DNA of 64,000 nt from Gemmatimonadota bacterium (GCA_965116475.1 OZ220691.1:3264001-3328000); one strand, 5' to 3'. Positions 1 through 64,000 are shown, counted from the stretch's first letter. The notes: generated by a model not told the origin, from the sequence alone. Translations and numbers: made by a program.

Positions 1-2
1 CC

Positions 3-1076
3 CCCGACGGAAGCGGGATCTATTTCCAGTACGACGACGAGGGGAACTCGAAGGTCGGCTTCGCCACGCTCGCCGGCGACCTCGAAGTGCTGGCGGAGGA
101 TCTGGGGGGCACATCCTACGGGCGTCCCTATGGGGGCGGCTCCTTCAGCGTCGCCGATGACGGGAGCTTTGCGCTCAACCAGACCCGTCCCGAGGCCCCG
201 GGCGAGGTCGCGGTGGGTGCGAGGGGTCGCGGCGTGCGCCGCATCACCTCGCTGAACGAGGACCTGCTCGCCAACCGACAACTCGGCGAGGTGGAGGAGC
301 TCTGGTGGGACTCGTCCTTCGACGGGCGTCCCATCCAGGGGTGGATCGTGAAGCCGCCCGACTTCGATCCGACCCGGCGCTACCCCCTGATCCTCGAAAT
401 CCACGGCGGACCCGTCTCCAACTACGGAGACCGCTTCTCCGCCGAAATGCAGCTGCTCGCCGCCGCCGGCTACGTCGTCCTCTACGCGAACCCGCGCGGG
501 AGCACGAGCTATGGCGAGGAGTTCGCGGACCTCCTGTATCATAACTATCCGGGGCAGGACTACGACGATCTCATGTCCGGCGTCGATGCCGTCATCGACC
601 GAGGGTACATCGACGAGGACAACCTGTTCGTCACCGGGGGGAGCGCCGGCGGCATCATGACGGCCTGGATCGTCGGCAAGACGGACCGCTTCCGGGCCGC
701 CGTCGCCCAGAAGCCCGTCGTCAACTGGATCAGCAAGACGCTCACGGCGGACAACTGGTACGGCTACTACCACAGCCGCTACGAGGGCCTGCCGTGGGAG
801 AACCCGGACGCGTACTGGGAGTTCTCTCCCATCTCCCTCGTGGGAAACGTGAACACGCCCACCATGATCATCACCGGGGAGGAGGACCTGCGGACGCCGC
901 TGTCGGAGTCGTACCAGATGTTCCATGCGCTCAAGCTGCGCGGGATCGACACGGCCGTGATCCGGCTGCCGGGCGCCTCGCACGACATGAGCCGCCGCCC
1001 GAGCCAGCTCATGGCCAAGATCGCGAACATCGTCGCCTGGTTCGACAAGTACCGCACGGTGGCTGCGACGAGCTGA
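3..1076 (+). CDS. S9 family (prolyl oligopeptidase/acylaminoacyl-type) peptidase, 5' end outside window
   Basis: IHGGP, NPRGS.SYG, nucleophile GGSAGG, Asp in EEDLRTP, His in GASHD. The frame is open back to base 3. Confidence 0.93.
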   Translation, partial: PDGSGIYFQYDDEGNSKVGFATLAGDLEVLAEDLGGTSYGRPYGGGSFSVADDGSFALNQTRPEAPGEVAVGARGRGVRRITSLNEDLLANRQLGEVEELWWDSSFDGRPIQGWIVKPPDFDPTRRYPLILEIHGGPVSNYGDRFSAEMQLLAAAGYVVLYANPRGSTSYGEEFADLLYHNYPGQDYDDLMSGVDAVIDRGYIDEDNLFVTGGSAGGIMTAWIVGKTDRFRAAVAQKPVVNWISKTLTADNWYGYYHSRYEGLPWENPDAYWEFSPISLVGNVNTPTMIITGEEDLRTPLSESYQMFHALKLRGIDTAVIRLPGASHDMSRRPSQLMAKIANIVAWFDKYRTVAATS

Positions 1077-1121
1077 CCCACTCGACCTTCACCTGATCCC
1101 TCGACGCCGGGAGACGCACCC

Positions 1122-2351
1122 ATGACCGATTCCGGTCGGCCGCTGGCGGGCGTGCGCGTGGTTGCGCTCGAACAATACATGTCCGCCCCCTACTGCTCGC
1201 TGCTGCTCGCGGACGCGGGCGCCGAGGTCATCAAGATCGAGCGCCCGGGCGTCGGAGATCCGCGCCGGTCCATCCCTCCCTTCGTGGAGAGGAACGGCGT
1301 CCGCATGGGCGTCGGGTTCATGGCCTACAACCGAAACAAGAAGTCCCTCGCGCTCAACCTGAAGAGCGATGAGGGGCGCGACCTCTACCGGTCCCTCGTC
1401 TCGAAGTCCGATGTCGTGGTGGAGAACCTGCGGCCGGGGTCCGTCGACCGGATGGGTCTCGGCTACAAGACGCTGGCCGAGCTGAACCCGGGGCTCGTGT
1501 ACGCCGCCGTGTCGGGGTTCGGGCGGCTGCCCGGGCGTGAGGGTCCGTACGGCGACTGGCCCTCGTTCGACGTCGTGGCGGAGGCGATGGGGGGCGTCAT
1601 GCACATGATCGGCTTCGCCGACAAGCCGCCCTCGCCCTCCATCTACGGGATGCCGGACCTCTACGCGGGGATGGCCGCGGCGCACGGCGTCTCGATGGCG
1701 CTCTACCGGCGCACCGTGACGGGAAAGGGCCAGTTCATCGACTCCGCCATGTACGACGGCGTGCTGTCGCTGAACGAGCGCATGGTCTCGCTCGCCGCCA
1801 ACACGGGGGCGCGGCCGAGGCGGGGCGATCCGCCCGGCTTCTATCCGCGCGGGCCGATGCCGGTGAGCGACGGCTACGTTGCCTTCACGATCCCGGATGA
1901 CATCATGTGGCGCCGCTTCTGCCGCATGCTGGGACGCCCCGATCTGCTGGAGGATCCGCGCCTGGAGTCCCCCGACGCGCGCACCGAGAACCGCGCGCTC
2001 CTCGACGAGGTCGTCCGGCCCGTGTTCGCCGACCTGACCCGCGATGAGGCGGTGCGCCGGCTCCAGGAGGTGGGGGTCCCCGCCGGGCCGGTGCAGACGT
2101 CCGACGACCTGCTGGAGTGTCCGCAACTCGAGGCGCGCAACGTGCGGGTCACCGTGGACTACGAGGGGCTGGGTCCGCTCCAGTTCGTCCGCACCCCCCT
2201 CCTCACCTCCGACGCCCCCGACGTGCCCGTGAACCCGGCCCCCACCCTGGGCCGCGACACCCGGCAGATCCTCACCGAAATCCTCGACCTCTCCGGCGCC
2301 GAGGTCTCCCGCCTGGCGGAGGCGGCCGTGATCGGGACGGGAGCGGAGTAG
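1122..2351 (+). CDS. CaiB/BaiF family class III CoA transferase
   Basis: PLAGVRVV...LADAGAEVIKIERPG.GD, NRNKKSLALNLK, DVVVENLRPG, SGFG, APTLG. Confidence 0.93.
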   Translation: MTDSGRPLAGVRVVALEQYMSAPYCSLLLADAGAEVIKIERPGVGDPRRSIPPFVERNGVRMGVGFMAYNRNKKSLALNLKSDEGRDLYRSLVSKSDVVVENLRPGSVDRMGLGYKTLAELNPGLVYAAVSGFGRLPGREGPYGDWPSFDVVAEAMGGVMHMIGFADKPPSPSIYGMPDLYAGMAAAHGVSMALYRRTVTGKGQFIDSAMYDGVLSLNERMVSLAANTGARPRRGDPPGFYPRGPMPVSDGYVAFTIPDDIMWRRFCRMLGRPDLLEDPRLESPDARTENRALLDEVVRPVFADLTRDEAVRRLQEVGVPAGPVQTSDDLLECPQLEARNVRVTVDYEGLGPLQFVRTPLLTSDAPDVPVNPAPTLGRDTRQILTEILDLSGAEVSRLAEAAVIGTGAE

Positions 2352-2395
2352 CCGAACAGGCGCCGGAGGCGCGCCGCCTCGATCCCGGCCCGGGG

Positions 2396-3576
2396 TCAGC
2401 GCCTGATGATCTCCATCACGCGGCCCTCCCGATCGACGATCCTGAGCGGAGGCGGGGGTCCGTCGAGTTCGCCATCATAGAGTGTGACGCGCCCCCTCTG
2501 CATGGCCACGGCCGCCCCGGCCATCCACGGCTCGTACGGGTCTGCCGCGGTCACGTCCACGCTGTAGCCGAGGTCGGCCGGCGGTTGCCGACCAACGTCA
2601 AGCTTCGCAGCTCCGTCAGGCCACCGAACGCCTCCGCATCGATCCTCGACAGCCGTGCATTGTACGATGCCTGAAGGTGCTGCAGGCCCACCGGGCCCGA
2701 GAAGGCAGCGCTCCGAAGTTCGGTCACCTGCGTGTTGAACATTTCCAGAGTCAGAAGGCTGGACAGGTCGGCGAAGACTCCCTCCGGCAGGTCCGCGAGC
2801 AACGTGTTCGACAGATCGAGTCGGCGGAGCCCGGCGAGGCCATCGAAATCGTCGCGCCGGAGCGCCGCGATCGTCCTTCTCCCGTCGACGTTCAGGCTCA
2901 GTTCCTCGATCTGGCTCAGAAGGTCGCTCGTTGCGGACCCGCAGTGTGCGCCCGGCGCCATGTCGGCGAGGAGCTGCACGATCGCATCACGCACCTGGGG
3001 CGTCCGGTCGCAGACGCCCTCTTCGATCATCACTGTGGCACGAACCTCGGATCCCAGCCGGTATTCGCCGCCGGTCGAGGCGTCGAGCCTCAGGACCAGC
3101 ACCTCGCGGGGTGGCTCGATCTGATCGTCGTCCACGATCGTGATGTGGATCTCGGCCGTGGTCGCCCCGGCCGCGATCGTCACCGTTCCCCCTGCCGGGT
3201 CGTCGTAGTCGGCTGCGTCGGCATCGCTCGTCCCGTCGTCATCGTCCGCCACGAGCGAGTAGGTGGCCAGCAACGGACTTTCGGGCGGCGAACTTACCGA
3301 TATCGCGACTATCGCAACCTCGCCCTCCGCGGCCGCCACCGACAAGGTCGTGATCGACACGCTGGGAGCCGCGGCCGCCACCTCGACGGTGAAGCTCTGC
3401 GACGCCGACAGACCGCCCGGATCCGTCGCCCTCACGGTCACCGACGCAGTGCCTGCAGAGACACCCGTGACCGTAAGCTCGCGCCCCGTCAGCGCGACGT
3501 TCAGGACCGCTTCGCTGGAGGTCGTGGCCGCGTGGGTGAGGGGGTCACCATCGGGGTCGGTGAACGCGTTCGACAC
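2396..3576 (-). pseudogene. Remnant of an Ig-like/Calx-beta/LRR surface protein; internal deletion joins it out of frame to an orphan C-terminal tail
   Basis: ORF 2551-3576 has FTDPDGDPLT..VTVRATDPGGL, a Calx-beta-like domain, CDRTPQVRDAI and LRRs. It has no signal peptide and an in-frame stop lies just upstream. A second frame (2578->2396) reads ADLGYSVDVTAADPYE...LRIVDREGRVMEIIRR*. Confidence 0.65.
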
Positions 3577-3846
3577 GTCCAGAGTGAGTTCCTGCGCGCC
3601 GCCAGAAACACGACGGCACGCGTTGACTCGCTTCGCAGCATGAGGCTCTCCGCAAACGGACCGCAGTCCGGATCTTCAGGTGACACGAATCTGACCCCAT
3701 TAACTGGCGATACTTCCGCCTCGGGCGCACCGACAGCGTTACAGAAAAAATGTCGTGGATCGCCCAGCAATCGTTACGATCCGTGCACTCGCACTTCTTG
3801 TTACTCCTGGGACTATCGGGTCTCGCTGTCGGTGGGCTGACGGATC

Positions 3847-5097
3847 TCAGGCCGTGACACGGAGAGGGAGCGCGGCCAGCCCTCGGATCACCGTCGATGT
3901 CCGGTAGCGCGGGGCGCTCACGGCGAGTTCTATCGTGCCGAGCGCGCGCAGCGCCTCGGTGAAGACCGCGCTTGCCTCCATGCGCGCCAACTCCGCGCCG
4001 ATGCACTGGTGGACCCCGTGTCCGAACGATGCGTGCCCGGGGCCCGTTCGCGTGATGTCGAAGGTGTCGGGATTCTCGAACGCGGTCCCGTCCCGGTTGG
4101 CCGATCCCGTGAGCAGGATCACGCCATCGCCGGTCTCGATCGTGCGTCCCCGCACCACGACATTCGCCTTTGCGATCCGGAAGTCCGTCTGCACAGGGCT
4201 GTCGAATCGCAGCATCTCGTCGATCGCGGCGCGTACCTGCTCCGGCTCTTCGCGCAGGCGTTGCATCTGCCCGGGGTTGCGCACGAGCGCGAGCATGCCG
4301 TTGCCGATGAGGTGGGTCGTGGTTTCGTTGCCGGCGATCATCAGTACGCTCAGCATGTCGGCGGCTTCAGCCATGCTGATCCCCTCGCCTGCGGCGGCCA
4401 GCCTGCCCAGCGTGCTGACCGCATCGTTCTCCTCCGATTGCCTCCGTTCACGCAGCAAGTCCGTGAAGTAGCGCCGGATCTCGGAGCCCGCGATGTGCGC
4501 GGCCCTGCGTTCGCGGCGTGTCGCGATCATCTCGAGAAGCCGGGCGCGCCGCCGCGACCATACCTCCCACCGGCGGTATTCGTTCTCGGGGAGGCCCATC
4601 ATGGCCAGCATCACCCGCATGGCGAGCGGCTCCGCCACCTCGGCGATCCAATCGATCGTCCGCCGTCGCGCCGCCCGCTCGACGATCTCGGCCGCGGTGC
4701 GCGCGATGGTCTCGCTCAGTGCCTGCAAGCGTGCTCTCGTGAACGCTCTCGCTGCGCATCTCCGCAGCCGCCTGTGTTCGGGCGGGTCCACGAGCAGGAT
4801 GCTGTAGTCGTCCGGGGCCGGCGGGAGCACGCTTCGGGTCGCTTCGCGCCACCTCGGATCGTTGGAGAAGCGTTCGTGGTCGCTGGCCGCGGCGAGCACA
4901 TCCTCGTAGCGCGTCAGCACCCAGCTGCCCAGAATCGCGCTTTGATGCACCGGACTGCGGCGGCGCAACCGCGCATAGGTCGCGTAGGGATTCTGGATGA
5001 CGCTCCGCGACAGGGGGTTATAGGTGGCACCGCTCCTCGCCACCTCTCCGACGCTGACCGCGCATGCGCCCAGGCGACGCCATCGCTGCCGGTTCAT
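3847..5097 (-). CDS. Cytochrome P450
   Basis: I-helix AGNETT, ExxR (EMLR), haem motif FGHGVHQCIG, DPPEH. Start placed at ATG 5097 because the upstream extension runs into a gene remnant. Confidence 0.93.
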   Translation of the reverse strand: MNRQRWRRLGACAVSVGEVARSGATYNPLSRSVIQNPYATYARLRRRSPVHQSAILGSWVLTRYEDVLAAASDHERFSNDPRWREATRSVLPPAPDDYSILLVDPPEHRRLRRCAARAFTRARLQALSETIARTAAEIVERAARRRTIDWIAEVAEPLAMRVMLAMMGLPENEYRRWEVWSRRRARLLEMIATRRERRAAHIAGSEIRRYFTDLLRERRQSEENDAVSTLGRLAAAGEGISMAEAADMLSVLMIAGNETTTHLIGNGMLALVRNPGQMQRLREEPEQVRAAIDEMLRFDSPVQTDFRIAKANVVVRGRTIETGDGVILLTGSANRDGTAFENPDTFDITRTGPGHASFGHGVHQCIGAELARMEASAVFTEALRALGTIELAVSAPRYRTSTVIRGLAALPLRVTA

Positions 5098-5287
5098 GGG
5101 CGAAACGGCTTCGCGAACGGCTCGTTGAGCCGTGTGGCCCCTCCTGCTTTCTTCACGCGGACAGCCGACCCCTTTGGAGGAACTCAACCGGTGCCTGGCC
5201 TGCAACCTAACCTCTTCGCCCGTTGAGGAGGTGCGTGCCCGAGCACGGCGGCGCTGACGGCCGCCCTTTGGCGTAGGCCCCTGAAGC

Positions 5288-5456
5288 GTCGTCAGTTCGA
5301 GGTGGCCACGGCCCGGTACTCGGCCGTGTCTCCGAGCCGGTAGTCCTCTCCGGTGACCTGGAGGACGCGGACCCGATTCGAGCGGGCCGGCCACGACGAT
5401 CCGGTGCCGCCCCGAGGCCGCGGAATGATGGAGTTCGAGACCGGCGGAAGCCTCGG
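5288..5456 (-). pseudogene. 3'-terminal remnant paralogous to the end of the giant surface protein gene (21591-21810)
   Basis: Translates GLELHHSAASGRHRIVVAGPLESGP / RVLQVTGEDYRLGDTAEYRAVATSN*, versus GLELYHSAASGKHRIVVAGPLEDGP...RVLQVTGEDYQLGDTAGYRAVAASN* in the intact copy. Carries a 53-bp internal deletion. Confidence 0.85.
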
Positions 5457-5463
5457 CCCATCG

Positions 5464-6849
5464 CTACCGGATCAGGTGCAGTTCGGTCTGACGCCGGAGC
5501 ATCCAGCGGATCTCGCCATCGAGCGTGATCTCCGCCTCCTCCTCCTGAGCCATGCGGACGGGCTGCCCATCCCACTCGGGCACGGGGGTCGTGACCTGGA
5601 GTTCGGTCGAGAACCACATGCCCGGGATCACCGGGGGATCGCCGCGGCCGGGCACGCCGGTCTGGTAGTCCCACAGTCCGATGAGCGGTCCCGCGCCGTG
5701 GCCGTGGTCGCCGATCGGGTGCGTGTACATCGTCCCGTTGAGTCCCTCGGCCCTCATCTTCTCCAGCACCGAGGCCAGGATCTCGTTTCCGGTGCGGCCG
5801 ACCTTCGTCTCCTCGAGCAGGATGTCCTGGAGGCGGTTCGAGTTGGCGAGCGCCTGCCTGAGTCCGGCGGGCGCTTCCGTCTCGCCTTCCCGCAGGACGT
5901 AGGCCATGTGCTGCGTGTCCGTCGCGAGTCCGAACGCGACGAGCCCGAAGTCGCAGTGGAGGACGTCGCCCCGCTCGATCACCGGCGCCGTCACGCCGCT
6001 CATGTCCGCGCCGCGCCGCTGCACCGAGACCGAGGGCTGGAACCAGGAGTCGAGGCCCAGATCGTGCACGCGCTGGCGCATCCACCACACGACATCGGCG
6101 GTCGTGGTCCGGCCGGGGACGATGACGACCTCCGAGAAGGCGGTGCCGATGATCTCGTGCACGACCGCCTGTACCCGGCGGTAGACGGGCGTCATGGCGG
6201 GCACCCGCATCGCGAGGTATTCGATCGCCAGCAGCGGTTCGCGGACCACGCGGCTCGCGAGATCGGCGCCGAGGGCGGCCTCCATCTGCTCCCACTCACC
6301 GGCCGAAAGCCCGTCGGCGAAGTTGTGGTCGTGCGAGATGTTGACGGCGATCCGCCCGGGGTCGCGCTCCCGCACCATGTCGGCGAAGAGGTCCCACTGG
6401 TCGGAGCCCCAGAGTTCCGCCTGCCGCCCGTCCGGCGCCGTGGCCGTGGCGCGCACGGCCTCGTACACACCTCCCTGTGAACTTCCGCCCAGCGCCAGGC
6501 GTTCCACGCCATGTTCCGGCCCCCGGTCGTGGAAGATGTAGATGGTCCGCCGCCGCGCCGCGAAGGTGGTCGGCGAGACGAGAGCCCGGAAGACGGGATC
6601 CTCGTTGTACTCCCGCATGGCCACGACCCACATGTCCACGCCGTGCTTCCGCATCAGCATGGGCAGGTTCGTCTCGAGCCGCTCCGCCAGCCACGCCTGC
6701 TGCGTCCGCGCCTGCTCCCGAAGCGTCCCGAACGGCCGCTCCGGCCGGTAGTCCCGTGCCTGCGCCTCCAGCCCCGCTGCGCCCACCGAGAACTGGACCG
6801 CCCCGGCGAGACACAGCGCGGCGGCCGCAAGGATCGTGATCTTCTTCAT
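5464..6849 (-). CDS. Secreted M24 family metallopeptidase (Xaa-Pro aminopeptidase-like)
   Basis: Signal peptide; HCDFG..ATDTQ, HPIGDHGH, STE, EE metal-ligand pattern. Confidence 0.85.
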   Translation of the reverse strand: MKKITILAAAALCLAGAVQFSVGAAGLEAQARDYRPERPFGTLREQARTQQAWLAERLETNLPMLMRKHGVDMWVVAMREYNEDPVFRALVSPTTFAARRRTIYIFHDRGPEHGVERLALGGSSQGGVYEAVRATATAPDGRQAELWGSDQWDLFADMVRERDPGRIAVNISHDHNFADGLSAGEWEQMEAALGADLASRVVREPLLAIEYLAMRVPAMTPVYRRVQAVVHEIIGTAFSEVVIVPGRTTTADVVWWMRQRVHDLGLDSWFQPSVSVQRRGADMSGVTAPVIERGDVLHCDFGLVAFGLATDTQHMAYVLREGETEAPAGLRQALANSNRLQDILLEETKVGRTGNEILASVLEKMRAEGLNGTMYTHPIGDHGHGAGPLIGLWDYQTGVPGRGDPPVIPGMWFSTELQVTTPVPEWDGQPVRMAQEEEAEITLDGEIRWMLRRQTELHLIR

Positions 6850-7001
6850 CTCCTGACCTCCATCAATGTTCGGCGTCGCCCCATCCTCGGTCGCGGATCA
6901 CGTCCGTTCAAGCGACCACAGATCTCTTTCTTCCGGAAAGACCTCCCGTATAGTCTTCGAGACCACGTTACGTCAGGCTCCCGCAAGCAGGGGAGGGACA
7001 C

Positions 7002-8435
7002 ATGATCCGGAAGCTCGCGAGCTTCGTGACACCGGTGGCGCTGGGATTCGCGATCGTGGCCGCCGCGGACCCCGATACCGCCGCGGGGCAATCGCTGGCG
7101 GTTGTGGGCGCGACGATCATCGATCCCCTTGCGGATGCGCCGCTCGCCGATGGGGTCGTGCTCATGACGGAGGGGCGGATCGTGGCGGTGGGGCCGGCGG
7201 GGGCCGTGGACGTTCCCGCGGGAACGTCCGTCATCGACGCGCGGGGGAAGTACGTCATCCCCGGGCTGATGGATGCGAACCTCCATCTCTACCTGAACCT
7301 CGATCTCGAGACCCTCATCAAGTACGAGGGCCGCTACCACGAGATCGTGCTCGAGGCGGCGCAGCTCACACTCAAGACGGGCCAGACGACGGTCTTCGAC
7401 ACGTGGGGACCGCTGGCCTCGCTGGCGAAGGCGCGCGACATGATCAATGCCGGAGAGGCGCCCGGGAGCCGGATCTACTTCGCCGGCAACATCATCGGTT
7501 TCGACGGTCCGCTCTCCCGGGACTTCCGCGGCGAGGCGGCGGCCCATGTGAGCAGGGCCTTCGTCAACCGGACGAACGAGGCGTGGGAGCGGGGGACGGG
7601 CCGCGGCCTCATGTGGATGACCCCGGATTCCGTGCGCTCGGCGATCCGCGAGTACACGGGGACGGGGGTCGACTTCCTCAAGTACGGGTCGAGCAGCCAC
7701 GTGGAGATGTACTTCATCTCCTTCTCCGAGCGCGTGCAGCGCGTGATCGTGGAAGAGGGACACCGGGCGGGCATGACGGTCCAGACGCACACGACCTCCG
7801 TCGAGAGCCTCGACATGGCGATCGAGGCGGGCGTCGACATCATCACCCACGGCGACATCTCCGGCCCCCTCGTCCCGATCCCGATGGAGACGATGCGAAA
7901 GCTCGTGGAGCGGGACATCGCCGTTTCCGTGCTGCCGATCACGCAGCGGCGGCTGGAGGCGCTGCGGGAGCACAACCCGGACGGGACGCTCACGCCCTAC
8001 ATGGTCGTCGGTCGCGAGAACCAGGCGCGCATGATCGAAGCCGGCGTTTCGATGCTGCTCTCGACGGACGCCGGGATCAAGCATCCGGTGCTGCTCGCGG
8101 AGTCCTCGACCATCGCCTCGGACACGGTGGACCAGCGCACGAAGCTGGGTGAGGGCCACTTCAACGCGCTCGCCGCGCTGGAGGAACTGGGGATGGCCCC
8201 GATGGAGATCCTGCGCTCCGCCACGAGCCACATCGCGCGCGCCTACGAACTCGACGCCGAGATCGGCTCGCTGCAGCCGGGGATGATCGCGGATCTCGTC
8301 ATCCTCCACGCCAACCCGCTGGAGGCGGCCCGCAACTACCGGTCGATCCACGCCGTGATCAAGGATGGCCGTCGCGTGGACATCGACGCGCTCCCGGTGG
8401 CGCCCATCATCAGCGTCCTGAAACCGGAAGGCTGA
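7002..8435 (+). CDS. Secreted amidohydrolase-superfamily protein
   Basis: Signal peptide; IDARGKYVIPGLMDANLH, STDAG, IGSLQPGMIADLVIL..NPL. Confidence 0.88.
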   Translation: MIRKLASFVTPVALGFAIVAAADPDTAAGQSLAVVGATIIDPLADAPLADGVVLMTEGRIVAVGPAGAVDVPAGTSVIDARGKYVIPGLMDANLHLYLNLDLETLIKYEGRYHEIVLEAAQLTLKTGQTTVFDTWGPLASLAKARDMINAGEAPGSRIYFAGNIIGFDGPLSRDFRGEAAAHVSRAFVNRTNEAWERGTGRGLMWMTPDSVRSAIREYTGTGVDFLKYGSSSHVEMYFISFSERVQRVIVEEGHRAGMTVQTHTTSVESLDMAIEAGVDIITHGDISGPLVPIPMETMRKLVERDIAVSVLPITQRRLEALREHNPDGTLTPYMVVGRENQARMIEAGVSMLLSTDAGIKHPVLLAESSTIASDTVDQRTKLGEGHFNALAALEELGMAPMEILRSATSHIARAYELDAEIGSLQPGMIADLVILHANPLEAARNYRSIHAVIKDGRRVDIDALPVAPIISVLKPEG

Positions 8436-9458
8436 TCAGCGGCTTGATCCTCCCGGGCGAGCCAGAAGGTGGGCGGCGATGAGGGCGCCGTGTTCGCGGC
8501 CGTTCTCGATGAAGATCCTGTTCGCGTTGAAGCCGGCGGCGATCACGCCCGCGATGTAGACGTCCGGCACCGTCGTCTCCATGGTCGCCGGGTCGTGCGC
8601 GGGAATCCCCGTCTCGGGATCCGTGGGGACGCCCAGGCTGGTGAGCAGGGCGGCGTCCGGCCGCCAGCCCGTCATCGCCAGCACCCAGTTGTTGGCGACC
8701 TCAATCTCTGCGCCTGATTCCTCATGGACGACCGTGGCCGTGCCCTGTCCGAGCCGGGCGACCCGGGAGTGCCAGTGCATCGGGATCTCCCCGCCCGCGA
8801 TCCGGTTTTCGATGTCCGGGCGCACCCATGGCTTGACGCCCCGGTCCAGGGTGTCGGCGAAGTGGACCATCCGCACACGGACGCCGTTTCGGTACATGTC
8901 CAGCGCCGCCTCGACGGCGGAGTTCCCCCCGCCCACGACGATGACGTCCTGGTCGAAGAAGGGATACGGTTCCCTGTAGTAGTGGACGACGCGGTCGTGC
9001 GGGCCGTCTCCCTCGAACTCCAGCCGGTTCGGCGCTCCGAAGCCTCCGGTGGCGATGACCACCGCCCGCGAGGCGATCCGCCGCTCGCGTCCGTCGCGTG
9101 TTCGGGTGTCGAGCGTGAAGGCGCCCGCCTCCCGGTGGATGGCCGTGACCTCCTCGTACTGGCGGACGTCGATGCCGTGGTGCGAGACGACCCGCCGGTA
9201 GTAGGCGAGCGCGTCGCGCCGGGTGGGCTTCGGCTCGGGAATCGTGAACGGCACGCCGCCGATCTCCAGCAACTCCGCCGTGGAGAAGAAGGTCATGTAG
9301 GAGGGGTAGTGCGTCAGCGACTCGGTGATGCACCCGCGGTCGAGGATCGCGTAACTCAGCCCGCGTTCCTTCGCGGCCACCGCCACGGCGAGCCCGCATG
9401 GGCCGGCCCCGACGATGATCACGTCAAGCGGTTCGGTCTCGGCGATGGAATCCGGCAT
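8436..9458 (-). CDS. ypdA: YpdA-family FAD/NADPH-dependent putative bacillithiol disulfide reductase
   Basis: GAGPCG, YPSYMTFFST..LLEIGG, KPTRRDALAYY, GGGNSA, IFIENGREHG. Start at MPDSIAETEPLDV. Confidence 0.85.
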   Translation of the reverse strand: MPDSIAETEPLDVIIVGAGPCGLAVAVAAKERGLSYAILDRGCITESLTHYPSYMTFFSTAELLEIGGVPFTIPEPKPTRRDALAYYRRVVSHHGIDVRQYEEVTAIHREAGAFTLDTRTRDGRERRIASRAVVIATGGFGAPNRLEFEGDGPHDRVVHYYREPYPFFDQDVIVVGGGNSAVEAALDMYRNGVRVRMVHFADTLDRGVKPWVRPDIENRIAGGEIPMHWHSRVARLGQGTATVVHEESGAEIEVANNWVLAMTGWRPDAALLTSLGVPTDPETGIPAHDPATMETTVPDVYIAGVIAAGFNANRIFIENGREHGALIAAHLLARPGGSSR

Positions 9459-9620
9459 GTCCGCGTTGCCACCCGCGCTTCTCGGGAGAATTCGTGAGCG
9501 CGGGATGGTAATCGCTGAACCGGGAGCGGGGAACCGGGAGGGCGTCGCGCTGCTTGATCCTGCGTGTGGAGGTTGAGAAGTTGGTCGAGGTACCCGGGTC
9601 CGTTCTTCAGGAGGCAGGCG

Positions 9621-10403
9621 ATGAGCACGGTCGAGACCGCATTCGCTCCCATTCCGTCCCCGGCGGGGGAAGGCATCGACGAAGCCGCGATCCGGCAGGC
9701 GCGCATCGATTTCGCGGCGGTGCACCGGATCATCGTGCACGAGAACATGCACGAGGGCACCTGGAACCACTTCAGTTGCAAGGTGCCGGGGAGGCCCGGA
9801 CACCTGCTCATCACGCCCGGGCAGACGCACTTCTCGCGCGTGACGGCCAGCAACCTCGTCGAAGTGGGGCCGGACGGACGCCCGGCGGGCGGGGAAGGGC
9901 GGCTCAACGTCAGCGCGTGGGCAATTCACGCGCCCGTCCAGCGCGCGCGGCCCGACATCATGTGCGCGCTCCACATTCACGCCCCGTACAGCACGGCGCT
10001 CGCCTCCATCGACGGGTGGAGGCTGGACGAGCGGGGGAGTCAGAACGCGGCGGTGTTCTACGGGAACTGCGCGTACTTCGGGTACGAGGGGATCGTCACG
10101 GAGGCCGACGAGGGCGAGCGCATGGTCGAGGCGCTGGGCGACAAGCGCGTCCTCTTCCTCGCGAACCACGGGGTGCTGATCGTCGGCGACACGATCGAGA
10201 AGACGATGCTGTGGCTCTACCAGCTCGAGCGCGCCTGCATGAACGAGATGCTCGCGCTCCAGACGGGCCGCCCGATCCGCCCGATCCCGGTCGAGGCGGC
10301 GCAGCACAACGCCGACATGTCCGTCGAGTCGGCCGGCGAGGCGGGCTATCTCGAGGGCATGAAGGAAATGCTCGACGCCGAAGGCCAGGACTATGCGACA
10401 TGA
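9621..10403 (+). CDS. Class II aldolase/adducin family protein
   Basis: NHFS, LITP, AIHAP, HIHAPY, LANHGV, LERAC. Confidence 0.88.
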   Translation: MSTVETAFAPIPSPAGEGIDEAAIRQARIDFAAVHRIIVHENMHEGTWNHFSCKVPGRPGHLLITPGQTHFSRVTASNLVEVGPDGRPAGGEGRLNVSAWAIHAPVQRARPDIMCALHIHAPYSTALASIDGWRLDERGSQNAAVFYGNCAYFGYEGIVTEADEGERMVEALGDKRVLFLANHGVLIVGDTIEKTMLWLYQLERACMNEMLALQTGRPIRPIPVEAAQHNADMSVESAGEAGYLEGMKEMLDAEGQDYAT

Positions 10404-10569
10404 CCGCGGGGAAGATCCGCCACGCCTCTCGCCGCGCCGGTCCGCGGCCGTGAACGAGGGCCTCGTCGACCACCTTCTGGCCTGCCCCGAGAAGGACTGG
10501 TTCGTGCCGGTCCCGTCCGATTCGACGGCCGATCTTCCCGAGCCATTGTTTGAGGTCGCTCGAAGCCGG

Positions 10570-11769
10570 TCATAGTTGCTGGAGGGCGCGGTCCGCGATG
10601 TGGGGTCCGATGGCCAGGCAGGCGGTGGCGGCGGGGGAGGGGGCGTTGAGCACGTTCACCACGCCGGGCGCTTCCCGAATCACGAAGTCGTGGACCAGGG
10701 CGCCATCCGTGTCCACGGCCTGCGCGCGGATGCCGGAGCGCCAGGTGTCGAGGTGGCGCACTTCGAGTTCGGGCAACATGGCGCGGGCCTTCCGAACGAC
10801 GGAGCGCCGGTCCAGCGAGCGCCACTGCTCCTCGACGGCGGTCCGCCAGTGCGCCTGCGCGAGGCGCCGGAAGCCGCGGTAGCTCAGCGCTTCGAGCGCG
10901 TCGGGGAGGCGTCCGGAAAGGCGGCCGTACGCCTCCCGGCCCCAGGCCCAGACCGCGTTCGGCCCGAGTTCCACGCGCCCGGTCACGTTCCGGGTGAAGT
11001 GGACGCCGAGATGGGGAAGCCGCGGGTCCGGGACCGGGTAGATGTGACCCCGCACGAGCCCGGCGGCGGTTTCGGAGAGGCCCCGGTACTCGCCCCGAAA
11101 GGGCAGGATCTTGAGGTCGGGTTCGTGCCCGAGGATCCGCATCACGCGGTCGACGTGCAGCCCGGCGCAGTTGACCACGACGCGGGCCGCGATGTCGCCC
11201 GGGGGGCCGGCGAGCACGGTGAGGCGCCCGGAGCGGCGGGCTTCCCGCACCTCGAAGCCGGTGCGGATCCGGTGGCCGCCACGGGAAAGATCCGCCGCGA
11301 AGGCCCGCGCCACGTCACCGAAGTCGACCGCCCCGGTGGCGGGTACGTGGAGCGCCTCTACGCCGCGCGCGTGCGGTTCGATCTCCGCGATGCCGCCCGG
11401 GCCGATCCGCTGCATGGCCACGCCGTTCGCCGTCCCGCGCCGCTCGAGTTCGGCGAGGGCCGTGAGCTGATCGCGCGAAGTGGCGACGACGACCTTGCCG
11501 GTGCGCGTGGTCGGAATGCCCCGCTCGGCGCAGTACGGAAACAGCCGCTCGGCCCCCTCGGCGCACAGCCGCGCCTTGAGCGACCCCGGCGCGTAGTACA
11601 GCCCGGCGTGGATGACGCCGCTGTTGCGGCCCGTCTGGTGCGCCGCGACCTCCGGCTCCTTCTCCAGCACCGTGAGCGCGAGGTCCGGCCGGGCGCGCCG
11701 GATCGCGTCCGCCGTGGCGAGCCCGACGATGCCGCCCCCGATGACGGCGATGTCGACCGGCTTCTTCAT
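10570..11769 (-). CDS. lhgO: L-2-hydroxyglutarate oxidase family FAD oxidoreductase
   Basis: IGGGIVGLA, LEKE..VAAHQTGRNSGVIHAGLYY.PGSLKA, PFRGEY, YPVPDP..P.LGVHFT, NAPSPAAT. Confidence 0.9.
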   Translation of the reverse strand: MKKPVDIAVIGGGIVGLATADAIRRARPDLALTVLEKEPEVAAHQTGRNSGVIHAGLYYAPGSLKARLCAEGAERLFPYCAERGIPTTRTGKVVVATSRDQLTALAELERRGTANGVAMQRIGPGGIAEIEPHARGVEALHVPATGAVDFGDVARAFAADLSRGGHRIRTGFEVREARRSGRLTVLAGPPGDIAARVVVNCAGLHVDRVMRILGHEPDLKILPFRGEYRGLSETAAGLVRGHIYPVPDPRLPHLGVHFTRNVTGRVELGPNAVWAWGREAYGRLSGRLPDALEALSYRGFRRLAQAHWRTAVEEQWRSLDRRSVVRKARAMLPELEVRHLDTWRSGIRAQAVDTDGALVHDFVIREAPGVVNVLNAPSPAATACLAIGPHIADRALQQL

Positions 11770-11780
11770 AGGGGCCCGGC

Positions 11781-12938
11781 TCAGCCGCTCGGCGGCAGGG
11801 CGATGTCGGTGGCGCCCAGGAAACCGGCGAGGTCCGCGATGGCGTCGTTCAGCCCGGCCTCGAAGCGCGCGGTCGGAACGAAGTCCGGCTCGAGGTGCAG
11901 CGCCCGGATTTCGAGCACGCCGCGGTCGCGGTGGAGTTTCGGGTCGAGGCGGCCCACGAGGCGGCCCTCGTGCAGGATGGGCAGGACGTAGTAGCCGTAC
12001 TTCCGCTTCTTCGCGGGCACGTAGATCTCGACGGTGTAGTGGAAGTCCAGGAGTTCGGCGGCGCGCTGCCGCTGCCAGAGCAGCGAGTCGAAGGGGCAGA
12101 TGAGCGTCGTGCCCGCGGGCTCCGGGAGCCGGTCGATGCCGTCCAGGTGTTCCGGCAGGGCGTAGCACGGTCCCCGCAGTCCCTCGACCTCGACCTCGAC
12201 GATCCGCTTCCGCCGCAGGTTGCGGGCGATGGTCCGGCGCCGTTCCGCCGCGTTGAGTTCCGGCCCGGTGAAGTAGTTGACGAGGTGCCGCTCCGGGGCG
12301 ATGCCGCAGCCCGACAGCCCGATGAGGAGCCAGCTGTCGTGGTACTCGGCGAGCGTCGCGGCCGGCCCGTCCGGGTAGACCCGTTCCGCCACGTCATAGA
12401 CGCAGCGGAAGTGGCGCCGACCCGTCACCGCGACGCGTCCGTCGTGCCACAGCAGCTTGAGCGATCGCTTGTCCTCCTTCAGGCGCCACGCGAGCGAGTC
12501 CGTCTTCTCCTCCCGCTCGGCCGGCTGCGGCTGGAAGTCGACGCTCTCCAGAGGGCCTTCCGCCCGCAGCCGCCGCAGCACCCGCCGCTTCGACGCCGTC
12601 GAGGTCGCGTATCGGCTCCACCACGCGCGTCCCGACCAGCTCTGGGGCGGGAAGCGTCGCATGCGCCGCCGCCCCAGGGGGAGATGGGAGATGGGAAGGA
12701 TCGAGGCTTCGTGCCCCCAGTACTCGTACGCGAGGCCGTCCTCGTACACCCACCGGTCCACGTCCGCCCGGTCGTACGAGCCGAACCGGCTCCACAGCGT
12801 CAGATAGTGAGCCCGGTCCGCGACGTTCACACTGTCGAGTTGGAGCGCGCCCGTCCGTTCCAGGTGGTCGACGAAAGCCGCGGGGTTAAGCGGGCTCGAC
12901 CCCCGCGGCCGGTCGAGCCCCTGCCGGTGCAGCCACAA
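11781..12938 (-). CDS. YcaQ/AlkZ-like winged-helix crosslink-repair DNA glycosylase family
   Basis: LQLDSVN (QxD), LWSR, EYWGHEAS, PFDSLLWQR, EIYVPAKKRKYGYYVLP. The frame extends to ~12986. Confidence 0.88.
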   Translation of the reverse strand: MWLHRQGLDRPRGSSPLNPAAFVDHLERTGALQLDSVNVADRAHYLTLWSRFGSYDRADVDRWVYEDGLAYEYWGHEASILPISHLPLGRRRMRRFPPQSWSGRAWWSRYATSTASKRRVLRRLRAEGPLESVDFQPQPAEREEKTDSLAWRLKEDKRSLKLLWHDGRVAVTGRRHFRCVYDVAERVYPDGPAATLAEYHDSWLLIGLSGCGIAPERHLVNYFTGPELNAAERRRTIARNLRRKRIVEVEVEGLRGPCYALPEHLDGIDRLPEPAGTTLICPFDSLLWQRQRAAELLDFHYTVEIYVPAKKRKYGYYVLPILHEGRLVGRLDPKLHRDRGVLEIRALHLEPDFVPTARFEAGLNDAIADLAGFLGATDIALPPSG

Positions 12939-12982
12939 TCGAACCGCCGCCTCCCGGGTGACCTTCGGGCGGCCCCGGCGGC

Positions 12983-15181
12983 TCAGCGGCTCTCGTCCCC
13001 GGCCGCGACCGCCTCCGACGCCAGGTGCTTGCGGAACCAGGTCAGGATCCGCTCCGACACGTCCATGACGAACTTGGGCTCGCGCGGACCGTGCGGCGTG
13101 CGCGGATACACGACCATCTCCGTCGGGACGCCGCGGCGGTCGAGGGCGCGGTAGAACTCCTGTCCCTGCGTGAACGGGACGCGCAGGTCCTCGGCCCCGT
13201 GAATCACCTGCGTCGGCGTGACCACGTTCGCGATGTGGTACATCGCCGAGTGCCGCTCATAGCGCTCGTAGTCCTCCCAGAACTCGACCCCCATGTGGCC
13301 CACGAGGTAGTCCTGGATGTCCGTCGTCGTCGTCATCGAAACCAGGTTCGGGAGGCCGGCCCCCATGCTCGCCGCCACGAAGCGGTCCGTCTGCGTGACC
13401 GCCCACGACGTCATGTAGCCGCCGTAGCTCCAGCCCATGAGCAGGAGCCGGTCCGGGTCCGCCACCCCCATCCCGATCACGTGATCGACCCCCGACATGA
13501 GGTCGCGGAAGTCGCCGTAGCCCCAGTCCTGGAAGTTGGCGTAGCGGAAGTCCTTCCCGTAGCCGGTTGAGCCGCGGGGGTTGGGGCGCAGGATCGCGAA
13601 GCCCTCCTGGGCGAAGTACTGGAGCATGTACGCGGCCGGGCTGCCGGTGAAGCTCTGGCTGAAGACGCCCGCCGGCCCGCCGTGCACGTTCAGGATGAGC
13701 GGCACGCGCTCGCCCTCTTCGTAGCCCACGGGAAAGGTGAGGAGGCCCTCGATCTCGAATCCCTCGGTGGAAGTCCAGGAGACCAGTTGCGTGCGTCCCA
13801 TCGCCGGGCGCGGCACGCCGGCATGCACATCCGTCACCTGCTGCGGCGCGTACCCATTCGTGGGCGACACGAAGACATCCCACGGTTCTTCAGTAGTCTG
13901 CCACGTGAAGGCCATGCGGCTCGCGTCGTCGGTGAGCGCCACGGAGCCGACCACCCCGTCCCCGTACGAGATGAAGCGCAACTCGCCGCCAGCGGCCGGA
14001 ACGGCGAGCACGTGGCGGCGCGTACCGAGCGATTCGAGCAGCAGAAGTTCGGAGGAGTCGCCCGACCAGCCCAGCACGGACGCGCTCCGGTTCGGCGTGT
14101 CCAGCCGCCGCGCCTCGCCTCCCGCGGCCGGCATGACGTACACGTCGCCCAGCCCGATCGGCTCCGGCTGGCCGCCGGTCGACACGTAGGCGATCGAGGC
14201 GCCGTCCGGCGACCAGTGCGGGCTCCGTTCGATCCCCGCCCCGCCCACGAGGAGCGCGACCTCCCCGACCGCCGCGGGATCGGCGTCCGCGCCTTCGCCC
14301 GCGTCTCCCTCCTCATCTTCCCCGGCGCCTCGCGCGGCGAGGATCTCGGCGATCTGCGCCGCGTCCGGGACCGTCGTGGTGGAGAGGTCTCCGCTGAGCC
14401 GCCCCGTGTTGATGCGGGGATCGACCTGGTGCGCGAAAGCGATCCGTCCCCCGTCCGGCGCCCAGCTGAAGCCGGTGATGTGGAAGTCGCCGGCGGTGAG
14501 CCGAACGGGAGCGGCGGGCTCGTCCGAGTCCGGGTCGATCGCGGCCACGTACAGGTGCGAGAACTTGTAGTCCCGGTCCACGAGGATCACATCCCGCTTC
14601 TCCTCGCGCGCCTTCTTCTCCTCCGCGGTCGGCGGATCCCGCATGAGGAAGGCGATCCGCGTCCCGTCCGGCGACCAGCGGTAGCCCCCCACCGACCCCT
14701 CCGCCTTGGTGAGCTGCCGCGCCTCGCCGCCCGTCATCGGCAGCGCCCACACCTGGCTGCCCGGCTCGCCCTCTCCGTCGCGGCCGGAGGTGAAGCTCAG
14801 CCACGCGCCGTCGGGCGAGAACTGCGGCGACCCCGCCGACGCCTCCCCGCGCGTCCATTGCGCGGCCGCCGATCCGTCCGCGTCCGTCATCCAGATGTGA
14901 CTCAGGTACTCCGACTGCGGTCCTTCCATCAGCGGCTCGCGCACGGCGAAGGCGATCCTGGAGCCATCGGGGGAGATCGCGGTGCCGGAGACCGCGCGGT
15001 ACTCCATGCTCAGCGCCGGCGTCCACCCCGCCGCCTGCTGCGCGGCGACGTTCGACGCCGCCGCCGAAGCGAGAACCAGGACGAGCGCGACCAGCGCCGG
15101 GATCCCTGCCGATCCTCGTTGCGGGGTGCGGACGAGGGAAACCTGGGACAGAATGTTCGTGGGCCGGGACATGATTCGCAC
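12983..15181 (-). CDS. Secreted S9 family peptidase with PD40-like propeller
   Basis: Signal peptide, repeated SPDG, VHGGP, NPRGSTGYG, GWSYGG, D.RVP, PHG. Confidence 0.93.
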   Translation of the reverse strand: MRIMSRPTNILSQVSLVRTPQRGSAGIPALVALVLVLASAAASNVAAQQAAGWTPALSMEYRAVSGTAISPDGSRIAFAVREPLMEGPQSEYLSHIWMTDADGSAAAQWTRGEASAGSPQFSPDGAWLSFTSGRDGEGEPGSQVWALPMTGGEARQLTKAEGSVGGYRWSPDGTRIAFLMRDPPTAEEKKAREEKRDVILVDRDYKFSHLYVAAIDPDSDEPAAPVRLTAGDFHITGFSWAPDGGRIAFAHQVDPRINTGRLSGDLSTTTVPDAAQIAEILAARGAGEDEEGDAGEGADADPAAVGEVALLVGGAGIERSPHWSPDGASIAYVSTGGQPEPIGLGDVYVMPAAGGEARRLDTPNRSASVLGWSGDSSELLLLESLGTRRHVLAVPAAGGELRFISYGDGVVGSVALTDDASRMAFTWQTTEEPWDVFVSPTNGYAPQQVTDVHAGVPRPAMGRTQLVSWTSTEGFEIEGLLTFPVGYEEGERVPLILNVHGGPAGVFSQSFTGSPAAYMLQYFAQEGFAILRPNPRGSTGYGKDFRYANFQDWGYGDFRDLMSGVDHVIGMGVADPDRLLLMGWSYGGYMTSWAVTQTDRFVAASMGAGLPNLVSMTTTTDIQDYLVGHMGVEFWEDYERYERHSAMYHIANVVTPTQVIHGAEDLRVPFTQGQEFYRALDRRGVPTEMVVYPRTPHGPREPKFVMDVSERILTWFRKHLASEAVAAGDESR

Positions 15182-15252
15182 CTCTCGATCAGCTTTATGT
15201 CGTCGGTGTTCGCTCTTCGAACCGCGAGTCCAACATAGCAGACAGGTATACG

Positions 15253-16524
15253 ATGTCCGAAACGCCGTCCGAAATGCCGTCCGAAACGCTTCGCGGCCCC
15301 GGTACTGCCGCCCCCGCGAGCGGATCCGAGCGGATCCATGCGATTGACATGCTTCGCGGCTTCGCCGTGCTCGGCATCCTCATCGTCAACATCTGGCTGT
15401 TCTCGTGGGGCCCGGAGGCCTACATCGAGCCGCCCGGCGGGCCGGACGGTGCGGCCGGAGCCACCGACCTGTGGATCTGGGGTTTCATCCACCTGTTCGC
15501 GGAGATGAAGTTCATCTCGATCTTCTCCCTGCTGTTCGGCGCGGGGATCGCGATGATGAGCGAACGGATGGCGGCGCGAGGCATTCCGGGACGCAAACTC
15601 CACAACCGACGCCAGTTCTGGCTCCTCGTACTGGGACTGCTCCACGCCTATCTGATCTGGGAGGGTGACATCCTCGTCGCCTACTCCCTGTGCGGTCTCA
15701 TCCTGTACCGACTTCACACCCTGCCGCCGCGCCGACTGTTGTGGATCGGCGCATCCTTCGTCGCCGTCGTCGTCGTGCTCATCGGCGTGGCCGCCTGGAC
15801 CCTTCCGTACTGGCCGGAGGATCTGCGGGCGGAAGCCGCCGCGGAGTGGGCCCCGCCGCCCGAGGAGATCGAAGCGAGGATCGGGGCCATGCGCGGCGGC
15901 TGGACGGAACAGATGCCGACCCGCGCTGCCGACGCCCTGGCTTTCGGCATCGGCGGGTTCCTCGCCTTCGGGCTTTGGCGCGCCGGCGGCCTCATGCTCG
16001 TCGGCATGGCCCTGTACAGGCTCGGCGTCCTCACGGGGAAACGGTCGGCCGGCTTCTACCGCCGCCTCGTCGTGTGGGGCTTCGGTGTCGGCCTGCCCGT
16101 CGTCGCCGCCGGCATGTGGTACAACGCCGCGGCCGGGTTCTCGTGGGAGCAGGCGGGGCTCCAGGGGACCCTGTTCAACTACGTCGGCTCCATCGGTGTC
16201 TTTCTGGGTTACGTAGGCGCGCTCATGCTTCTCGCCGGGAGCGGGCGGCTGGTGCGCACCCGGGCGCGTCTGTCCGCCGTCGGACGGTTGGCGCTCACGA
16301 ACTACATCGCCCAGAGCATCTTGTGTTCGCTCATTTTCTACGGCCACGGACTGGGGCTGTATGCGCGCGTGGGGACCGTGGGCTGCGTCGGGATCGTCGC
16401 GGGGATCTGGGCGCTCCAGTTGGCGTGGTCGCCGTGGTGGCTCGCGCGGTTCCGCTTCGGACCCCTGGAGTGGCTCTGGCGTACCCTCTCCTACGGGCAG
16501 CGTCAACCGATGAGGATCGCGTGA
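15253..16524 (+). CDS. DUF418 (YeiB-like) membrane protein
   Basis: RI..IDMLRGFAVLGIL, KF..IFSLLFGAG, GDIL..Y, VGRLALTNYIAQS, FRFGPLEWLWR. Confidence 0.9.
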   Translation: MSETPSEMPSETLRGPGTAAPASGSERIHAIDMLRGFAVLGILIVNIWLFSWGPEAYIEPPGGPDGAAGATDLWIWGFIHLFAEMKFISIFSLLFGAGIAMMSERMAARGIPGRKLHNRRQFWLLVLGLLHAYLIWEGDILVAYSLCGLILYRLHTLPPRRLLWIGASFVAVVVVLIGVAAWTLPYWPEDLRAEAAAEWAPPPEEIEARIGAMRGGWTEQMPTRAADALAFGIGGFLAFGLWRAGGLMLVGMALYRLGVLTGKRSAGFYRRLVVWGFGVGLPVVAAGMWYNAAAGFSWEQAGLQGTLFNYVGSIGVFLGYVGALMLLAGSGRLVRTRARLSAVGRLALTNYIAQSILCSLIFYGHGLGLYARVGTVGCVGIVAGIWALQLAWSPWWLARFRFGPLEWLWRTLSYGQRQPMRIA

Positions 16525-16582
16525 GGGCAAGGGCAACCGAACGCCGAGCGGCACTGAACGCAGCAGGGAACATGGAGGTTCG

Positions 16583-18664
16583 ATGAAGGGGATCGGGGTT
16601 GGGATGCGGGCAGTTCACGCAGCGGGGCTGGTCGCGCTGCTCATGCTTACGCTCTCTCCGCTGGCCGTCCTGCCGTCCACCGGGGGCTTCTCACCCGCGG
16701 GCCGCCTGGCGGCGCAGGAGGATGAACGGGAGGCGCGGGCGGCGGCGGAGGCGGCCGAACTCGCGCGCCGCGATTCCCTGCGCAGGATCTTCGATCCGGC
16801 GGGCGCCTTCGCGCCCCTCGATCTCCCCGCGCCCGGCGAGTTTCGGGATGCCGCCGGCGCCCCCGGCGAGGCCTACTGGCAGCAGCGGGCCGACTACCAT
16901 ATCCGAGCCACCCTCGTCGATGATCGCATCGAGGGCACGGAACGCATCACCTACACGAACAACAGTCCCGATTCGCTCACGAGCCTCTGGGTGCAGCTCG
17001 ACCAGAACCTCTTCCGCGAGACCAGCTACGGGGCGCGGCGAGCGGAGGAACTCGGCGGGGAAGTCCGCCACGGCGGCTTCTTCAGGGACGGCGGTTTCGT
17101 GATCTCGGGCGTGCGCGCCGACCAGGGGGGCGAGATGACGGTCCCCGAGTACCGGACCGAGGACACGATGATGGAGATCCTCCTCGGCGAGCCGCTCCCT
17201 CCGGGCGGGAGCCGGGTCGACGTGGAGATCGACTTCGCGTTCGAGATTCCCGAGACCGGCGGCGACCGCATGGGGCAGCTCGACATCCGGGACGGGATCA
17301 TCTTTCAACTCGCGCAGTGGTACCCCCGCGTCTTCACCTACGACGACGTGAACGGGTGGAACCAGTCCCCCTTCCTGGGGCAGGGCGAATGGTACCTGGA
17401 GTACGGCGACTTCGATGTCGAACTCACCGTCCCGCGCGATTTCATCGTCGTCGCCACCGGAGAACTCCTCAATCCCGAGGAAGTCCTCACGCCGATGCAG
17501 CGCGAGCGGCTCGCGGAGGCGCGCCTCTCGGAGGAGGCGGTCCACATCATCAGGCCGGATGAAGCCGGTGAGGATCTCACGCGGCCTCCCGGCGAGGCCC
17601 CGCTCACCTGGCGCTTCCGCGCGGAGAACGTGCGCGACTTCGCGTGGGCCGCCTCCGACCGCTTCGTCTGGGACGCCGCCGGCTGGGAGGACGTCCTCAT
17701 CATGTCCGCCTATCCGGTGGAGAGCATCGGCGGACCCGCGGGCAGCGGCTGGGAGCGCTCCACGGAATATCTCCGCCACAGCGTCCGCTATTATTCGGAG
17801 CAGTGGCTCCGCTATCCCTATCCCGTCGCGATCAACGTGGCCGGCCTCGCGCTCGGGATGGAGTATCCCATGATCGTCTTCTGTTCGTGGCGGTCCCGCG
17901 GCGCCTTCCTCTTCGCCGTCACGGACCACGAGATCGGGCACACGTGGTTCCCGATGATCGTGGGGTCGGACGAGCGGCGGTACGCGTGGATGGATGAGGG
18001 GTTCAACACCTTCATCAACTACTATTCCGGCATCGAATTCGCGGGCGGTGAGCCGATCCTGGGCGAACTCATGTCCCCCGCCCAGATCGCGACGGACACG
18101 CGCCTCCCGGGCTACGCCATATACACGGCGGCCGACAGCATTCCCGAGGCGGACATCGGGGTTCTCGCCTACAACAAGCCGGCCGCGGTGCTCGTCCTCC
18201 TGCGCGAGGAGATCCTCGGGCCCGAGGCGTTCGACGAGGGCTTCCGGGAATACATCCGGCGCTGGGCGTACAAGCACCCGCAGCCGGCCGATTTCATCCG
18301 CACCATGGAGGATGTGTCGGGCGAGGATCTCGACTGGTTCTTCAGGGGCTGGATCTACGAGGATGCGATCCTCGACCAGGCGATCGCTTCCGTCACGCGC
18401 CTGGGGGACACGACTCGGATCGTGTTCGAGAACCGCGGCGGCATCCCGATGCCGCTCGAGGCGCGGATCCTCTACCGGGACGGGGAAGAGGAGCGCTACG
18501 AGGTTCCCGTCGACGCGTGGCAGGTGGACGGCACCTACGTGCTGGAGGTGCCCGGCGGGCCCGTGCGCAACGTCCAGATCGACCCGGACGGCGTGATGCC
18601 CGACGTGAACCGCGGGAACAACGTGTGGGGCCGGGGCATTCTCGGCCGCCGGCCTCCCCGGTAA
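16583..18664 (+). CDS. Secreted M1 family zinc aminopeptidase
   Basis: GMEYP, HEIGHTWFP (HExxH), WMDEG, YNKP, IDPDG..PDVNR.NN. Confidence 0.9.
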   Translation: MKGIGVGMRAVHAAGLVALLMLTLSPLAVLPSTGGFSPAGRLAAQEDEREARAAAEAAELARRDSLRRIFDPAGAFAPLDLPAPGEFRDAAGAPGEAYWQQRADYHIRATLVDDRIEGTERITYTNNSPDSLTSLWVQLDQNLFRETSYGARRAEELGGEVRHGGFFRDGGFVISGVRADQGGEMTVPEYRTEDTMMEILLGEPLPPGGSRVDVEIDFAFEIPETGGDRMGQLDIRDGIIFQLAQWYPRVFTYDDVNGWNQSPFLGQGEWYLEYGDFDVELTVPRDFIVVATGELLNPEEVLTPMQRERLAEARLSEEAVHIIRPDEAGEDLTRPPGEAPLTWRFRAENVRDFAWAASDRFVWDAAGWEDVLIMSAYPVESIGGPAGSGWERSTEYLRHSVRYYSEQWLRYPYPVAINVAGLALGMEYPMIVFCSWRSRGAFLFAVTDHEIGHTWFPMIVGSDERRYAWMDEGFNTFINYYSGIEFAGGEPILGELMSPAQIATDTRLPGYAIYTAADSIPEADIGVLAYNKPAAVLVLLREEILGPEAFDEGFREYIRRWAYKHPQPADFIRTMEDVSGEDLDWFFRGWIYEDAILDQAIASVTRLGDTTRIVFENRGGIPMPLEARILYRDGEEERYEVPVDAWQVDGTYVLEVPGGPVRNVQIDPDGVMPDVNRGNNVWGRGILGRRPPR

Positions 18665-18755
18665 CGCCGCTGCGAAACCGCCGCGCCGCGCTTTCCGTTC
18701 TGATGCCGCATGACGCGCACGCACGGAGGGTGCGCGCGTGCACGGGGGGTGAGAC

Positions 18756-19064
18756 ATGGACGAGGTGATCATCGCCATCGTCGCGATCTTCTTCACTATC
18801 GGCGTCCCGGTCCTCGCGATGGCGACCCACTTCGCCCTGCGGCCGCTGGTGCGGGACCTGGCGGAAGCGCTCGGGCCGATGAAGCGGGATCGCGAGACGA
18901 TCGCCCGGCTGTCGGAGCGGATCGAGCGGCTTGAAGGCGAGCACCGCGAGCGGGGCGAACTCCTGGATCAGCTCGCGGAGGCGGAACTCTTCCGGCGGCA
19001 ACTCGAAGAGCGCGCGGGGGGCGGAACGGGCGGCACGGGCGGTACGCGACAGGACAACACATGA
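18756..19064 (+). CDS. Small hypothetical protein (N-terminal TM helix + coiled coil)
   Basis: Hydrophobic N-terminus, RIERLE heptads; stop overlaps the ABC ATPase start (ATGA). Confidence 0.7.
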   Translation: MDEVIIAIVAIFFTIGVPVLAMATHFALRPLVRDLAEALGPMKRDRETIARLSERIERLEGEHRERGELLDQLAEAELFRRQLEERAGGGTGGTGGTRQDNT

Positions 19065-19996
19065 CGATCATCGAAACCGAGGGGCTGTCCAAGCGGTACA
19101 CGGCGCTGCGGGGCGACGGAACGCTCGCCGTGGACCGGCTTTCCGTGCAGGTCGAGGCCGGGCAGGTGTACGGCTTCCTGGGGCCGAACGGAAGCGGGAA
19201 GACGACGACGATCGGGATGCTCCTCGGGATCATCAACCCGACCGAGGGCGCCTTCCGGCTGTTCGGCGGGGAGACGCCGGCCGAGTTGCACGCCGCGCGC
19301 CAGCGGATCGGTGCGACGCTCGAATATCCCAACTTCTACCCCTACCTGAGTTGCCGGGACAACCTGCGCGTCGTGGCCCGCGTGAAGGGCAGCGACGACG
19401 CGGACATCGCCGAGGTGCTCGACATCGTGGGCCTGGCCTCGCGCCGGAAGACGAAGTTCAAGGCGTGCTCGCTGGGCATGAAGCAGCGCCTCGCGCTCGC
19501 GGCCACGATGATCGGCGACCCGGAACTCATCATCCTCGACGAGCCGGCCAACGGACTCGATCCGGCCGGACAGCGGGAGATCCGCGATATCATCCGCGAA
19601 CTGGCCCGCCGCGGGAAGACGATCTTCCTCTCGAGCCACATGCTGCACGAGGTCGAGCGCACCTGCACGCACGTCGCGATCATCGAGACCGGCCGCCTCG
19701 TGCGCGAGGGGAGCGTGGAGGACCTCACCTCCGCCCGAACCGTGGCCGCCGTGGGCGCCGACGGGGACATCGAAACGCTTCGGCAGGCCGTGTCGGAGTT
19801 CGAGGGCGCCAGCCGCGCGCGGGTCGAGGATGGCCGCGTTCTCGTGCAGATCGGGGGCGCGGGGCTCTCCGAACTGAACCGCTTTCTCGCCGGGCGGGGG
19901 ATCTACGCCTCGCACCTGTCGCTGGAACGGCAATCGCTGGAGGACGCCTTCATGGAGATCACGGGCACGCCCGAGGGATTTGGAGAGATCCAATGA
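19061..19996 (+). CDS. ABC transporter ATP-binding protein (ABC-2 exporter type)
   Basis: Walker A GPNGSGKTT, signature SLGMKQR, Walker B ILDEP, SSH. Confidence 0.95.
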   Translation: MTIIETEGLSKRYTALRGDGTLAVDRLSVQVEAGQVYGFLGPNGSGKTTTIGMLLGIINPTEGAFRLFGGETPAELHAARQRIGATLEYPNFYPYLSCRDNLRVVARVKGSDDADIAEVLDIVGLASRRKTKFKACSLGMKQRLALAATMIGDPELIILDEPANGLDPAGQREIRDIIRELARRGKTIFLSSHMLHEVERTCTHVAIIETGRLVREGSVEDLTSARTVAAVGADGDIETLRQAVSEFEGASRARVEDGRVLVQIGGAGLSELNRFLAGRGIYASHLSLERQSLEDAFMEITGTPEGFGEIQ

Positions 19997-20826
19997 CGGG
20001 CGCGCGGGCGTTCGGCGTGTTGCTGCGCAACGAGTGGTTCAAAGCGAGGAAGCGGCTCGCCTTCTGGATCGCCCTCGGTTTCTACGCGTTCTTCACGCTC
20101 ATGAACCACGGCCAGCCGTTCCTGGAGCGCAGCGAGGGCTTCCGGCTCCCCGACATCTGGACCGCCGTGTTCGGGGACGAGTCCACCATGGTCGTGATCT
20201 TCGCCGCCCTCACGCTCGTGCTGCTGTCGGCGACGGAGTTCGGCTGGCGGACCGCGCGGCAGAACGTGATCGACGGCCTTTCGAAGTCCCAGTGGTTCTG
20301 GGGCAAGTCGCTGCTGCTGCCGATCGTCGGGCTCGTCTTCATCGGCGTCCACGTGTTGATTCCGACGGTGCTGGCGCTGATTCGGACCGACTTCGGGGCC
20401 GCCGAGGGGCCGCTCGTCCCGCTGTCCGTATTCCAGGCGGCCGGAGGCCTCGGGCTGGGGTTCCTGAGCGTGGGCGCGCTCGCCTTCCTGCTGTCGCTCG
20501 TGATCCGCAGGACCGGCGCGGCGCTGGCGGTGTGGTTCCTGTGGATCGGCCCGATCGAGTCCGGGATGCTGCCCGCGCTCGTTCGCCGCTTCCTGCCGGA
20601 CTACACCGGCTGGCTCGACTACCTGCCGTTCTCGAACACCTTCGCGCTCCTGGAATTCCGCAACTACGACGCGGCCGCCTACGAGCGCTACGCCGCCGCC
20701 GTCGAGGCCGCGGGCCGGACAGCGCCCGCCGCCGTCGATCCTGCGTGGCACCTCATCACCGCCGCCGCCTGGACGGCGCTCCTCGTCGGCAGCGCCTTCA
20801 TCCTGTTCCGCCGCCGCGACCTCTGA
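19993..20826 (+). CDS. ABC-2 type transporter permease
   Basis: LLRNEWFK, EFGWRT, about six TM segments, terminal FRRRDL; ATGA overlap with the ATPase. Confidence 0.9.
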   Translation: MTGARAFGVLLRNEWFKARKRLAFWIALGFYAFFTLMNHGQPFLERSEGFRLPDIWTAVFGDESTMVVIFAALTLVLLSATEFGWRTARQNVIDGLSKSQWFWGKSLLLPIVGLVFIGVHVLIPTVLALIRTDFGAAEGPLVPLSVFQAAGGLGLGFLSVGALAFLLSLVIRRTGAALAVWFLWIGPIESGMLPALVRRFLPDYTGWLDYLPFSNTFALLEFRNYDAAAYERYAAAVEAAGRTAPAAVDPAWHLITAAAWTALLVGSAFILFRRRDL

Positions 20827-20885
20827 TTCCATAGTCCTGACGGCGAGCCGTGTACAGCACCTGCATGTTCTGGTGGAGAAAATCT

Positions 20886-20953
20886 CCTAAGTCATTGTAA
20901 CAAAGTGACATAAATCTATAGCGATGGATCTCGTTATCACTATTCTTATCACT
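20886..20953. other. Putative att/arm-site-like island end
   Basis: AT-rich stretch with imperfect dyad TAAGTCATTGTAACAAAGTGACATA (20888-20912) and direct repeat TTATCACT at 20934 and 20946. Confidence 0.4.
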
Positions 20954-21594
20954 CGGTGCTCCAACGGCGTGCCGAGCATGGGAAGGGGACGCGACGGGAC
21001 CCCGCTGGACGAGCACGGTCTGCGGCGGCGGGCGCAAGCGGCCCTCCGAAGGCCCGATGCGTTGGTATGTGGAAGGCCTTTTCACCAGTCCGGTCCGCTG
21101 AATCGCCGAATCTGAACAGGGATGGCGCTGTTCTGTACCGATCCGGGCCCGCAGTGCGAGAACCCGCCCCCAGAGGTGGCTGAACCGGCTTCATCCGACC
21201 TCTTACCCTAAGGAGACCGAGCCAGCTGCCCCGCTTGCTCCGCGTCCAGTGCACTGCGATCGTTCCCGCACCCGACGGGTCACGACCCCTCGTCCTCGCC
21301 CGTTTACTCGCCCCCGTTCTCATCTTGGTTGTCGCTGGACAGCGACCTCCGTTGGAAGCCACATGTCATGAGGCTACACCTCTACCGGGAACACATGGCT
21401 AGGGAGCTTGAGCAGCTCCCCGATCTGCGCGATCAGGGAATCCAGAGCTATGTGCTGACCACCGCCATTCTCGCAAGGCGGATCGACGACCGCCTTGGGG
21501 GCCGACTCCAAACTGAGCAGTTGGCGCCACACATCGGTCGACCGCTCAACTTTCGCGAGCTGCTCGGCATGCTCCTGCATTACGTGGAGGGTCG

Positions 21595-24249
21595 TCAGTT
21601 CGAAGCGGCCACGGCCCGGTACCCGGCCGTGTCCCCGAGCTGGTAGTCCTCGCCGGTGACCTGGAGCACGCGGATCCGGTACTGGGAGATCCGGTCGCGG
21701 TCCGGCACCCGGAACCTTAGAAGCGGACCGTCCTCGAGCGGGCCCGCCACGACGATCCGGTGCTTCCCGGAAGCGGCGGAGTGGTAGAGTTCGAGACCGA
21801 CAGCAGCCTCGACCGCCTCGATTTCGGGACCTTCGAGTTCGAGCAGCACGCCGACGGCGCGGCCGGCCGCCGGCGCCGTCCACTCGACGGTCAGGAACCC
21901 GGGGCCTCGTGGCGTGGCTGCCGGCATGGGCAACTCGACGGCCTGCGCACCCGGCTCCCGCGCGGCGGCGGGCGGCCCCGCGAGATCGCCGGTGCACGAC
22001 CAGGCCGTGGCCGCGGCGAGCAACACGGCCAACACCGCTCCGCGCGCGCGGCGGCGCCCGGCACCCGGCCGTCCGCGGCGCCCGTGGGACCGCCGGCGTC
22101 CGGCGGCGGCTGCGCCGAGCAGGAAGAACGCCGGGGACGCGGCACCGGGCTCCCCGGGCGTGCCGCCGCAGTCGGCCTCGCCGCTCCGGCAGCGCTCGAT
22201 CCAGGCCATCAGATCGCCCAGGTCGTACTCTCCGTTCCGGTTGCCGAGGCGGTCGAGGGCGTCGAGCTGGGCCTCGCTCAGCTCGCGCTCGCCGAACAGC
22301 GCCTCGGACGCCTGCTCCGGCGTCAACCGGTCCACCAGCGCGAGCAGGGCGTCCAGGTCCGCCGCGTCCTGCGCGGCCGCGTCTTGCCCGGCCACGTCTT
22401 GCCCGGCCGCGTCTTGCCCGGCCACGTCTTGCCCGGCGACGTCGCCCGCGGACTGCGGGATCGTGACCCTGACGCTCGGGGTCGCCATCCCGGGCGGGCC
22501 GTAGTTGACCGCCTTGTGTCCGATCACCGCCGACGAGGCGGTCGCGTTCTGTGCCACGGTCACGGTCACCTCCTTGTACCTGAACCAGTCCGTTCTCCCG
22601 TAGGACACCGAGGTGGGCGACGCCGTGACGCCCGCGCTGTCCGGCTGCGGCTCGATCGCCGCGCCCGCCGGGGGGTGGTGGTTGAGGCGCATGCGGTACG
22701 CGCCCGATCCGCCGGGCGCGATCGTGAGCGCCGTCTCCGACACGACGACCCCGTGCTCGTAGACCGGGTTGTCGCTCAGCCGGAGCTGCCTGAGGTTGGC
22801 CAGCTCGTTGATCTCCTCGTACGGAAAGCTCGTCAGCTGGTTGTCGCGCAGATTGAGTTCCTCGAGCGCCGCCAGCCGGTCGAAGACGCCGGCGCGCAGC
22901 GACCGCAGGCGGTTGTCGTCGATGTCGAGTTCCCTGAGAAGCGTCAGCTGGTCGAAGACGTTCGCGGGCAGCGACGAGATCCGGTTGCCGTCCAGATCGA
23001 GCATGGTCAGCGCACTCAGGTCGTCGAAGATCCCCGTCGGCAGCGACGAGATCCGGTTCCCGCTCAGGTCGACCTCCGTCACCGCCGTCAGGCCGTCGAA
23101 GTCGCCCGCCTTGAGCGACGCGATGTTCAGGTGGTTCAGCCAGAGTCCGCCCGAGATGGACGCCAGGTCGTCCGCCGTCACCCCGCCGCAGCCCTTCGAG
23201 CCGCCCAGCCACCCCAGGATGGCGTCGCGCACCTGGGGCGTGCGGCCGCAGATGCCGCCCGACGGCGTCCCCCGCACCTCGCGCGACGACTCTCCCGGGC
23301 CGGCCCTGTTGACGGCCCGCACCGCGAAGCGGTACTCGCGGTCGTTCGCGAGGCCCCCGACCGTGTACGTCTCCATGTTCGCCCCGCCCGCGCCGCTGCC
23401 CGGGATGCCGCGCCAGCTTCCGCCGTCCACCCGGTAGTCGTGGCGGGTCACGGGCGCGCCGCCGTTGTACGGCGGGAACCCCGGGTCGTCGCCCGGCGCG
23501 GTCCAGCTCAGCGTCACCTCGCGGCTGCCCGGCACCGCGGTCAGGTCGACCGGCGCGTCCGGCGCCCTCGCCGTCACCGTGCCGTCGACGATGGTGACGG
23601 TGACGGACCCGATCGCGACCGTGCCGTGATGGGCGGCGATGACGACCGTCTCGTCGTCCTCGGACTCCGAGTCGGACAGCGCGGCGAGCGTGACGCCGCC
23701 CGTGGTCGCGCCCGCCGCGATCGTGATGTTCGGCTCCGACAGCGTGTAGTCGCTGCCGCTGGTCGCCGTCCCGCCCAGCTCCAGCGTGACCGTCTGGACC
23801 GTCTCGAAGGTCGAGCCGCTGGTCTGGACCCATAGCCGCGTCTCCTCGCCCTCCCGCAACGTCGTCACGTTCGTCCTGATCTCGAGGTCGATGTCGTCGT
23901 CGGCCACCCTCACCTGCACGCTGCGCGCGGTGACCGACCCGTAGTCGCCCCCGCTCACGGCGTGGGACACCGTCGCCTCGTCGGCGTTCTTGTCGACATC
24001 CTGCGCCGCGCTCACCGTCACCGGCTGCGCCGTGTCCCAGTCGCCGGGCGCGAACGTCAGCGTCGGCGGAGACGCCGTCACATCGGAGTCGCCGCTCACC
24101 GACACGCCGATCGTCACCGTGGCCGTCGGGCGCGATTCGAGCGCCACCCTGTAGGTGCCGCTGCCGCCCTCCTCGATCGAGAGCGCCGTCGCCGAGACCG
24201 CCACGCCGCGCGTGTCGTCGTCGGTGATCGTCACCGTCGCGTCCGTCAC
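21595..24249 (-). CDS. Giant surface protein, C-terminal segment (Calx-beta-like, FN3, LRR, EF-hand/dockerin-like motif, terminal beta-rich domain)
   Basis: FN3 (APDAPVDLTAVPG..VTLSW..YRFAVRAVN), CGRTPQVRDAI + LxxLxLxxN repeats, DRLGNRNGEYDLGDL. Continues the upstream ORF through a frameshift at ~24250-24260. Confidence 0.85.
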   Translation of the reverse strand: MTDATVTITDDDTRGVAVSATALSIEEGGSGTYRVALESRPTATVTIGVSVSGDSDVTASPPTLTFAPGDWDTAQPVTVSAAQDVDKNADEATVSHAVSGGDYGSVTARSVQVRVADDDIDLEIRTNVTTLREGEETRLWVQTSGSTFETVQTVTLELGGTATSGSDYTLSEPNITIAAGATTGGVTLAALSDSESEDDETVVIAAHHGTVAIGSVTVTIVDGTVTARAPDAPVDLTAVPGSREVTLSWTAPGDDPGFPPYNGGAPVTRHDYRVDGGSWRGIPGSGAGGANMETYTVGGLANDREYRFAVRAVNRAGPGESSREVRGTPSGGICGRTPQVRDAILGWLGGSKGCGGVTADDLASISGGLWLNHLNIASLKAGDFDGLTAVTEVDLSGNRISSLPTGIFDDLSALTMLDLDGNRISSLPANVFDQLTLLRELDIDDNRLRSLRAGVFDRLAALEELNLRDNQLTSFPYEEINELANLRQLRLSDNPVYEHGVVVSETALTIAPGGSGAYRMRLNHHPPAGAAIEPQPDSAGVTASPTSVSYGRTDWFRYKEVTVTVAQNATASSAVIGHKAVNYGPPGMATPSVRVTIPQSAGDVAGQDVAGQDAAGQDVAGQDAAAQDAADLDALLALVDRLTPEQASEALFGERELSEAQLDALDRLGNRNGEYDLGDLMAWIERCRSGEADCGGTPGEPGAASPAFFLLGAAAAGRRRSHGRRGRPGAGRRRARGAVLAVLLAAATAWSCTGDLAGPPAAAREPGAQAVELPMPAATPRGPGFLTVEWTAPAAGRAVGVLLELEGPEIEAVEAAVGLELYHSAASGKHRIVVAGPLEDGPLLRFRVPDRDRISQYRIRVLQVTGEDYQLGDTAGYRAVAASN
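22361..22447 (-). repeat. 15-bp tandem repeat encoding (AGQDV/AGQDA)n linker
   Basis: + strand gtcttgcccggcc(a/g)c, four near-perfect copies plus degenerate flanking units. Confidence 0.9.
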
Positions 24250-27200
24250 GGTCGAGGCCTGGACACCGTGCCCGTGACCGTGACCGTCTCGTCGTCCTCG
24301 TCCACGTCGTCGTCCACCGGCGTCAGCGTCAGCGTGGCCGTCCCGCTCGTCGCGCCCGCCTCGATCGTCAGCGTGGCCGTGCCCGCCGTGAAGTCCGACG
24401 AAGCCGCCGTGCCCGCGCTCACCGACAGCGACACCGCCCGATCCGCCGCGAGCGCGGCGCCGTTCAGCTTTCCCGTCACCGACAGCGGCGTCTGACCCTC
24501 ACCCTCGCCCACCCGCCCGGGCATCACCGTCAGCGTCACGCCCGTCGACGGCGTGTCGTCGTCGGTGACGCGTATCTGCACGGAGGCGGCCGTGACGCCG
24601 TTGGCACCGTAGTCGCCGCCGCTCACCGTGTGGCTCACCGTCGCCGTGTCGCCGGCCGCGTCCACGTCCTGGGCCGCACGCACCGTCACCGTACGCGGCT
24701 CATCCCAGTCGCTGGTCGTGAACGCCAGCGACGGCGGGGACACCGTCACGTCCGCATCACCCGCCACCGAGACGCCCACCGTCACCGTGGCCGTAGGCTG
24801 CGACTCGAGCACCACCGTGTAGGTGCCGCTGCCGCCCTCGTCGAACTCGACCGACGTCTCCGACACCCCCACCCCGCGGGTGTCGTCGTCGGTGATCGTC
24901 ACCGTCGCGCCCGTGACGGTCAGGCCGCCGGACGCGGTGCCCGCCACCATGACCGTCTCGTCGTCCTCGTCGACGTCGTCGGACACCGGCGTCAGCGTCA
25001 GCGTCGCCATGCCGCTCGTCTGGCCCGTCACGATCGTCAGCATCGCCGTGCCCGCCGTGAAGTCCTCCGATGCCGATGCCGTCACCGGGCTCACCGACAG
25101 CGCCACCGTCCGGTCCTCCGTGAACGCCCCGCCGTTCAGCGTGCCGGTGACGCTCAGCGCCGTCTGCCCATCACCCTCGCCCACCTCTGCCGGCGACACC
25201 GAAAGCGTCACTCCCGTCGCCGCCATGACATGCCGCGTCACGACCACCGTGTAGGTCTTCCGCGTCACCCCGTCCTGGGCCGTCACCCTCACCTTGATCG
25301 TGTTCGCGCCCACTTCGAGCGCGACCTGGAACCCGTCCGCCGCGTCCGCGTCCACGAGCGCCTGGTCGCTGCCGTCGAGGTACGCGACCGTAGCCGAGAC
25401 ATGGCTCTTCACCGCGCTCAGCGTGGTCATCGCCACCGAGTGGGGCGCCGACCCCGTGTAGCTCGTCGAGTCCGGGTGGAACAGCGGCGTGAGCGTCACC
25501 CCGCTCAGGTTCAGCCCGCTCAGCCTCGCGTCGTCGGACGGCTGCCGCGTCACGACCACGACGTAGGTCTTCTGCGTCACCCCGTCCTGGGCCGTCACCC
25601 TGACCCCGATCGTGTTCGCGCCCACTTCGACCGCCACCTGGAACCCGTCCGCCGTACTCGCGTCCGTCAGCGCCTCGTCGCTGGCGTCCACGTACGCGAC
25701 CGTCGCCGAGGTGTGGCTGGTCGTCGCCTCCACCGTCGTCAAGGACACCGAGTGGGCGACCGTCGACGTGTAGTTCAGCGAATCCGTGTGGAACGTCGGC
25801 TCCAGCGTCACGCCGCTCAGCGTCAGCGCGCTCAGGCTCGCGTCCGTGGACGGGACGCGGTTCATTACCGTCTGAGCGGTGAAGGTGGCCGCGTCGTTGC
25901 CCGCCAGGTCCTGCACCGCGTTCGCGTCGTCGCCGGTGGTCGGGTCCATGTAGCCGACCGTCACCGTCTGGTCGCCCGCCACCGCCGACGCCGGGACCAA
26001 CAGCACCTCCAGCGCGGCCGGGTGGACACTGGTGACGGTCCGGGCCGTTCCGGCCACCGTTACCGTGAATGCGCTGGCCGGAGCCGTCGTCGTCTGGGAC
26101 AACTCTTCGTTGAAGTGGAGGTGGATGCCGATGCCGTCGGGCGTGGTCCTCGGCGCGTTCGTGCCGCTCGTCACCAGCGTCGGGCGCACGCCGTCCACCC
26201 TGTGGGTCGCGTCCGCCGCCACGGCCGCGTGCGCGATGAAGGCATCGCTCGTCGTCGAGCCCTTCCTCCGGATCGTCCCGCCGTTCAGCTCGAGTTCGTT
26301 CGCCGCGATCTCGATGCCGTCGTCGTCGGAGTCGTTCTCCGCCACCACGTAGCCCTTGAACAGCAGCGCGGTCGTGCCCGTCCCGGAGCTGTAGTCCAGC
26401 TGCTTGTCCGACCCGGCGACGTCGATGTCCAGCCGCGGCGTGCCCGTCACGTCCACGGAGTCGGTGAACGTCACCGTCACCGATACCGTGTCGCCGATGG
26501 CGTACGCCCCGTCCGTGCCCGCATCCGACAGCGCCAGCGAGGCGACCGCCGGCTCGACGTCGTTCCTCACCGTCTGCGCATCGAACGTCGCCGCGTCGTT
26601 GCCGGCCAAGTCCTGAATCGCGTTCGCGTCGTCGCCGGCCGTCGGGTCCATGTAGGCCACCGTCACCGTCTCGCCGGGGGCCACCGTCGACGCCAGGAAC
26701 AAGATCACTTGAGTATCGGACTGGTCGACAGTCCCGCGGAGGGTCCGGGGCGTTCCGTCCACCGTCACCGTGAATGCGCTGGCCGGCGCCGCCGTCGGGG
26801 ACAGATCTTCGCTGAAGTCGAGGTAGAGGCCACGGCCGCCGGGCGTGGTCCTCGGCGCGTTCGTGCCGCTCGTCACCAGCGTCGGGCGGATGCCGTCCAC
26901 CCGCAGGGCCGCATCGATGCCGACCTCGTCGGCCGTGTAGGTCGTGTCGGCGGCCAGGCCGTTCGGGCCCTCGAGCGTCGCGCCGTTCAGCGTCAGCTTG
27001 TTCGCGGCCACGCCGATCGCTCCGGCAATGCCCTCGGCGACCGGGTAGCGGCAGGTGAGTTGGGTCCCCGTCGCAGCGCCGCAGGTCGCCGTCCTCGTCG
27101 AGTCGCCGACAGTCAGCTCCAGCCGCGGCGTGCCGCCGGTCACGTCCAGCGTCAGGTCCTTCGTGAACGTCACCGCCAGGTCGATGGTGTCGGCGATGGC

Positions 27201-29831
27201 GTAGGTCGTGTCGCTCGGCGCGTCGATGACCGCCACCGAGGCGACCTCAGGCCCGGGAACCGCGATGAGTTTTACGGCGACCGGCTCGCCGTCCGACCAG
27301 GCCAGGCCGGGGTTGTCCCAATCGTGACTTTCTGTCCCCGTCGCCTCATCGAGGCGAAACTCCGTGCCGTCCAGGGCCAATACTAGGAGGTCGTCGGGCG
27401 CGGCGGAGATGCGGGATGACAGAAAATAGATCAGCTCGTTGTCGATAACAACATCATTAACGAGCGCTATCGAATGGGCGAGCACGAAAAGGGAATAGGG
27501 CGTTCCTCCATACTCGAACGTGTCGGACCTGGAAAGGCTGCCGACGACACCGTCCGTGGTTGACTCGTATCCGACAGTGTGTCCAACAAGAGGTCCTGAT
27601 GTTCGCATGGACGTCCCCACGGTCATTTCGACGGACCAAAGGACATCGCCCTCCGTACCCGGCCCCGCGTTGTTCGTGACCGTCTCTGCGGAGAACGTCG
27701 CCGCGTCGTTGCCCGCAGCGTCCTGTACCGCGTTCTCGTCGTTGCTTCCCGTCGGATCCATGTAGGCGACCGTCACCGTCTCGCCGGTGGCCACCGCGGA
27801 CGCCAGCACGAGCGTCACCGACGGGCCGGCCGCAACGACGCCGCCCGCAAAGACCGAGGTGACGCCACGCGTCGTTCCGTCCACCGTCACCGTGAACGCA
27901 CTCGTCGGCGCGGTGGCCGAGGACAGCACCTCGCTGAACGTCAGCAGCACTTTCTTGCCGTCGTTCGATGTCTTCGGCGCACCGTCGCCCGTCGTCACCA
28001 GCGTTGGCGCCACCAAGTCCACCCTGTTCGTCACCGTCTGCGCGGCAAAGGTCGCCGCGTCGTTACCCCCCGCGTCCTGCACCGCGTTCGCGTCGTCGCT
28101 CGCCGTCGGGTCCATGTAGGCGACCGTCACCGTGTCGCCGGTGGCCACTGCGGAGGCCAGCGTCAAGGTCACGTCCGTGCCGCTGGCGGAGACCGAGCTG
28201 ACGCCGCGCGTCGATCCGTTCACGCGCACCGTGAACGCGCTCGCCGGCGCCGTCGTCGCCGACAGCCTCTCGCTGAAGGTGAGGTCGATGATCGCACCGT
28301 TGGTCGAGGTGACCGCGCTCACGAACGTCGGGCGCACGCCGTCCACCCTGTGGGTCGCGTCCGCCGCCACGGCCGCGTGCGTGATGATGGCATTGATCGT
28401 CGTCGAGCCCTTCTTCCGGATCGTCCCGCCGTTCAGCTCGAGTTCGTTCGCCGCGATCTCGATGCCGTCCGTGTCTTCTTCGCTCTCCGCCACCACGTAG
28501 CCCTTGAACAGCAGCGCGGTCGTGCCCGTCCCGGAGCTGTAGTCCAGCGGCTTGTCCGACCCGGCGACGTCGATGTCCAGCCGCGGCACCCCCGCCACGT
28601 CCACGGAGTCAGTGAACGTCACCGTCACCGATACCGTGTCGCCGATCCCGTACGCCCCGTCCGTGCCCGCGTCCGACAGCGCCAGCGAGACGACTTCGGG
28701 CCCAACGACGTTCCTCACCGCCTGCGCGTCGAACGTCGCCGCGTCGTTGCCCGCCGCGTCCTGGACCGCGTTCGCGTCGTCGTTCGCCGTCGGGTCCATG
28801 TAGGCCACCGTCACCGTCTCGCCGGTCGTTACCGCCGGCGACAGAGTGAGAGCTACGGTCCGGTCGATCAGGTTCGCGGCGACGACTTCGACGGTCCTGG
28901 GCTGTCCGTCCACCGTCACCGTGAACGCGCTCGCCGGCGCCGTCGTCGTCGACAGCGTCTCGCTGAAGCGGAGGTCGATGGCCGACCCGCTCGCCGTGGT
29001 CTTCGGCGCACCCGTGCCGCTCGTCACCAGCGTCGGCCGCACCGCGTCCACCCGCAGGTCCGCATCGATGCCGACCTCGTCGGCCGTGTAGGTCGTGTCG
29101 GCGCTCAGTTCGCTCGGGCCCACAAGCGTCGCGCCGTTCAGCGTCAGCTTGTTCGCGGCCACGCCGATCGCTCCGGCAATGCCCTCGTCGACCGGGTAGC
29201 GGCAGGTGAGTTGGGTCCCCGCGGCGATGAGGCAGGTCGCCGTCCTCGTCGAATCGCCGACCGTCAGTTCCAGGCCCGGCGTGCCGCCGCTCACGTCCAG
29301 CGTCAAGTCCTCGCTGAACGTCACCGCCAGATCGATGGTGTCGGCGATCGCGTAGGTGTCGTCGCTCGGGGCGTCGACGACCGAGATCGAGGTGACCTTT
29401 GGCGGGGAAACCGCAATGAGCTTCACGGCGACCGGCTCGCCATCCGACCAGGTCAGCCCGGGATTGCTCCAATTGAAGCCGATTGTGCCTGTCTCCGGCT
29501 GACTGACTTGATTCGCCTCACCGAGCCGGAACTGCGTCCCGTCCAGATCCAAGATCAGCAGATCAGCGGGGGCGGTCGGAAAGGTATTTGGCAGTTGCAG
29601 TACCAAAGCGGATTGTTCGTTCCGCGACGTCACAGTGATGTCCACCACCGTATAGTCTGTTCCCCCGTACGAGAACTTTGTAGATCCTGAAATCCTGCCA
29701 ATAAGGCCGAGCAGTCCCTTTCCGTATCCGGCTGTGGAGAACACGTCACTGCCAATGTCAACTGTATCCGACCCCACGATCATGTCGACGGACCAGATGG
29801 TGTCGCCCCGCGCGGGGTAGATCTCGGGCAC
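24246..29831 (-). CDS. Giant surface protein, central segment (SwmB-like repeats, Ig-like, cadherin-like beta-sandwich, Calx-beta-like domains)
   Basis: Repeats TVTVAYMDPT..DDANAVQDAAGNDAATF, 2x DASLSALTLS..VTAQDGVT.KTY.VVVTR, ITDDDT; T/V/A/D-rich. Frame is open upstream to ~29895. Confidence 0.88.
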   Translation of the reverse strand: MPEIYPARGDTIWSVDMIVGSDTVDIGSDVFSTAGYGKGLLGLIGRISGSTKFSYGGTDYTVVDITVTSRNEQSALVLQLPNTFPTAPADLLILDLDGTQFRLGEANQVSQPETGTIGFNWSNPGLTWSDGEPVAVKLIAVSPPKVTSISVVDAPSDDTYAIADTIDLAVTFSEDLTLDVSGGTPGLELTVGDSTRTATCLIAAGTQLTCRYPVDEGIAGAIGVAANKLTLNGATLVGPSELSADTTYTADEVGIDADLRVDAVRPTLVTSGTGAPKTTASGSAIDLRFSETLSTTTAPASAFTVTVDGQPRTVEVVAANLIDRTVALTLSPAVTTGETVTVAYMDPTANDDANAVQDAAGNDAATFDAQAVRNVVGPEVVSLALSDAGTDGAYGIGDTVSVTVTFTDSVDVAGVPRLDIDVAGSDKPLDYSSGTGTTALLFKGYVVAESEEDTDGIEIAANELELNGGTIRKKGSTTINAIITHAAVAADATHRVDGVRPTFVSAVTSTNGAIIDLTFSERLSATTAPASAFTVRVNGSTRGVSSVSASGTDVTLTLASAVATGDTVTVAYMDPTASDDANAVQDAGGNDAATFAAQTVTNRVDLVAPTLVTTGDGAPKTSNDGKKVLLTFSEVLSSATAPTSAFTVTVDGTTRGVTSVFAGGVVAAGPSVTLVLASAVATGETVTVAYMDPTGSNDENAVQDAAGNDAATFSAETVTNNAGPGTEGDVLWSVEMTVGTSMRTSGPLVGHTVGYESTTDGVVGSLSRSDTFEYGGTPYSLFVLAHSIALVNDVVIDNELIYFLSSRISAAPDDLLVLALDGTEFRLDEATGTESHDWDNPGLAWSDGEPVAVKLIAVPGPEVASVAVIDAPSDTTYAIADTIDLAVTFTKDLTLDVTGGTPRLELTVGDSTRTATCGAATGTQLTCRYPVAEGIAGAIGVAANKLTLNGATLEGPNGLAADTTYTADEVGIDAALRVDGIRPTLVTSGTNAPRTTPGGRGLYLDFSEDLSPTAAPASAFTVTVDGTPRTLRGTVDQSDTQVILFLASTVAPGETVTVAYMDPTAGDDANAIQDLAGNDAATFDAQTVRNDVEPAVASLALSDAGTDGAYAIGDTVSVTVTFTDSVDVTGTPRLDIDVAGSDKQLDYSSGTGTTALLFKGYVVAENDSDDDGIEIAANELELNGGTIRRKGSTTSDAFIAHAAVAADATHRVDGVRPTLVTSGTNAPRTTPDGIGIHLHFNEELSQTTTAPASAFTVTVAGTARTVTSVHPAALEVLLVPASAVAGDQTVTVGYMDPTTGDDANAVQDLAGNDAATFTAQTVMNRVPSTDASLSALTLSGVTLEPTFHTDSLNYTSTVAHSVSLTTVEATTSHTSATVAYVDASDEALTDASTADGFQVAVEVGANTIGVRVTAQDGVTQKTYVVVVTRQPSDDARLSGLNLSGVTLTPLFHPDSTSYTGSAPHSVAMTTLSAVKSHVSATVAYLDGSDQALVDADAADGFQVALEVGANTIKVRVTAQDGVTRKTYTVVVTRHVMAATGVTLSVSPAEVGEGDGQTALSVTGTLNGGAFTEDRTVALSVSPVTASASEDFTAGTAMLTIVTGQTSGMATLTLTPVSDDVDEDDETVMVAGTASGGLTVTGATVTITDDDTRGVGVSETSVEFDEGGSGTYTVVLESQPTATVTVGVSVAGDADVTVSPPSLAFTTSDWDEPRTVTVRAAQDVDAAGDTATVSHTVSGGDYGANGVTAASVQIRVTDDDTPSTGVTLTVMPGRVGEGEGQTPLSVTGKLNGAALAADRAVSLSVSAGTAASSDFTAGTATLTIEAGATSGTATLTLTPVDDDVDEDDETVTVTGTVSRPRP

Positions 29832-30481
29832 GACGCTGTTGTTTGTGACCGTCTCCGCTGAGAACGTCGCGGCGTCGTTGCCGGCCGCGTCCTCGCACGG
29901 CGTTCGCGTCGTCGTCCGCGCTCGGATCGGTGTAGGCGACCGTCACCGCCTGGCCTGTGGCCACCGCGCTCAGCACCAGCGTCACCGTCACCGACGCGCC
30001 GCTCGCCGAGACCGAGTAGACGCCGTCGGGCCGATCGGTGGCCACCATTACCGTGAACGCGGAGTCGTCGGCGCCGCGGCCGCCGACAGCGTCTCGCTGA
30101 ACGTCAGAGCACGATCTGCGTGCCGTCGGCCGAGGTGGCCGCGCTCACGAATGTCGGCGGGGCGAGGTCCACGGTGTTCGTCACCGTCTGCGCGGCAAAG
30201 GTCGCCGCGTCGTTACCCCCCGCGTCTTGCACCGCGTTCGCGTCGTCGCTCGCCGTCGGGTCCATGTAGGCGACCGTCACCGTGTCGCCGGTGGCCACTG
30301 CGGAGGCCAGCGTCAAGGTCACGTCCGTGCCGCTGGCGGAGACCGAGCTGACGCCGCGCGTCGATCCGTTCACGAGCACCGTGAACGAGCTCGCCGGCGC
30401 CGTCATCGAGGACAGCAGTTCGCTGAACGTGATGGCGATCTCGGTGCCGTCGGTCGAGGTGGCCGCGCTCACGAACGTCGG
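26178..30481 (-). repeat. ~2.15 kb intragenic tandem duplication (units ~26178-28326 and ~28327-30481)
   Basis: Near-identical blocks at a constant ~2150 offset, e.g. 26178/28327, 27280/29431, 28021/30171, 28315/30464. Confidence 0.85.
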
Positions 30482-30778
30482 ACTGGCCTTGTAGCTGACG
30501 GAGCGCCCGGTCGGGCTTCCCGCGCGCTCGGAAGGGCTGGACCCGGCGCTACCGACGGACCCGGGCGCCTCCGCCTCCATGTCGGTCTGCGCATGCGCGG
30601 CGCGCGCGCCCACGAGCAGGGCGACACCCGCCAGCAGGACGGCCGTCAGGCGGCGGCCCCCGGCCCGCGAACAGGCCGAGCCCGGCCACGGCGGGGCGGG
30701 AAGGATCGGGCGGGCGGATGCCGCGCGAGGCCGATGGGCCCCCGAATCTTCCTCGGCAGGAAAAACCGCTGGGCTCAT
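29832..30778 (-). CDS. Giant surface protein, N-terminal segment (signal peptide + SwmB-like repeats), broken by three frameshifts at ~29895-30110
   Basis: RRLTAVLLAGVALLVGARAAHA|Q signal; SwmB-like repeat text continues across frames (VL*/LTFSE, PT/SAFTV, AV/QDAAGND). Confidence 0.75.
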
Positions 30779-30834
30779 CTCTCGTATGTGGGAATCGCCG
30801 TTCGACACGCGCGGCCTCCTCGCTCCGAGTTGGA

Positions 30835-30867
30835 TTGTGGTCGATAACTGGTAGTTATCAACCGCAA
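30835..30867. other. lox-like recombination site L (13-7-13)
   Basis: TTGTGGTCGATAA-CTGGTAG-TTATCAACCGCAA; arms 11/13 dyad; 27 bp (30839-30865) is the exact reverse complement of 31996-32022. Confidence 0.8.
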
Positions 30868-30968
30868 CCCGGTCGCACTTATCGCCTTGTTCCAGAGTCA
30901 CTTATGCAGATTGCGGCACCGGAAAACAGTGAGCGGTCACAACCGCCCGGCCACTGGGCGGTCACGCA

Positions 30969-31927
30969 TGGATGAGCGCCGGTGCGGGGATCCGGAGGCC
31001 GCCGCCGGCCTCCTCGGCGAGTACCTGGCCGCCGCCGCCGACGGCTCGCTGAGCGGCAACACCGTGCGGGCGCTGAGGGGGGACCTTCAGCGGTTCGCGG
31101 CGTGGTGCGCGGAACGGGATCTCTGTCCGCTGCCCGCGCGCGCGGGGACGGTCGTGGCCTACATCGAAGAGGTGTCGGGCGACCGCGCGCCCGCCACCGT
31201 GAGGCGCCATGTCTCGAGCATCGCCGCCGTGCACAAGGCGGCCGGGGAGCGGAGCCCTTCGGAGCATGCCGCGGTGCGGCGCGCCCTCACGCGGATGCGG
31301 CGGCGGAAAGGGTCCCGGCAGACGCAGGCGCTGGGCCTGACCTGGACGCTCCGCCGGCGCCTGATCGAGGGCGGGGGCTCCCGACTCATCGACGTCCGCA
31401 ACCGCGCGATCCTGGCCGTGGCCTACGACGCCATGCTGCGCCGCTCCGAGCTCGTCGCGCTCGAAGTCGTTGATGTGAAGGTGGATAGGGGAGGATCGGC
31501 CTCCGTCCTCGTGCGCCGGGCGAAGAACGATCCGGAGGGCGGCGGGGCGGTGCTGTACCTACACCGCGACACCGTGAGGATGCTCAGGGAGTGGCTCGGC
31601 GCGAGCGGGGTCGGCAACGGGCCGCTCTTCCGCGCGGTGCGCAAGGACGGGCGCGTCGGCGCGGCTCTCCATCCGGGCCAGGTGCCGCGCATCTACAAGG
31701 CCATGGCCCGGCACGCCGGGCTTCCGCCGGAGGTGGTGCGCCGGCTCTCCGGGCACAGCCCGCGGGTAGGCGCGGCGCAGGACATGATCGCCTCGGGCAT
31801 CGAGCTGCCGGCGATCATGCAGGCCGGGCGCTGGAGGAACGTCCGCATGGTCCAGCGCTACGGCGAGCGCCTGCTCGCGAAGCGCAACGGAGCCGCCCAG
31901 CTGGCCCGGCTCCAGAAGCGCCGCTAG
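30969..31927 (+). CDS. Cre-like tyrosine recombinase
   Basis: N-terminal core-binding domain (NT.RA...L..F..WC); catalytic R (MLRRSE), K (RAKND), HxxR (SGHSPRVGAA), W (GRW), Y (VQRY). C-terminus parallels Cre SGHSARVGAARDM..IMQAGGW. Confidence 0.93.
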
Positions 31928-31993
31928 AGATACGCCGGGCACGGATATTTTGGACGGATGACTCCGGCGGGTTATCGTTGCCACCGGGTACGA

Positions 31994-32026
31994 TAGCGGT
32001 TGATAACTACCAGTTATCGACCTCTA
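31994..32026. other. lox-like recombination site R (13-7-13), inverted relative to L
   Basis: TAGCGGTTGATAA-CTACCAG-TTATCGACCTCTA; arms 11/13 dyad; spacer is the reverse complement of the site L spacer. Confidence 0.8.
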
Positions 32027-32093
32027 TTTTTTCAAGATACGCGCTATTTAGTGAGCGGACTGTGACCCATCGGACGGAGCTCGTGGCCCGTTC

Positions 32094-32122
32094 GTGACTT
32101 TTCCCGCAAATCGCGCTATCCT
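32094..32122 (+). promoter_or_regulatory. Possible sigma70 promoter for the hybrid regulator
   Basis: GTGACT-17 bp-TATCCT, ~95 bp upstream of GGAG-TTG at 32216. Confidence 0.35.
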
Positions 32123-32215
32123 CCACTCCCCCCGGTCCGGCGAACCCTCGCCCGACCGACCGGCCGGAGCCTGGCTTTGCGGCTCCGCCTCACCTCTTGG
32201 CAAGCGAGTGGAGCC

Positions 32216-34573
32216 TTGGGCGATTCGGACCCTGCGGCACGCGATGGCGGAGCGTCCTGGGACCGCGCATCGCGGCTGAGCGCGGCGATCCTGCGCATCA
32301 GCCGGAGCCTCGACCTGGGCACCGTGCTCGAGGAGGTGGTCGAGAGCGCGCGGACTCTGACGGGAGCCCGCATCGGCGTGATCACGATGATCGACTCCTC
32401 GGGCCGGGTCGAGGACTTCGTCATCTCCGGCCCGGCGCCGGAGGAGCGCCGGAAGATGGTGGAGTGGCCCGACGGGCCGCGGCTGTTCGCACTCCTTCGC
32501 GACCTACCGGGGCCGGTGCGGGTGGCGGAGGTGGACGACTACCTGCGCGCGCTCGGCCTGTCGCCGAACCCCTGGGGCTCGAAGACGATGCAGGCCACAC
32601 CGATGCACCGGCACGGCGAGCACCTGGGAAGCTTCTTTCTGGCCGACAAGGAGGACGGGCAGGCGTTCACGAGCGCCGACGAGGAGATCCTGGTGCTGTT
32701 CGCCTCGCAGGCCGCCGCGGCGATCGCGAACGCACGGACGCACCGCGGCGTCGCGCGGGCGCGGGCCGACCTCGAGGCCCTGGTCGAGACGTCGCCGGTG
32801 GGCGTGCTGGTGTTCGAGGCCGGCACCGGCCGCATGATGTCGGTCAACCGCGCGGCCGAGCGCATCGTCGAGCCGATCCGCACTCCGGGCTCCCCCCCGG
32901 AGCAGCTGCTGGGGGTGTTGACGTGCCGGCGTGCCGACGGGCGGGAGTTCTCGCTGGCGAAACTCCCCATCGCCCGGCAGTTCGAGATCGACGGCGCCTC
33001 GCCGGTGCGCGCCGAGGAGGTCGAGCTGTCGGTGCCGGACGGGCGGAGCGTGCGGACGCTCCTCAACGCGACCCCGATCGTATCGGAGTCCGGCGAGCTC
33101 GTCTCGATCGTCGTCACCATGCAGGACCTCGAGCCGCTCGAGGAGCTGGAGCGGCAGCGGGCCGAGTTCCTCGGCATGGTGAGTCATGAGCTGCGCGCGC
33201 CGCTCACCTCGATCAAGGGCTCGGCCGCGACCGTGCTCGACGCCGAGCCGCTCCCCTCGCAGGCCGAGATGGTGCAGTTCTTCCGCATCATCGGCGGGCA
33301 GGCCGACCACATGAGGGGCCTGATCGCGGATCTGCTGGACGCGGGGAGCATCGCGGCGGGCACGCTCACCGTGCAGCCCGAGCCCTCGCACGTCGGCACG
33401 CTGCTGGACCGGGCCCGCAACACGTTCCTGAGCGGCGGAGGCCGGCAGGCCGTCCTGATCGACCTGCCGCCCGACCTGCCGCCGGCGATGGCCGACCGCG
33501 AGCGCTTCGTGCAGGTCTTGAACAACCTGCTGTCCAACGCCGCCCGGCACTCGCCTCCGACGTCGGAGATCCGCATCGAGGCCTCGCGCGAGGGCACCTG
33601 CGTCGCGGTCTCGGTCTCCGACCAGGGCCGGGGGATCCCGCCCGACCGGATTCCGCACCTCTTCCGCAAGCGCGCCAGCCCGGCGGAAGGCACCGGGCTC
33701 GGCCTCGCCATCTGCAAGGGACTCGTCGAGGCGCACGGCGGCCGCATCCGCGCCGAGAGCGGCGGGAGGGGCCGCGGCGCCCGCTTCACGTTCACGCTTC
33801 CCGCGGCCACCGACGCCCCGCCCGAGACGGGCGCGGACGCCGAGCCGCCCCACCGCCAGGGGTGCAAGACGCGCATCCTGGTGGTGGACGACGACCCGCA
33901 CACGCTGCGCTACGTGCGCGACACGCTCTCCGACGCCGGCTACGCCCCGGTCGTGACCGGCGAGCCCGACGAGATCTCGCGCATCATCCGCGCCGAGCGG
34001 CCCGACCTCGTGCTGCTCGACCTCATCCTCCCCGAAACCGACGGAATCGAGTTGATGAACAACGTCCCCGCGCTCGCCGACCTCCCGGTCATCTTCATCT
34101 CCGGCTACGGCCGCGACGAGACGATCGTCAAGGCGCTCGCGAGCGGCGCCGCCGACTACATCGTCAAGCCGTTCTCGCCGACCGAACTCGTCGCCCGCGT
34201 ACAGGCGGCGCTCCGCGCCCGCGCACGGCCCGAGACCTTCGCGCACGGACAACTGGTCGTCGACTACGGCCAGCGCCGCGTGAGCGTGGCCGGCCGCGAG
34301 GTCAGGCTCACCGCCAACGAGTTCGAACTGCTGCGCGTCCTGTCGGCCGGCGGCGGACGGCTCGTGACCACCGAGGCGCTGCTGCGGCAGGTGTGGGGAC
34401 GCCGGGGCTCCGACGACACCGACCGCGTCCGCACCGCCATCAAGAAGCTCCGCCGCAAGCTCGGCGACCGCGCGGCCGAACCGACCTACATCTTCAACGA
34501 GCGCGGCGTCGGCTACCGCTTCGCGAGGCCGGGACCGGTCGCATCCGCCGGGCATCCGCCGCGGCAGCGATAG
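32216..34573 (+). CDS. Single-chain hybrid regulator GAF-PAS-HisKA-HATPase-REC-OmpR-type wHTH
   Basis: GAF (FT..DEEIL.LFASQAA), PAS (LVETSPVGV), SHELRAPL, NLLSNA..D.GRG..GTGLGL, VVDDD..LLD..KPF, LT..EFELL..LRRKL...RGVGYR. No TM segment; TTG start after GGAG. Confidence 0.92.
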   Translation: MGDSDPAARDGGASWDRASRLSAAILRISRSLDLGTVLEEVVESARTLTGARIGVITMIDSSGRVEDFVISGPAPEERRKMVEWPDGPRLFALLRDLPGPVRVAEVDDYLRALGLSPNPWGSKTMQATPMHRHGEHLGSFFLADKEDGQAFTSADEEILVLFASQAAAAIANARTHRGVARARADLEALVETSPVGVLVFEAGTGRMMSVNRAAERIVEPIRTPGSPPEQLLGVLTCRRADGREFSLAKLPIARQFEIDGASPVRAEEVELSVPDGRSVRTLLNATPIVSESGELVSIVVTMQDLEPLEELERQRAEFLGMVSHELRAPLTSIKGSAATVLDAEPLPSQAEMVQFFRIIGGQADHMRGLIADLLDAGSIAAGTLTVQPEPSHVGTLLDRARNTFLSGGGRQAVLIDLPPDLPPAMADRERFVQVLNNLLSNAARHSPPTSEIRIEASREGTCVAVSVSDQGRGIPPDRIPHLFRKRASPAEGTGLGLAICKGLVEAHGGRIRAESGGRGRGARFTFTLPAATDAPPETGADAEPPHRQGCKTRILVVDDDPHTLRYVRDTLSDAGYAPVVTGEPDEISRIIRAERPDLVLLDLILPETDGIELMNNVPALADLPVIFISGYGRDETIVKALASGAADYIVKPFSPTELVARVQAALRARARPETFAHGQLVVDYGQRRVSVAGREVRLTANEFELLRVLSAGGGRLVTTEALLRQVWGRRGSDDTDRVRTAIKKLRRKLGDRAAEPTYIFNERGVGYRFARPGPVASAGHPPRQR

Positions 34574-34582
34574 CACCGGCCC

Positions 34583-34646
34583 GTGTGGTTGTGCCCGAAG
34601 TGCGGCGCGAAGTTCGTCCACAAGAACCCGTGGCACTCCTGTGGGC
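34583..34646 (+). pseudogene. Truncated N-terminus of a small Zn-ribbon (DUF5655-like) protein
   Basis: MWLCPKCGAKFVHKNPWHSCG starts 10 bp after the regulator stop; resemblance ends abruptly. Confidence 0.45.
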
Positions 34647-34696
34647 GGGGTTGCGCGCCCTGCGGGCCTTGCGGTTTCGTACCTGCTCCCCGACCG

Positions 34697-34915
34697 TCAC
34701 GACGGCCGGTGAATCGCGATCACCGTCTCCACGGCTTCGGCGAACGTGGGGATGCCGCCCGAGCGGGGATCGCGCCCCTGAGCAACCGTCCGGCGGTTCT
34801 TCAATGCCTTCTCCCGGGCCTCCGCCAGCGTCACGACCGGGTACGCGCCGAGCCCGACGTTGACGGGGTGGCCGTGGATCCGCAGTCTTTGGCTCCACGT
34901 TCTTGGACAAGCGCC
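34697..34915 (-). pseudogene. Fragment of a P4-type integrase Arm DNA-binding domain
   Basis: TWSQRLRIHGHPVNVGLGAYPVVTLAEAREKALKNRRTVAQGRDPR...PTFAEAVE; ends in TGA, no catalytic domain. Confidence 0.85.
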
Positions 34916-35434
34916 GTCGTGAAGTTCAGTCGGATGGACGTTGAGACGATCAAGATGTTCCCCGCCGACGGGACACCGGGATTCGTCGTCGAGATGATAG
35001 GGCGGGGCCGACGAGCGTCCTTCGCCGGGGACGATGCCCGTCGTGTCGCCTCGGTGATCCTGCCGAAACTGAACCGGAACGGCGGGACGCGCCGGGCCGT
35101 TGAGGCCGCCGTAGCCGAAATCGAGACCCGGGGGCACCCGGAACGCTACCTGGCTCATGCCGTGCCGGATCACGCGAGTCGCAACAAGCGAGATGTTTCC
35201 GGTTACGTGAGGAACATGCCGAAGCCGACGCGGCTCGCCCTGGAGATGGCGCTGCACGAGGAGCAGGAACGCCGCGCGCTCGAAGGCGAGTTGTGGGTGT
35301 TGGAGCAGGCGTGGCGCGAGGCGGAGGAGATCGCGGCGATCGCGGACCGCCTGCTGCTCCCGGCCGGTACGGACGCCTTCTTCGAGAAGTACGGCGCCGA
35401 TCCGGAATCCGGGTCGAAGGTGCGGGATGTCTGA
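34916..35434 (+). pseudogene. C-terminal half of a hypothetical protein, 5' part lost
   Basis: RLALEMALHEEQERRALEGEL..LE.AWREAEEIAAIADRLLLP; stop overlaps the next start; upstream DNA is antisense integrase sequence. Confidence 0.55.
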
Positions 35435-37196
35435 CGCGCGGGCGGGGCTCCAGCGCCGGGTCTCGCTGGAGACGCCGGAGCACGTCAAGCTTGAGTATCA
35501 GCTTGCGGATCTGGGGTCGCGCGCGGCGGCGCTCGCCGTCGATCTGGTCATCATCGTGGCGGCCCTCCTTCTCGTGGCGCTGGTGCTCAGGTACACGGGC
35601 GGGTTCGGACAGGCCGTGCTCTACATCGTCGGCTTTTTCGCGATGTGGGGATATTTCCTCTTCTTCGAATCGGTGTGGGACGGACGCACGCCGGGGAAGC
35701 GGGCGCTGGGGCTGCGGGTGCTGCACGACGGCGGGGAGCCGCTCTCCTTCCAGGGGTCGGTGCTCCGCAACCTGATCCGGATCGTGGATCTGCAGCCGGG
35801 GTTTGCGGGGATGGCCGGGGCCGCGTCGATCCTGCTCAACCGCCGGGCGCAGCGCCTCGGCGACCTGGTCGCCGGCACGATCGTGGTCCGGGACACGGGG
35901 GGCGGCGAGTTGTTCGGGGATGAGCCGCGGACGACCGGCCGCGCGGGGCGCCCGCGACTCTCCGTCGAACAGTTCGCGCTCGTGTCGGGGTACGTCGCGC
36001 GCCGCGCCGGGCTCGAACCGGACGTCCGGCGCCGGGTGGCGGCCTCGGTCTGGGATGCGGTGGGAGCGGCGGTGGACCGGGAGGGCCTCGGCGGTCTGGA
36101 CCCGCAGGCGACTCCCGATACGCGCCTCGTCCGGCTGCACGACGAAGAGGCCCCGAGACACGCGGCGCGACAGGGCGGGGCGAGCCTGCAGGCCGCATCG
36201 ATGGCCCGCGAGCGGCGCGAGGCGTGGACCGCGTATACGGACCTCGTGGAGAAGGGGCGCGCCGCCGGGCTGGACCGGTTCAGCGAAGAGGAGGTGCGTG
36301 CGTTCGGGCGGCTGTACCGCGGCGTGACGGCGGACCTGGCCCGCGCGCGAACCTATGGCGCCTCGCCGGGGCTGCTGGAGGCGGTGGAACGGTGGGCCGG
36401 AGCGGGGCACAACCTCCTGTACCGGTCGAAGGGGAGGGCGGCGGTTCCCCTGGGCCGGTGGATCGCGCGCGAACTGCCGCGGGCGGTACGGCGCCACCAC
36501 CGGCCGGTGCTGCTGGCGGCCCTGCTTCTCTTCGGCCCCATGCTGGCGTCGTATGCGGCCGTCCGGGATCTTCCGGCGCGTGCGCGCGCGATCATGCCGG
36601 CCGAGATGCTGGCGAGAGCCGAGAGCACCGCCCGTGGGGATATCAACGCCTCCTACATCGAAGTCGACGGCGCCGGCCGGCCGGCCCTCTCCTCGTTCCT
36701 CGTGACGAACAACGTGCGCGTGAGCTTTCTCGCGTTCGCGGGTGGGCTGCTCGCCGGCGCGGGCACCGTGCTGATCCTCGTCTTCAATGGAGTAATGCTC
36801 GGGGCCGGGTTCGGTCTGTATGCGAACAACGACGTGCTGGGGGTGATCCTCGCCTTCGTCTTCCCGCACGGCGTGATGGAACTCACGGCCATCTGCCTGG
36901 CCGGCGGGGCGGGACTGGGGCTCGGGTCGGCGCTCCTCGTGCCCGGACGGCGCACGCGTCGGGAGGCGTTGCGGGAGCGGGGCCGCGCCTTCCTCTCGCT
37001 CGTCGGCGGGTCGGTGTTCCTGCTGGTCGTGGCCGGTCTGGTGGAGGGGTTCTATTCCCCGTCCGGGCTTCCCGCCGTGGCGAAATTCGCCTTCGGCGGC
37101 GTCACCGCGCTCCTGCTCGCGGCGTACTTCGGATTCGCCGGCCGCGGTTCCGAGGACGACCCGCGCGGGAAGGTCAGAGCAGCCCCCGCTCCTTGA
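35427..37196 (+). CDS. RDD-domain + SpoIIM (DUF95) fusion membrane protein
   Basis: ETPE.V.L...LA.LGSR, G.TPGKR, QRLGDLVAGT.VV; NNVRVSFLAF, PHG..EL.AI, AGLVEGF. Confidence 0.88.
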   Translation: MSDARAGLQRRVSLETPEHVKLEYQLADLGSRAAALAVDLVIIVAALLLVALVLRYTGGFGQAVLYIVGFFAMWGYFLFFESVWDGRTPGKRALGLRVLHDGGEPLSFQGSVLRNLIRIVDLQPGFAGMAGAASILLNRRAQRLGDLVAGTIVVRDTGGGELFGDEPRTTGRAGRPRLSVEQFALVSGYVARRAGLEPDVRRRVAASVWDAVGAAVDREGLGGLDPQATPDTRLVRLHDEEAPRHAARQGGASLQAASMARERREAWTAYTDLVEKGRAAGLDRFSEEEVRAFGRLYRGVTADLARARTYGASPGLLEAVERWAGAGHNLLYRSKGRAAVPLGRWIARELPRAVRRHHRPVLLAALLLFGPMLASYAAVRDLPARARAIMPAEMLARAESTARGDINASYIEVDGAGRPALSSFLVTNNVRVSFLAFAGGLLAGAGTVLILVFNGVMLGAGFGLYANNDVLGVILAFVFPHGVMELTAICLAGGAGLGLGSALLVPGRRTRREALRERGRAFLSLVGGSVFLLVVAGLVEGFYSPSGLPAVAKFAFGGVTALLLAAYFGFAGRGSEDDPRGKVRAAPAP

Positions 37197-38481
37197 TCTC
37201 GACGTACTTGTCCAGGGTGCGCACGAGCGCATCGCCGGGCGGCGTGTCCACGACGAGGATCCCGGACTGGCGCATGACCTGAAGCGTCGTGGCGCGCGCC
37301 TGCACGAGCTCCTCGGCGGCGGCGCGATGGAAGGCCGCGGCCTCATCCGCGGCGGGCCGCGCCGCGGCCGCTTCGAGCGCCGGGTTGCGGATGGCGACGG
37401 CGAGCGGAAGGTGCGCCCGCCCGATGCGGGCGAGCGAGGTCACGAGCGCCTGCGAGACGGCCTCGTCGATCACATCGCAGAAGAGGATGACGAGCGACCG
37501 CTTGCGGAACGTCCGGCCCAGCGTCGCAAGCGCGAGCGGGTAGTTGGGCTCGACCGGCCGGGTCTCCACGCCGGCGAAGATGCGGGCCAGCGCGGCCGGA
37601 TCGGACCGGCGGGGCGGCGAGAGATGCCGGATCTCGTCGTCGAACACCACGGTTCCGACGCGGTCCCCGAAGCTGCGCGCGCGGTTGGCGAGCATCATGC
37701 CCGCCGCCAGCGCGAAATCCACCCGCTCCCGGTCCCCGAGCCGCTCGCGCATGTGGCGGCCCGCATCGATCGCGAGGACGACGTTCTGGCTGCGTTCCGC
37801 CTCGTAGTTGCGGACGACGAAACGCTGGCGCCTGGCCGACGCCTTCCAGTCGACGATGCGGGGGTCGTCCCCCTCGGCGTAATCGCGCAGGCTCTCGAAC
37901 TCGCGGCCGTCGCCCCACTGCCGGCTGCGGCGCGAACCGGCCGTGCGGAGGCCGCGCCGGAGCGCGTGGCCGCTGCGGTCGCGCAGCAGGCTCCGGATTC
38001 CCGGCTGCACCTGCAGCGTGTGCGCCGCGTCCACGGTGGAACGCCGCCACGCGAACCCCCACGGCGAGCGGGTACGGAGGTGGATCGCGCCCATGGCGAG
38101 GAACCCGCGCACGCGGGGCCGCACCCTGTAGCGGGTGCGCACGACGGCCGCCGGGGGGATGTCCAGCCGCACGCCCGCCTCCCACGCTTCGGCGCCATCG
38201 CGTCCGGGCAGGCGGCGGAGGGACGGATCGAGGTCGTCCGTGAGGAGGATGGAGAGCCGACGGTTCGTCGGGTTCCGCAACTCGATCCCCACGTCGGCGA
38301 TCTCCCCGAGCGCCGCGATGCGCGGTGCCGTCCGGGAGGCCGACGGAGACCGCGTCCGCCGGCCGTCGACCCAGGCGAGGAGGAGGATGGCCGCATCCGC
38401 CGCCAGTGCGCCCGCCGCCGAGAACAGAAAGACGAACGACGTCAGCCCCAGCAACCACAACGTCCGCCCGCTCGGGATCAC
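37174..38481 (-). CDS. DUF58 (vWA-like) protein
   Basis: EFESLRDY..GDDPR.VDWKASAR, VRNYEAERSQ, IDAGRHM. Confidence 0.9.
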   Translation of the reverse strand: MIPSGRTLWLLGLTSFVFLFSAAGALAADAAILLLAWVDGRRTRSPSASRTAPRIAALGEIADVGIELRNPTNRRLSILLTDDLDPSLRRLPGRDGAEAWEAGVRLDIPPAAVVRTRYRVRPRVRGFLAMGAIHLRTRSPWGFAWRRSTVDAAHTLQVQPGIRSLLRDRSGHALRRGLRTAGSRRSRQWGDGREFESLRDYAEGDDPRIVDWKASARRQRFVVRNYEAERSQNVVLAIDAGRHMRERLGDRERVDFALAAGMMLANRARSFGDRVGTVVFDDEIRHLSPPRRSDPAALARIFAGVETRPVEPNYPLALATLGRTFRKRSLVILFCDVIDEAVSQALVTSLARIGRAHLPLAVAIRNPALEAAAARPAADEAAAFHRAAAEELVQARATTLQVMRQSGILVVDTPPGDALVRTLDKYVEIKERGLL

Positions 38482-38492
38482 GGCGATGCGGA

Positions 38493-39440
38493 CTATCGGG
38501 GCGCCTCCAGCGTCTCGAGGAGCGCACGCAGTTCGTCGTCGGAAGAGCGTCCTTCGACCTCCGCCTCGGCGGTCAGCACGACGCGATGCCGAAGCACGGG
38601 GAACGAGAGCGACTTCACGTCGTCCGGCGTGACGAAGTCCCGGCCGTGCAGAAACGCCTCCGCCCTCGCGGCCTGGAAGAGGGCCACGCCCGCGCGCGGA
38701 CTCGCCCCGAGCGCGAACGCCCGGTCGTGCCGCGTCGCTCGCACGATCCCGGTCACGTAGCGCCGGACCCTTTCGTCCACGTGGACGCCGTTCACCGCCT
38801 CGCGCGCCGCCAGGAGTGCCTCGCGCGTCAGCGGTGCGCCCATCGGATACGTAGCCTCGTCGTCCGCGCGGAACCCCGCCTCATGGCGGTCGAGGATCGC
38901 CCGCTCCGCCTCCTCCGGCGGATAGTCGATCACGACCTTCATCAGGAAGCGGTCGACCTGCGCTTCGGGCAGGGGATAGGTCCCCTCGTACTCGACCGGG
39001 TTCTGGGTCGCGAAGACGGTGAACGGCGCGGGCAGGGCGCGCGTGGCGCCGTCCACGGTGACCTGGCGCTCCTCCATGGCCTCCAGCAGCGCCGCCTGCG
39101 TCTTGGGCGGCGCGCGGTTGATCTCGTCGGCGAGGAGGAGGTCGGTGAACACGGGACCGGGCCGGTAGCGGAAGTTCCGCTGCGTCTCGTCCAGCACGCT
39201 CACGCCGACGAGATCCGTGGGCATGAGATCGGGCGTGAACTGGACGCGGCCGAAGTCGAGCCCCAGCCCGCGGGCGAGGGCACGGACGGAGAGCGTCTTG
39301 GCCGTCCCCGGCACGCCCTCGAGCAGCGCGTGGCCACGGGCGAGGAGGGTGACCATGAGCTGCCTGAGGACGGTCTCCTGGCCCAGGATCACCTTCTCGA
39401 TGTCGCCCAGCAGACGCAGCGCCGCGTCGTGCGTGGTCAT
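38493..39440 (-). CDS. MoxR family AAA+ ATPase
   Basis: [66 protein letters not shown]. Confidence 0.95.
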
Positions 39441-40657
39441 GGCTCCGCCCTTCGTCCGAGGTGGTCGTCGATGCCGGCGGCGACCATCGTCAGGTCCACC
39501 GGATCGGCGCGCAAGCCGCGTCGAATCCGATCCAGCGCGGGCTGCTCCCCCCGCCGCGCCTCCAGCTCCCGGATCAGCGCCCGCGCCTCGGGGACGTCCC
39601 TCGGCGGCGGCTGCCGGACGCTGCGGGCCAGCGGCGCCATGAGGAGGAGGGCGCCCGTCCGCCGGGCGCGCGCCTTCTCGTACAGGTCGCCGAGCGCGGA
39701 GACGTGTTCGAGCGGCGACCTCCGTTCGCGGTCCTGCGGCGCGACCGCCGTCGTCGGGGCGCCGAAGCGCAGCCCCGCGCACGCGAGCGCGACGAACGCG
39801 GCGAGGAGGAGTTGAAGGAGCGTTCGCCCCTGTGCCGTGCCGAGGACGAACCCCGCCCAGCGCCTCGCCGTGCTCTCGTAGCCGCGGATGCCCTGGTGGA
39901 ACTCGGCGAAGAAGATCGTGTCGGCGGGCGTCGTGTGGCTGAGTACGGCCCGCATCACGACGAGCGCCAGCGGGTCGTCGGCGATGCGACCGTTCGAGAG
40001 CGGCTCGGCGTCGCTCAGGACGAGGATGTGTCCCTCCCCGAAGGGCATGAGCCCGGCGCCGGTCCACCGCGGGACCTCGCTCCCCCCCACGGTGAGCAGC
40101 GTTTCCACGGGGGGGACGGATCGCGCGCCTCCGCCGAGTTCACGCGACCTCATCCGCCGGAGCGCGCGGCGCGGCGCCATCGGCGCCGGCAGACCGTCGG
40201 TCAGCGAGTGGGCGGCCCACTCCGGCTGCTCCATGTCGCCCGGCCGCGGCACGCGGAACGCGATGCCCAGGGAATCCATCAGCGGCGTGATCCTCAGCGC
40301 GCTGGCAATGGCCGGAAAAAGTCGCGGCGCGTACACGAGGGTGCCTCCGCGGCGCACGCGCTCGAGGAGAGCCCCGACCTCGACGGGGCTCGGTACGACG
40401 GCGGGCGAGAGCAGCACGAGCGCCCCCGGCACCGGATCGGCGTCGGCCAGCGGCGTGAGCCGTGGCGCGGTCGCGCGGCCGAATCGCTCCAGCCCGCGAG
40501 CGAGCGCGGCCACTCCGTCCGGCGTCGTGCGGAAGGAGCTCCGATTCACGTCGAGCGCCGTGCGTCCCGCCGGCCGGGCGAGGTACGCGGCGAATCCCGC
40601 CCCCAGGGCGATCGCGCCGACCCAGGCGAACGTCCTCCACCTGCGGCGCCCGCTCAC
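39437..40657 (-). CDS. DUF4350-type membrane protein
   Basis: N-terminal [30 protein letters not shown]; coupled to MoxR. Confidence 0.75.
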
Positions 40658-41358
40658 GATGAATCGGCCGCCTCGTTCGGCGCGGTTGTCGGGCACCCGG
40701 CGTCGCGCGCGAGATCCTCCAGGGCCGCGTAGCCTGCGGAGGTGGGCGTCTCCTGGCCGAACGAGAGCCCCTGGAAATGACGGATGAAGTTGCGGCCGGC
40801 GCCGGTTTCCATTTCGAGGGCATAGTCGCCCGGCGTCTTCGACGGGTGGAACCCCACCGCGCCCTTCCTGTCGAGCGTGAGGAGGAACCCCTCGTACAAC
40901 GCGCTCGCCGCCGGCCGGAACTCCCCTTCGCCCGCGCGCGTCCGCGCGAGGCCGAACCACTCGCGGGCGGAGGCGGGCGCGCTACCGTCTTCGGGACCCT
41001 CGTCCCGCCTCTTCCGCTCGCCTCGCACCCACTGCGGTCCATGACGCAGAGCCACCGCTCCCAGCGCGATGAGCGCGGCCAGGACGACGAGGACGGCCAG
41101 CACTTCCATCAGCCCGGCGCCCTCGTCGAACAGGAATCGCCGCAGCCAATCCCACGCATCGGAGAGCGTATTGGCGATCCATTCGTAGACGCGCTGGCGC
41201 GCGGGAAGGGGCGGGGAAACGAACTCGGGATCGGCGAGGATCTCCCGCAGCGCGTCGGACATCTCGTCCGGCGCCGGGAGGAGCGCAGGGAGGGGTTCGG
41301 CGGCAGGCGGCGGCTCCTGTCCGGCCGGGAAAGCGCCGGGACCGGGGAGTCGGGTCAC
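40654..41358 (-). CDS. DUF4129-type protein
   Basis: Single TM, then A...GEFR.A...LY, SKT.GDY, F..LSFG. Confidence 0.75.
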   Translation of the reverse strand: MTRLPGPGAFPAGQEPPPAAEPLPALLPAPDEMSDALREILADPEFVSPPLPARQRVYEWIANTLSDAWDWLRRFLFDEGAGLMEVLAVLVVLAALIALGAVALRHGPQWVRGERKRRDEGPEDGSAPASAREWFGLARTRAGEGEFRPAASALYEGFLLTLDRKGAVGFHPSKTPGDYALEMETGAGRNFIRHFQGLSFGQETPTSAGYAALEDLARDAGCPTTAPNEAADSS

Positions 41359-42254
41359 CGTCCGTCCGTCGCCATCGCGGCCGCGGCGGTCTCCAGGTCT
41401 GCGGCTTCCATGCGCACGCGCCGGTCATGGTAGAGGAGGAACAGCGTGGCCACCGCGAACGGCGTCATCAGCGCCCCGATCAACAGGTCGAACGTATCCT
41501 GAACCGCCATGGCGCCGGCGCTGAGAGTGCCCGCCGTCGCCGGCGAGGTGAACATCTCGAAGCCTCCGAAGAGCGCAAAGAGGACGAAGGAGGGACCGTC
41601 GCGGATGATCAGCACGACGAGCATGATCCCGAGGATCCGGAGCCGGGCTCCCTTGCCGAGCTTCAGCGAGCGGCGTACCGCCTCCGCGGCGGTCCGACCC
41701 TCCAGGAGCACGGCCGGAAAGATCGCGAACGAAGTCCAGTACCAGAGCCCCAGGACCACGAGCGCGGCCGCGAGTCCGACGATGCCGAGGAGGACCGCCG
41801 CCGCGGTGGCGCTATCCGACACGGCGATCCCGATGCCCCCCAGCACGAAGACCGGGATCATGGCGATCGTGCCTCCGAGGAAGACGGCGAGCAGGGCGAG
41901 CAAGTGCCCTCCGGCGGCGCTCGGGAAGGGCCGGAGCACGCCCCGGTACGCGTGCTCCAGCGACGTCGGACGACCCTCCAGCCGCGCGCAGATGGCCACG
42001 GCGACGGCCAGCGCCGCGATCCACGAGATGGCCGTCGCCGGCAGCAGGATCGCCAACTCGAGTCCGATCTCGCCGAAGGCGGGGTTCCCCGAGGGGTCGA
42101 CTCCCGTGCTGGGCACCCCGACCGCGAGTCCCATGGCATAGCCGGGGAGCGAGCCCACGAGAGCGATGAGGAAGTAGAGTCCGAAGTCGCGCCGGTAGAA
42201 CTGGATGGCGCCGTCGAGTATCTCGCCGAACCCCAGGGGTCTCTGCGGTATCAC
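41355..42254 (-). CDS. Multi-pass membrane protein of the MoxR/DUF58 cluster
   Basis: RPL.FGEILDGA..FYRR, LEG....A.RRS, LLY.DRRVR.EA.DL. Confidence 0.75.
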   Translation of the reverse strand: MIPQRPLGFGEILDGAIQFYRRDFGLYFLIALVGSLPGYAMGLAVGVPSTGVDPSGNPAFGEIGLELAILLPATAISWIAALAVAVAICARLEGRPTSLEHAYRGVLRPFPSAAGGHLLALLAVFLGGTIAMIPVFVLGGIGIAVSDSATAAAVLLGIVGLAAALVVLGLWYWTSFAIFPAVLLEGRTAAEAVRRSLKLGKGARLRILGIMLVVLIIRDGPSFVLFALFGGFEMFTSPATAGTLSAGAMAVQDTFDLLIGALMTPFAVATLFLLYHDRRVRMEAADLETAAAAMATDGR

Positions 42255-42257
42255 GGT

Positions 42258-42755
42258 CTACTCCAGGATTCGGTCTTCGATGATGTGGGTGGCGGTCTCC
42301 CATTCGTCCAGCGGCGCGGACCACTCCCGGTCGCGGATGCGGCGCAGGTACGTGATCTGCGCCAGGTGGTAGAGGTAGTGCTGGGCGATATGGAGGACGG
42401 TCGCGCCCAGCCGCAAGGTCATCTTCCCGTCCGGAGACGTACGCTCGGCGGCGAGATCCGCGTCGCTTTCGCACGCCTCCACCTCCGATACGATCTGTTC
42501 CTGGATCGTGCGCATGCGCGCGGCGATCTCCTCCGCCGGACCCGGAGCATCTTCCTCGATCACGGGCGCGATGCCGAGTTGCTTCAGGAACCACACGTCC
42601 ACGCGGTACATGTGGCGGCAGATCTTCCCGATGCCGCGCATCCCGTCCGCGGGCTGCCAGTCGAGATCCTCGCGCGAGATTCCGTCGAGGACGGTGAACA
42701 GGGGTCTGCGCGCGGCCTCGAAGATCTCGATGGTGTGGGCGATCCGGGTCCTCAT
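42258..42755 (-). CDS. DinB family protein
   Basis: DWQP, ICRH, LHIAQH..YH.AQI.YLRR. Confidence 0.85.
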   Translation of the reverse strand: MRTRIAHTIEIFEAARRPLFTVLDGISREDLDWQPADGMRGIGKICRHMYRVDVWFLKQLGIAPVIEEDAPGPAEEIAARMRTIQEQIVSEVEACESDADLAAERTSPDGKMTLRLGATVLHIAQHYLYHLAQITYLRRIRDREWSAPLDEWETATHIIEDRILE

Positions 42756-42757
42756 CC

Positions 42758-44155
42758 TTACGGGTTTCCTTTCGGTTGCAGCACCTGGGCGATGAACTCG
42801 ACCGCGCGGGGGATGGCCCCGGGCAGGGAGAGGAAATCGTGCCCGCCTCCCTCGTAGATGAACGTCTCGAACTCGGGAGCGGCGCGGCCCAGCGCCGCCA
42901 TCGTTCGCATCAGCGACTCCGCCTGGCTCACGGGCACGACGAAATCGGCCGTGCCGTGGTGCACTTGGACCGCGGGGAGGTCGGCCGCGAAGAGGACGGA
43001 CGATCGGCGCACGAGTTCGAGGCGCGCCTCGGGGGTGGACAGCGTACCGCGGACCAGCGGCTGCACGACGGTGGAGTCGAGATGGATGAGACCGGGCAGG
43101 TCCCAGGGGCCATCGAGCGCGGTCTTCCAGGCGATCACCCTGATCCAGTCGTCGAAGAAGTCCGTCGGCCCGAAGAACGCCACGATGCGCTCCACGCGCT
43201 CGTCCCGCGCTCCCGCGAGCAGGGCGACGCCGGCCCCCCGGCTGCCGCCGACGATATGGATGGCGCCCGGCCGGGCCTCCGGCGTCGTCTCGAACGCGAC
43301 GTTCGCGAGCGCGAGCGCGTCGTCGACGTCGTAGTCCCAGTGGCCCGAGGGGCCTTCCGACACCCAGCTCCGGCCTCCGTAGCGGAGCGGCTCGCTGCGG
43401 AACGAGGGGATCGCGTAGACGAACCGGCGGCTCCGCTCTCCGAGGGCCGTCGTCACGATCTCGATGTCGTCGACCGATACTCCGCCGTCGCCCCCGTGCG
43501 TGTACATCAGCAGGGGCAGCGTTTCGGGGGCCGCGCCGTCGGGCACGATGATGGCGCCGAAGTGGCGGACGCCGGCCACGACGTGGGAGACGATCCGCAG
43601 CGTGGCCGTCGATTCGCCCAGCGCCAGCTCCTCGGTCAGTTCGACCGAGACCCCCGCCGCCGAAACGTCGCGCCGGGCCCAGTTGGCCCGCACCGCCTCC
43701 ACCTCCATCGCCGAGGCCGGAGCGAACAGCGCAGCGAGTTCGGCATCGAGATCGATGGCCTCGGCCCGAACCGTGGCGCCGGCCGGCCCGGCGGAGACCT
43801 CGAGGCGCTGCGGACCGGGGGTGGCGCCGAGCGTCCACGACGTCGCCGCCTCGCCGCCGGCGTCGGCCGTGGTTGACGTCGGATCCGTGCTGCCGTGGCC
43901 GGGATCGGGCTGAAACGTGACGGTGGCGCCGGAAACGGGGCGTCCGTCGCCGTCGAGGACGCGGACCGCAATCGCTTCAGCCGGCGGGCGCGCCGGGACG
44001 CCGCGCTGGTCCGCGCCCGCCAGAACGACGATGGAGGCCGGGCCGGTCTCGACGGGGGCGATCGTGTCGGCTTCTCCGCAGGCGGCGGCCAACGCCGGGA
44101 CGAGCAGGGCCGCCCAGCGCCGGCTTCGGGCCCGGGAGCGTCCGGCCCGCGTCAT
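42758..44155 (-). CDS. Lipoprotein with Ig-like (Big_1) domain and alpha/beta hydrolase
   Basis: Lipobox LAAAC; D..GRPVSGATVTF...WTLG; HGG, GGSRG nucleophile, HGTADFVVP, GGGH. Confidence 0.8.
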   Translation of the reverse strand: MTRAGRSRARSRRWAALLVPALAAACGEADTIAPVETGPASIVVLAGADQRGVPARPPAEAIAVRVLDGDGRPVSGATVTFQPDPGHGSTDPTSTTADAGGEAATSWTLGATPGPQRLEVSAGPAGATVRAEAIDLDAELAALFAPASAMEVEAVRANWARRDVSAAGVSVELTEELALGESTATLRIVSHVVAGVRHFGAIIVPDGAAPETLPLLMYTHGGDGGVSVDDIEIVTTALGERSRRFVYAIPSFRSEPLRYGGRSWVSEGPSGHWDYDVDDALALANVAFETTPEARPGAIHIVGGSRGAGVALLAGARDERVERIVAFFGPTDFFDDWIRVIAWKTALDGPWDLPGLIHLDSTVVQPLVRGTLSTPEARLELVRRSSVLFAADLPAVQVHHGTADFVVPVSQAESLMRTMAALGRAAPEFETFIYEGGGHDFLSLPGAIPRAVEFIAQVLQPKGNP

Positions 44156-46158
44156 TCGGCGCCTCCGGCGGCGCCGGGGTCGCCCGCGGGGGCCAGGCGG
44201 ACGCGGGCACGCCCGGCTGCGGCAGGCCACGCGAGTTCGACGAGTTCCCCCTGGTCGATTTCCTCGAAGCCGCGCTCCGACCGCGCCAGCGTGACGATCC
44301 GCGTGCGCGACTCCCGAGACTCGCCCCCGAACGCCTCGGCCTCGACCCTCATGGGGTGCGCGAGCGGCAGCCGGGTGACGACCACGCTGTCGGCGGGGAG
44401 GTCGGCCGCGTTCCAGTCGAGTGTCGCTTCAACCGTGCCGTCGCCGTGAATCTCGAGCGTCTTCTCGAGGCGGGGTAGGCCGGGTTCGGACGTAAGACGG
44501 AGGCGGATCCGGTCGGGCTCGGCGCCGGGCTCGAAATCCGGGACGCCGCGCAGCCGAAACGGGTGCGGCCGCCAATCCGCGACGGACGTTCGTTCCCGAG
44601 CGCCCGCGCCGTCGCCCGGTGCGAAGGCGATCTCCTGCAGCAGCGCCAGAGGGACGCTGTCGGGGGGCGGTGCGATGGGAGGCTCGGAGTCACGGTCGTG
44701 GACCGAGGCGACGCCGTCGCTCCGGCTCCGCGCCGCGTGGGTGACGCCGTCCGCTCCCCCGCGCGTCGCGCCGGATGCCGCCGGATCCCGGTGGTAGGCC
44801 TCGAGGCGGCGGGAGAGGACGTTGGCGTAGTTCACGCCGTCCCTAAAGACCGTGAGGATTTCGATCGCGCCGCCGCGCGCGGGGCTGACCACGATGGAAC
44901 TCCGGGCCGAGTGGATCCAGATCTCGTCATGGCCGTCCAGGTCGAAGTCGAGAGCCTCGAACGCGATGCCTTCTTCCTCGCGCAACCGCCGTTCGGCCGC
45001 GGCGAGTTCGCGCCAGATCGCCCGGCGCAGGTGTGGAAGGTAGACCCCGCCGAACACCCCGTGCCAATACGCATCGTTGCACTGCCCCCGCGCGATCGCG
45101 CGCCGCGCCCCCTGCGGGTCGCCGCGCTCCCGACACAGACGAGACAGCCTCAGCGCCGTCTTGTGCATGCGGTTCGACTCCGGGTAGCGGCGCAGGAAGC
45201 CCTTCCAGTGCCCGCCGCGGATCAGCGGGCCGGCGTCGGCGTCGGCCCGCTCCGCGTCCGCAGTCGTCGCGGTGAGCCGGGCGAGGCGTCGCGCGGCGGG
45301 GCGGGGGAGCGTCCACGCCTCCATCTCGCGGTACGCACCCGCCGCGGGGTAGGCGAGCCCGCGGCCCGGGCCGGAGGCCGCCTCGCGGGTCGTGACCAGC
45401 TCCAGTTCGCCCCGCCCGCGCGCCGTGTTCAGCGCCTCGAGGAACGCCTCCAGCCAGCCGCCGGCGTACACCCATTCGCGGGTGTCGGGCCAGCCTCCGA
45501 ACTTCTCGCCGTCGTCGCCGAGCACGATCTGGCGCTGCCCGGCCCGCCGCCGCGCGGCGAAGAAGTCGACGATCTCCTGCACGGGCCGGAACGGGACGAG
45601 ATACCGGAGCCGCTCGTCGATCGGAAGGAGGCGGATCCGCTCTCCGCCGCTCTCCGTCGTGAAGACGCCGTCCAGTTCATCGCGCTCGAGCCCGCTGGCG
45701 AGGAAGTGACGGTCGTCGAGGAGCGTGTATTCGATGCCGGCGCGCGCCAGGCCGGCGGAGAGATCGGGTTCCCATACGCGTTCCGTGAGCCAGAGACCGG
45801 TGGCCTCGACCCCGAACCGGCCGCGGAGATCCGCACGCATCCACTCGATCTGTTCCACCCGGTCCGCCGGGGAGAGCGCTGCGAGGATGGGTTCGTAGCG
45901 TCCGGAGGCGAGGAACTCGATGTGGCCTTCCGCGGCCCGCGACCCGATGTCGTCGAGGAAGTCCGGGGCGTGGTCCTCCAGCCAGTCGAGGAGCGGGCCC
46001 GAGAGGTGCAGAGAGATCGGGGTTGTGCCGCGGGCGTGGAGGGCATCGAGGAGGGGTCGGTACACGCCCGTCAGGTGGTCCTCGAACACGTGGTCGAAGT
46101 TCCCCACCGGCTGGTGGAGGTGGATCGCGAAGGCGAAGCGGAGCGGGCCCTGGCTCAC
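44152..46158 (-). CDS. GH57 alpha-amylase/4-alpha-glucanotransferase
   Basis: HLHQP, GLWLTERVW, DDGEKFG.WP, YPESN.M, QCNDAYWHGVFGG.Y. Confidence 0.9.
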   Translation of the reverse strand: MSQGPLRFAFAIHLHQPVGNFDHVFEDHLTGVYRPLLDALHARGTTPISLHLSGPLLDWLEDHAPDFLDDIGSRAAEGHIEFLASGRYEPILAALSPADRVEQIEWMRADLRGRFGVEATGLWLTERVWEPDLSAGLARAGIEYTLLDDRHFLASGLERDELDGVFTTESGGERIRLLPIDERLRYLVPFRPVQEIVDFFAARRRAGQRQIVLGDDGEKFGGWPDTREWVYAGGWLEAFLEALNTARGRGELELVTTREAASGPGRGLAYPAAGAYREMEAWTLPRPAARRLARLTATTADAERADADAGPLIRGGHWKGFLRRYPESNRMHKTALRLSRLCRERGDPQGARRAIARGQCNDAYWHGVFGGVYLPHLRRAIWRELAAAERRLREEEGIAFEALDFDLDGHDEIWIHSARSSIVVSPARGGAIEILTVFRDGVNYANVLSRRLEAYHRDPAASGATRGGADGVTHAARSRSDGVASVHDRDSEPPIAPPPDSVPLALLQEIAFAPGDGAGARERTSVADWRPHPFRLRGVPDFEPGAEPDRIRLRLTSEPGLPRLEKTLEIHGDGTVEATLDWNAADLPADSVVVTRLPLAHPMRVEAEAFGGESRESRTRIVTLARSERGFEEIDQGELVELAWPAAAGRARVRLAPAGDPGAAGGAE

Positions 46159-47579
46159 GCGTCCGTCCGGACGGGGACGCGGACTCTCGGGTTGAACTCG
46201 CGCCGGTACACGGCCGCGGCGTTCCCGACATCGGCGTCGTTCGCCGGCGCCTTTGCGAGGTCCGCGACGAAGGCGGCCTCCAGCCCCTCTGCGCGCTCCG
46301 GGGCGAGCCGACGCAAGCGGTCGAGGGCGTGCGCGGCGTAGCCCAGCACCTGTCTCGCTTCGAGGCCCGCGACATCGTCGAAGAACCAGGCGCAGGAGGT
46401 GAACATCGCGGCCCGGTCGCGGGCCACCTCGAGCAGCGCCAGCGCTTCGTCCCGGCGTTCTCCGCTACCGATCCCTCGGGCGGCTAGCGCGGCCAAGTCC
46501 TCCAGCCCGGACGGCGCGCCCAGCGCCTCGCCAAGCGTCTCGATGGCCCGCTCGGGTTCCGGCAACCGGCCTGGCGCCAACTCCGCGCCGGCCTCATCGA
46601 GTCCGGCGGCGAGCGATTCGAGCGCCGCGCGGAGCGGCGCCCGCCAGCGCTGCTGCGAATCGAGGTGAGGCGCCATCCGGCACCCGCACTCCGAGCGCCA
46701 GCGCTCCACGCCGTGCGCGCAACTCCACGACGTAGGTTCCTCGAGGGTCACGAACGGCACGTCGCCAGCGGCGGCGAGCGCCGAGGCGAAGTTCCCGATC
46801 TCCATTCCCCCGCGCTCGCGGACGCGGGAGATCACCCGCATGAGCGTGCGGTCGGCGCCCTGGTGGTGGTGTCCGAACGTCTCGCCATCCGTGGCCAGCG
46901 CGACGGCGGACCCGCCCCGGCCCGCGACCGACTGCAGTGCCTCGAACCACGCGTCGCGGCCGTCGAGCAGCGCTCCGAACGCCACGCCGTGCGAGAGATC
47001 GCCGTCGTAGATGAAGACCGCGATCTCGCGCCCCCCGCCGAGGCGGACCCGCCCCGCGCCGCCGGCCGGCACCTCGGCGACCTGGTGCGGGGCCACGACC
47101 GTGAAGGCCACGCCCTCCGCCGCCAGCACCTCGAGGGTCTCCATGTCGACGGCCGTCTCGGGAAGCCACATGCCCTCGGCGCAGCGCCCGAAACGCCGCT
47201 CGAAGTCCCGCAGCCCCCAGCGCACCTCCGTCTCCTTCTCCCGGCGCGAGGCCAGCGGAAGGATGACGTGGTGGTAGGGTTGGGCCAGCGCGTTGCCGTG
47301 TCCCAGCCGCTCGCGGCTCGCCCGATCCCCGCGCACGAACCCCTCGTGGACCTCCGGGCGCTCCCCCTCGAGCCAGCGCGCGAGCGTCGGGCCCAGGTCG
47401 AAGCTCAGCCAGTCGAACGCCCCCGCTCGCGCCAGGGGTTCGTAACATTCCGCCGTGATCCGTTCGTTCCAGTTCTCGAACGGGGCCGCACTCGGCTCGG
47501 GGCGAACCCGGTCCGTCCACGGGTCCTCGCGCGGCGGCTGGTAGAAGTGGCCGTGAAGGACAACCGTGGCGCGATCCAC
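46155..47579 (-). CDS. GH57 glycoside hydrolase with DUF3536
   Basis: HGHFYQPPRE, GMWLPETAVD, ATDGETFGHH, SWSCAHGVERW, MFTSCAWFFDD. Confidence 0.9.
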   Translation of the reverse strand: MDRATVVLHGHFYQPPREDPWTDRVRPEPSAAPFENWNERITAECYEPLARAGAFDWLSFDLGPTLARWLEGERPEVHEGFVRGDRASRERLGHGNALAQPYHHVILPLASRREKETEVRWGLRDFERRFGRCAEGMWLPETAVDMETLEVLAAEGVAFTVVAPHQVAEVPAGGAGRVRLGGGREIAVFIYDGDLSHGVAFGALLDGRDAWFEALQSVAGRGGSAVALATDGETFGHHHQGADRTLMRVISRVRERGGMEIGNFASALAAAGDVPFVTLEEPTSWSCAHGVERWRSECGCRMAPHLDSQQRWRAPLRAALESLAAGLDEAGAELAPGRLPEPERAIETLGEALGAPSGLEDLAALAARGIGSGERRDEALALLEVARDRAAMFTSCAWFFDDVAGLEARQVLGYAAHALDRLRRLAPERAEGLEAAFVADLAKAPANDADVGNAAAVYRREFNPRVRVPVRTDA

Positions 47580-47593
47580 GGCCGGAGGGGGGG

Positions 47594-49114
47594 TCAGTCG
47601 CCCGGAGCGTGCGCGGCGAGCGCCCGCCGGTACACGTCCAGGTAGCGCTCCGCGCTGCTCGCCCAGCCGAAATCGCGGGTCATCGCCTGCACGGCGTGCT
47701 CGTTCCACGCTTCCGGTCCCCTCGCATACAGCGCGGCGGCCCGCCCGAGCGCGATCTCCAGATCTTCCGACGTGTACCCATCGAACAGGAAGCCCGTGAC
47801 CTGGTCTTCGATCGTGTCGGCCAGCCCCCCGACGCGCCGGGCCACCGGGAGCACGCCGTACAGCTGCGCCCGCATCTGCGTCAGACCGCACGGTTCGTAG
47901 AGCGACGGCATGAGGAGGAGGTCGGCGCCCGCCAGGAGCCGGTGCTCCTTTGGTTCGGCGAACTCGGTGTCCACGGCGATCCGGCCGGGAAAACGCCCGG
48001 CCAACTCGCGCAACGCCGTTTCGTATCGCTCCTCGCCCTGGCCGAGAAAGATGAACTGCCCCTCGGCCCGCTCCAGCGGTCCGCCGTCGATGAGGAGGTC
48101 GAGCCCCTTCTGCGCGACGAGCCGCGCGGTCATCCCGTACAGCGGTTCGCGCGGCGCCGCGGTGAGCGAGTACTCCCGCTGCAGCGCCCGCTTGCACGCG
48201 GCCTTCCCGGCCAGGTCCGCGCTCGAGAACGTCGCGGCGATCTCCCGGTCCGTCTCGGGATTCCAGACTTCGAGGTCGACGCCGTTCAGGATGCCGAGGA
48301 AGCGGTCGCCCATCTCGATGAACGAGCCGTGGAGGCCGAACCCTCCGTCGGCCGTGCGAAGCTCGTGCGCGTGCGTCGGACTCACGGTCGTCGCGTAGTC
48401 CGCGAACACGAGGCCGCCCTTGAGCAGGTTCAGGTGGCCGTAGAACTCCATGAGCCGCCAGTGGAACAGTTCGCGGGGCAGCCCGATCTCCTCCAGCGCC
48501 CCGGGGCCCTGAAGTCCCTGGTAGCCGGCGTTGTGAATGGAGAGGACGGCCGCCATGCGGTCGTGCGCCTCGCGTCCCTTGAACCGCGTACGCAGGAAGA
48601 CGGGGGCGAGGGCCGCATGCCAGTCGTGCGCGTGCACGACGACGGGCACGTTGGCGAGTTCCGGCAGAATCCGGAGCGCCGCGAGGTTGTAGAGCGCGAA
48701 GCGCAGCGGGTTGTCCGCGTAGTCCGCCCCGCCTTCCCCGTAGATCCCGTCCCGGTCGAAATACCCGGGGTGGTCGACGAAGAGCACGCGCGGGTTCCGG
48801 CGCGGACCCGGGTGCTGGAGAATCCGGACTTCCTCCATCCGGCGCCCCACGCGCACGCGGAAGCTGTCCGCGATCGGCTCCAGGTCGGGGAAGGCCTCGC
48901 GCACCGACCGGTAGAGCGGCATGAAGACCGTGACCGGGGTCCCCTGGGCGGCCTGGAAGGTGGCGATGCCGCGCACCGCCTCCGCGAGGCCGCCGGTGCG
49001 GGCGTACGGCCAGTACTCGGCGACGAGATGCACGACAGCGAGCTCCTCCGGGGGCTTGACCCCCGCCCGCGGCCGTGTCGGCGCTGGCTTGGCGATTGCA
49101 GGCATGCGGCTCAT
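47594..49114 (-). CDS. glgA: Glycogen synthase (GT5)
   Basis: RTGGLA, HAHDWH, IHN..YQG, TVSPT, GILNG, QKG, MPS.YEPCGL.Q, GGLADT. Confidence 0.93.
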   Translation of the reverse strand: MSRMPAIAKPAPTRPRAGVKPPEELAVVHLVAEYWPYARTGGLAEAVRGIATFQAAQGTPVTVFMPLYRSVREAFPDLEPIADSFRVRVGRRMEEVRILQHPGPRRNPRVLFVDHPGYFDRDGIYGEGGADYADNPLRFALYNLAALRILPELANVPVVVHAHDWHAALAPVFLRTRFKGREAHDRMAAVLSIHNAGYQGLQGPGALEEIGLPRELFHWRLMEFYGHLNLLKGGLVFADYATTVSPTHAHELRTADGGFGLHGSFIEMGDRFLGILNGVDLEVWNPETDREIAATFSSADLAGKAACKRALQREYSLTAAPREPLYGMTARLVAQKGLDLLIDGGPLERAEGQFIFLGQGEERYETALRELAGRFPGRIAVDTEFAEPKEHRLLAGADLLLMPSLYEPCGLTQMRAQLYGVLPVARRVGGLADTIEDQVTGFLFDGYTSEDLEIALGRAAALYARGPEAWNEHAVQAMTRDFGWASSAERYLDVYRRALAAHAPGD

Positions 49115-49137
49115 ACTTCGTCGCGAAGTGGCGTAAT

Positions 49138-51188
<2,051 letters not shown>

Positions 51189-51192
<4 letters not shown>

Positions 51193-51941
51193 GAAGCGGG
51201 GAGCAGTTCGTCGAGGTAGCGGAGGAGCATGTGGCGCCACGTGGGCCAGTCGTGGTGCCACTCCTCGCCCCAGTCGTCCATCCGGTTCGGCACGCCCTTC
51301 CGCCCGAGGAGCGAGGCCGCCCGCCAGGACTCGCCGATGTCCTCCGCCCGCCCGCGCCCGGAGGCGAGGAGGACGAAGCGCTCGCGCAGGCGGTGGAGCG
51401 TCTCGCCCGCGAGCTGCGGCAGGTGGTGGACGGGCGATGCGCGGTAGAAGTCGCCCGTCGCCTTCGCTTCGGCCCCGGTGTCGTGCTTCAGAAAACGCTG
51501 GAGGTCGTACGTGCCGCTCATGCACACGGCGTGCGAGAAGGCGTCCGGGAACCGGCACAGCATGGCGAGCGCGTTGAACGCTCCGATCGATGAGCCCGCG
51601 ACGATGACCTCGATCCCGGGATCGTTGCAGTCCTCCCGGATCATGGGGACGAACTCGCTGTAGACGAACTCCTGAAACCGGTTGAGGACCGCCATGCGGT
51701 GTTCGGGCGTCCCCTCCCGGCCGAGCATGACGCGGCCCGCCACGCTGTCGCACGAATAGACCTTGATCCGGCCGTCCGTCAGGTAGTCCGCGACCGTGTC
51801 GATGACGAGGAAGCGCTCGATCTCCTCCGCGTCGCCTCCGGCGGTGGGGAACATGAGGAAGGGCACGCCGACCTCCCCCCAGCGCGCGACGTTGACCTCC
51901 TGGCCGAGGCGATCCGACCACCAGCTGGCGTTGAGTTTCAT
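51189..51941 (-). CDS. Putative esterase (alpha/beta hydrolase)
   Basis: FPTAGG, GSSIGA nucleophile elbow, MSG.YD, HDWPTWR.ML. Confidence 0.85.
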
Positions 51942-53215
51942 GAGGCGAGCATCGGCACGGCGCCGGGGGGTTCCTCCCGGCGGGCCGCCTGTATGCGGTC
52001 GAAGAAGAGCGCGGTGAACTCCTCGATCTCGTGATCGGGATAGAGCGAGGCCACCTTCGCGTGCACCGCGTCGCGGGCCGCCTCGCTGCCGAAGAAGTCG
52101 TCGGCCACCGCGTCGAGTTCCGCGAGGTGCGCATCGCAGAACTCCACGAAGCGGTCGGTCTCGAACCGCGCCTCCGCGATCGCGGCGCAGGCCCGAACTC
52201 TCTCCCCGACCGACATCCCGGGGCGGCAGGCATCGAAGAACGGCTGCCAGTCGAGGTTGACGCGCATCCGGCGCCGGGTCGCCGCGCAGAACAGGGACCA
52301 GCGGAGGTTCGCCTTGATGAGCCACGGGAAGTGGTAGTGGAGCGACGTGACCTGCGAGTCCGGACAGGGGTTCGCGAAGTCGATCGGCATCCACCGGCGG
52401 CCGCTGCGAAGCACCTCGCACGAGTTGAAGTCCCACCCGAAGAACGCGTTGATCGTGAGCGTGGTGTCCCGGATCGCGGCGGCGTCGGCGGGCTCGAGGC
52501 GGTCCCGTTCGACCGTGTAGCGGTCGTGCGCGGGGGCGCCGGGGTCGTAGAGGACGGCGCGCGTTTGCGGGCCCAGCCCGATGCAGCGGACGAAGCGGTC
52601 GTGTTCCACCCCTTGCTGGAGGTGCATGACGAACTTGCCGCTCTCGTCGTAGGCGGCGCCGAGCGCCTCGTCATCCTCGATCCGCGACACGCCGCGCCAT
52701 CCGCCGCCGTCGTACGGCTTCATGAACACGGGATATCCCAGGTCGTGCGCCACGGCGGGGAGGTCGAACAGCCGCGCGTAGCGTTTCAGGGTGACCGCCA
52801 GATCGTCCTGCGGATCGTAGGACTTGGGCGGGACGAGCCATGTCCGCGGAACCGGGAGACCCAGCCTCATCATCGCGCAGTAGGTGGAGTGCTTCTCCAT
52901 CGACTGGACGCTCCACGGATTGTTGAACACGTAGAGCCCGTCCATGATCACGGCCTTCTTGATCCACTCCCGCGTCGGGTAGAACCAGTGCGTGAGACGG
53001 TCGATGACGACGTCGTACTTCCCCCTCTGCTGCAGGTCGAAGGGCTCGATCGTGACGTCCTCGAGATGAAACCGGATCGGGCCGTCGGGCGAGGGGATCC
53101 GCGGGTTCAGGCGCTCAAGGATGGCGCGGTAGGCGATGGGCCAGCACAGGTCCGCCCCGAGCGAGAGGCCGATGCGGCGCGTGACCCCGCCCGCGGGGAC
53201 TGCCACGGCCGTCAT
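51938..53215 (-). CDS. ATP-grasp ligase (divergent, RimK-like signature)
   Basis: VIDR..H, NNP, K, VP.T, YPVFMKPYDGGGW, IDFANPCPD. Confidence 0.8.
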   Translation of the reverse strand: MTAVAVPAGGVTRRIGLSLGADLCWPIAYRAILERLNPRIPSPDGPIRFHLEDVTIEPFDLQQRGKYDVVIDRLTHWFYPTREWIKKAVIMDGLYVFNNPWSVQSMEKHSTYCAMMRLGLPVPRTWLVPPKSYDPQDDLAVTLKRYARLFDLPAVAHDLGYPVFMKPYDGGGWRGVSRIEDDEALGAAYDESGKFVMHLQQGVEHDRFVRCIGLGPQTRAVLYDPGAPAHDRYTVERDRLEPADAAAIRDTTLTINAFFGWDFNSCEVLRSGRRWMPIDFANPCPDSQVTSLHYHFPWLIKANLRWSLFCAATRRRMRVNLDWQPFFDACRPGMSVGERVRACAAIAEARFETDRFVEFCDAHLAELDAVADDFFGSEAARDAVHAKVASLYPDHEIEEFTALFFDRIQAARREEPPGAVPMLAS

Positions 53216-54417
53216 TCGTAGACCATCCACAGCGGGCCCGGGAAGAGCCACGACAGGCCCTCGCGCAGGCGGTCGCGCCAGTTCTCCCAGTTGTGGCCGT
53301 CGCGCGACTCGACGAAGCGCACCTCCGCGCCGCCGCGACGGAGGGCCGGGATCAGGGCCCGGTTCTCCGAGACCAGCGGTTCGTACACGCCCACGGAGAC
53401 GAACGCCTTCTCGGCGATGGCGGTCGGCGCGGCCCGGTAGGCGTTCATCATGTCGACGACGCGGTCGAAGACGGGGCCGCTCTCGTTGGCGCCGATATCC
53501 GTGAAGAGGAAGGAGCCCGACTGGAGGAGCAGGCGGCCGAACAGGCCGGGGTGTTCGAGCGCGGCGTGGAAGGAGGCGACGGCGCCCAGACTCGCGCCCA
53601 TCAAGCCGCGGGATGCGGGGTCGGGAAGGAGCGGATAGTCGCGCTCGAGGCGCGGGAGCAACTCCTCGGCGACGAACCGCGCGTGCGCCGGGTCCGCCGA
53701 GTATTCCGACATCCGGTCGGCCGGGTGCAGGAGGGCGACGATCATCCGGGGGATCTCGAAGCGATCGATCAGCCGGTCGAGCACGTGTCGCAGGCCGGCG
53801 TACTCGACGTAGTCTCCGCCGTCATGCACGACGAGCAGCGGGTAGCGCCGGTTGGCGCGGAACTCCGCCGGACGGTACACGGTCACGTGCCGCGCGGACT
53901 CGAGTGCCTCGCTCTCGACGGCGAGTTCGTCCACCTCCCCGCGCCGGACCTCCTCGTTCTCGCGGGCCCAGTCGGGGATCTCGTAGCCCCGCGCCTGCAC
54001 GACGGAGTTCGCGCCGAATGGATCCCGGGCGCGCTGGGGGTTCAGCGGGTCCTCGATCCACTCCGCGCGCCCGCCGCCGAGGACCTCGATCTTGTACTCC
54101 ACCCGCGATTCGTCGGGGAGTTCGAGCGTGTAGCACCACAGATCCGTGCCGTCGAGGCGGCGGAAGGGCGCCGAGGTCTGGAGGCCGTGCACCCAGTTCC
54201 GGAGCCGGACGGCGTCGGCATGGCCCCGGTACACGAAGGTGTAGAGGGGAGGCTCGGCCAGCGGGAACTCGTTCGCGTCCAGGAACGCGGCCACCGGGTC
54301 CACCGGATCCGCCCCGCCGGCGTGGGAGGCGAGCCGCTCCTCGAGCGCCGCGATCGCGCACGAACGCGGCATCGACGGCTCCTGCCGGTGGGCCCGGGCG
54401 TGGGGGTCGTATCGCAT
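53212..54417 (-). CDS. Esterase (Fes-like) with N-terminal CBM48/E-set-like domain
   Basis: LW..TLELP...VEYK....W.EDPLNP.....FG.NSVV; YPLLVVHDG, GASLGA, QSGSF, GHNW..WR. Confidence 0.85.
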   Translation of the reverse strand: MRYDPHARAHRQEPSMPRSCAIAALEERLASHAGGADPVDPVAAFLDANEFPLAEPPLYTFVYRGHADAVRLRNWVHGLQTSAPFRRLDGTDLWCYTLELPDESRVEYKIEVLGGGRAEWIEDPLNPQRARDPFGANSVVQARGYEIPDWARENEEVRRGEVDELAVESEALESARHVTVYRPAEFRANRRYPLLVVHDGGDYVEYAGLRHVLDRLIDRFEIPRMIVALLHPADRMSEYSADPAHARFVAEELLPRLERDYPLLPDPASRGLMGASLGAVASFHAALEHPGLFGRLLLQSGSFLFTDIGANESGPVFDRVVDMMNAYRAAPTAIAEKAFVSVGVYEPLVSENRALIPALRRGGAEVRFVESRDGHNWENWRDRLREGLSWLFPGPLWMVYE

Positions 54418-54425
54418 GGGCCGGA

Positions 54426-55430
54426 CTACGCGGCCGTACGGAAGGGGACGCGGCGGCCCGCCGCATCGAGGCGGTCGACGCCGTTCCCGCCGCTCCAGCC
54501 GCTCCGGCCATCCGCGGCCCGGTCGATGCGGTGGCCGGCGTCGAGGAGGACGCAGGGGTCGGGAGCGAAGCGGGCCGTGAGTCGCGCGCCGCGCGTCCGA
54601 TCGTCCAGCGCGAGCCGGGCGGAGGCGTGCGGCAGCGCGACGAGCCCCTCGGCAATCCCGAGCCCCGCGTCGAACACCTCGGGATGGCCCTCGCCCCACG
54701 GCGGCCGGTCGTGAAAGAGCACGACGCGCTCCGTCAGCACCATGGCGCCGGCCGACCGGCCGATCAGCGGGCGGCCGTCCAGGAGCTGCCGTCCGCCGAA
54801 CAGGCGCAGGCGGCTGAGCAGGTTCCCGACATGCCCGCCCTCGAGCACGATCGCCTCCGCGTCCTCGAGGCGCGCGTCCACCTCGCGTCGCTGCCATCGC
54901 ACGGCATCGCGCTCGGGGGGCGTCATGCGGCGCTCGAACTCCGACCGGATCTCGGTCACGCGGTCCAGGTGCCGCGCATCGAGGCGCCGAATGGCCTCGA
55001 GGGCTTCGCCGCGCTCGGCTCGAAGCACCGACTCGTCGCCCCGCAGTTCGGCCAGCCGCCGGTGCGTCTCGATGAGACCGTGGAGGCGCAGATTGTAGGC
55101 GCGTCGGAGCGTCCCGAGCCGGTCCCGCACCTCCCGGTGCGCACGCGCAAGTTCCGCGTCCGCTTCGGCGACCCTGTCCGAGCGCCGATAGAGTTCAAGA
55201 TCCACGACGCGGTCCGCGAGGCGGGGATCGATGAGCCCCTCGTTCGCTTCCCGGTCGCGCCACCCGGCGGTGATGGCCGCGATCCGCGCGCCGGGCGACA
55301 GCGCGCCCGAGGCCTCCAGTTCCCGCACCACGTCCGGGAGCGCAAGGCCGCCCCCTCGCGGACCGAGGAGGACGAGCGGCGGCCGGGACTCGGCGTCGGC
55401 AGTGGCCCGGCGCCTTCTCGCCACCCTCAT
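54426..55430 (-). CDS. Peptidase S51/cyanophycinase-like (class I GATase fold) protein
   Basis: ITAGW, GGHVG.L, GRSAGAM nucleophile motif, GLG, LPH. Confidence 0.7.
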   Translation of the reverse strand: MRVARRRRATADAESRPPLVLLGPRGGGLALPDVVRELEASGALSPGARIAAITAGWRDREANEGLIDPRLADRVVDLELYRRSDRVAEADAELARAHREVRDRLGTLRRAYNLRLHGLIETHRRLAELRGDESVLRAERGEALEAIRRLDARHLDRVTEIRSEFERRMTPPERDAVRWQRREVDARLEDAEAIVLEGGHVGNLLSRLRLFGGRQLLDGRPLIGRSAGAMVLTERVVLFHDRPPWGEGHPEVFDAGLGIAEGLVALPHASARLALDDRTRGARLTARFAPDPCVLLDAGHRIDRAADGRSGWSGGNGVDRLDAAGRRVPFRTAA

Positions 55431-56650
55431 GCGGCGCGCACTCGCACCCAGCGCCCGACCGCGTCGAGCATGCGGCGCAGTTCGTCGTAGTCCGGGTGCC
55501 GCAGCCGGAGCCAGGCGTTCGCCATGTACCCGGCCTCCACCGGCTGGGTCGGCGTGCCGAGCGGCGGCAGATGCGTGTCGATGATCCACTCCCCGAAACG
55601 GGCTTCCACCTTTTCCAGGCCCTCATACCCCGCGATCCGCCCGTTGTTGTCGGGCCGCAGCGTCACGATCCCCGCGGAGTAGCGGCGCGACGCGTCCCGC
55701 AGCTTCCGGCCATGCACGATGCAGGCCGCCCATTCGCGGTACACATCGATCTCGTTCGCCGCGCCGTACAGATCCCAGGCCCGCACGCCGGGCGGGCGGC
55801 AACCGATCTCGGAGAACTTGAGTCCCTTCTCTCCGAAGAACCATTCCATGTGGGTGGCGGAGGTCCCGATGTCGAGCGCGTCGATGACCCGCTTGCCGAG
55901 TTCCCGAACCTCCGCGTAGGCGTCGGCGGTGTCGATCCGGTTCGTGGCGATGAACTGGGGCGACACCTCCCGCGTCCGCATCGCCTCGAGCACGTTCGGG
56001 TAGTAGTGGGTCATGAAATCGTGCACCACCGTGCCGGCCACCGTGAGCGTGTCGTAGAAGGCCTCGTGCCCGTCCACGAACTCCTCGACGGCGACTTCGG
56101 CGCCATGCCCCACGCCGAGGCGCGGGAGCAGCGCCGCGAGTTGCGCCTCATCTTCGACCCGATACGTGCCCGAGGCGCCGGCCCCGGCGCGAGGCTTGAC
56201 GATGAGCGGATAACCCACCTTCCGGCCGAACCCCGCGATCTCCTCCGCGTCGCCTCCACCCATGGACTGGGCGGTCGCGATTCCCGCCGCGCGAAGGGCG
56301 TCCTTCATCGCCGGCTTGTCCCGGCACAGGTGCGCGGTCCGCACCGAAGTCCCGGCCAGCCCCGCGCCCTCCCGGACGCGGGCGACCGGGAGGATGTGGG
56401 CTTCGACCGTGGCCTCGAGGCGATCCACGGGCCGCCGGCGGTGGATTTCGTGAACGGCGTGGGCGAGCGCGCCCTCGTCGCACACGGAGCCGACCTGCTC
56501 GTAGCAGGCGAGCCACCCGTGCAGGTCGGAGCCCAGCGCCTCCGGCGGCGCTTCGCCCACCGCAGACACTTCGGCGCCGACTTCGCGCAGGCCGCGCACG
56601 AAGTCCTTCTGGTTTCCGGGAAACAGGGGTTCGACGAATACGACGTGCAT
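55427..56650 (-). CDS. ATP-grasp domain ligase
   Basis: RDKPAMK, YPLIVKPRAGAG, EEFVDG, HMEWF, EIGCRPPG, RHP. Confidence 0.88.
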   Translation of the reverse strand: MHVVFVEPLFPGNQKDFVRGLREVGAEVSAVGEAPPEALGSDLHGWLACYEQVGSVCDEGALAHAVHEIHRRRPVDRLEATVEAHILPVARVREGAGLAGTSVRTAHLCRDKPAMKDALRAAGIATAQSMGGGDAEEIAGFGRKVGYPLIVKPRAGAGASGTYRVEDEAQLAALLPRLGVGHGAEVAVEEFVDGHEAFYDTLTVAGTVVHDFMTHYYPNVLEAMRTREVSPQFIATNRIDTADAYAEVRELGKRVIDALDIGTSATHMEWFFGEKGLKFSEIGCRPPGVRAWDLYGAANEIDVYREWAACIVHGRKLRDASRRYSAGIVTLRPDNNGRIAGYEGLEKVEARFGEWIIDTHLPPLGTPTQPVEAGYMANAWLRLRHPDYDELRRMLDAVGRWVRVRAA

Positions 56651-56774
56651 TACTTCGCCAGCGACTCGGGGGAAAAACTTCACTTTGGGGGCCCGACATA
56701 GTACAGTCCCTGCTCTCGAACGCCAGCCCGTCCGGCGGCGGCCGTCCGGCCCGTCGCGGCAACCCGGAAGGTCC

Positions 56775-57998
56775 ATGCCCAACGTCGCATTCGTCGCCCC
56801 GTTCTATCTCCCTGCCACGCTGCGTTTTCTGGAAGCCGCCGCGGGGCTGGACGGGGTGCGCCTCGGGGTCGTGACGCAGGAACCGCTCGAACGCACGCCC
56901 CCCTCGCTGCGGCGGCGCATCGCCGCGCACGTCCGCGTCGACGATGCGCTGTCGCCGGAGGGCATCCACACGGGGCTCCGCCGGCTCTCCTCCGAACTCG
57001 GCGGGGTCGACCGCCTCCTGGGCGCGCTCGAGGAGCTTCAGGTGCCGCTCGGAGAACTGCGCGACGCCCTCGGCATCGAGGGAATGGGCGCGGAGGCCGC
57101 GCGCAACTTCCGCGACAAGTCCCGCATGAAGGACGTTCTCCGGGCGCACGGCCTGCCCTGTGCCCGGCACGCGCTGGTCCGGGACGGGGACGAGGCGGCG
57201 GCTTTCTCGGACGCGACGGGCTTTCCGCTCATCGTGAAGCCGCCGGCCGGCTCCGGCGCCCGCGGCACGTTCCGCGTCGAAACGCCGGAGCAGTTGCGCA
57301 CGGCGATCGCGATGTCGCGGCCGAGCGCCGAGCGGCCGACGCTCATCGAGGAGTTCGTCGTCGGCGAAGAACACTCCTTCGATGCGGTCTCGATCGGCGG
57401 ACGCCTCATCTGGCATTCGATCAACCACTACCTGCCGTCACCGCTCGAGGTGCTGCGCGAGCCGTGGATCCAGTGGTGCGTCCTCCTCCCGCGGGAGGTC
57501 GATTCGCCCCGGTACGAGGAGATCCGGCGCGTCGCCGGCCCCGCGCTCGATGCGCTCGGGATGGAGACGGGGCTGAGCCACATGGAGTGGTTCCGGCGGC
57601 CCGACGGCTCGGTCGCGATCTCCGAAGTCGGGGCGCGGCCGCCCGGCGCCCAGTTCGTCACGCTGATCTCGCAGGCGCACGATTTCGACCTCTACCGCGC
57701 CTGGGCCCGCCTCCTCGTCTTCGGCGAGTTCGACCCGCCGCCCCGCCCCTACGCGGCCGGCGCGGCCTATCTCCGGGGACAGGGCCGGGGCGCCGTGCGG
57801 CGGGTCGCCGGCATCGAGGAGATCGCAAACGAACTCGGGCCGCTCTGCGTCGAATGGCGCCTCCCCCGCGCGGGACAGGCACAGAGCGCGTCCTACGAGG
57901 GAGAGGGCTACATCATCGTCCGCCACCCGCGCTCGGAGGTCGTCGAGGAGGCGCTGGGGCGGATCATCACCCGCGTCCAGGTGGAACTCGCCACGTAA
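56775..57998 (+). CDS. ATP-grasp domain ligase
   Basis: RDKSRMK, FPLIVKPPAGSG, EEFVVG, HMEWF, EVGARPPG, RHP. Confidence 0.88.
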   Translation: MPNVAFVAPFYLPATLRFLEAAAGLDGVRLGVVTQEPLERTPPSLRRRIAAHVRVDDALSPEGIHTGLRRLSSELGGVDRLLGALEELQVPLGELRDALGIEGMGAEAARNFRDKSRMKDVLRAHGLPCARHALVRDGDEAAAFSDATGFPLIVKPPAGSGARGTFRVETPEQLRTAIAMSRPSAERPTLIEEFVVGEEHSFDAVSIGGRLIWHSINHYLPSPLEVLREPWIQWCVLLPREVDSPRYEEIRRVAGPALDALGMETGLSHMEWFRRPDGSVAISEVGARPPGAQFVTLISQAHDFDLYRAWARLLVFGEFDPPPRPYAAGAAYLRGQGRGAVRRVAGIEEIANELGPLCVEWRLPRAGQAQSASYEGEGYIIVRHPRSEVVEEALGRIITRVQVELAT

Positions 57999-58029
57999 CG
58001 GCATAACCCAACGGCACCATGACGGAACC

Positions 58030-59247
58030 ATGAACGTATTGATGATTTCGCCGGGCTACCCGGCCGAGATGACGTATTTCACGCGCGGGCTCGCGCAGGT
58101 GGGCGCCACCGTCATCGGCCTGGGGGACCAGCCCGTGTCGGCGCTGCCCGAGATCGCCCGGGCGAGCGTGTCCCACCACCTCCAGGTGAGGTCGCTGGCG
58201 GATGAGGCGGACGTGATGCGGCAGGTTGCCGCGCTCGCCGCGAGCACCCGGATCGACCGCGTGGAGTGCCTGTGGGAACCCTTCATGATCCTCGCCGCGC
58301 GGCTGCGGGAGATGCTGGAGCTGCCGGGGCCGACCGTCGAGCAGACGCTCCCCTTCCGCGACAAGGAAGTGATGAAGGACGTGCTCGACGGCGCCGGTAT
58401 CCGGACGCCGCGTCACGGGAGGGCCACGAGCAGCGCCGAGTGCCGCGAGGTCGCCGAGCGCGTCGGCTTCCCGCTCATCGTGAAGCCGGTCGACGGCGCC
58501 GGCTCGGCAGACACGCACCGGGCCGATTCGGCGCGCGACCTCGAGCGGATCCTTCCCGCCCTCCGGCACGTCCCGCAGGTCACGGTCGAGGAGTTCATCG
58601 AGGGCGAGGACATGACCTTCGACACGGTCACGGTCGGAGGCGCCGTCGCGCACTACAACATCTGCCGCTACTGGCCCCGAGCGCTCGAGTCGAAGACGCA
58701 CGAGTGGCTCAGCCCCATCACGTACGCGCTGCGCGACGTGGAGGCGGATGATGTCGCCGCCGGTCGCGAGATGGGGTTCGCCGTGCTCGCCGCGCTCGGG
58801 TTCGAGACTGGCTACACGCACATGGAGTGGTACCGGACGGCGGACGGGGAGGCCGTGTTCGGCGAAATCGCCGCGCGGCCGCCCGGCGTGCGGACAGTCG
58901 ACCTCATCAACTTCGCGAGCGACATCGACACCTATCGCGGGTGGGCCGAAGGCGTGGTACACGCGACGTGGTCGCAGCCGGTGGAACGGAAATACAACGC
59001 CTGTTGGATCGTCAAGCGGGCGCGCGGGCATGGCCGGATCCAGCGCATCGAAGGACTCGCCCCCCTGCTCCAGGAGTACGGCGAGCGCGTGTGCAGCCTG
59101 GATCTGCTTCCGGTCGGGTCGCCCCGGCGGAACTGGCAGGCCACGCTCGTCTCCGACGGGATGATCTTCCTCCGCCACCCGGACCTCGACGCGCTGGAGA
59201 TGATCGCCGGCGAATTCGCGACCCGCCTGCAACTCTACGCCGCCTAG
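58030..59247 (+). CDS. ATP-grasp domain ligase
   Basis: RDKEVMK, FPLIVKPVDGAG, EEFIEG, HMEWY, EIAARPPG, RHP. Confidence 0.88.
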   Translation: MNVLMISPGYPAEMTYFTRGLAQVGATVIGLGDQPVSALPEIARASVSHHLQVRSLADEADVMRQVAALAASTRIDRVECLWEPFMILAARLREMLELPGPTVEQTLPFRDKEVMKDVLDGAGIRTPRHGRATSSAECREVAERVGFPLIVKPVDGAGSADTHRADSARDLERILPALRHVPQVTVEEFIEGEDMTFDTVTVGGAVAHYNICRYWPRALESKTHEWLSPITYALRDVEADDVAAGREMGFAVLAALGFETGYTHMEWYRTADGEAVFGEIAARPPGVRTVDLINFASDIDTYRGWAEGVVHATWSQPVERKYNACWIVKRARGHGRIQRIEGLAPLLQEYGERVCSLDLLPVGSPRRNWQATLVSDGMIFLRHPDLDALEMIAGEFATRLQLYAA

Positions 59248-59306
59248 CGGTCCGCGCTCGGGGGCAGGCGCTCAACCGGCGGCGGCGTTCCGGGCGCCCG
59301 GGGGCG

Positions 59307-61463
59307 TCAGTCGTTGCCGCGCAGTGACGGGACGTAGTAGTCGCGCGCGTAGTCCCGCACCATGCGGGCCGCGGTGAATCGGGCGCCGGCGACCTCGATC
59401 GCCCGCCGCGCATGTGCGAGCCAGCCCGCCGGGACGTCATCCCCGGAACCCGCGCCGGAGCGGTCGTAGTAGCGGGGGACGACCTCCTCCTCCAGGAGCC
59501 GGAAGAGGTGCCCGGCGTCGTGTTCGTCCACCTCCTCCTCGCTCGCCGTGGCGGGGGCGGGCGGGATGATCCAGCCGTTGTCGCCCTCGAACCCCTCCTC
59601 CCACCAGCCGTCCGCGGTCGCGAGTTGGGGGACGCCGTTGAGGGCCGCCTTCATCCCGCTCGTCCCGCTCGCTTCCAGCGGGATCCGCGGGAGGTTGAGC
59701 CACAGGTCGACGCCCTCGACGAGGCCGTGCGCCGCATGGAGTCCGTAGTTCTCGACGAAGGCGACCCTGCCCTCGAACTCCGGATCGCGCGTATGCTCGT
59801 ACACGCGCTGGAGGACGCGCTTGCCGTCGTCGTCCCGCGGGTGCGCCTTCCCGGCGAAGATCAGCTGCACGGGGCGGGCGGGGTCGGAGAGAAGCGCGTG
59901 GAGGCGGTCGCGGTCGCGGAAGATGAGGTCCGCGCGCTTGTAGGTCGCGAAGCGCCGCGCGAACCCGATCGTGAGCGGCTCGGGGCTCATGAGCGTGCCG
60001 GCTCCGGCGAGGTGCGCCGATTCCGGCCAGTGGTCCGGCCACCGGCGGCGAGCCTCGTCCCGCATGAGATCGAGGAGCCGGAGTTTCAGCCGGCGCCGCA
60101 CGCGCCACAGCGCCTCGACAGGCACATCGCGCACCGCGCGCCACATGGCTTCATCGCCCGGACAGTGCCGCCACCCGGCGGGGAGCCATTCGTCCAGGAG
60201 ATCCGCGATGTCGTCGCTCATCCACGTGGCGAGGTGGACCCCGTTCGTCACGTGCCCGATCGGCACCTCCGCGGCCGCCCGGCCCTCCCACAGGCCGCGC
60301 CAGATTTCCCGGCTCACGCGCCCGTGCCGCGCGGAAACGCCGTTGACTCGCCGCGACAACCGGATCGCCGCCGCCGTCATGTGAAACCGGTCCTGCGCCT
60401 CGTCGTCCGGGTGGAGACCGAGTCCGAGCAACTCCTCGCGGTGCGCGATCTCCTCCCAGAACGTCTCGCCGATCCATTCCCGCATCTGCGCGTGGGAGAA
60501 CACGTCGTGGCCCGCGGAGACGGGCGTGTGCGTCGTGAAGACCGTCGACGCGCGGACCCGGGACACCGCGCCCGCGAAGGACAGGCCGTCGCGCATCAGC
60601 CGGCGCACGCGCTCCACCATCATGAACGCCGCGTGTCCCTCGTTCGCGTGCCACGCCCCGGGCTCGACCCCGAGCGCGGCGAGCACGCGCACGCCGCCGA
60701 CGCCGAGGATCGCCTCCTGCCGCAGCCGGTGATCCGCGCCGCCGGCGTAGAGCTGGTGGGAGAGGCCCCGGTCGGCGGGATCGTTCTCCTCGAGGTCCGT
60801 GTCGAGGAGGTACAGCGAGACGCTCCCGACCCGCAGTCTCCAGCCCCCGATATGGATGCGGCGCCCGCCGCCCTGGATCGAGGCGAGCCAGGGGACGCCG
60901 TCCGCGCCGCGCAGCCGCTCCAGCGGCGTCAGGTCGGGGTCGAGCGGGTCGTCCGCGTCTTCCTGCCAGCCGTCCGGCCCCAGCGTCTGGTCGAAGTAGC
61001 CGTGCGCGTACATCAACCCGACGCCGACGAGGGGGACGCCCAGTTCGGACGCCGCCTTGAGATGGTCCCCGGCGAGCACGCCGAGCCCCCCGGAGTAGAT
61101 CGGGATGGACTCGTGCAACGCGAATTCCGCGCAGAAGTACGCCACGGGGCGGCCGCGGAGCGCGGGATGGCGCGCTTCGAACCAGGTCGGGGCGGCGTCC
61201 GCCGCATCACGCCAGGCGTCAAGCGCCGCGTCGTACCTCCGCAGGAAGACGGCATCTTCGGCCAGGCTGTGAAGGCGCCCGTCTCCGACGGTCCGCAGCA
61301 GCGCCACGGGGTTGTGGCGGGTACGGCGCCAGAGCGGCGGGTCGATGGCCCGGAAGAGGGCCGGGGCCGCCGGGTTCCACGTCCACGAGAGGTCGTTGGC
61401 GAGTTCCCACAGCCGTCCGATCCGGCCGGGGATCTTGTTGTCTGGACCCACGTGCCGCTTCAT
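59307..61463 (-). CDS. glgP: Alpha-glucan phosphorylase (GT35)
   Basis: YF.AEF....PIYSGGLGVLAGDHLK, HANEGH, FTTHTP, TNGVH, FARRFATYKR, GKAHP, EASGTSGMK. Confidence 0.95.
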   Translation of the reverse strand: MKRHVGPDNKIPGRIGRLWELANDLSWTWNPAAPALFRAIDPPLWRRTRHNPVALLRTVGDGRLHSLAEDAVFLRRYDAALDAWRDAADAAPTWFEARHPALRGRPVAYFCAEFALHESIPIYSGGLGVLAGDHLKAASELGVPLVGVGLMYAHGYFDQTLGPDGWQEDADDPLDPDLTPLERLRGADGVPWLASIQGGGRRIHIGGWRLRVGSVSLYLLDTDLEENDPADRGLSHQLYAGGADHRLRQEAILGVGGVRVLAALGVEPGAWHANEGHAAFMMVERVRRLMRDGLSFAGAVSRVRASTVFTTHTPVSAGHDVFSHAQMREWIGETFWEEIAHREELLGLGLHPDDEAQDRFHMTAAAIRLSRRVNGVSARHGRVSREIWRGLWEGRAAAEVPIGHVTNGVHLATWMSDDIADLLDEWLPAGWRHCPGDEAMWRAVRDVPVEALWRVRRRLKLRLLDLMRDEARRRWPDHWPESAHLAGAGTLMSPEPLTIGFARRFATYKRADLIFRDRDRLHALLSDPARPVQLIFAGKAHPRDDDGKRVLQRVYEHTRDPEFEGRVAFVENYGLHAAHGLVEGVDLWLNLPRIPLEASGTSGMKAALNGVPQLATADGWWEEGFEGDNGWIIPPAPATASEEEVDEHDAGHLFRLLEEEVVPRYYDRSGAGSGDDVPAGWLAHARRAIEVAGARFTAARMVRDYARDYYVPSLRGND

Positions 61464-61718
61464 CTCCTTGCTTCCAAGGGGTGCTCGTCGCTGCCGAAGG
61501 TTGGGCCGCAGCGGGCCCCCGGTGTCGATACCAGGCGCCCGGAGCGCGAACGAAGTTACCGTACCGTGACCCGCGCCACACACCCCGGCGCCGCCGCCTT
61601 TTGCGACCCCGACCGGCCCCGCCGCGTCCGGCCAACCGTTGCAGCCTCAGCGGCACGGGGCCAAACTCAGCCACCTCTCCGGGACACGACACTCACCCGC
61701 CGCTAACGGGGACAACGC

Positions 61719-63416
61719 ATGGACTTCGCCACAGTCGTAGACTGGCTCGACCGCAACATCGCGCAGTTCGGGATCACGATCGGAGGAGAGCGCCTGACGC
61801 TTCAGGTGCTGCTTCTCCTCGGCATCGGGACCTACCTCACCCTCCGGCTCGGCCTGCCGCAGATCCGCAAGTTCGCGCACGGCGTCGCGGTGGCCACGGG
61901 CCGGTACGACGACCCGAACGATCCGGGCGACGTGTCGCACTTCCAGGCGCTCACCACCGCGCTCAGCGCGACGGTGGGCATCGGGAACATCGCCGGCGCC
62001 GCGATCGCCATCCACCTCGGGGGTCCGGGGGCGCTGTTCTGGATGTGGATGACGGCCTTCCTCGGCATGGCGACGAAGTACAGCGAGGTCACGCTGGCGC
62101 AGAAGTACCGCGAGGTCGACGAGTCGTCGGCGAAGTACAGCGGGACAGTGTCGGGCGGACCGATGTACTACATCGAGAAGGGGCTGGGCCCGCGCTGGAA
62201 GCCCGTGGCGGCCTTCTTCGCCGTTATGCTGGGACTGACGGCGTTCATGACCGGCAACGCCAACCAGGCGAATACGGTGGCGGACGCGATGCTGGCCGAG
62301 TTCGGGATCGCCAAGTGGATCACCGGCCTCACGACCTCCACGATCGTCGCGCTCGTGATCCTGGGCGGCATCAAGCGCATCGGCCGCGTGACCAGTATCC
62401 TGGCTCCGTTCATGGCGATCGTCTACGTGACCGCCGCCATGATCATCATCATCCTGAACCTCGACCAGGTGCCGGGGACCTTCGCGATCATCTTCCGCGA
62501 GGCCTTCAATCCGACGGCCGGCGTGGCGGGCACCGGCGTCGGCGCCTTCCTCGTCACGCTCATGTGGGGCGTGCGGCGCGGGCTGTTCTCGAACGAGGCG
62601 GGGCAGGGCTCCGCGCCGATCGCGCACGCGGCGGCGAAGACGGACGAGCCGGTCTCCGAGGGCGTCGTCGCCCTGCTCGAGCCGTTCATCGACACGATCG
62701 TCATCGTCACGATGACCGCGCTCGTCGTGATCATGACCGGCGCCTGGAACTCGCAGGTCCTCACCGCGATCCAGCTCGAAGGCGGGGACATCAGCTACGT
62801 GGTCCTCGACGAGGGCGGCAGCTCGGTGCCGACGGATCCCACGGGAACGATCCGCTACACGCTGGGACGGCCCGGCGTGACGAGCGAGCCGCACCTCGCG
62901 TGGCACGAGGTCTCCGTGCCGCAGCTGTTCGAGGACGAGGCGCAGACGCAGCCGTTCAGCGGAGCCGTCGATCCGGCGCGGGCCGTCGCGATCGCCGACG
63001 ACGGGCGGGAACTTGCCGTCCTCTACGGGCAGGCCTACGAGACCGGCGCGCCGCTGACGCAGATGGGGTTCCAGCGCGGCCTGTCGCCGCTCGGCGACTG
63101 GGGCCACTACATCGTGATCTTCTCCGTCTTCCTGTTCGCGATCTCGACGGCGATCTCATGGAGCTACTACGGCGACCGCTGCGCCAACTACCTGTTCGGG
63201 CCGAACGCGATCATTCCGTACAAGCTCGTCTTCGTCGCGATGCACTTCGTGGGGGCCGTGCTGCCGCTCGCCGTGGTGTGGTCGCTCGGTGACATCTTCC
63301 TGGCCATCGTCATCATCCCGAACCTGATCGCGCTGATCTTCCTCGCGCCTCAGATCAAGGAGTTGACGGAGTCCTACTTCACCCGCAGCCCCTGGCAGCG
63401 GCACCGCAAGCACTAG
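61719..63416 (+). CDS. Alanine/glycine:cation symporter (AGCS, AlsT-like)
   Basis: SHFQAL.TALSATVGIGNIAG, GGPGALFWMW, GGPMYYI, RGLFSNEAGQGS, PFIDT, WSYYG, PNLIAL. Confidence 0.95.
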   Translation: MDFATVVDWLDRNIAQFGITIGGERLTLQVLLLLGIGTYLTLRLGLPQIRKFAHGVAVATGRYDDPNDPGDVSHFQALTTALSATVGIGNIAGAAIAIHLGGPGALFWMWMTAFLGMATKYSEVTLAQKYREVDESSAKYSGTVSGGPMYYIEKGLGPRWKPVAAFFAVMLGLTAFMTGNANQANTVADAMLAEFGIAKWITGLTTSTIVALVILGGIKRIGRVTSILAPFMAIVYVTAAMIIIILNLDQVPGTFAIIFREAFNPTAGVAGTGVGAFLVTLMWGVRRGLFSNEAGQGSAPIAHAAAKTDEPVSEGVVALLEPFIDTIVIVTMTALVVIMTGAWNSQVLTAIQLEGGDISYVVLDEGGSSVPTDPTGTIRYTLGRPGVTSEPHLAWHEVSVPQLFEDEAQTQPFSGAVDPARAVAIADDGRELAVLYGQAYETGAPLTQMGFQRGLSPLGDWGHYIVIFSVFLFAISTAISWSYYGDRCANYLFGPNAIIPYKLVFVAMHFVGAVLPLAVVWSLGDIFLAIVIIPNLIALIFLAPQIKELTESYFTRSPWQRHRKH

Positions 63417-63417
63417 C

Positions 63418-63446
63418 CGCCAGCCGCGCCCGATCGGCGGCTGGCG
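63418..63446. terminator. Possible terminator hairpin between convergent genes
   Basis: 10-bp stem CGCCAGCCGC/GCGGCTGGCG, 9-nt loop, weak U-tail. Confidence 0.35.
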
Positions 63447-63473
63447 CTTCGCCGGGCTGGCGGCGCCGGGCGG

Positions 63474-63965
63474 TCAGCGCTCGGCCGCCAGCCTCCCGGG
63501 CTCGCCGTCCGGGCGCGGGGCGGTCGGGCGGCCAGGGCCCGGAGGCGCGGCGCCTTCGCCCCGGAGGCGCCGTACTCCCTCCACGTACTCGGAGAAGCCG
63601 ATCCGGCCCGACACGTAGCGGCGCTGGAGCCGGGAAAAGATCCGGCTCTCCGCTCCCGTCGCCGCTTCGGCCGGCGCGAAGGCCTCCGTCGTGGGCACTT
63701 CGAGGCGAGGAGGCCGGGTCCGGATGCCGCGCGGCCTCCGGATCCGGACGACGCCCGTCGCGTCGCGGACAAGGCTCTTCACATCGGCCGAGCACTGTCG
63801 CAGAAGATCGGGCCAGGACCTGGACACCGCGGCCATCGCGCGGCTCACCGCGCTGCCCAGGCCGACGAGCAAGCGGTGGAAATCTCCGCGACTCCAATCG
63901 CCGGCGCGCACGCGCCTGCGGTAGATCACGGCGGCGATGCCTCCCAGGAAGACGAGCTCGAACAT
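63474..63965 (-). CDS. Hypothetical protein with N-terminal hydrophobic segment
   Basis: ATG preceded by GGAGG; C-terminal LQRRYVSGRI...EY is SHOCT-like. Confidence 0.55.
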   Translation of the reverse strand: MFELVFLGGIAAVIYRRRVRAGDWSRGDFHRLLVGLGSAVSRAMAAVSRSWPDLLRQCSADVKSLVRDATGVVRIRRPRGIRTRPPRLEVPTTEAFAPAEAATGAESRIFSRLQRRYVSGRIGFSEYVEGVRRLRGEGAAPPGPGRPTAPRPDGEPGRLAAER

Positions 63966-64000
63966 GGCTCAACCCTCCCGCGAGGCCGCGGCCCCGGGCT

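Follow-up and report, generated by a model that had tools for sequence, protein, structure and literature searches.

A Cre-type tyrosine recombinase gene in the genome of a Gemmatimonadota bacterium lies between two inverted lox-like sites of its own. Gene and sites make up a self-contained invertible cassette that probably serves as a phase-variation switch on the adjacent surface-protein operon. Related cassettes occur in many other bacterial genomes, some of them in flipped orientation, and the family as a whole is very probably a self-contained genetic flip switch. The host genome consists of a single contig of 3.62 Mb, and the window, i.e. the whole stretch of 64,000 nucleotides that was analysed, corresponds to G000:C1:3264001-3328000. 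Its features around the cassette are the following:

21611..34559, unstranded: whole module (operon, cassette and sensor-regulator), present in two copies of ~97% identity
21595..30778, minus strand: surface-protein operon of three genes, divergent from site L
24249-21595, minus strand: operon gene for an LRR plus fibronectin-III protein
29831-24246, minus strand: operon gene for a giant SWM-repeat/cadherin-like protein of 1861 aa
30778-30107, minus strand: first operon gene, for a small SWM-repeat protein
30835-30867, unstranded: site L, lox-like dyad TTGTGGTCGATAA-CTGGTAG-TTATCAACCGCAA, 33 bp
30868..30928, plus strand: recombinase leader, with the motifs TAT.TC.TTG ... CTTATGC.GATT kept across relatives (alignment of 28 loci)
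30929..31927, plus strand: Cre-family tyrosine recombinase gene, 332 aa from GTG 30929 or 319 aa (P0001) from ATG 30968
31950..31978, plus strand: candidate outward promoter, TTGGAC, 17 nt, TATCGT, at the recombinase-distal end and aimed through site R
31994-32026, unstranded: site R, which is site L inverted, with the spacer CTACCAG, 33 bp
32040..32125, plus strand: conserved tail outside the cassette, with the putative sensor-regulator promoter GTGACT (32094-32099), 17 nt, TATCCT (32117-32122)
32177..34573, plus strand: fused sensor-regulator with GAF, PAS, HisKA, HATPase, receiver and OmpR-type DNA-binding domains, start codon uncertain

Two inverted sites and the gene between them

The original prediction described two 33-bp sites, each an 11/13 dyad, that share 27 bp of perfect inverted identity. 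Direct reading of the sequence confirmed both dyads at 30835-30867 and 31994-32026, with a 13-7-13 layout. The 27-bp core GGTCGATAACTGGTAGTTATCAACCGC is present exactly twice in the 64-kb window, at 30839-30865 on the plus strand and at 31996-32022 on the minus strand, while 100 dinucleotide-preserving shuffles of the window gave a mean and a maximum of 0; the perfect inverted identity is thereby borne out. A repeat finder returned inverted arms of 32 nt with 94% identity and 1130 nt between them. The outer arm of site L faces the surface-protein operon and its inner arm the 5' end of the recombinase gene, and counterparts of site L are located upstream of the recombinase in relatives too. In both sites, G-A-T-A adjoins the spacer.

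The 7-bp spacer, predicted to be asymmetric, is inverted between the two sites, but its asymmetry is confined to the centre. The dyad continues for two bases into the spacer on each side (GATAACT-GGT-AGTTATC), so that only the central GGT/ACC is asymmetric and alone gives the site its direction. The self-complementary outer bases that had also been pointed out (TT..AA versus TA..TA) are present in the sequence, but they look like chance: they depend on a single base that distinguishes the two inner arms, and the relative L005, at 90% identity, does not share it. Site R is followed by a T-run, and the two together, 31998-32022 plus TCTATTTTTT, give a terminator-like match that resembles an intrinsic terminator acting on transcripts that run rightward. 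Eight relatives of the window's subclade likewise have a T-rich stretch downstream of site R, and there is no T-run beside site L in either direction. A search of 30600-32400 against Rfam gave zero matches.

The only convincing open reading frame between sites L and R encodes a tyrosine recombinase, with Pfam matches to Phage_integrase (2.7e-15) and to a SAM-like N-terminal domain (7e-05). When PDB sequences were searched with phmmer, the best 17 matches were Cre or Cre-derived proteins (E 9.4e-30 to 1.5e-27, query residues 29-308), followed by XerD with an E-value of 5e-05. The kinship with Cre covers both the N-terminal and the catalytic domain. Residues R158, K186, H263, R266, W289 and Y298 (P0001 numbering) align with the six-residue catalytic set of Cre. 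Pfam, the PDB match and the alignment to Cre agree with the earlier claim that the sole gene between the sites is a recombinase with a full R-K-H-R-W-Y set. Membership in the XerC, XerD or XerA families was rejected, as the NCBIfam scores were 44.6, 41.9 and 43.4 bits against cut-offs of 335, 330 and 220 bits, respectively. Since the GTG start at 30929 is aligned across relatives and several homologues are 332 aa long, the protein probably has 332 rather than 319 residues.

The conserved leader of the recombinase gene is probably its own promoter or regulatory region. A leftward promoter within this leader was considered and dismissed, as neither inspection by eye nor a script found a properly spaced sigma-70-like pair. 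A 23-codon open reading frame (30904-30975) begins in the leader at the conserved CTTATGC motif and, at its end, overlaps ATG 30968 out of the recombinase frame. Its ATG is kept in relatives and the reading frame is not (in L056, a stop follows after 6 codons), so that CTTATGC probably matters as a motif in the DNA and does not mark a leader peptide. At the other end of the gene, a terminator hairpin downstream of the stop codon was discarded as well, because folding resembled that of shuffled sequences in most of 18 loci (z -3.1 to +1.1).

Conservation of the site pair in relatives

A protein search detected 1555 proteins at E <= 0.001 among 8000 scored candidates, and the 120 matches listed are 67-99% identical. 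The locus set used here comprises the best 80 of 148 stretches that encode relatives in species-representative genomes. Recombinases in these best 80 loci are 57-90% identical, with up to six copies per genome. According to public record labels, their hosts are mostly sponge-associated MAGs from several phyla, including Gemmatimonadota (Ca. Palauibacter, Longimicrobiales), Vicinamibacterales, Latescibacterota, Alphaproteobacteria, Caldilineaceae, Poribacteria and others.

An inverted lox-like dyad pair flanks the recombinase in 70 of these best 80 loci, and several of the other 10 are interrupted by a contig end or an insertion. With a stricter site finder, both sites were located in 56 of 81 loci (the best 80 plus the window). 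Their spacers are exact reverse complements in 55 of the 56 and carry a one-base mismatch in the remaining one, and a direct orientation was found in none (0/56). Among the 56 loci, 14 different spacer sequences occur and the arms vary between subclades; the spacer measures 7 bp in the window's subclade versus 6 bp in most relatives. As a control, 42 of 62 metagenome loci were tested for flanking repeats, after 20 with cut matches or matches below ~200 residues had been dropped. The site pair was present in 7 of 9 of these relatives at >=57% identity and in 0 of 33 at <=50% identity. The site pair thus accompanies the enzyme and diverges along with it, which is the behaviour to be expected of a recombinase and its target. 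A pattern scan of metagenomes for the site core gave 0 matches.

Of 114 genomes of the family, only 5 carry close copies of the recombinase (E <= 1e-60), all of them in the window's genus (4 of 35 others), and copies of 57-79% identity occur in other orders and phyla. This patchy distribution is consistent with horizontal transfer. A homologue of the sensor-regulator, 68-89% identical, follows the cassette in 41 of the 80 loci and lies on the opposite side in 3.

An alphaproteobacterial variant (L059-L083) has a different layout, with ~315 bp between the recombinase stop codon and site R (e.g. L063:4951-5301). It shows an invariant TTGACAAT directly before site R, a conserved flank of its own after site R, and an extra single arm inside the cassette (L063:5085-5102). 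This variant has no sensor-regulator, and giant fn3/Calx-beta/cadherin-like genes still diverge from its site L.

Natural inversions in the cassette family

Comparison of related loci reveals both orientations, and inversion within the family is shown at the level of these genome alignments. Between the cassettes L046 and L040, which belong to two Longimicrobiales genomes, the interiors are collinear (92% over 1146 nt), while the right flank of L046 matches the inverted left flank of L040 (96.6%) and its left flank the inverted right flank (88.7%). Likewise, L056 and L035 are collinear in the interior (96.5%), with inverted flanks of 3.0 kb (97.4%) and 1.5 kb (98.6%). L044 is located in the same genome as L056, and the two share a regulator flank that is 99.7% identical over 700 nt and joined to opposite cassette ends. 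In L056 and L044, inner and outer arms are distinct, and the flipped junction combines the outer arm of one site with the inner arm of the other. This mixed-arm junction places the exchange within the GATAA-spacer-TTATC core. Exchange within the site core is the signature of strand exchange by tyrosine recombinases. The original prediction had called for both orientations in related genomes with a breakpoint in the spacer, and L046/L040 together with L056/L035/L044 provide them, with the exchange in the core.

The flipped relatives differ between genomes or between duplicated loci, not within one sampled population. Of the three flipped loci, two appear degenerate, as L035 carries an insertion beside the recombinase and L040 a broken sensor-regulator. 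The insertion in the flipped copy L035 is ~1.4 kb long (L035:2520-3954), lies between site L and the recombinase leader, and may have locked that switch. The natural inversions attest to the activity of the family and are silent on the need for helper proteins. Spacer orientation was tried and abandoned as a marker of the switch state, as the two-fold symmetry makes both states alike, and L040 and L046 agree in it.

For the window, the claim of a ~1.16-kb invertible cassette is upheld by its flipped relatives, but the locus itself is seen in the assembled orientation only. This holds for both copies in the genome and for the Logan contigs from three public runs; a contig that covers 30358-32299 agrees with the assembly throughout. 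A Hi-C run of raw reads contributed 0 reads at the locus. As contigs drop rare variants, such single-orientation contigs are no evidence against flipping, and from the behaviour of its relatives we infer that the window copy flips as well. L005 and L150, both close relatives, are oriented like the window.

Genomic setting of the cassette

The module is duplicated in the genome. The second copy (G000:C1:1471904-1484818) belongs to a 13-kb segmental duplication that covers exactly the operon, the cassette and the sensor-regulator. In the whole genome, the site pattern is present at four places, corresponding to two cassettes that point the same way at a distance of 1.8 Mb, and the genome holds no site copy outside these two cassettes. 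Independent insertion of the two cassettes was rejected, as their flanks are also ~97% identical over the 13 kb. Recombination among the four identical sites across this 1.8 Mb could in principle invert or delete a chromosome-scale segment. One short segment stands out between the copies: in the operon leader to the left of site L (30794-30829), 11 differences fall within ~35 nt, compared with ~1% in the surrounding 600 nt and 6 differences in the 1184 nt of the cassette. Contigs of run X8 carry 8 of the 11 differences of copy 2 in this segment.

On its left, the cassette borders the surface-protein operon, whose first start codon is 57 nt away from site L. On its right, the tail outside site R is conserved and contains the predicted sensor-regulator promoter. 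Pairs of GTGAG/GTGAC and GTGGC/GTGAC boxes, 11 bp apart, precede this promoter; the four GTGAC-like boxes in 32040-32240 form two pairs, and the proximal box doubles as the -35 element. GTGAC motifs recur at two distances beyond site R, 20-39 nt (37 of 42 loci) and 60-79 nt (39 of 42). A spacing of 11 bp within box pairs is characteristic of OmpR/PhoB-type binding. These direct repeats outside the sites are probably the boxes of the OmpR-type regulator. With a promoter of its own in the tail, the sensor-regulator would be expressed without need of the cassette.

The leader of the sensor-regulator gene also contains a conserved inverted repeat, CTCCACTC ... GAGTGGAG, for which there was no Rfam match. 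GTCAC motifs are conserved inside the cassette as well, one at ~95 nt from site L (38 of 42 loci) and another at ~20-30 nt before site R (34 of 42), which hints at binding of the cassette by the regulator. A third sensor-regulator in the genome (G000:C1:2692041-2694600) is 56% identical and has no cassette. It faces a divergent gene for a secreted protein across an AT-rich gap of ~190 bp, and this locus looks like the same arrangement minus the switch.

A proposed switch for the surface-protein operon

Inverted repeats bracket a segment that contains a site-specific recombinase, as in an inverton, and a switch function is probable. In the proposed mechanism, the Cre-family recombinase would bind the two lox-like dyads around its own gene, and strand exchange in the spacer would flip the 1.16-kb segment, since the asymmetric spacers are inverted. 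The cassette is placed within the divergent control region between the surface operon and the sensor-regulator gene with its own predicted promoter. In the assembled orientation, outward transcription from the candidate promoter, together with read-through, would halt at site R and its T-run, leaving the operon off. After a flip, the recombinase-distal end would face the operon via site L, which has no T-run, with the start codon 57 nt away, and the operon would be on. The layout thus suggests that outward transcripts are stopped on the regulator side and reach the surface operon after the flip. We infer both the on/off direction and the promoter from this layout.

Several observations bear on the promoter. 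Across 56 loci, the outward strand of the distal region has the highest promoter score, with a mean of 6.70 versus 5.3-5.6 for other strands and regions, a small margin given that shuffles score 5.4-6.0 and that the 56 loci are kin, not independent. Similar outward pairs occur at the same distance in several subclades. TTGGAC matches TTGACA at 3 of 6 positions, and an automated promoter scan did not list the pair at 31950-31978, which may be an outward promoter. The largest subclade (L011 type) has neither a TTG hexamer nor a T-run; therefore, these details of the switch cannot be general. Another candidate, TTGATA-16-CACAAT across site L, was picked out by the automated scan and would be active in either orientation; it was rejected, as it is not conserved in L006 and L007.

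The neighbours of site L are of one kind. Of the 67 loci with a site L, 53 have an outward open reading frame of >=300 aa (>=900 aa in 36 of them) that starts <=200 nt from this site, the median distance being 47 nt; with random positions, a rough control, the count was 92 of 365. The start of a giant gene so near to site L leaves little room for a promoter outside the cassette. The domains found in these neighbours are SWM, cadherin-like, Calx-beta, fibronectin-III and LRR. The orientation tally of 41 common versus 3 flipped among the 80 loci would fit assemblies that mostly capture the off state, and the dominant assembled orientation would then be the off state.

Alternative explanations

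The cassette could instead be a selfish or mobile element, in which the recombinase acts like a transposase, the dyads are terminal repeats, and inversion is a by-product with no regulatory role. We regard this as unlikely. Up to six copies per genome in several phyla, with recombinases 57-90% identical among the 80 loci, would suit such an element, as would the confinement of close copies to just 5 of 114 family genomes, all of one genus, and the observation that copies with differing left flanks become identical at the outer edge of site L. Tyrosine recombinases, however, invert rather than excise DNA between inverted sites with matching asymmetric spacers, which is the arrangement found here. 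No target-site duplication surrounds the sites, the two genomic copies reflect one 13-kb duplication and not separate insertions, conserved sequence continues for ~100 bp past site R, and no empty site turned up in passing. The context is also non-random, with giant outward genes at 53 of 67 loci and a sensor-regulator beside 44 of 80. Membership in the insertion sequences or transposons was likewise rejected, given the lack of a flanking direct repeat and the uniform surroundings of the cassette in relatives.

Several copies with identical sites per genome would also allow recombination between copies, with cassette exchange or large inversions re-pairing adhesin operons with regulators; that this is the main role appears highly unlikely. 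All four combinations of two left and two right flanks are represented by L011, L013, L014 and L016, and the regulator flank shared by L044 and L056 within one genome sits on opposite cassette ends. Yet the alternative right flank of L013 and L016 starts ~100 bp outside site R and not in the site, L046/L040 and L056/L035 are simple local inversions in which both flanks are kept, and in the window's genome both copies stay in line with their own flanks. Exchange between copies may take place alongside local flipping. That the palindromes are merely operators or terminator hairpins of the recombinase gene, the enzyme acting elsewhere, is scarcely credible. Dyads are typical of operators, and site R with its T-run fits a terminator pattern, but most relatives lack the T-run, site L has none either way, and the crossovers of the two natural inversions map inside the sites. 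The genome furthermore holds no other copy of the site, and the arms end in G-A-T-A by the spacer, as is reported for active Cre-type sites (PMC10250229). Operators of the neighbouring regulator, which the original prediction had itself set as an alternative, are unlikely too, as this regulator is of the OmpR type and its putative GTGAC boxes lie outside the sites.

Comparison with known recombination systems

Both the recombinase and its type of site are Cre-like. Phage P1 carries a single loxP site near cre, and loxP has a 13-8-13 layout and a sequence different from sites L and R. In the cassette, by contrast, two inverted sites bracket the gene itself, and the spacer has 7 bp by 13-7-13 counting (6 bp in most relatives) versus 8 bp in loxP. 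The cassette is also chromosomal, multi-copy and located beside surface-protein operons, unlike the phage- or plasmid-borne Cre/loxP. The known pairs share with it two ~13-bp inverted arms and a short asymmetric spacer beside the gene. They comprise Cre/loxP, Dre/rox, Vika/vox, VCre and the YR set of PMC10250229, and their enzymes are of the same family as the cassette recombinase. The YR study describes a G-A-T-A motif beside the spacer in active Cre-type sites, which the cassette sites share, and a site search restricted to 8-bp spacers (PMC10250229).

The Hin/hix H segment of Salmonella likewise encodes, within the stretch that inverts, the recombinase that flips it, and it adjoins a surface-protein gene. 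Hin, which controls flagellar phase variation in Salmonella, belongs to the serine invertases and depends on Fis and an enhancer, whereas the cassette enzyme is a tyrosine recombinase of the Cre kind. In the H segment, an outward promoter at one end is connected or cut off by inversion; the corresponding promoter of the cassette is only predicted. In fimS (FimB/FimE), the repeats are short (~9 bp), whereas the cassette has full two-armed sites. Both fimS and ipuS are short segments at the head of an adhesin gene that a tyrosine recombinase inverts for on/off control. Their recombinase genes lie outside a promoter-only element of ~0.3 kb, whereas the cassette flips the whole gene. The ipuS element, with IpuA/IpuB, controls the autotransporter UpaE in E. 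coli (PMC6083910). FLP/FRT of the yeast 2-micron plasmid likewise places a tyrosine recombinase gene between inverted targets of its own and flips itself. It is a eukaryotic plasmid copy-number device with 599-bp repeats. In contrast to the cassette, FLP/FRT is unlinked to the expression of neighbouring genes, and its sequence kinship is at the superfamily level only.

A literature search, with subscription journals mostly outside its coverage, turned up no account of cassettes of this kind, be it from sponge symbionts or from other bacteria, and within this scope the suggestion of a new system stands. The present analysis adds flipped copies with mapped crossovers, the link to a sensor-regulator, and a subclade with a 7-bp spacer as opposed to 6 bp.

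Implications for sponge-associated bacteria

A wider reading, to which we give somewhat less than even chances, is that of a portable phase-variation module. It would combine a Cre-type recombinase and the inverted sites belonging to it with an outward promoter, would have moved between unrelated phyla of sponge bacteria, and would switch giant eukaryote-like adhesin operons stochastically on and off, one per copy and often together with a sensor-regulator. If this holds, the design would be unusual, with a Cre-type enzyme encoded inside the segment that it flips and spread across phyla. As a by-product, it would offer dozens of natural recombinase/site pairs with >=14 spacers and two spacer lengths as candidates for orthogonal use. 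For genome engineering, the family represents many natural Cre-type enzyme/site pairs, with natural signs of activity in relatives, and its spacers of 6 and 7 bp lie outside the 8-bp search criterion of PMC10250229.

For the bacteria themselves, each adhesin operon would have one flip switch, the orientation of which could be read in long reads. Eukaryote-like surface proteins are thought to mediate contact with the host, and the cassette would, if the reading is true, provide a concrete mechanism for surface-protein variation in uncultured sponge symbionts.
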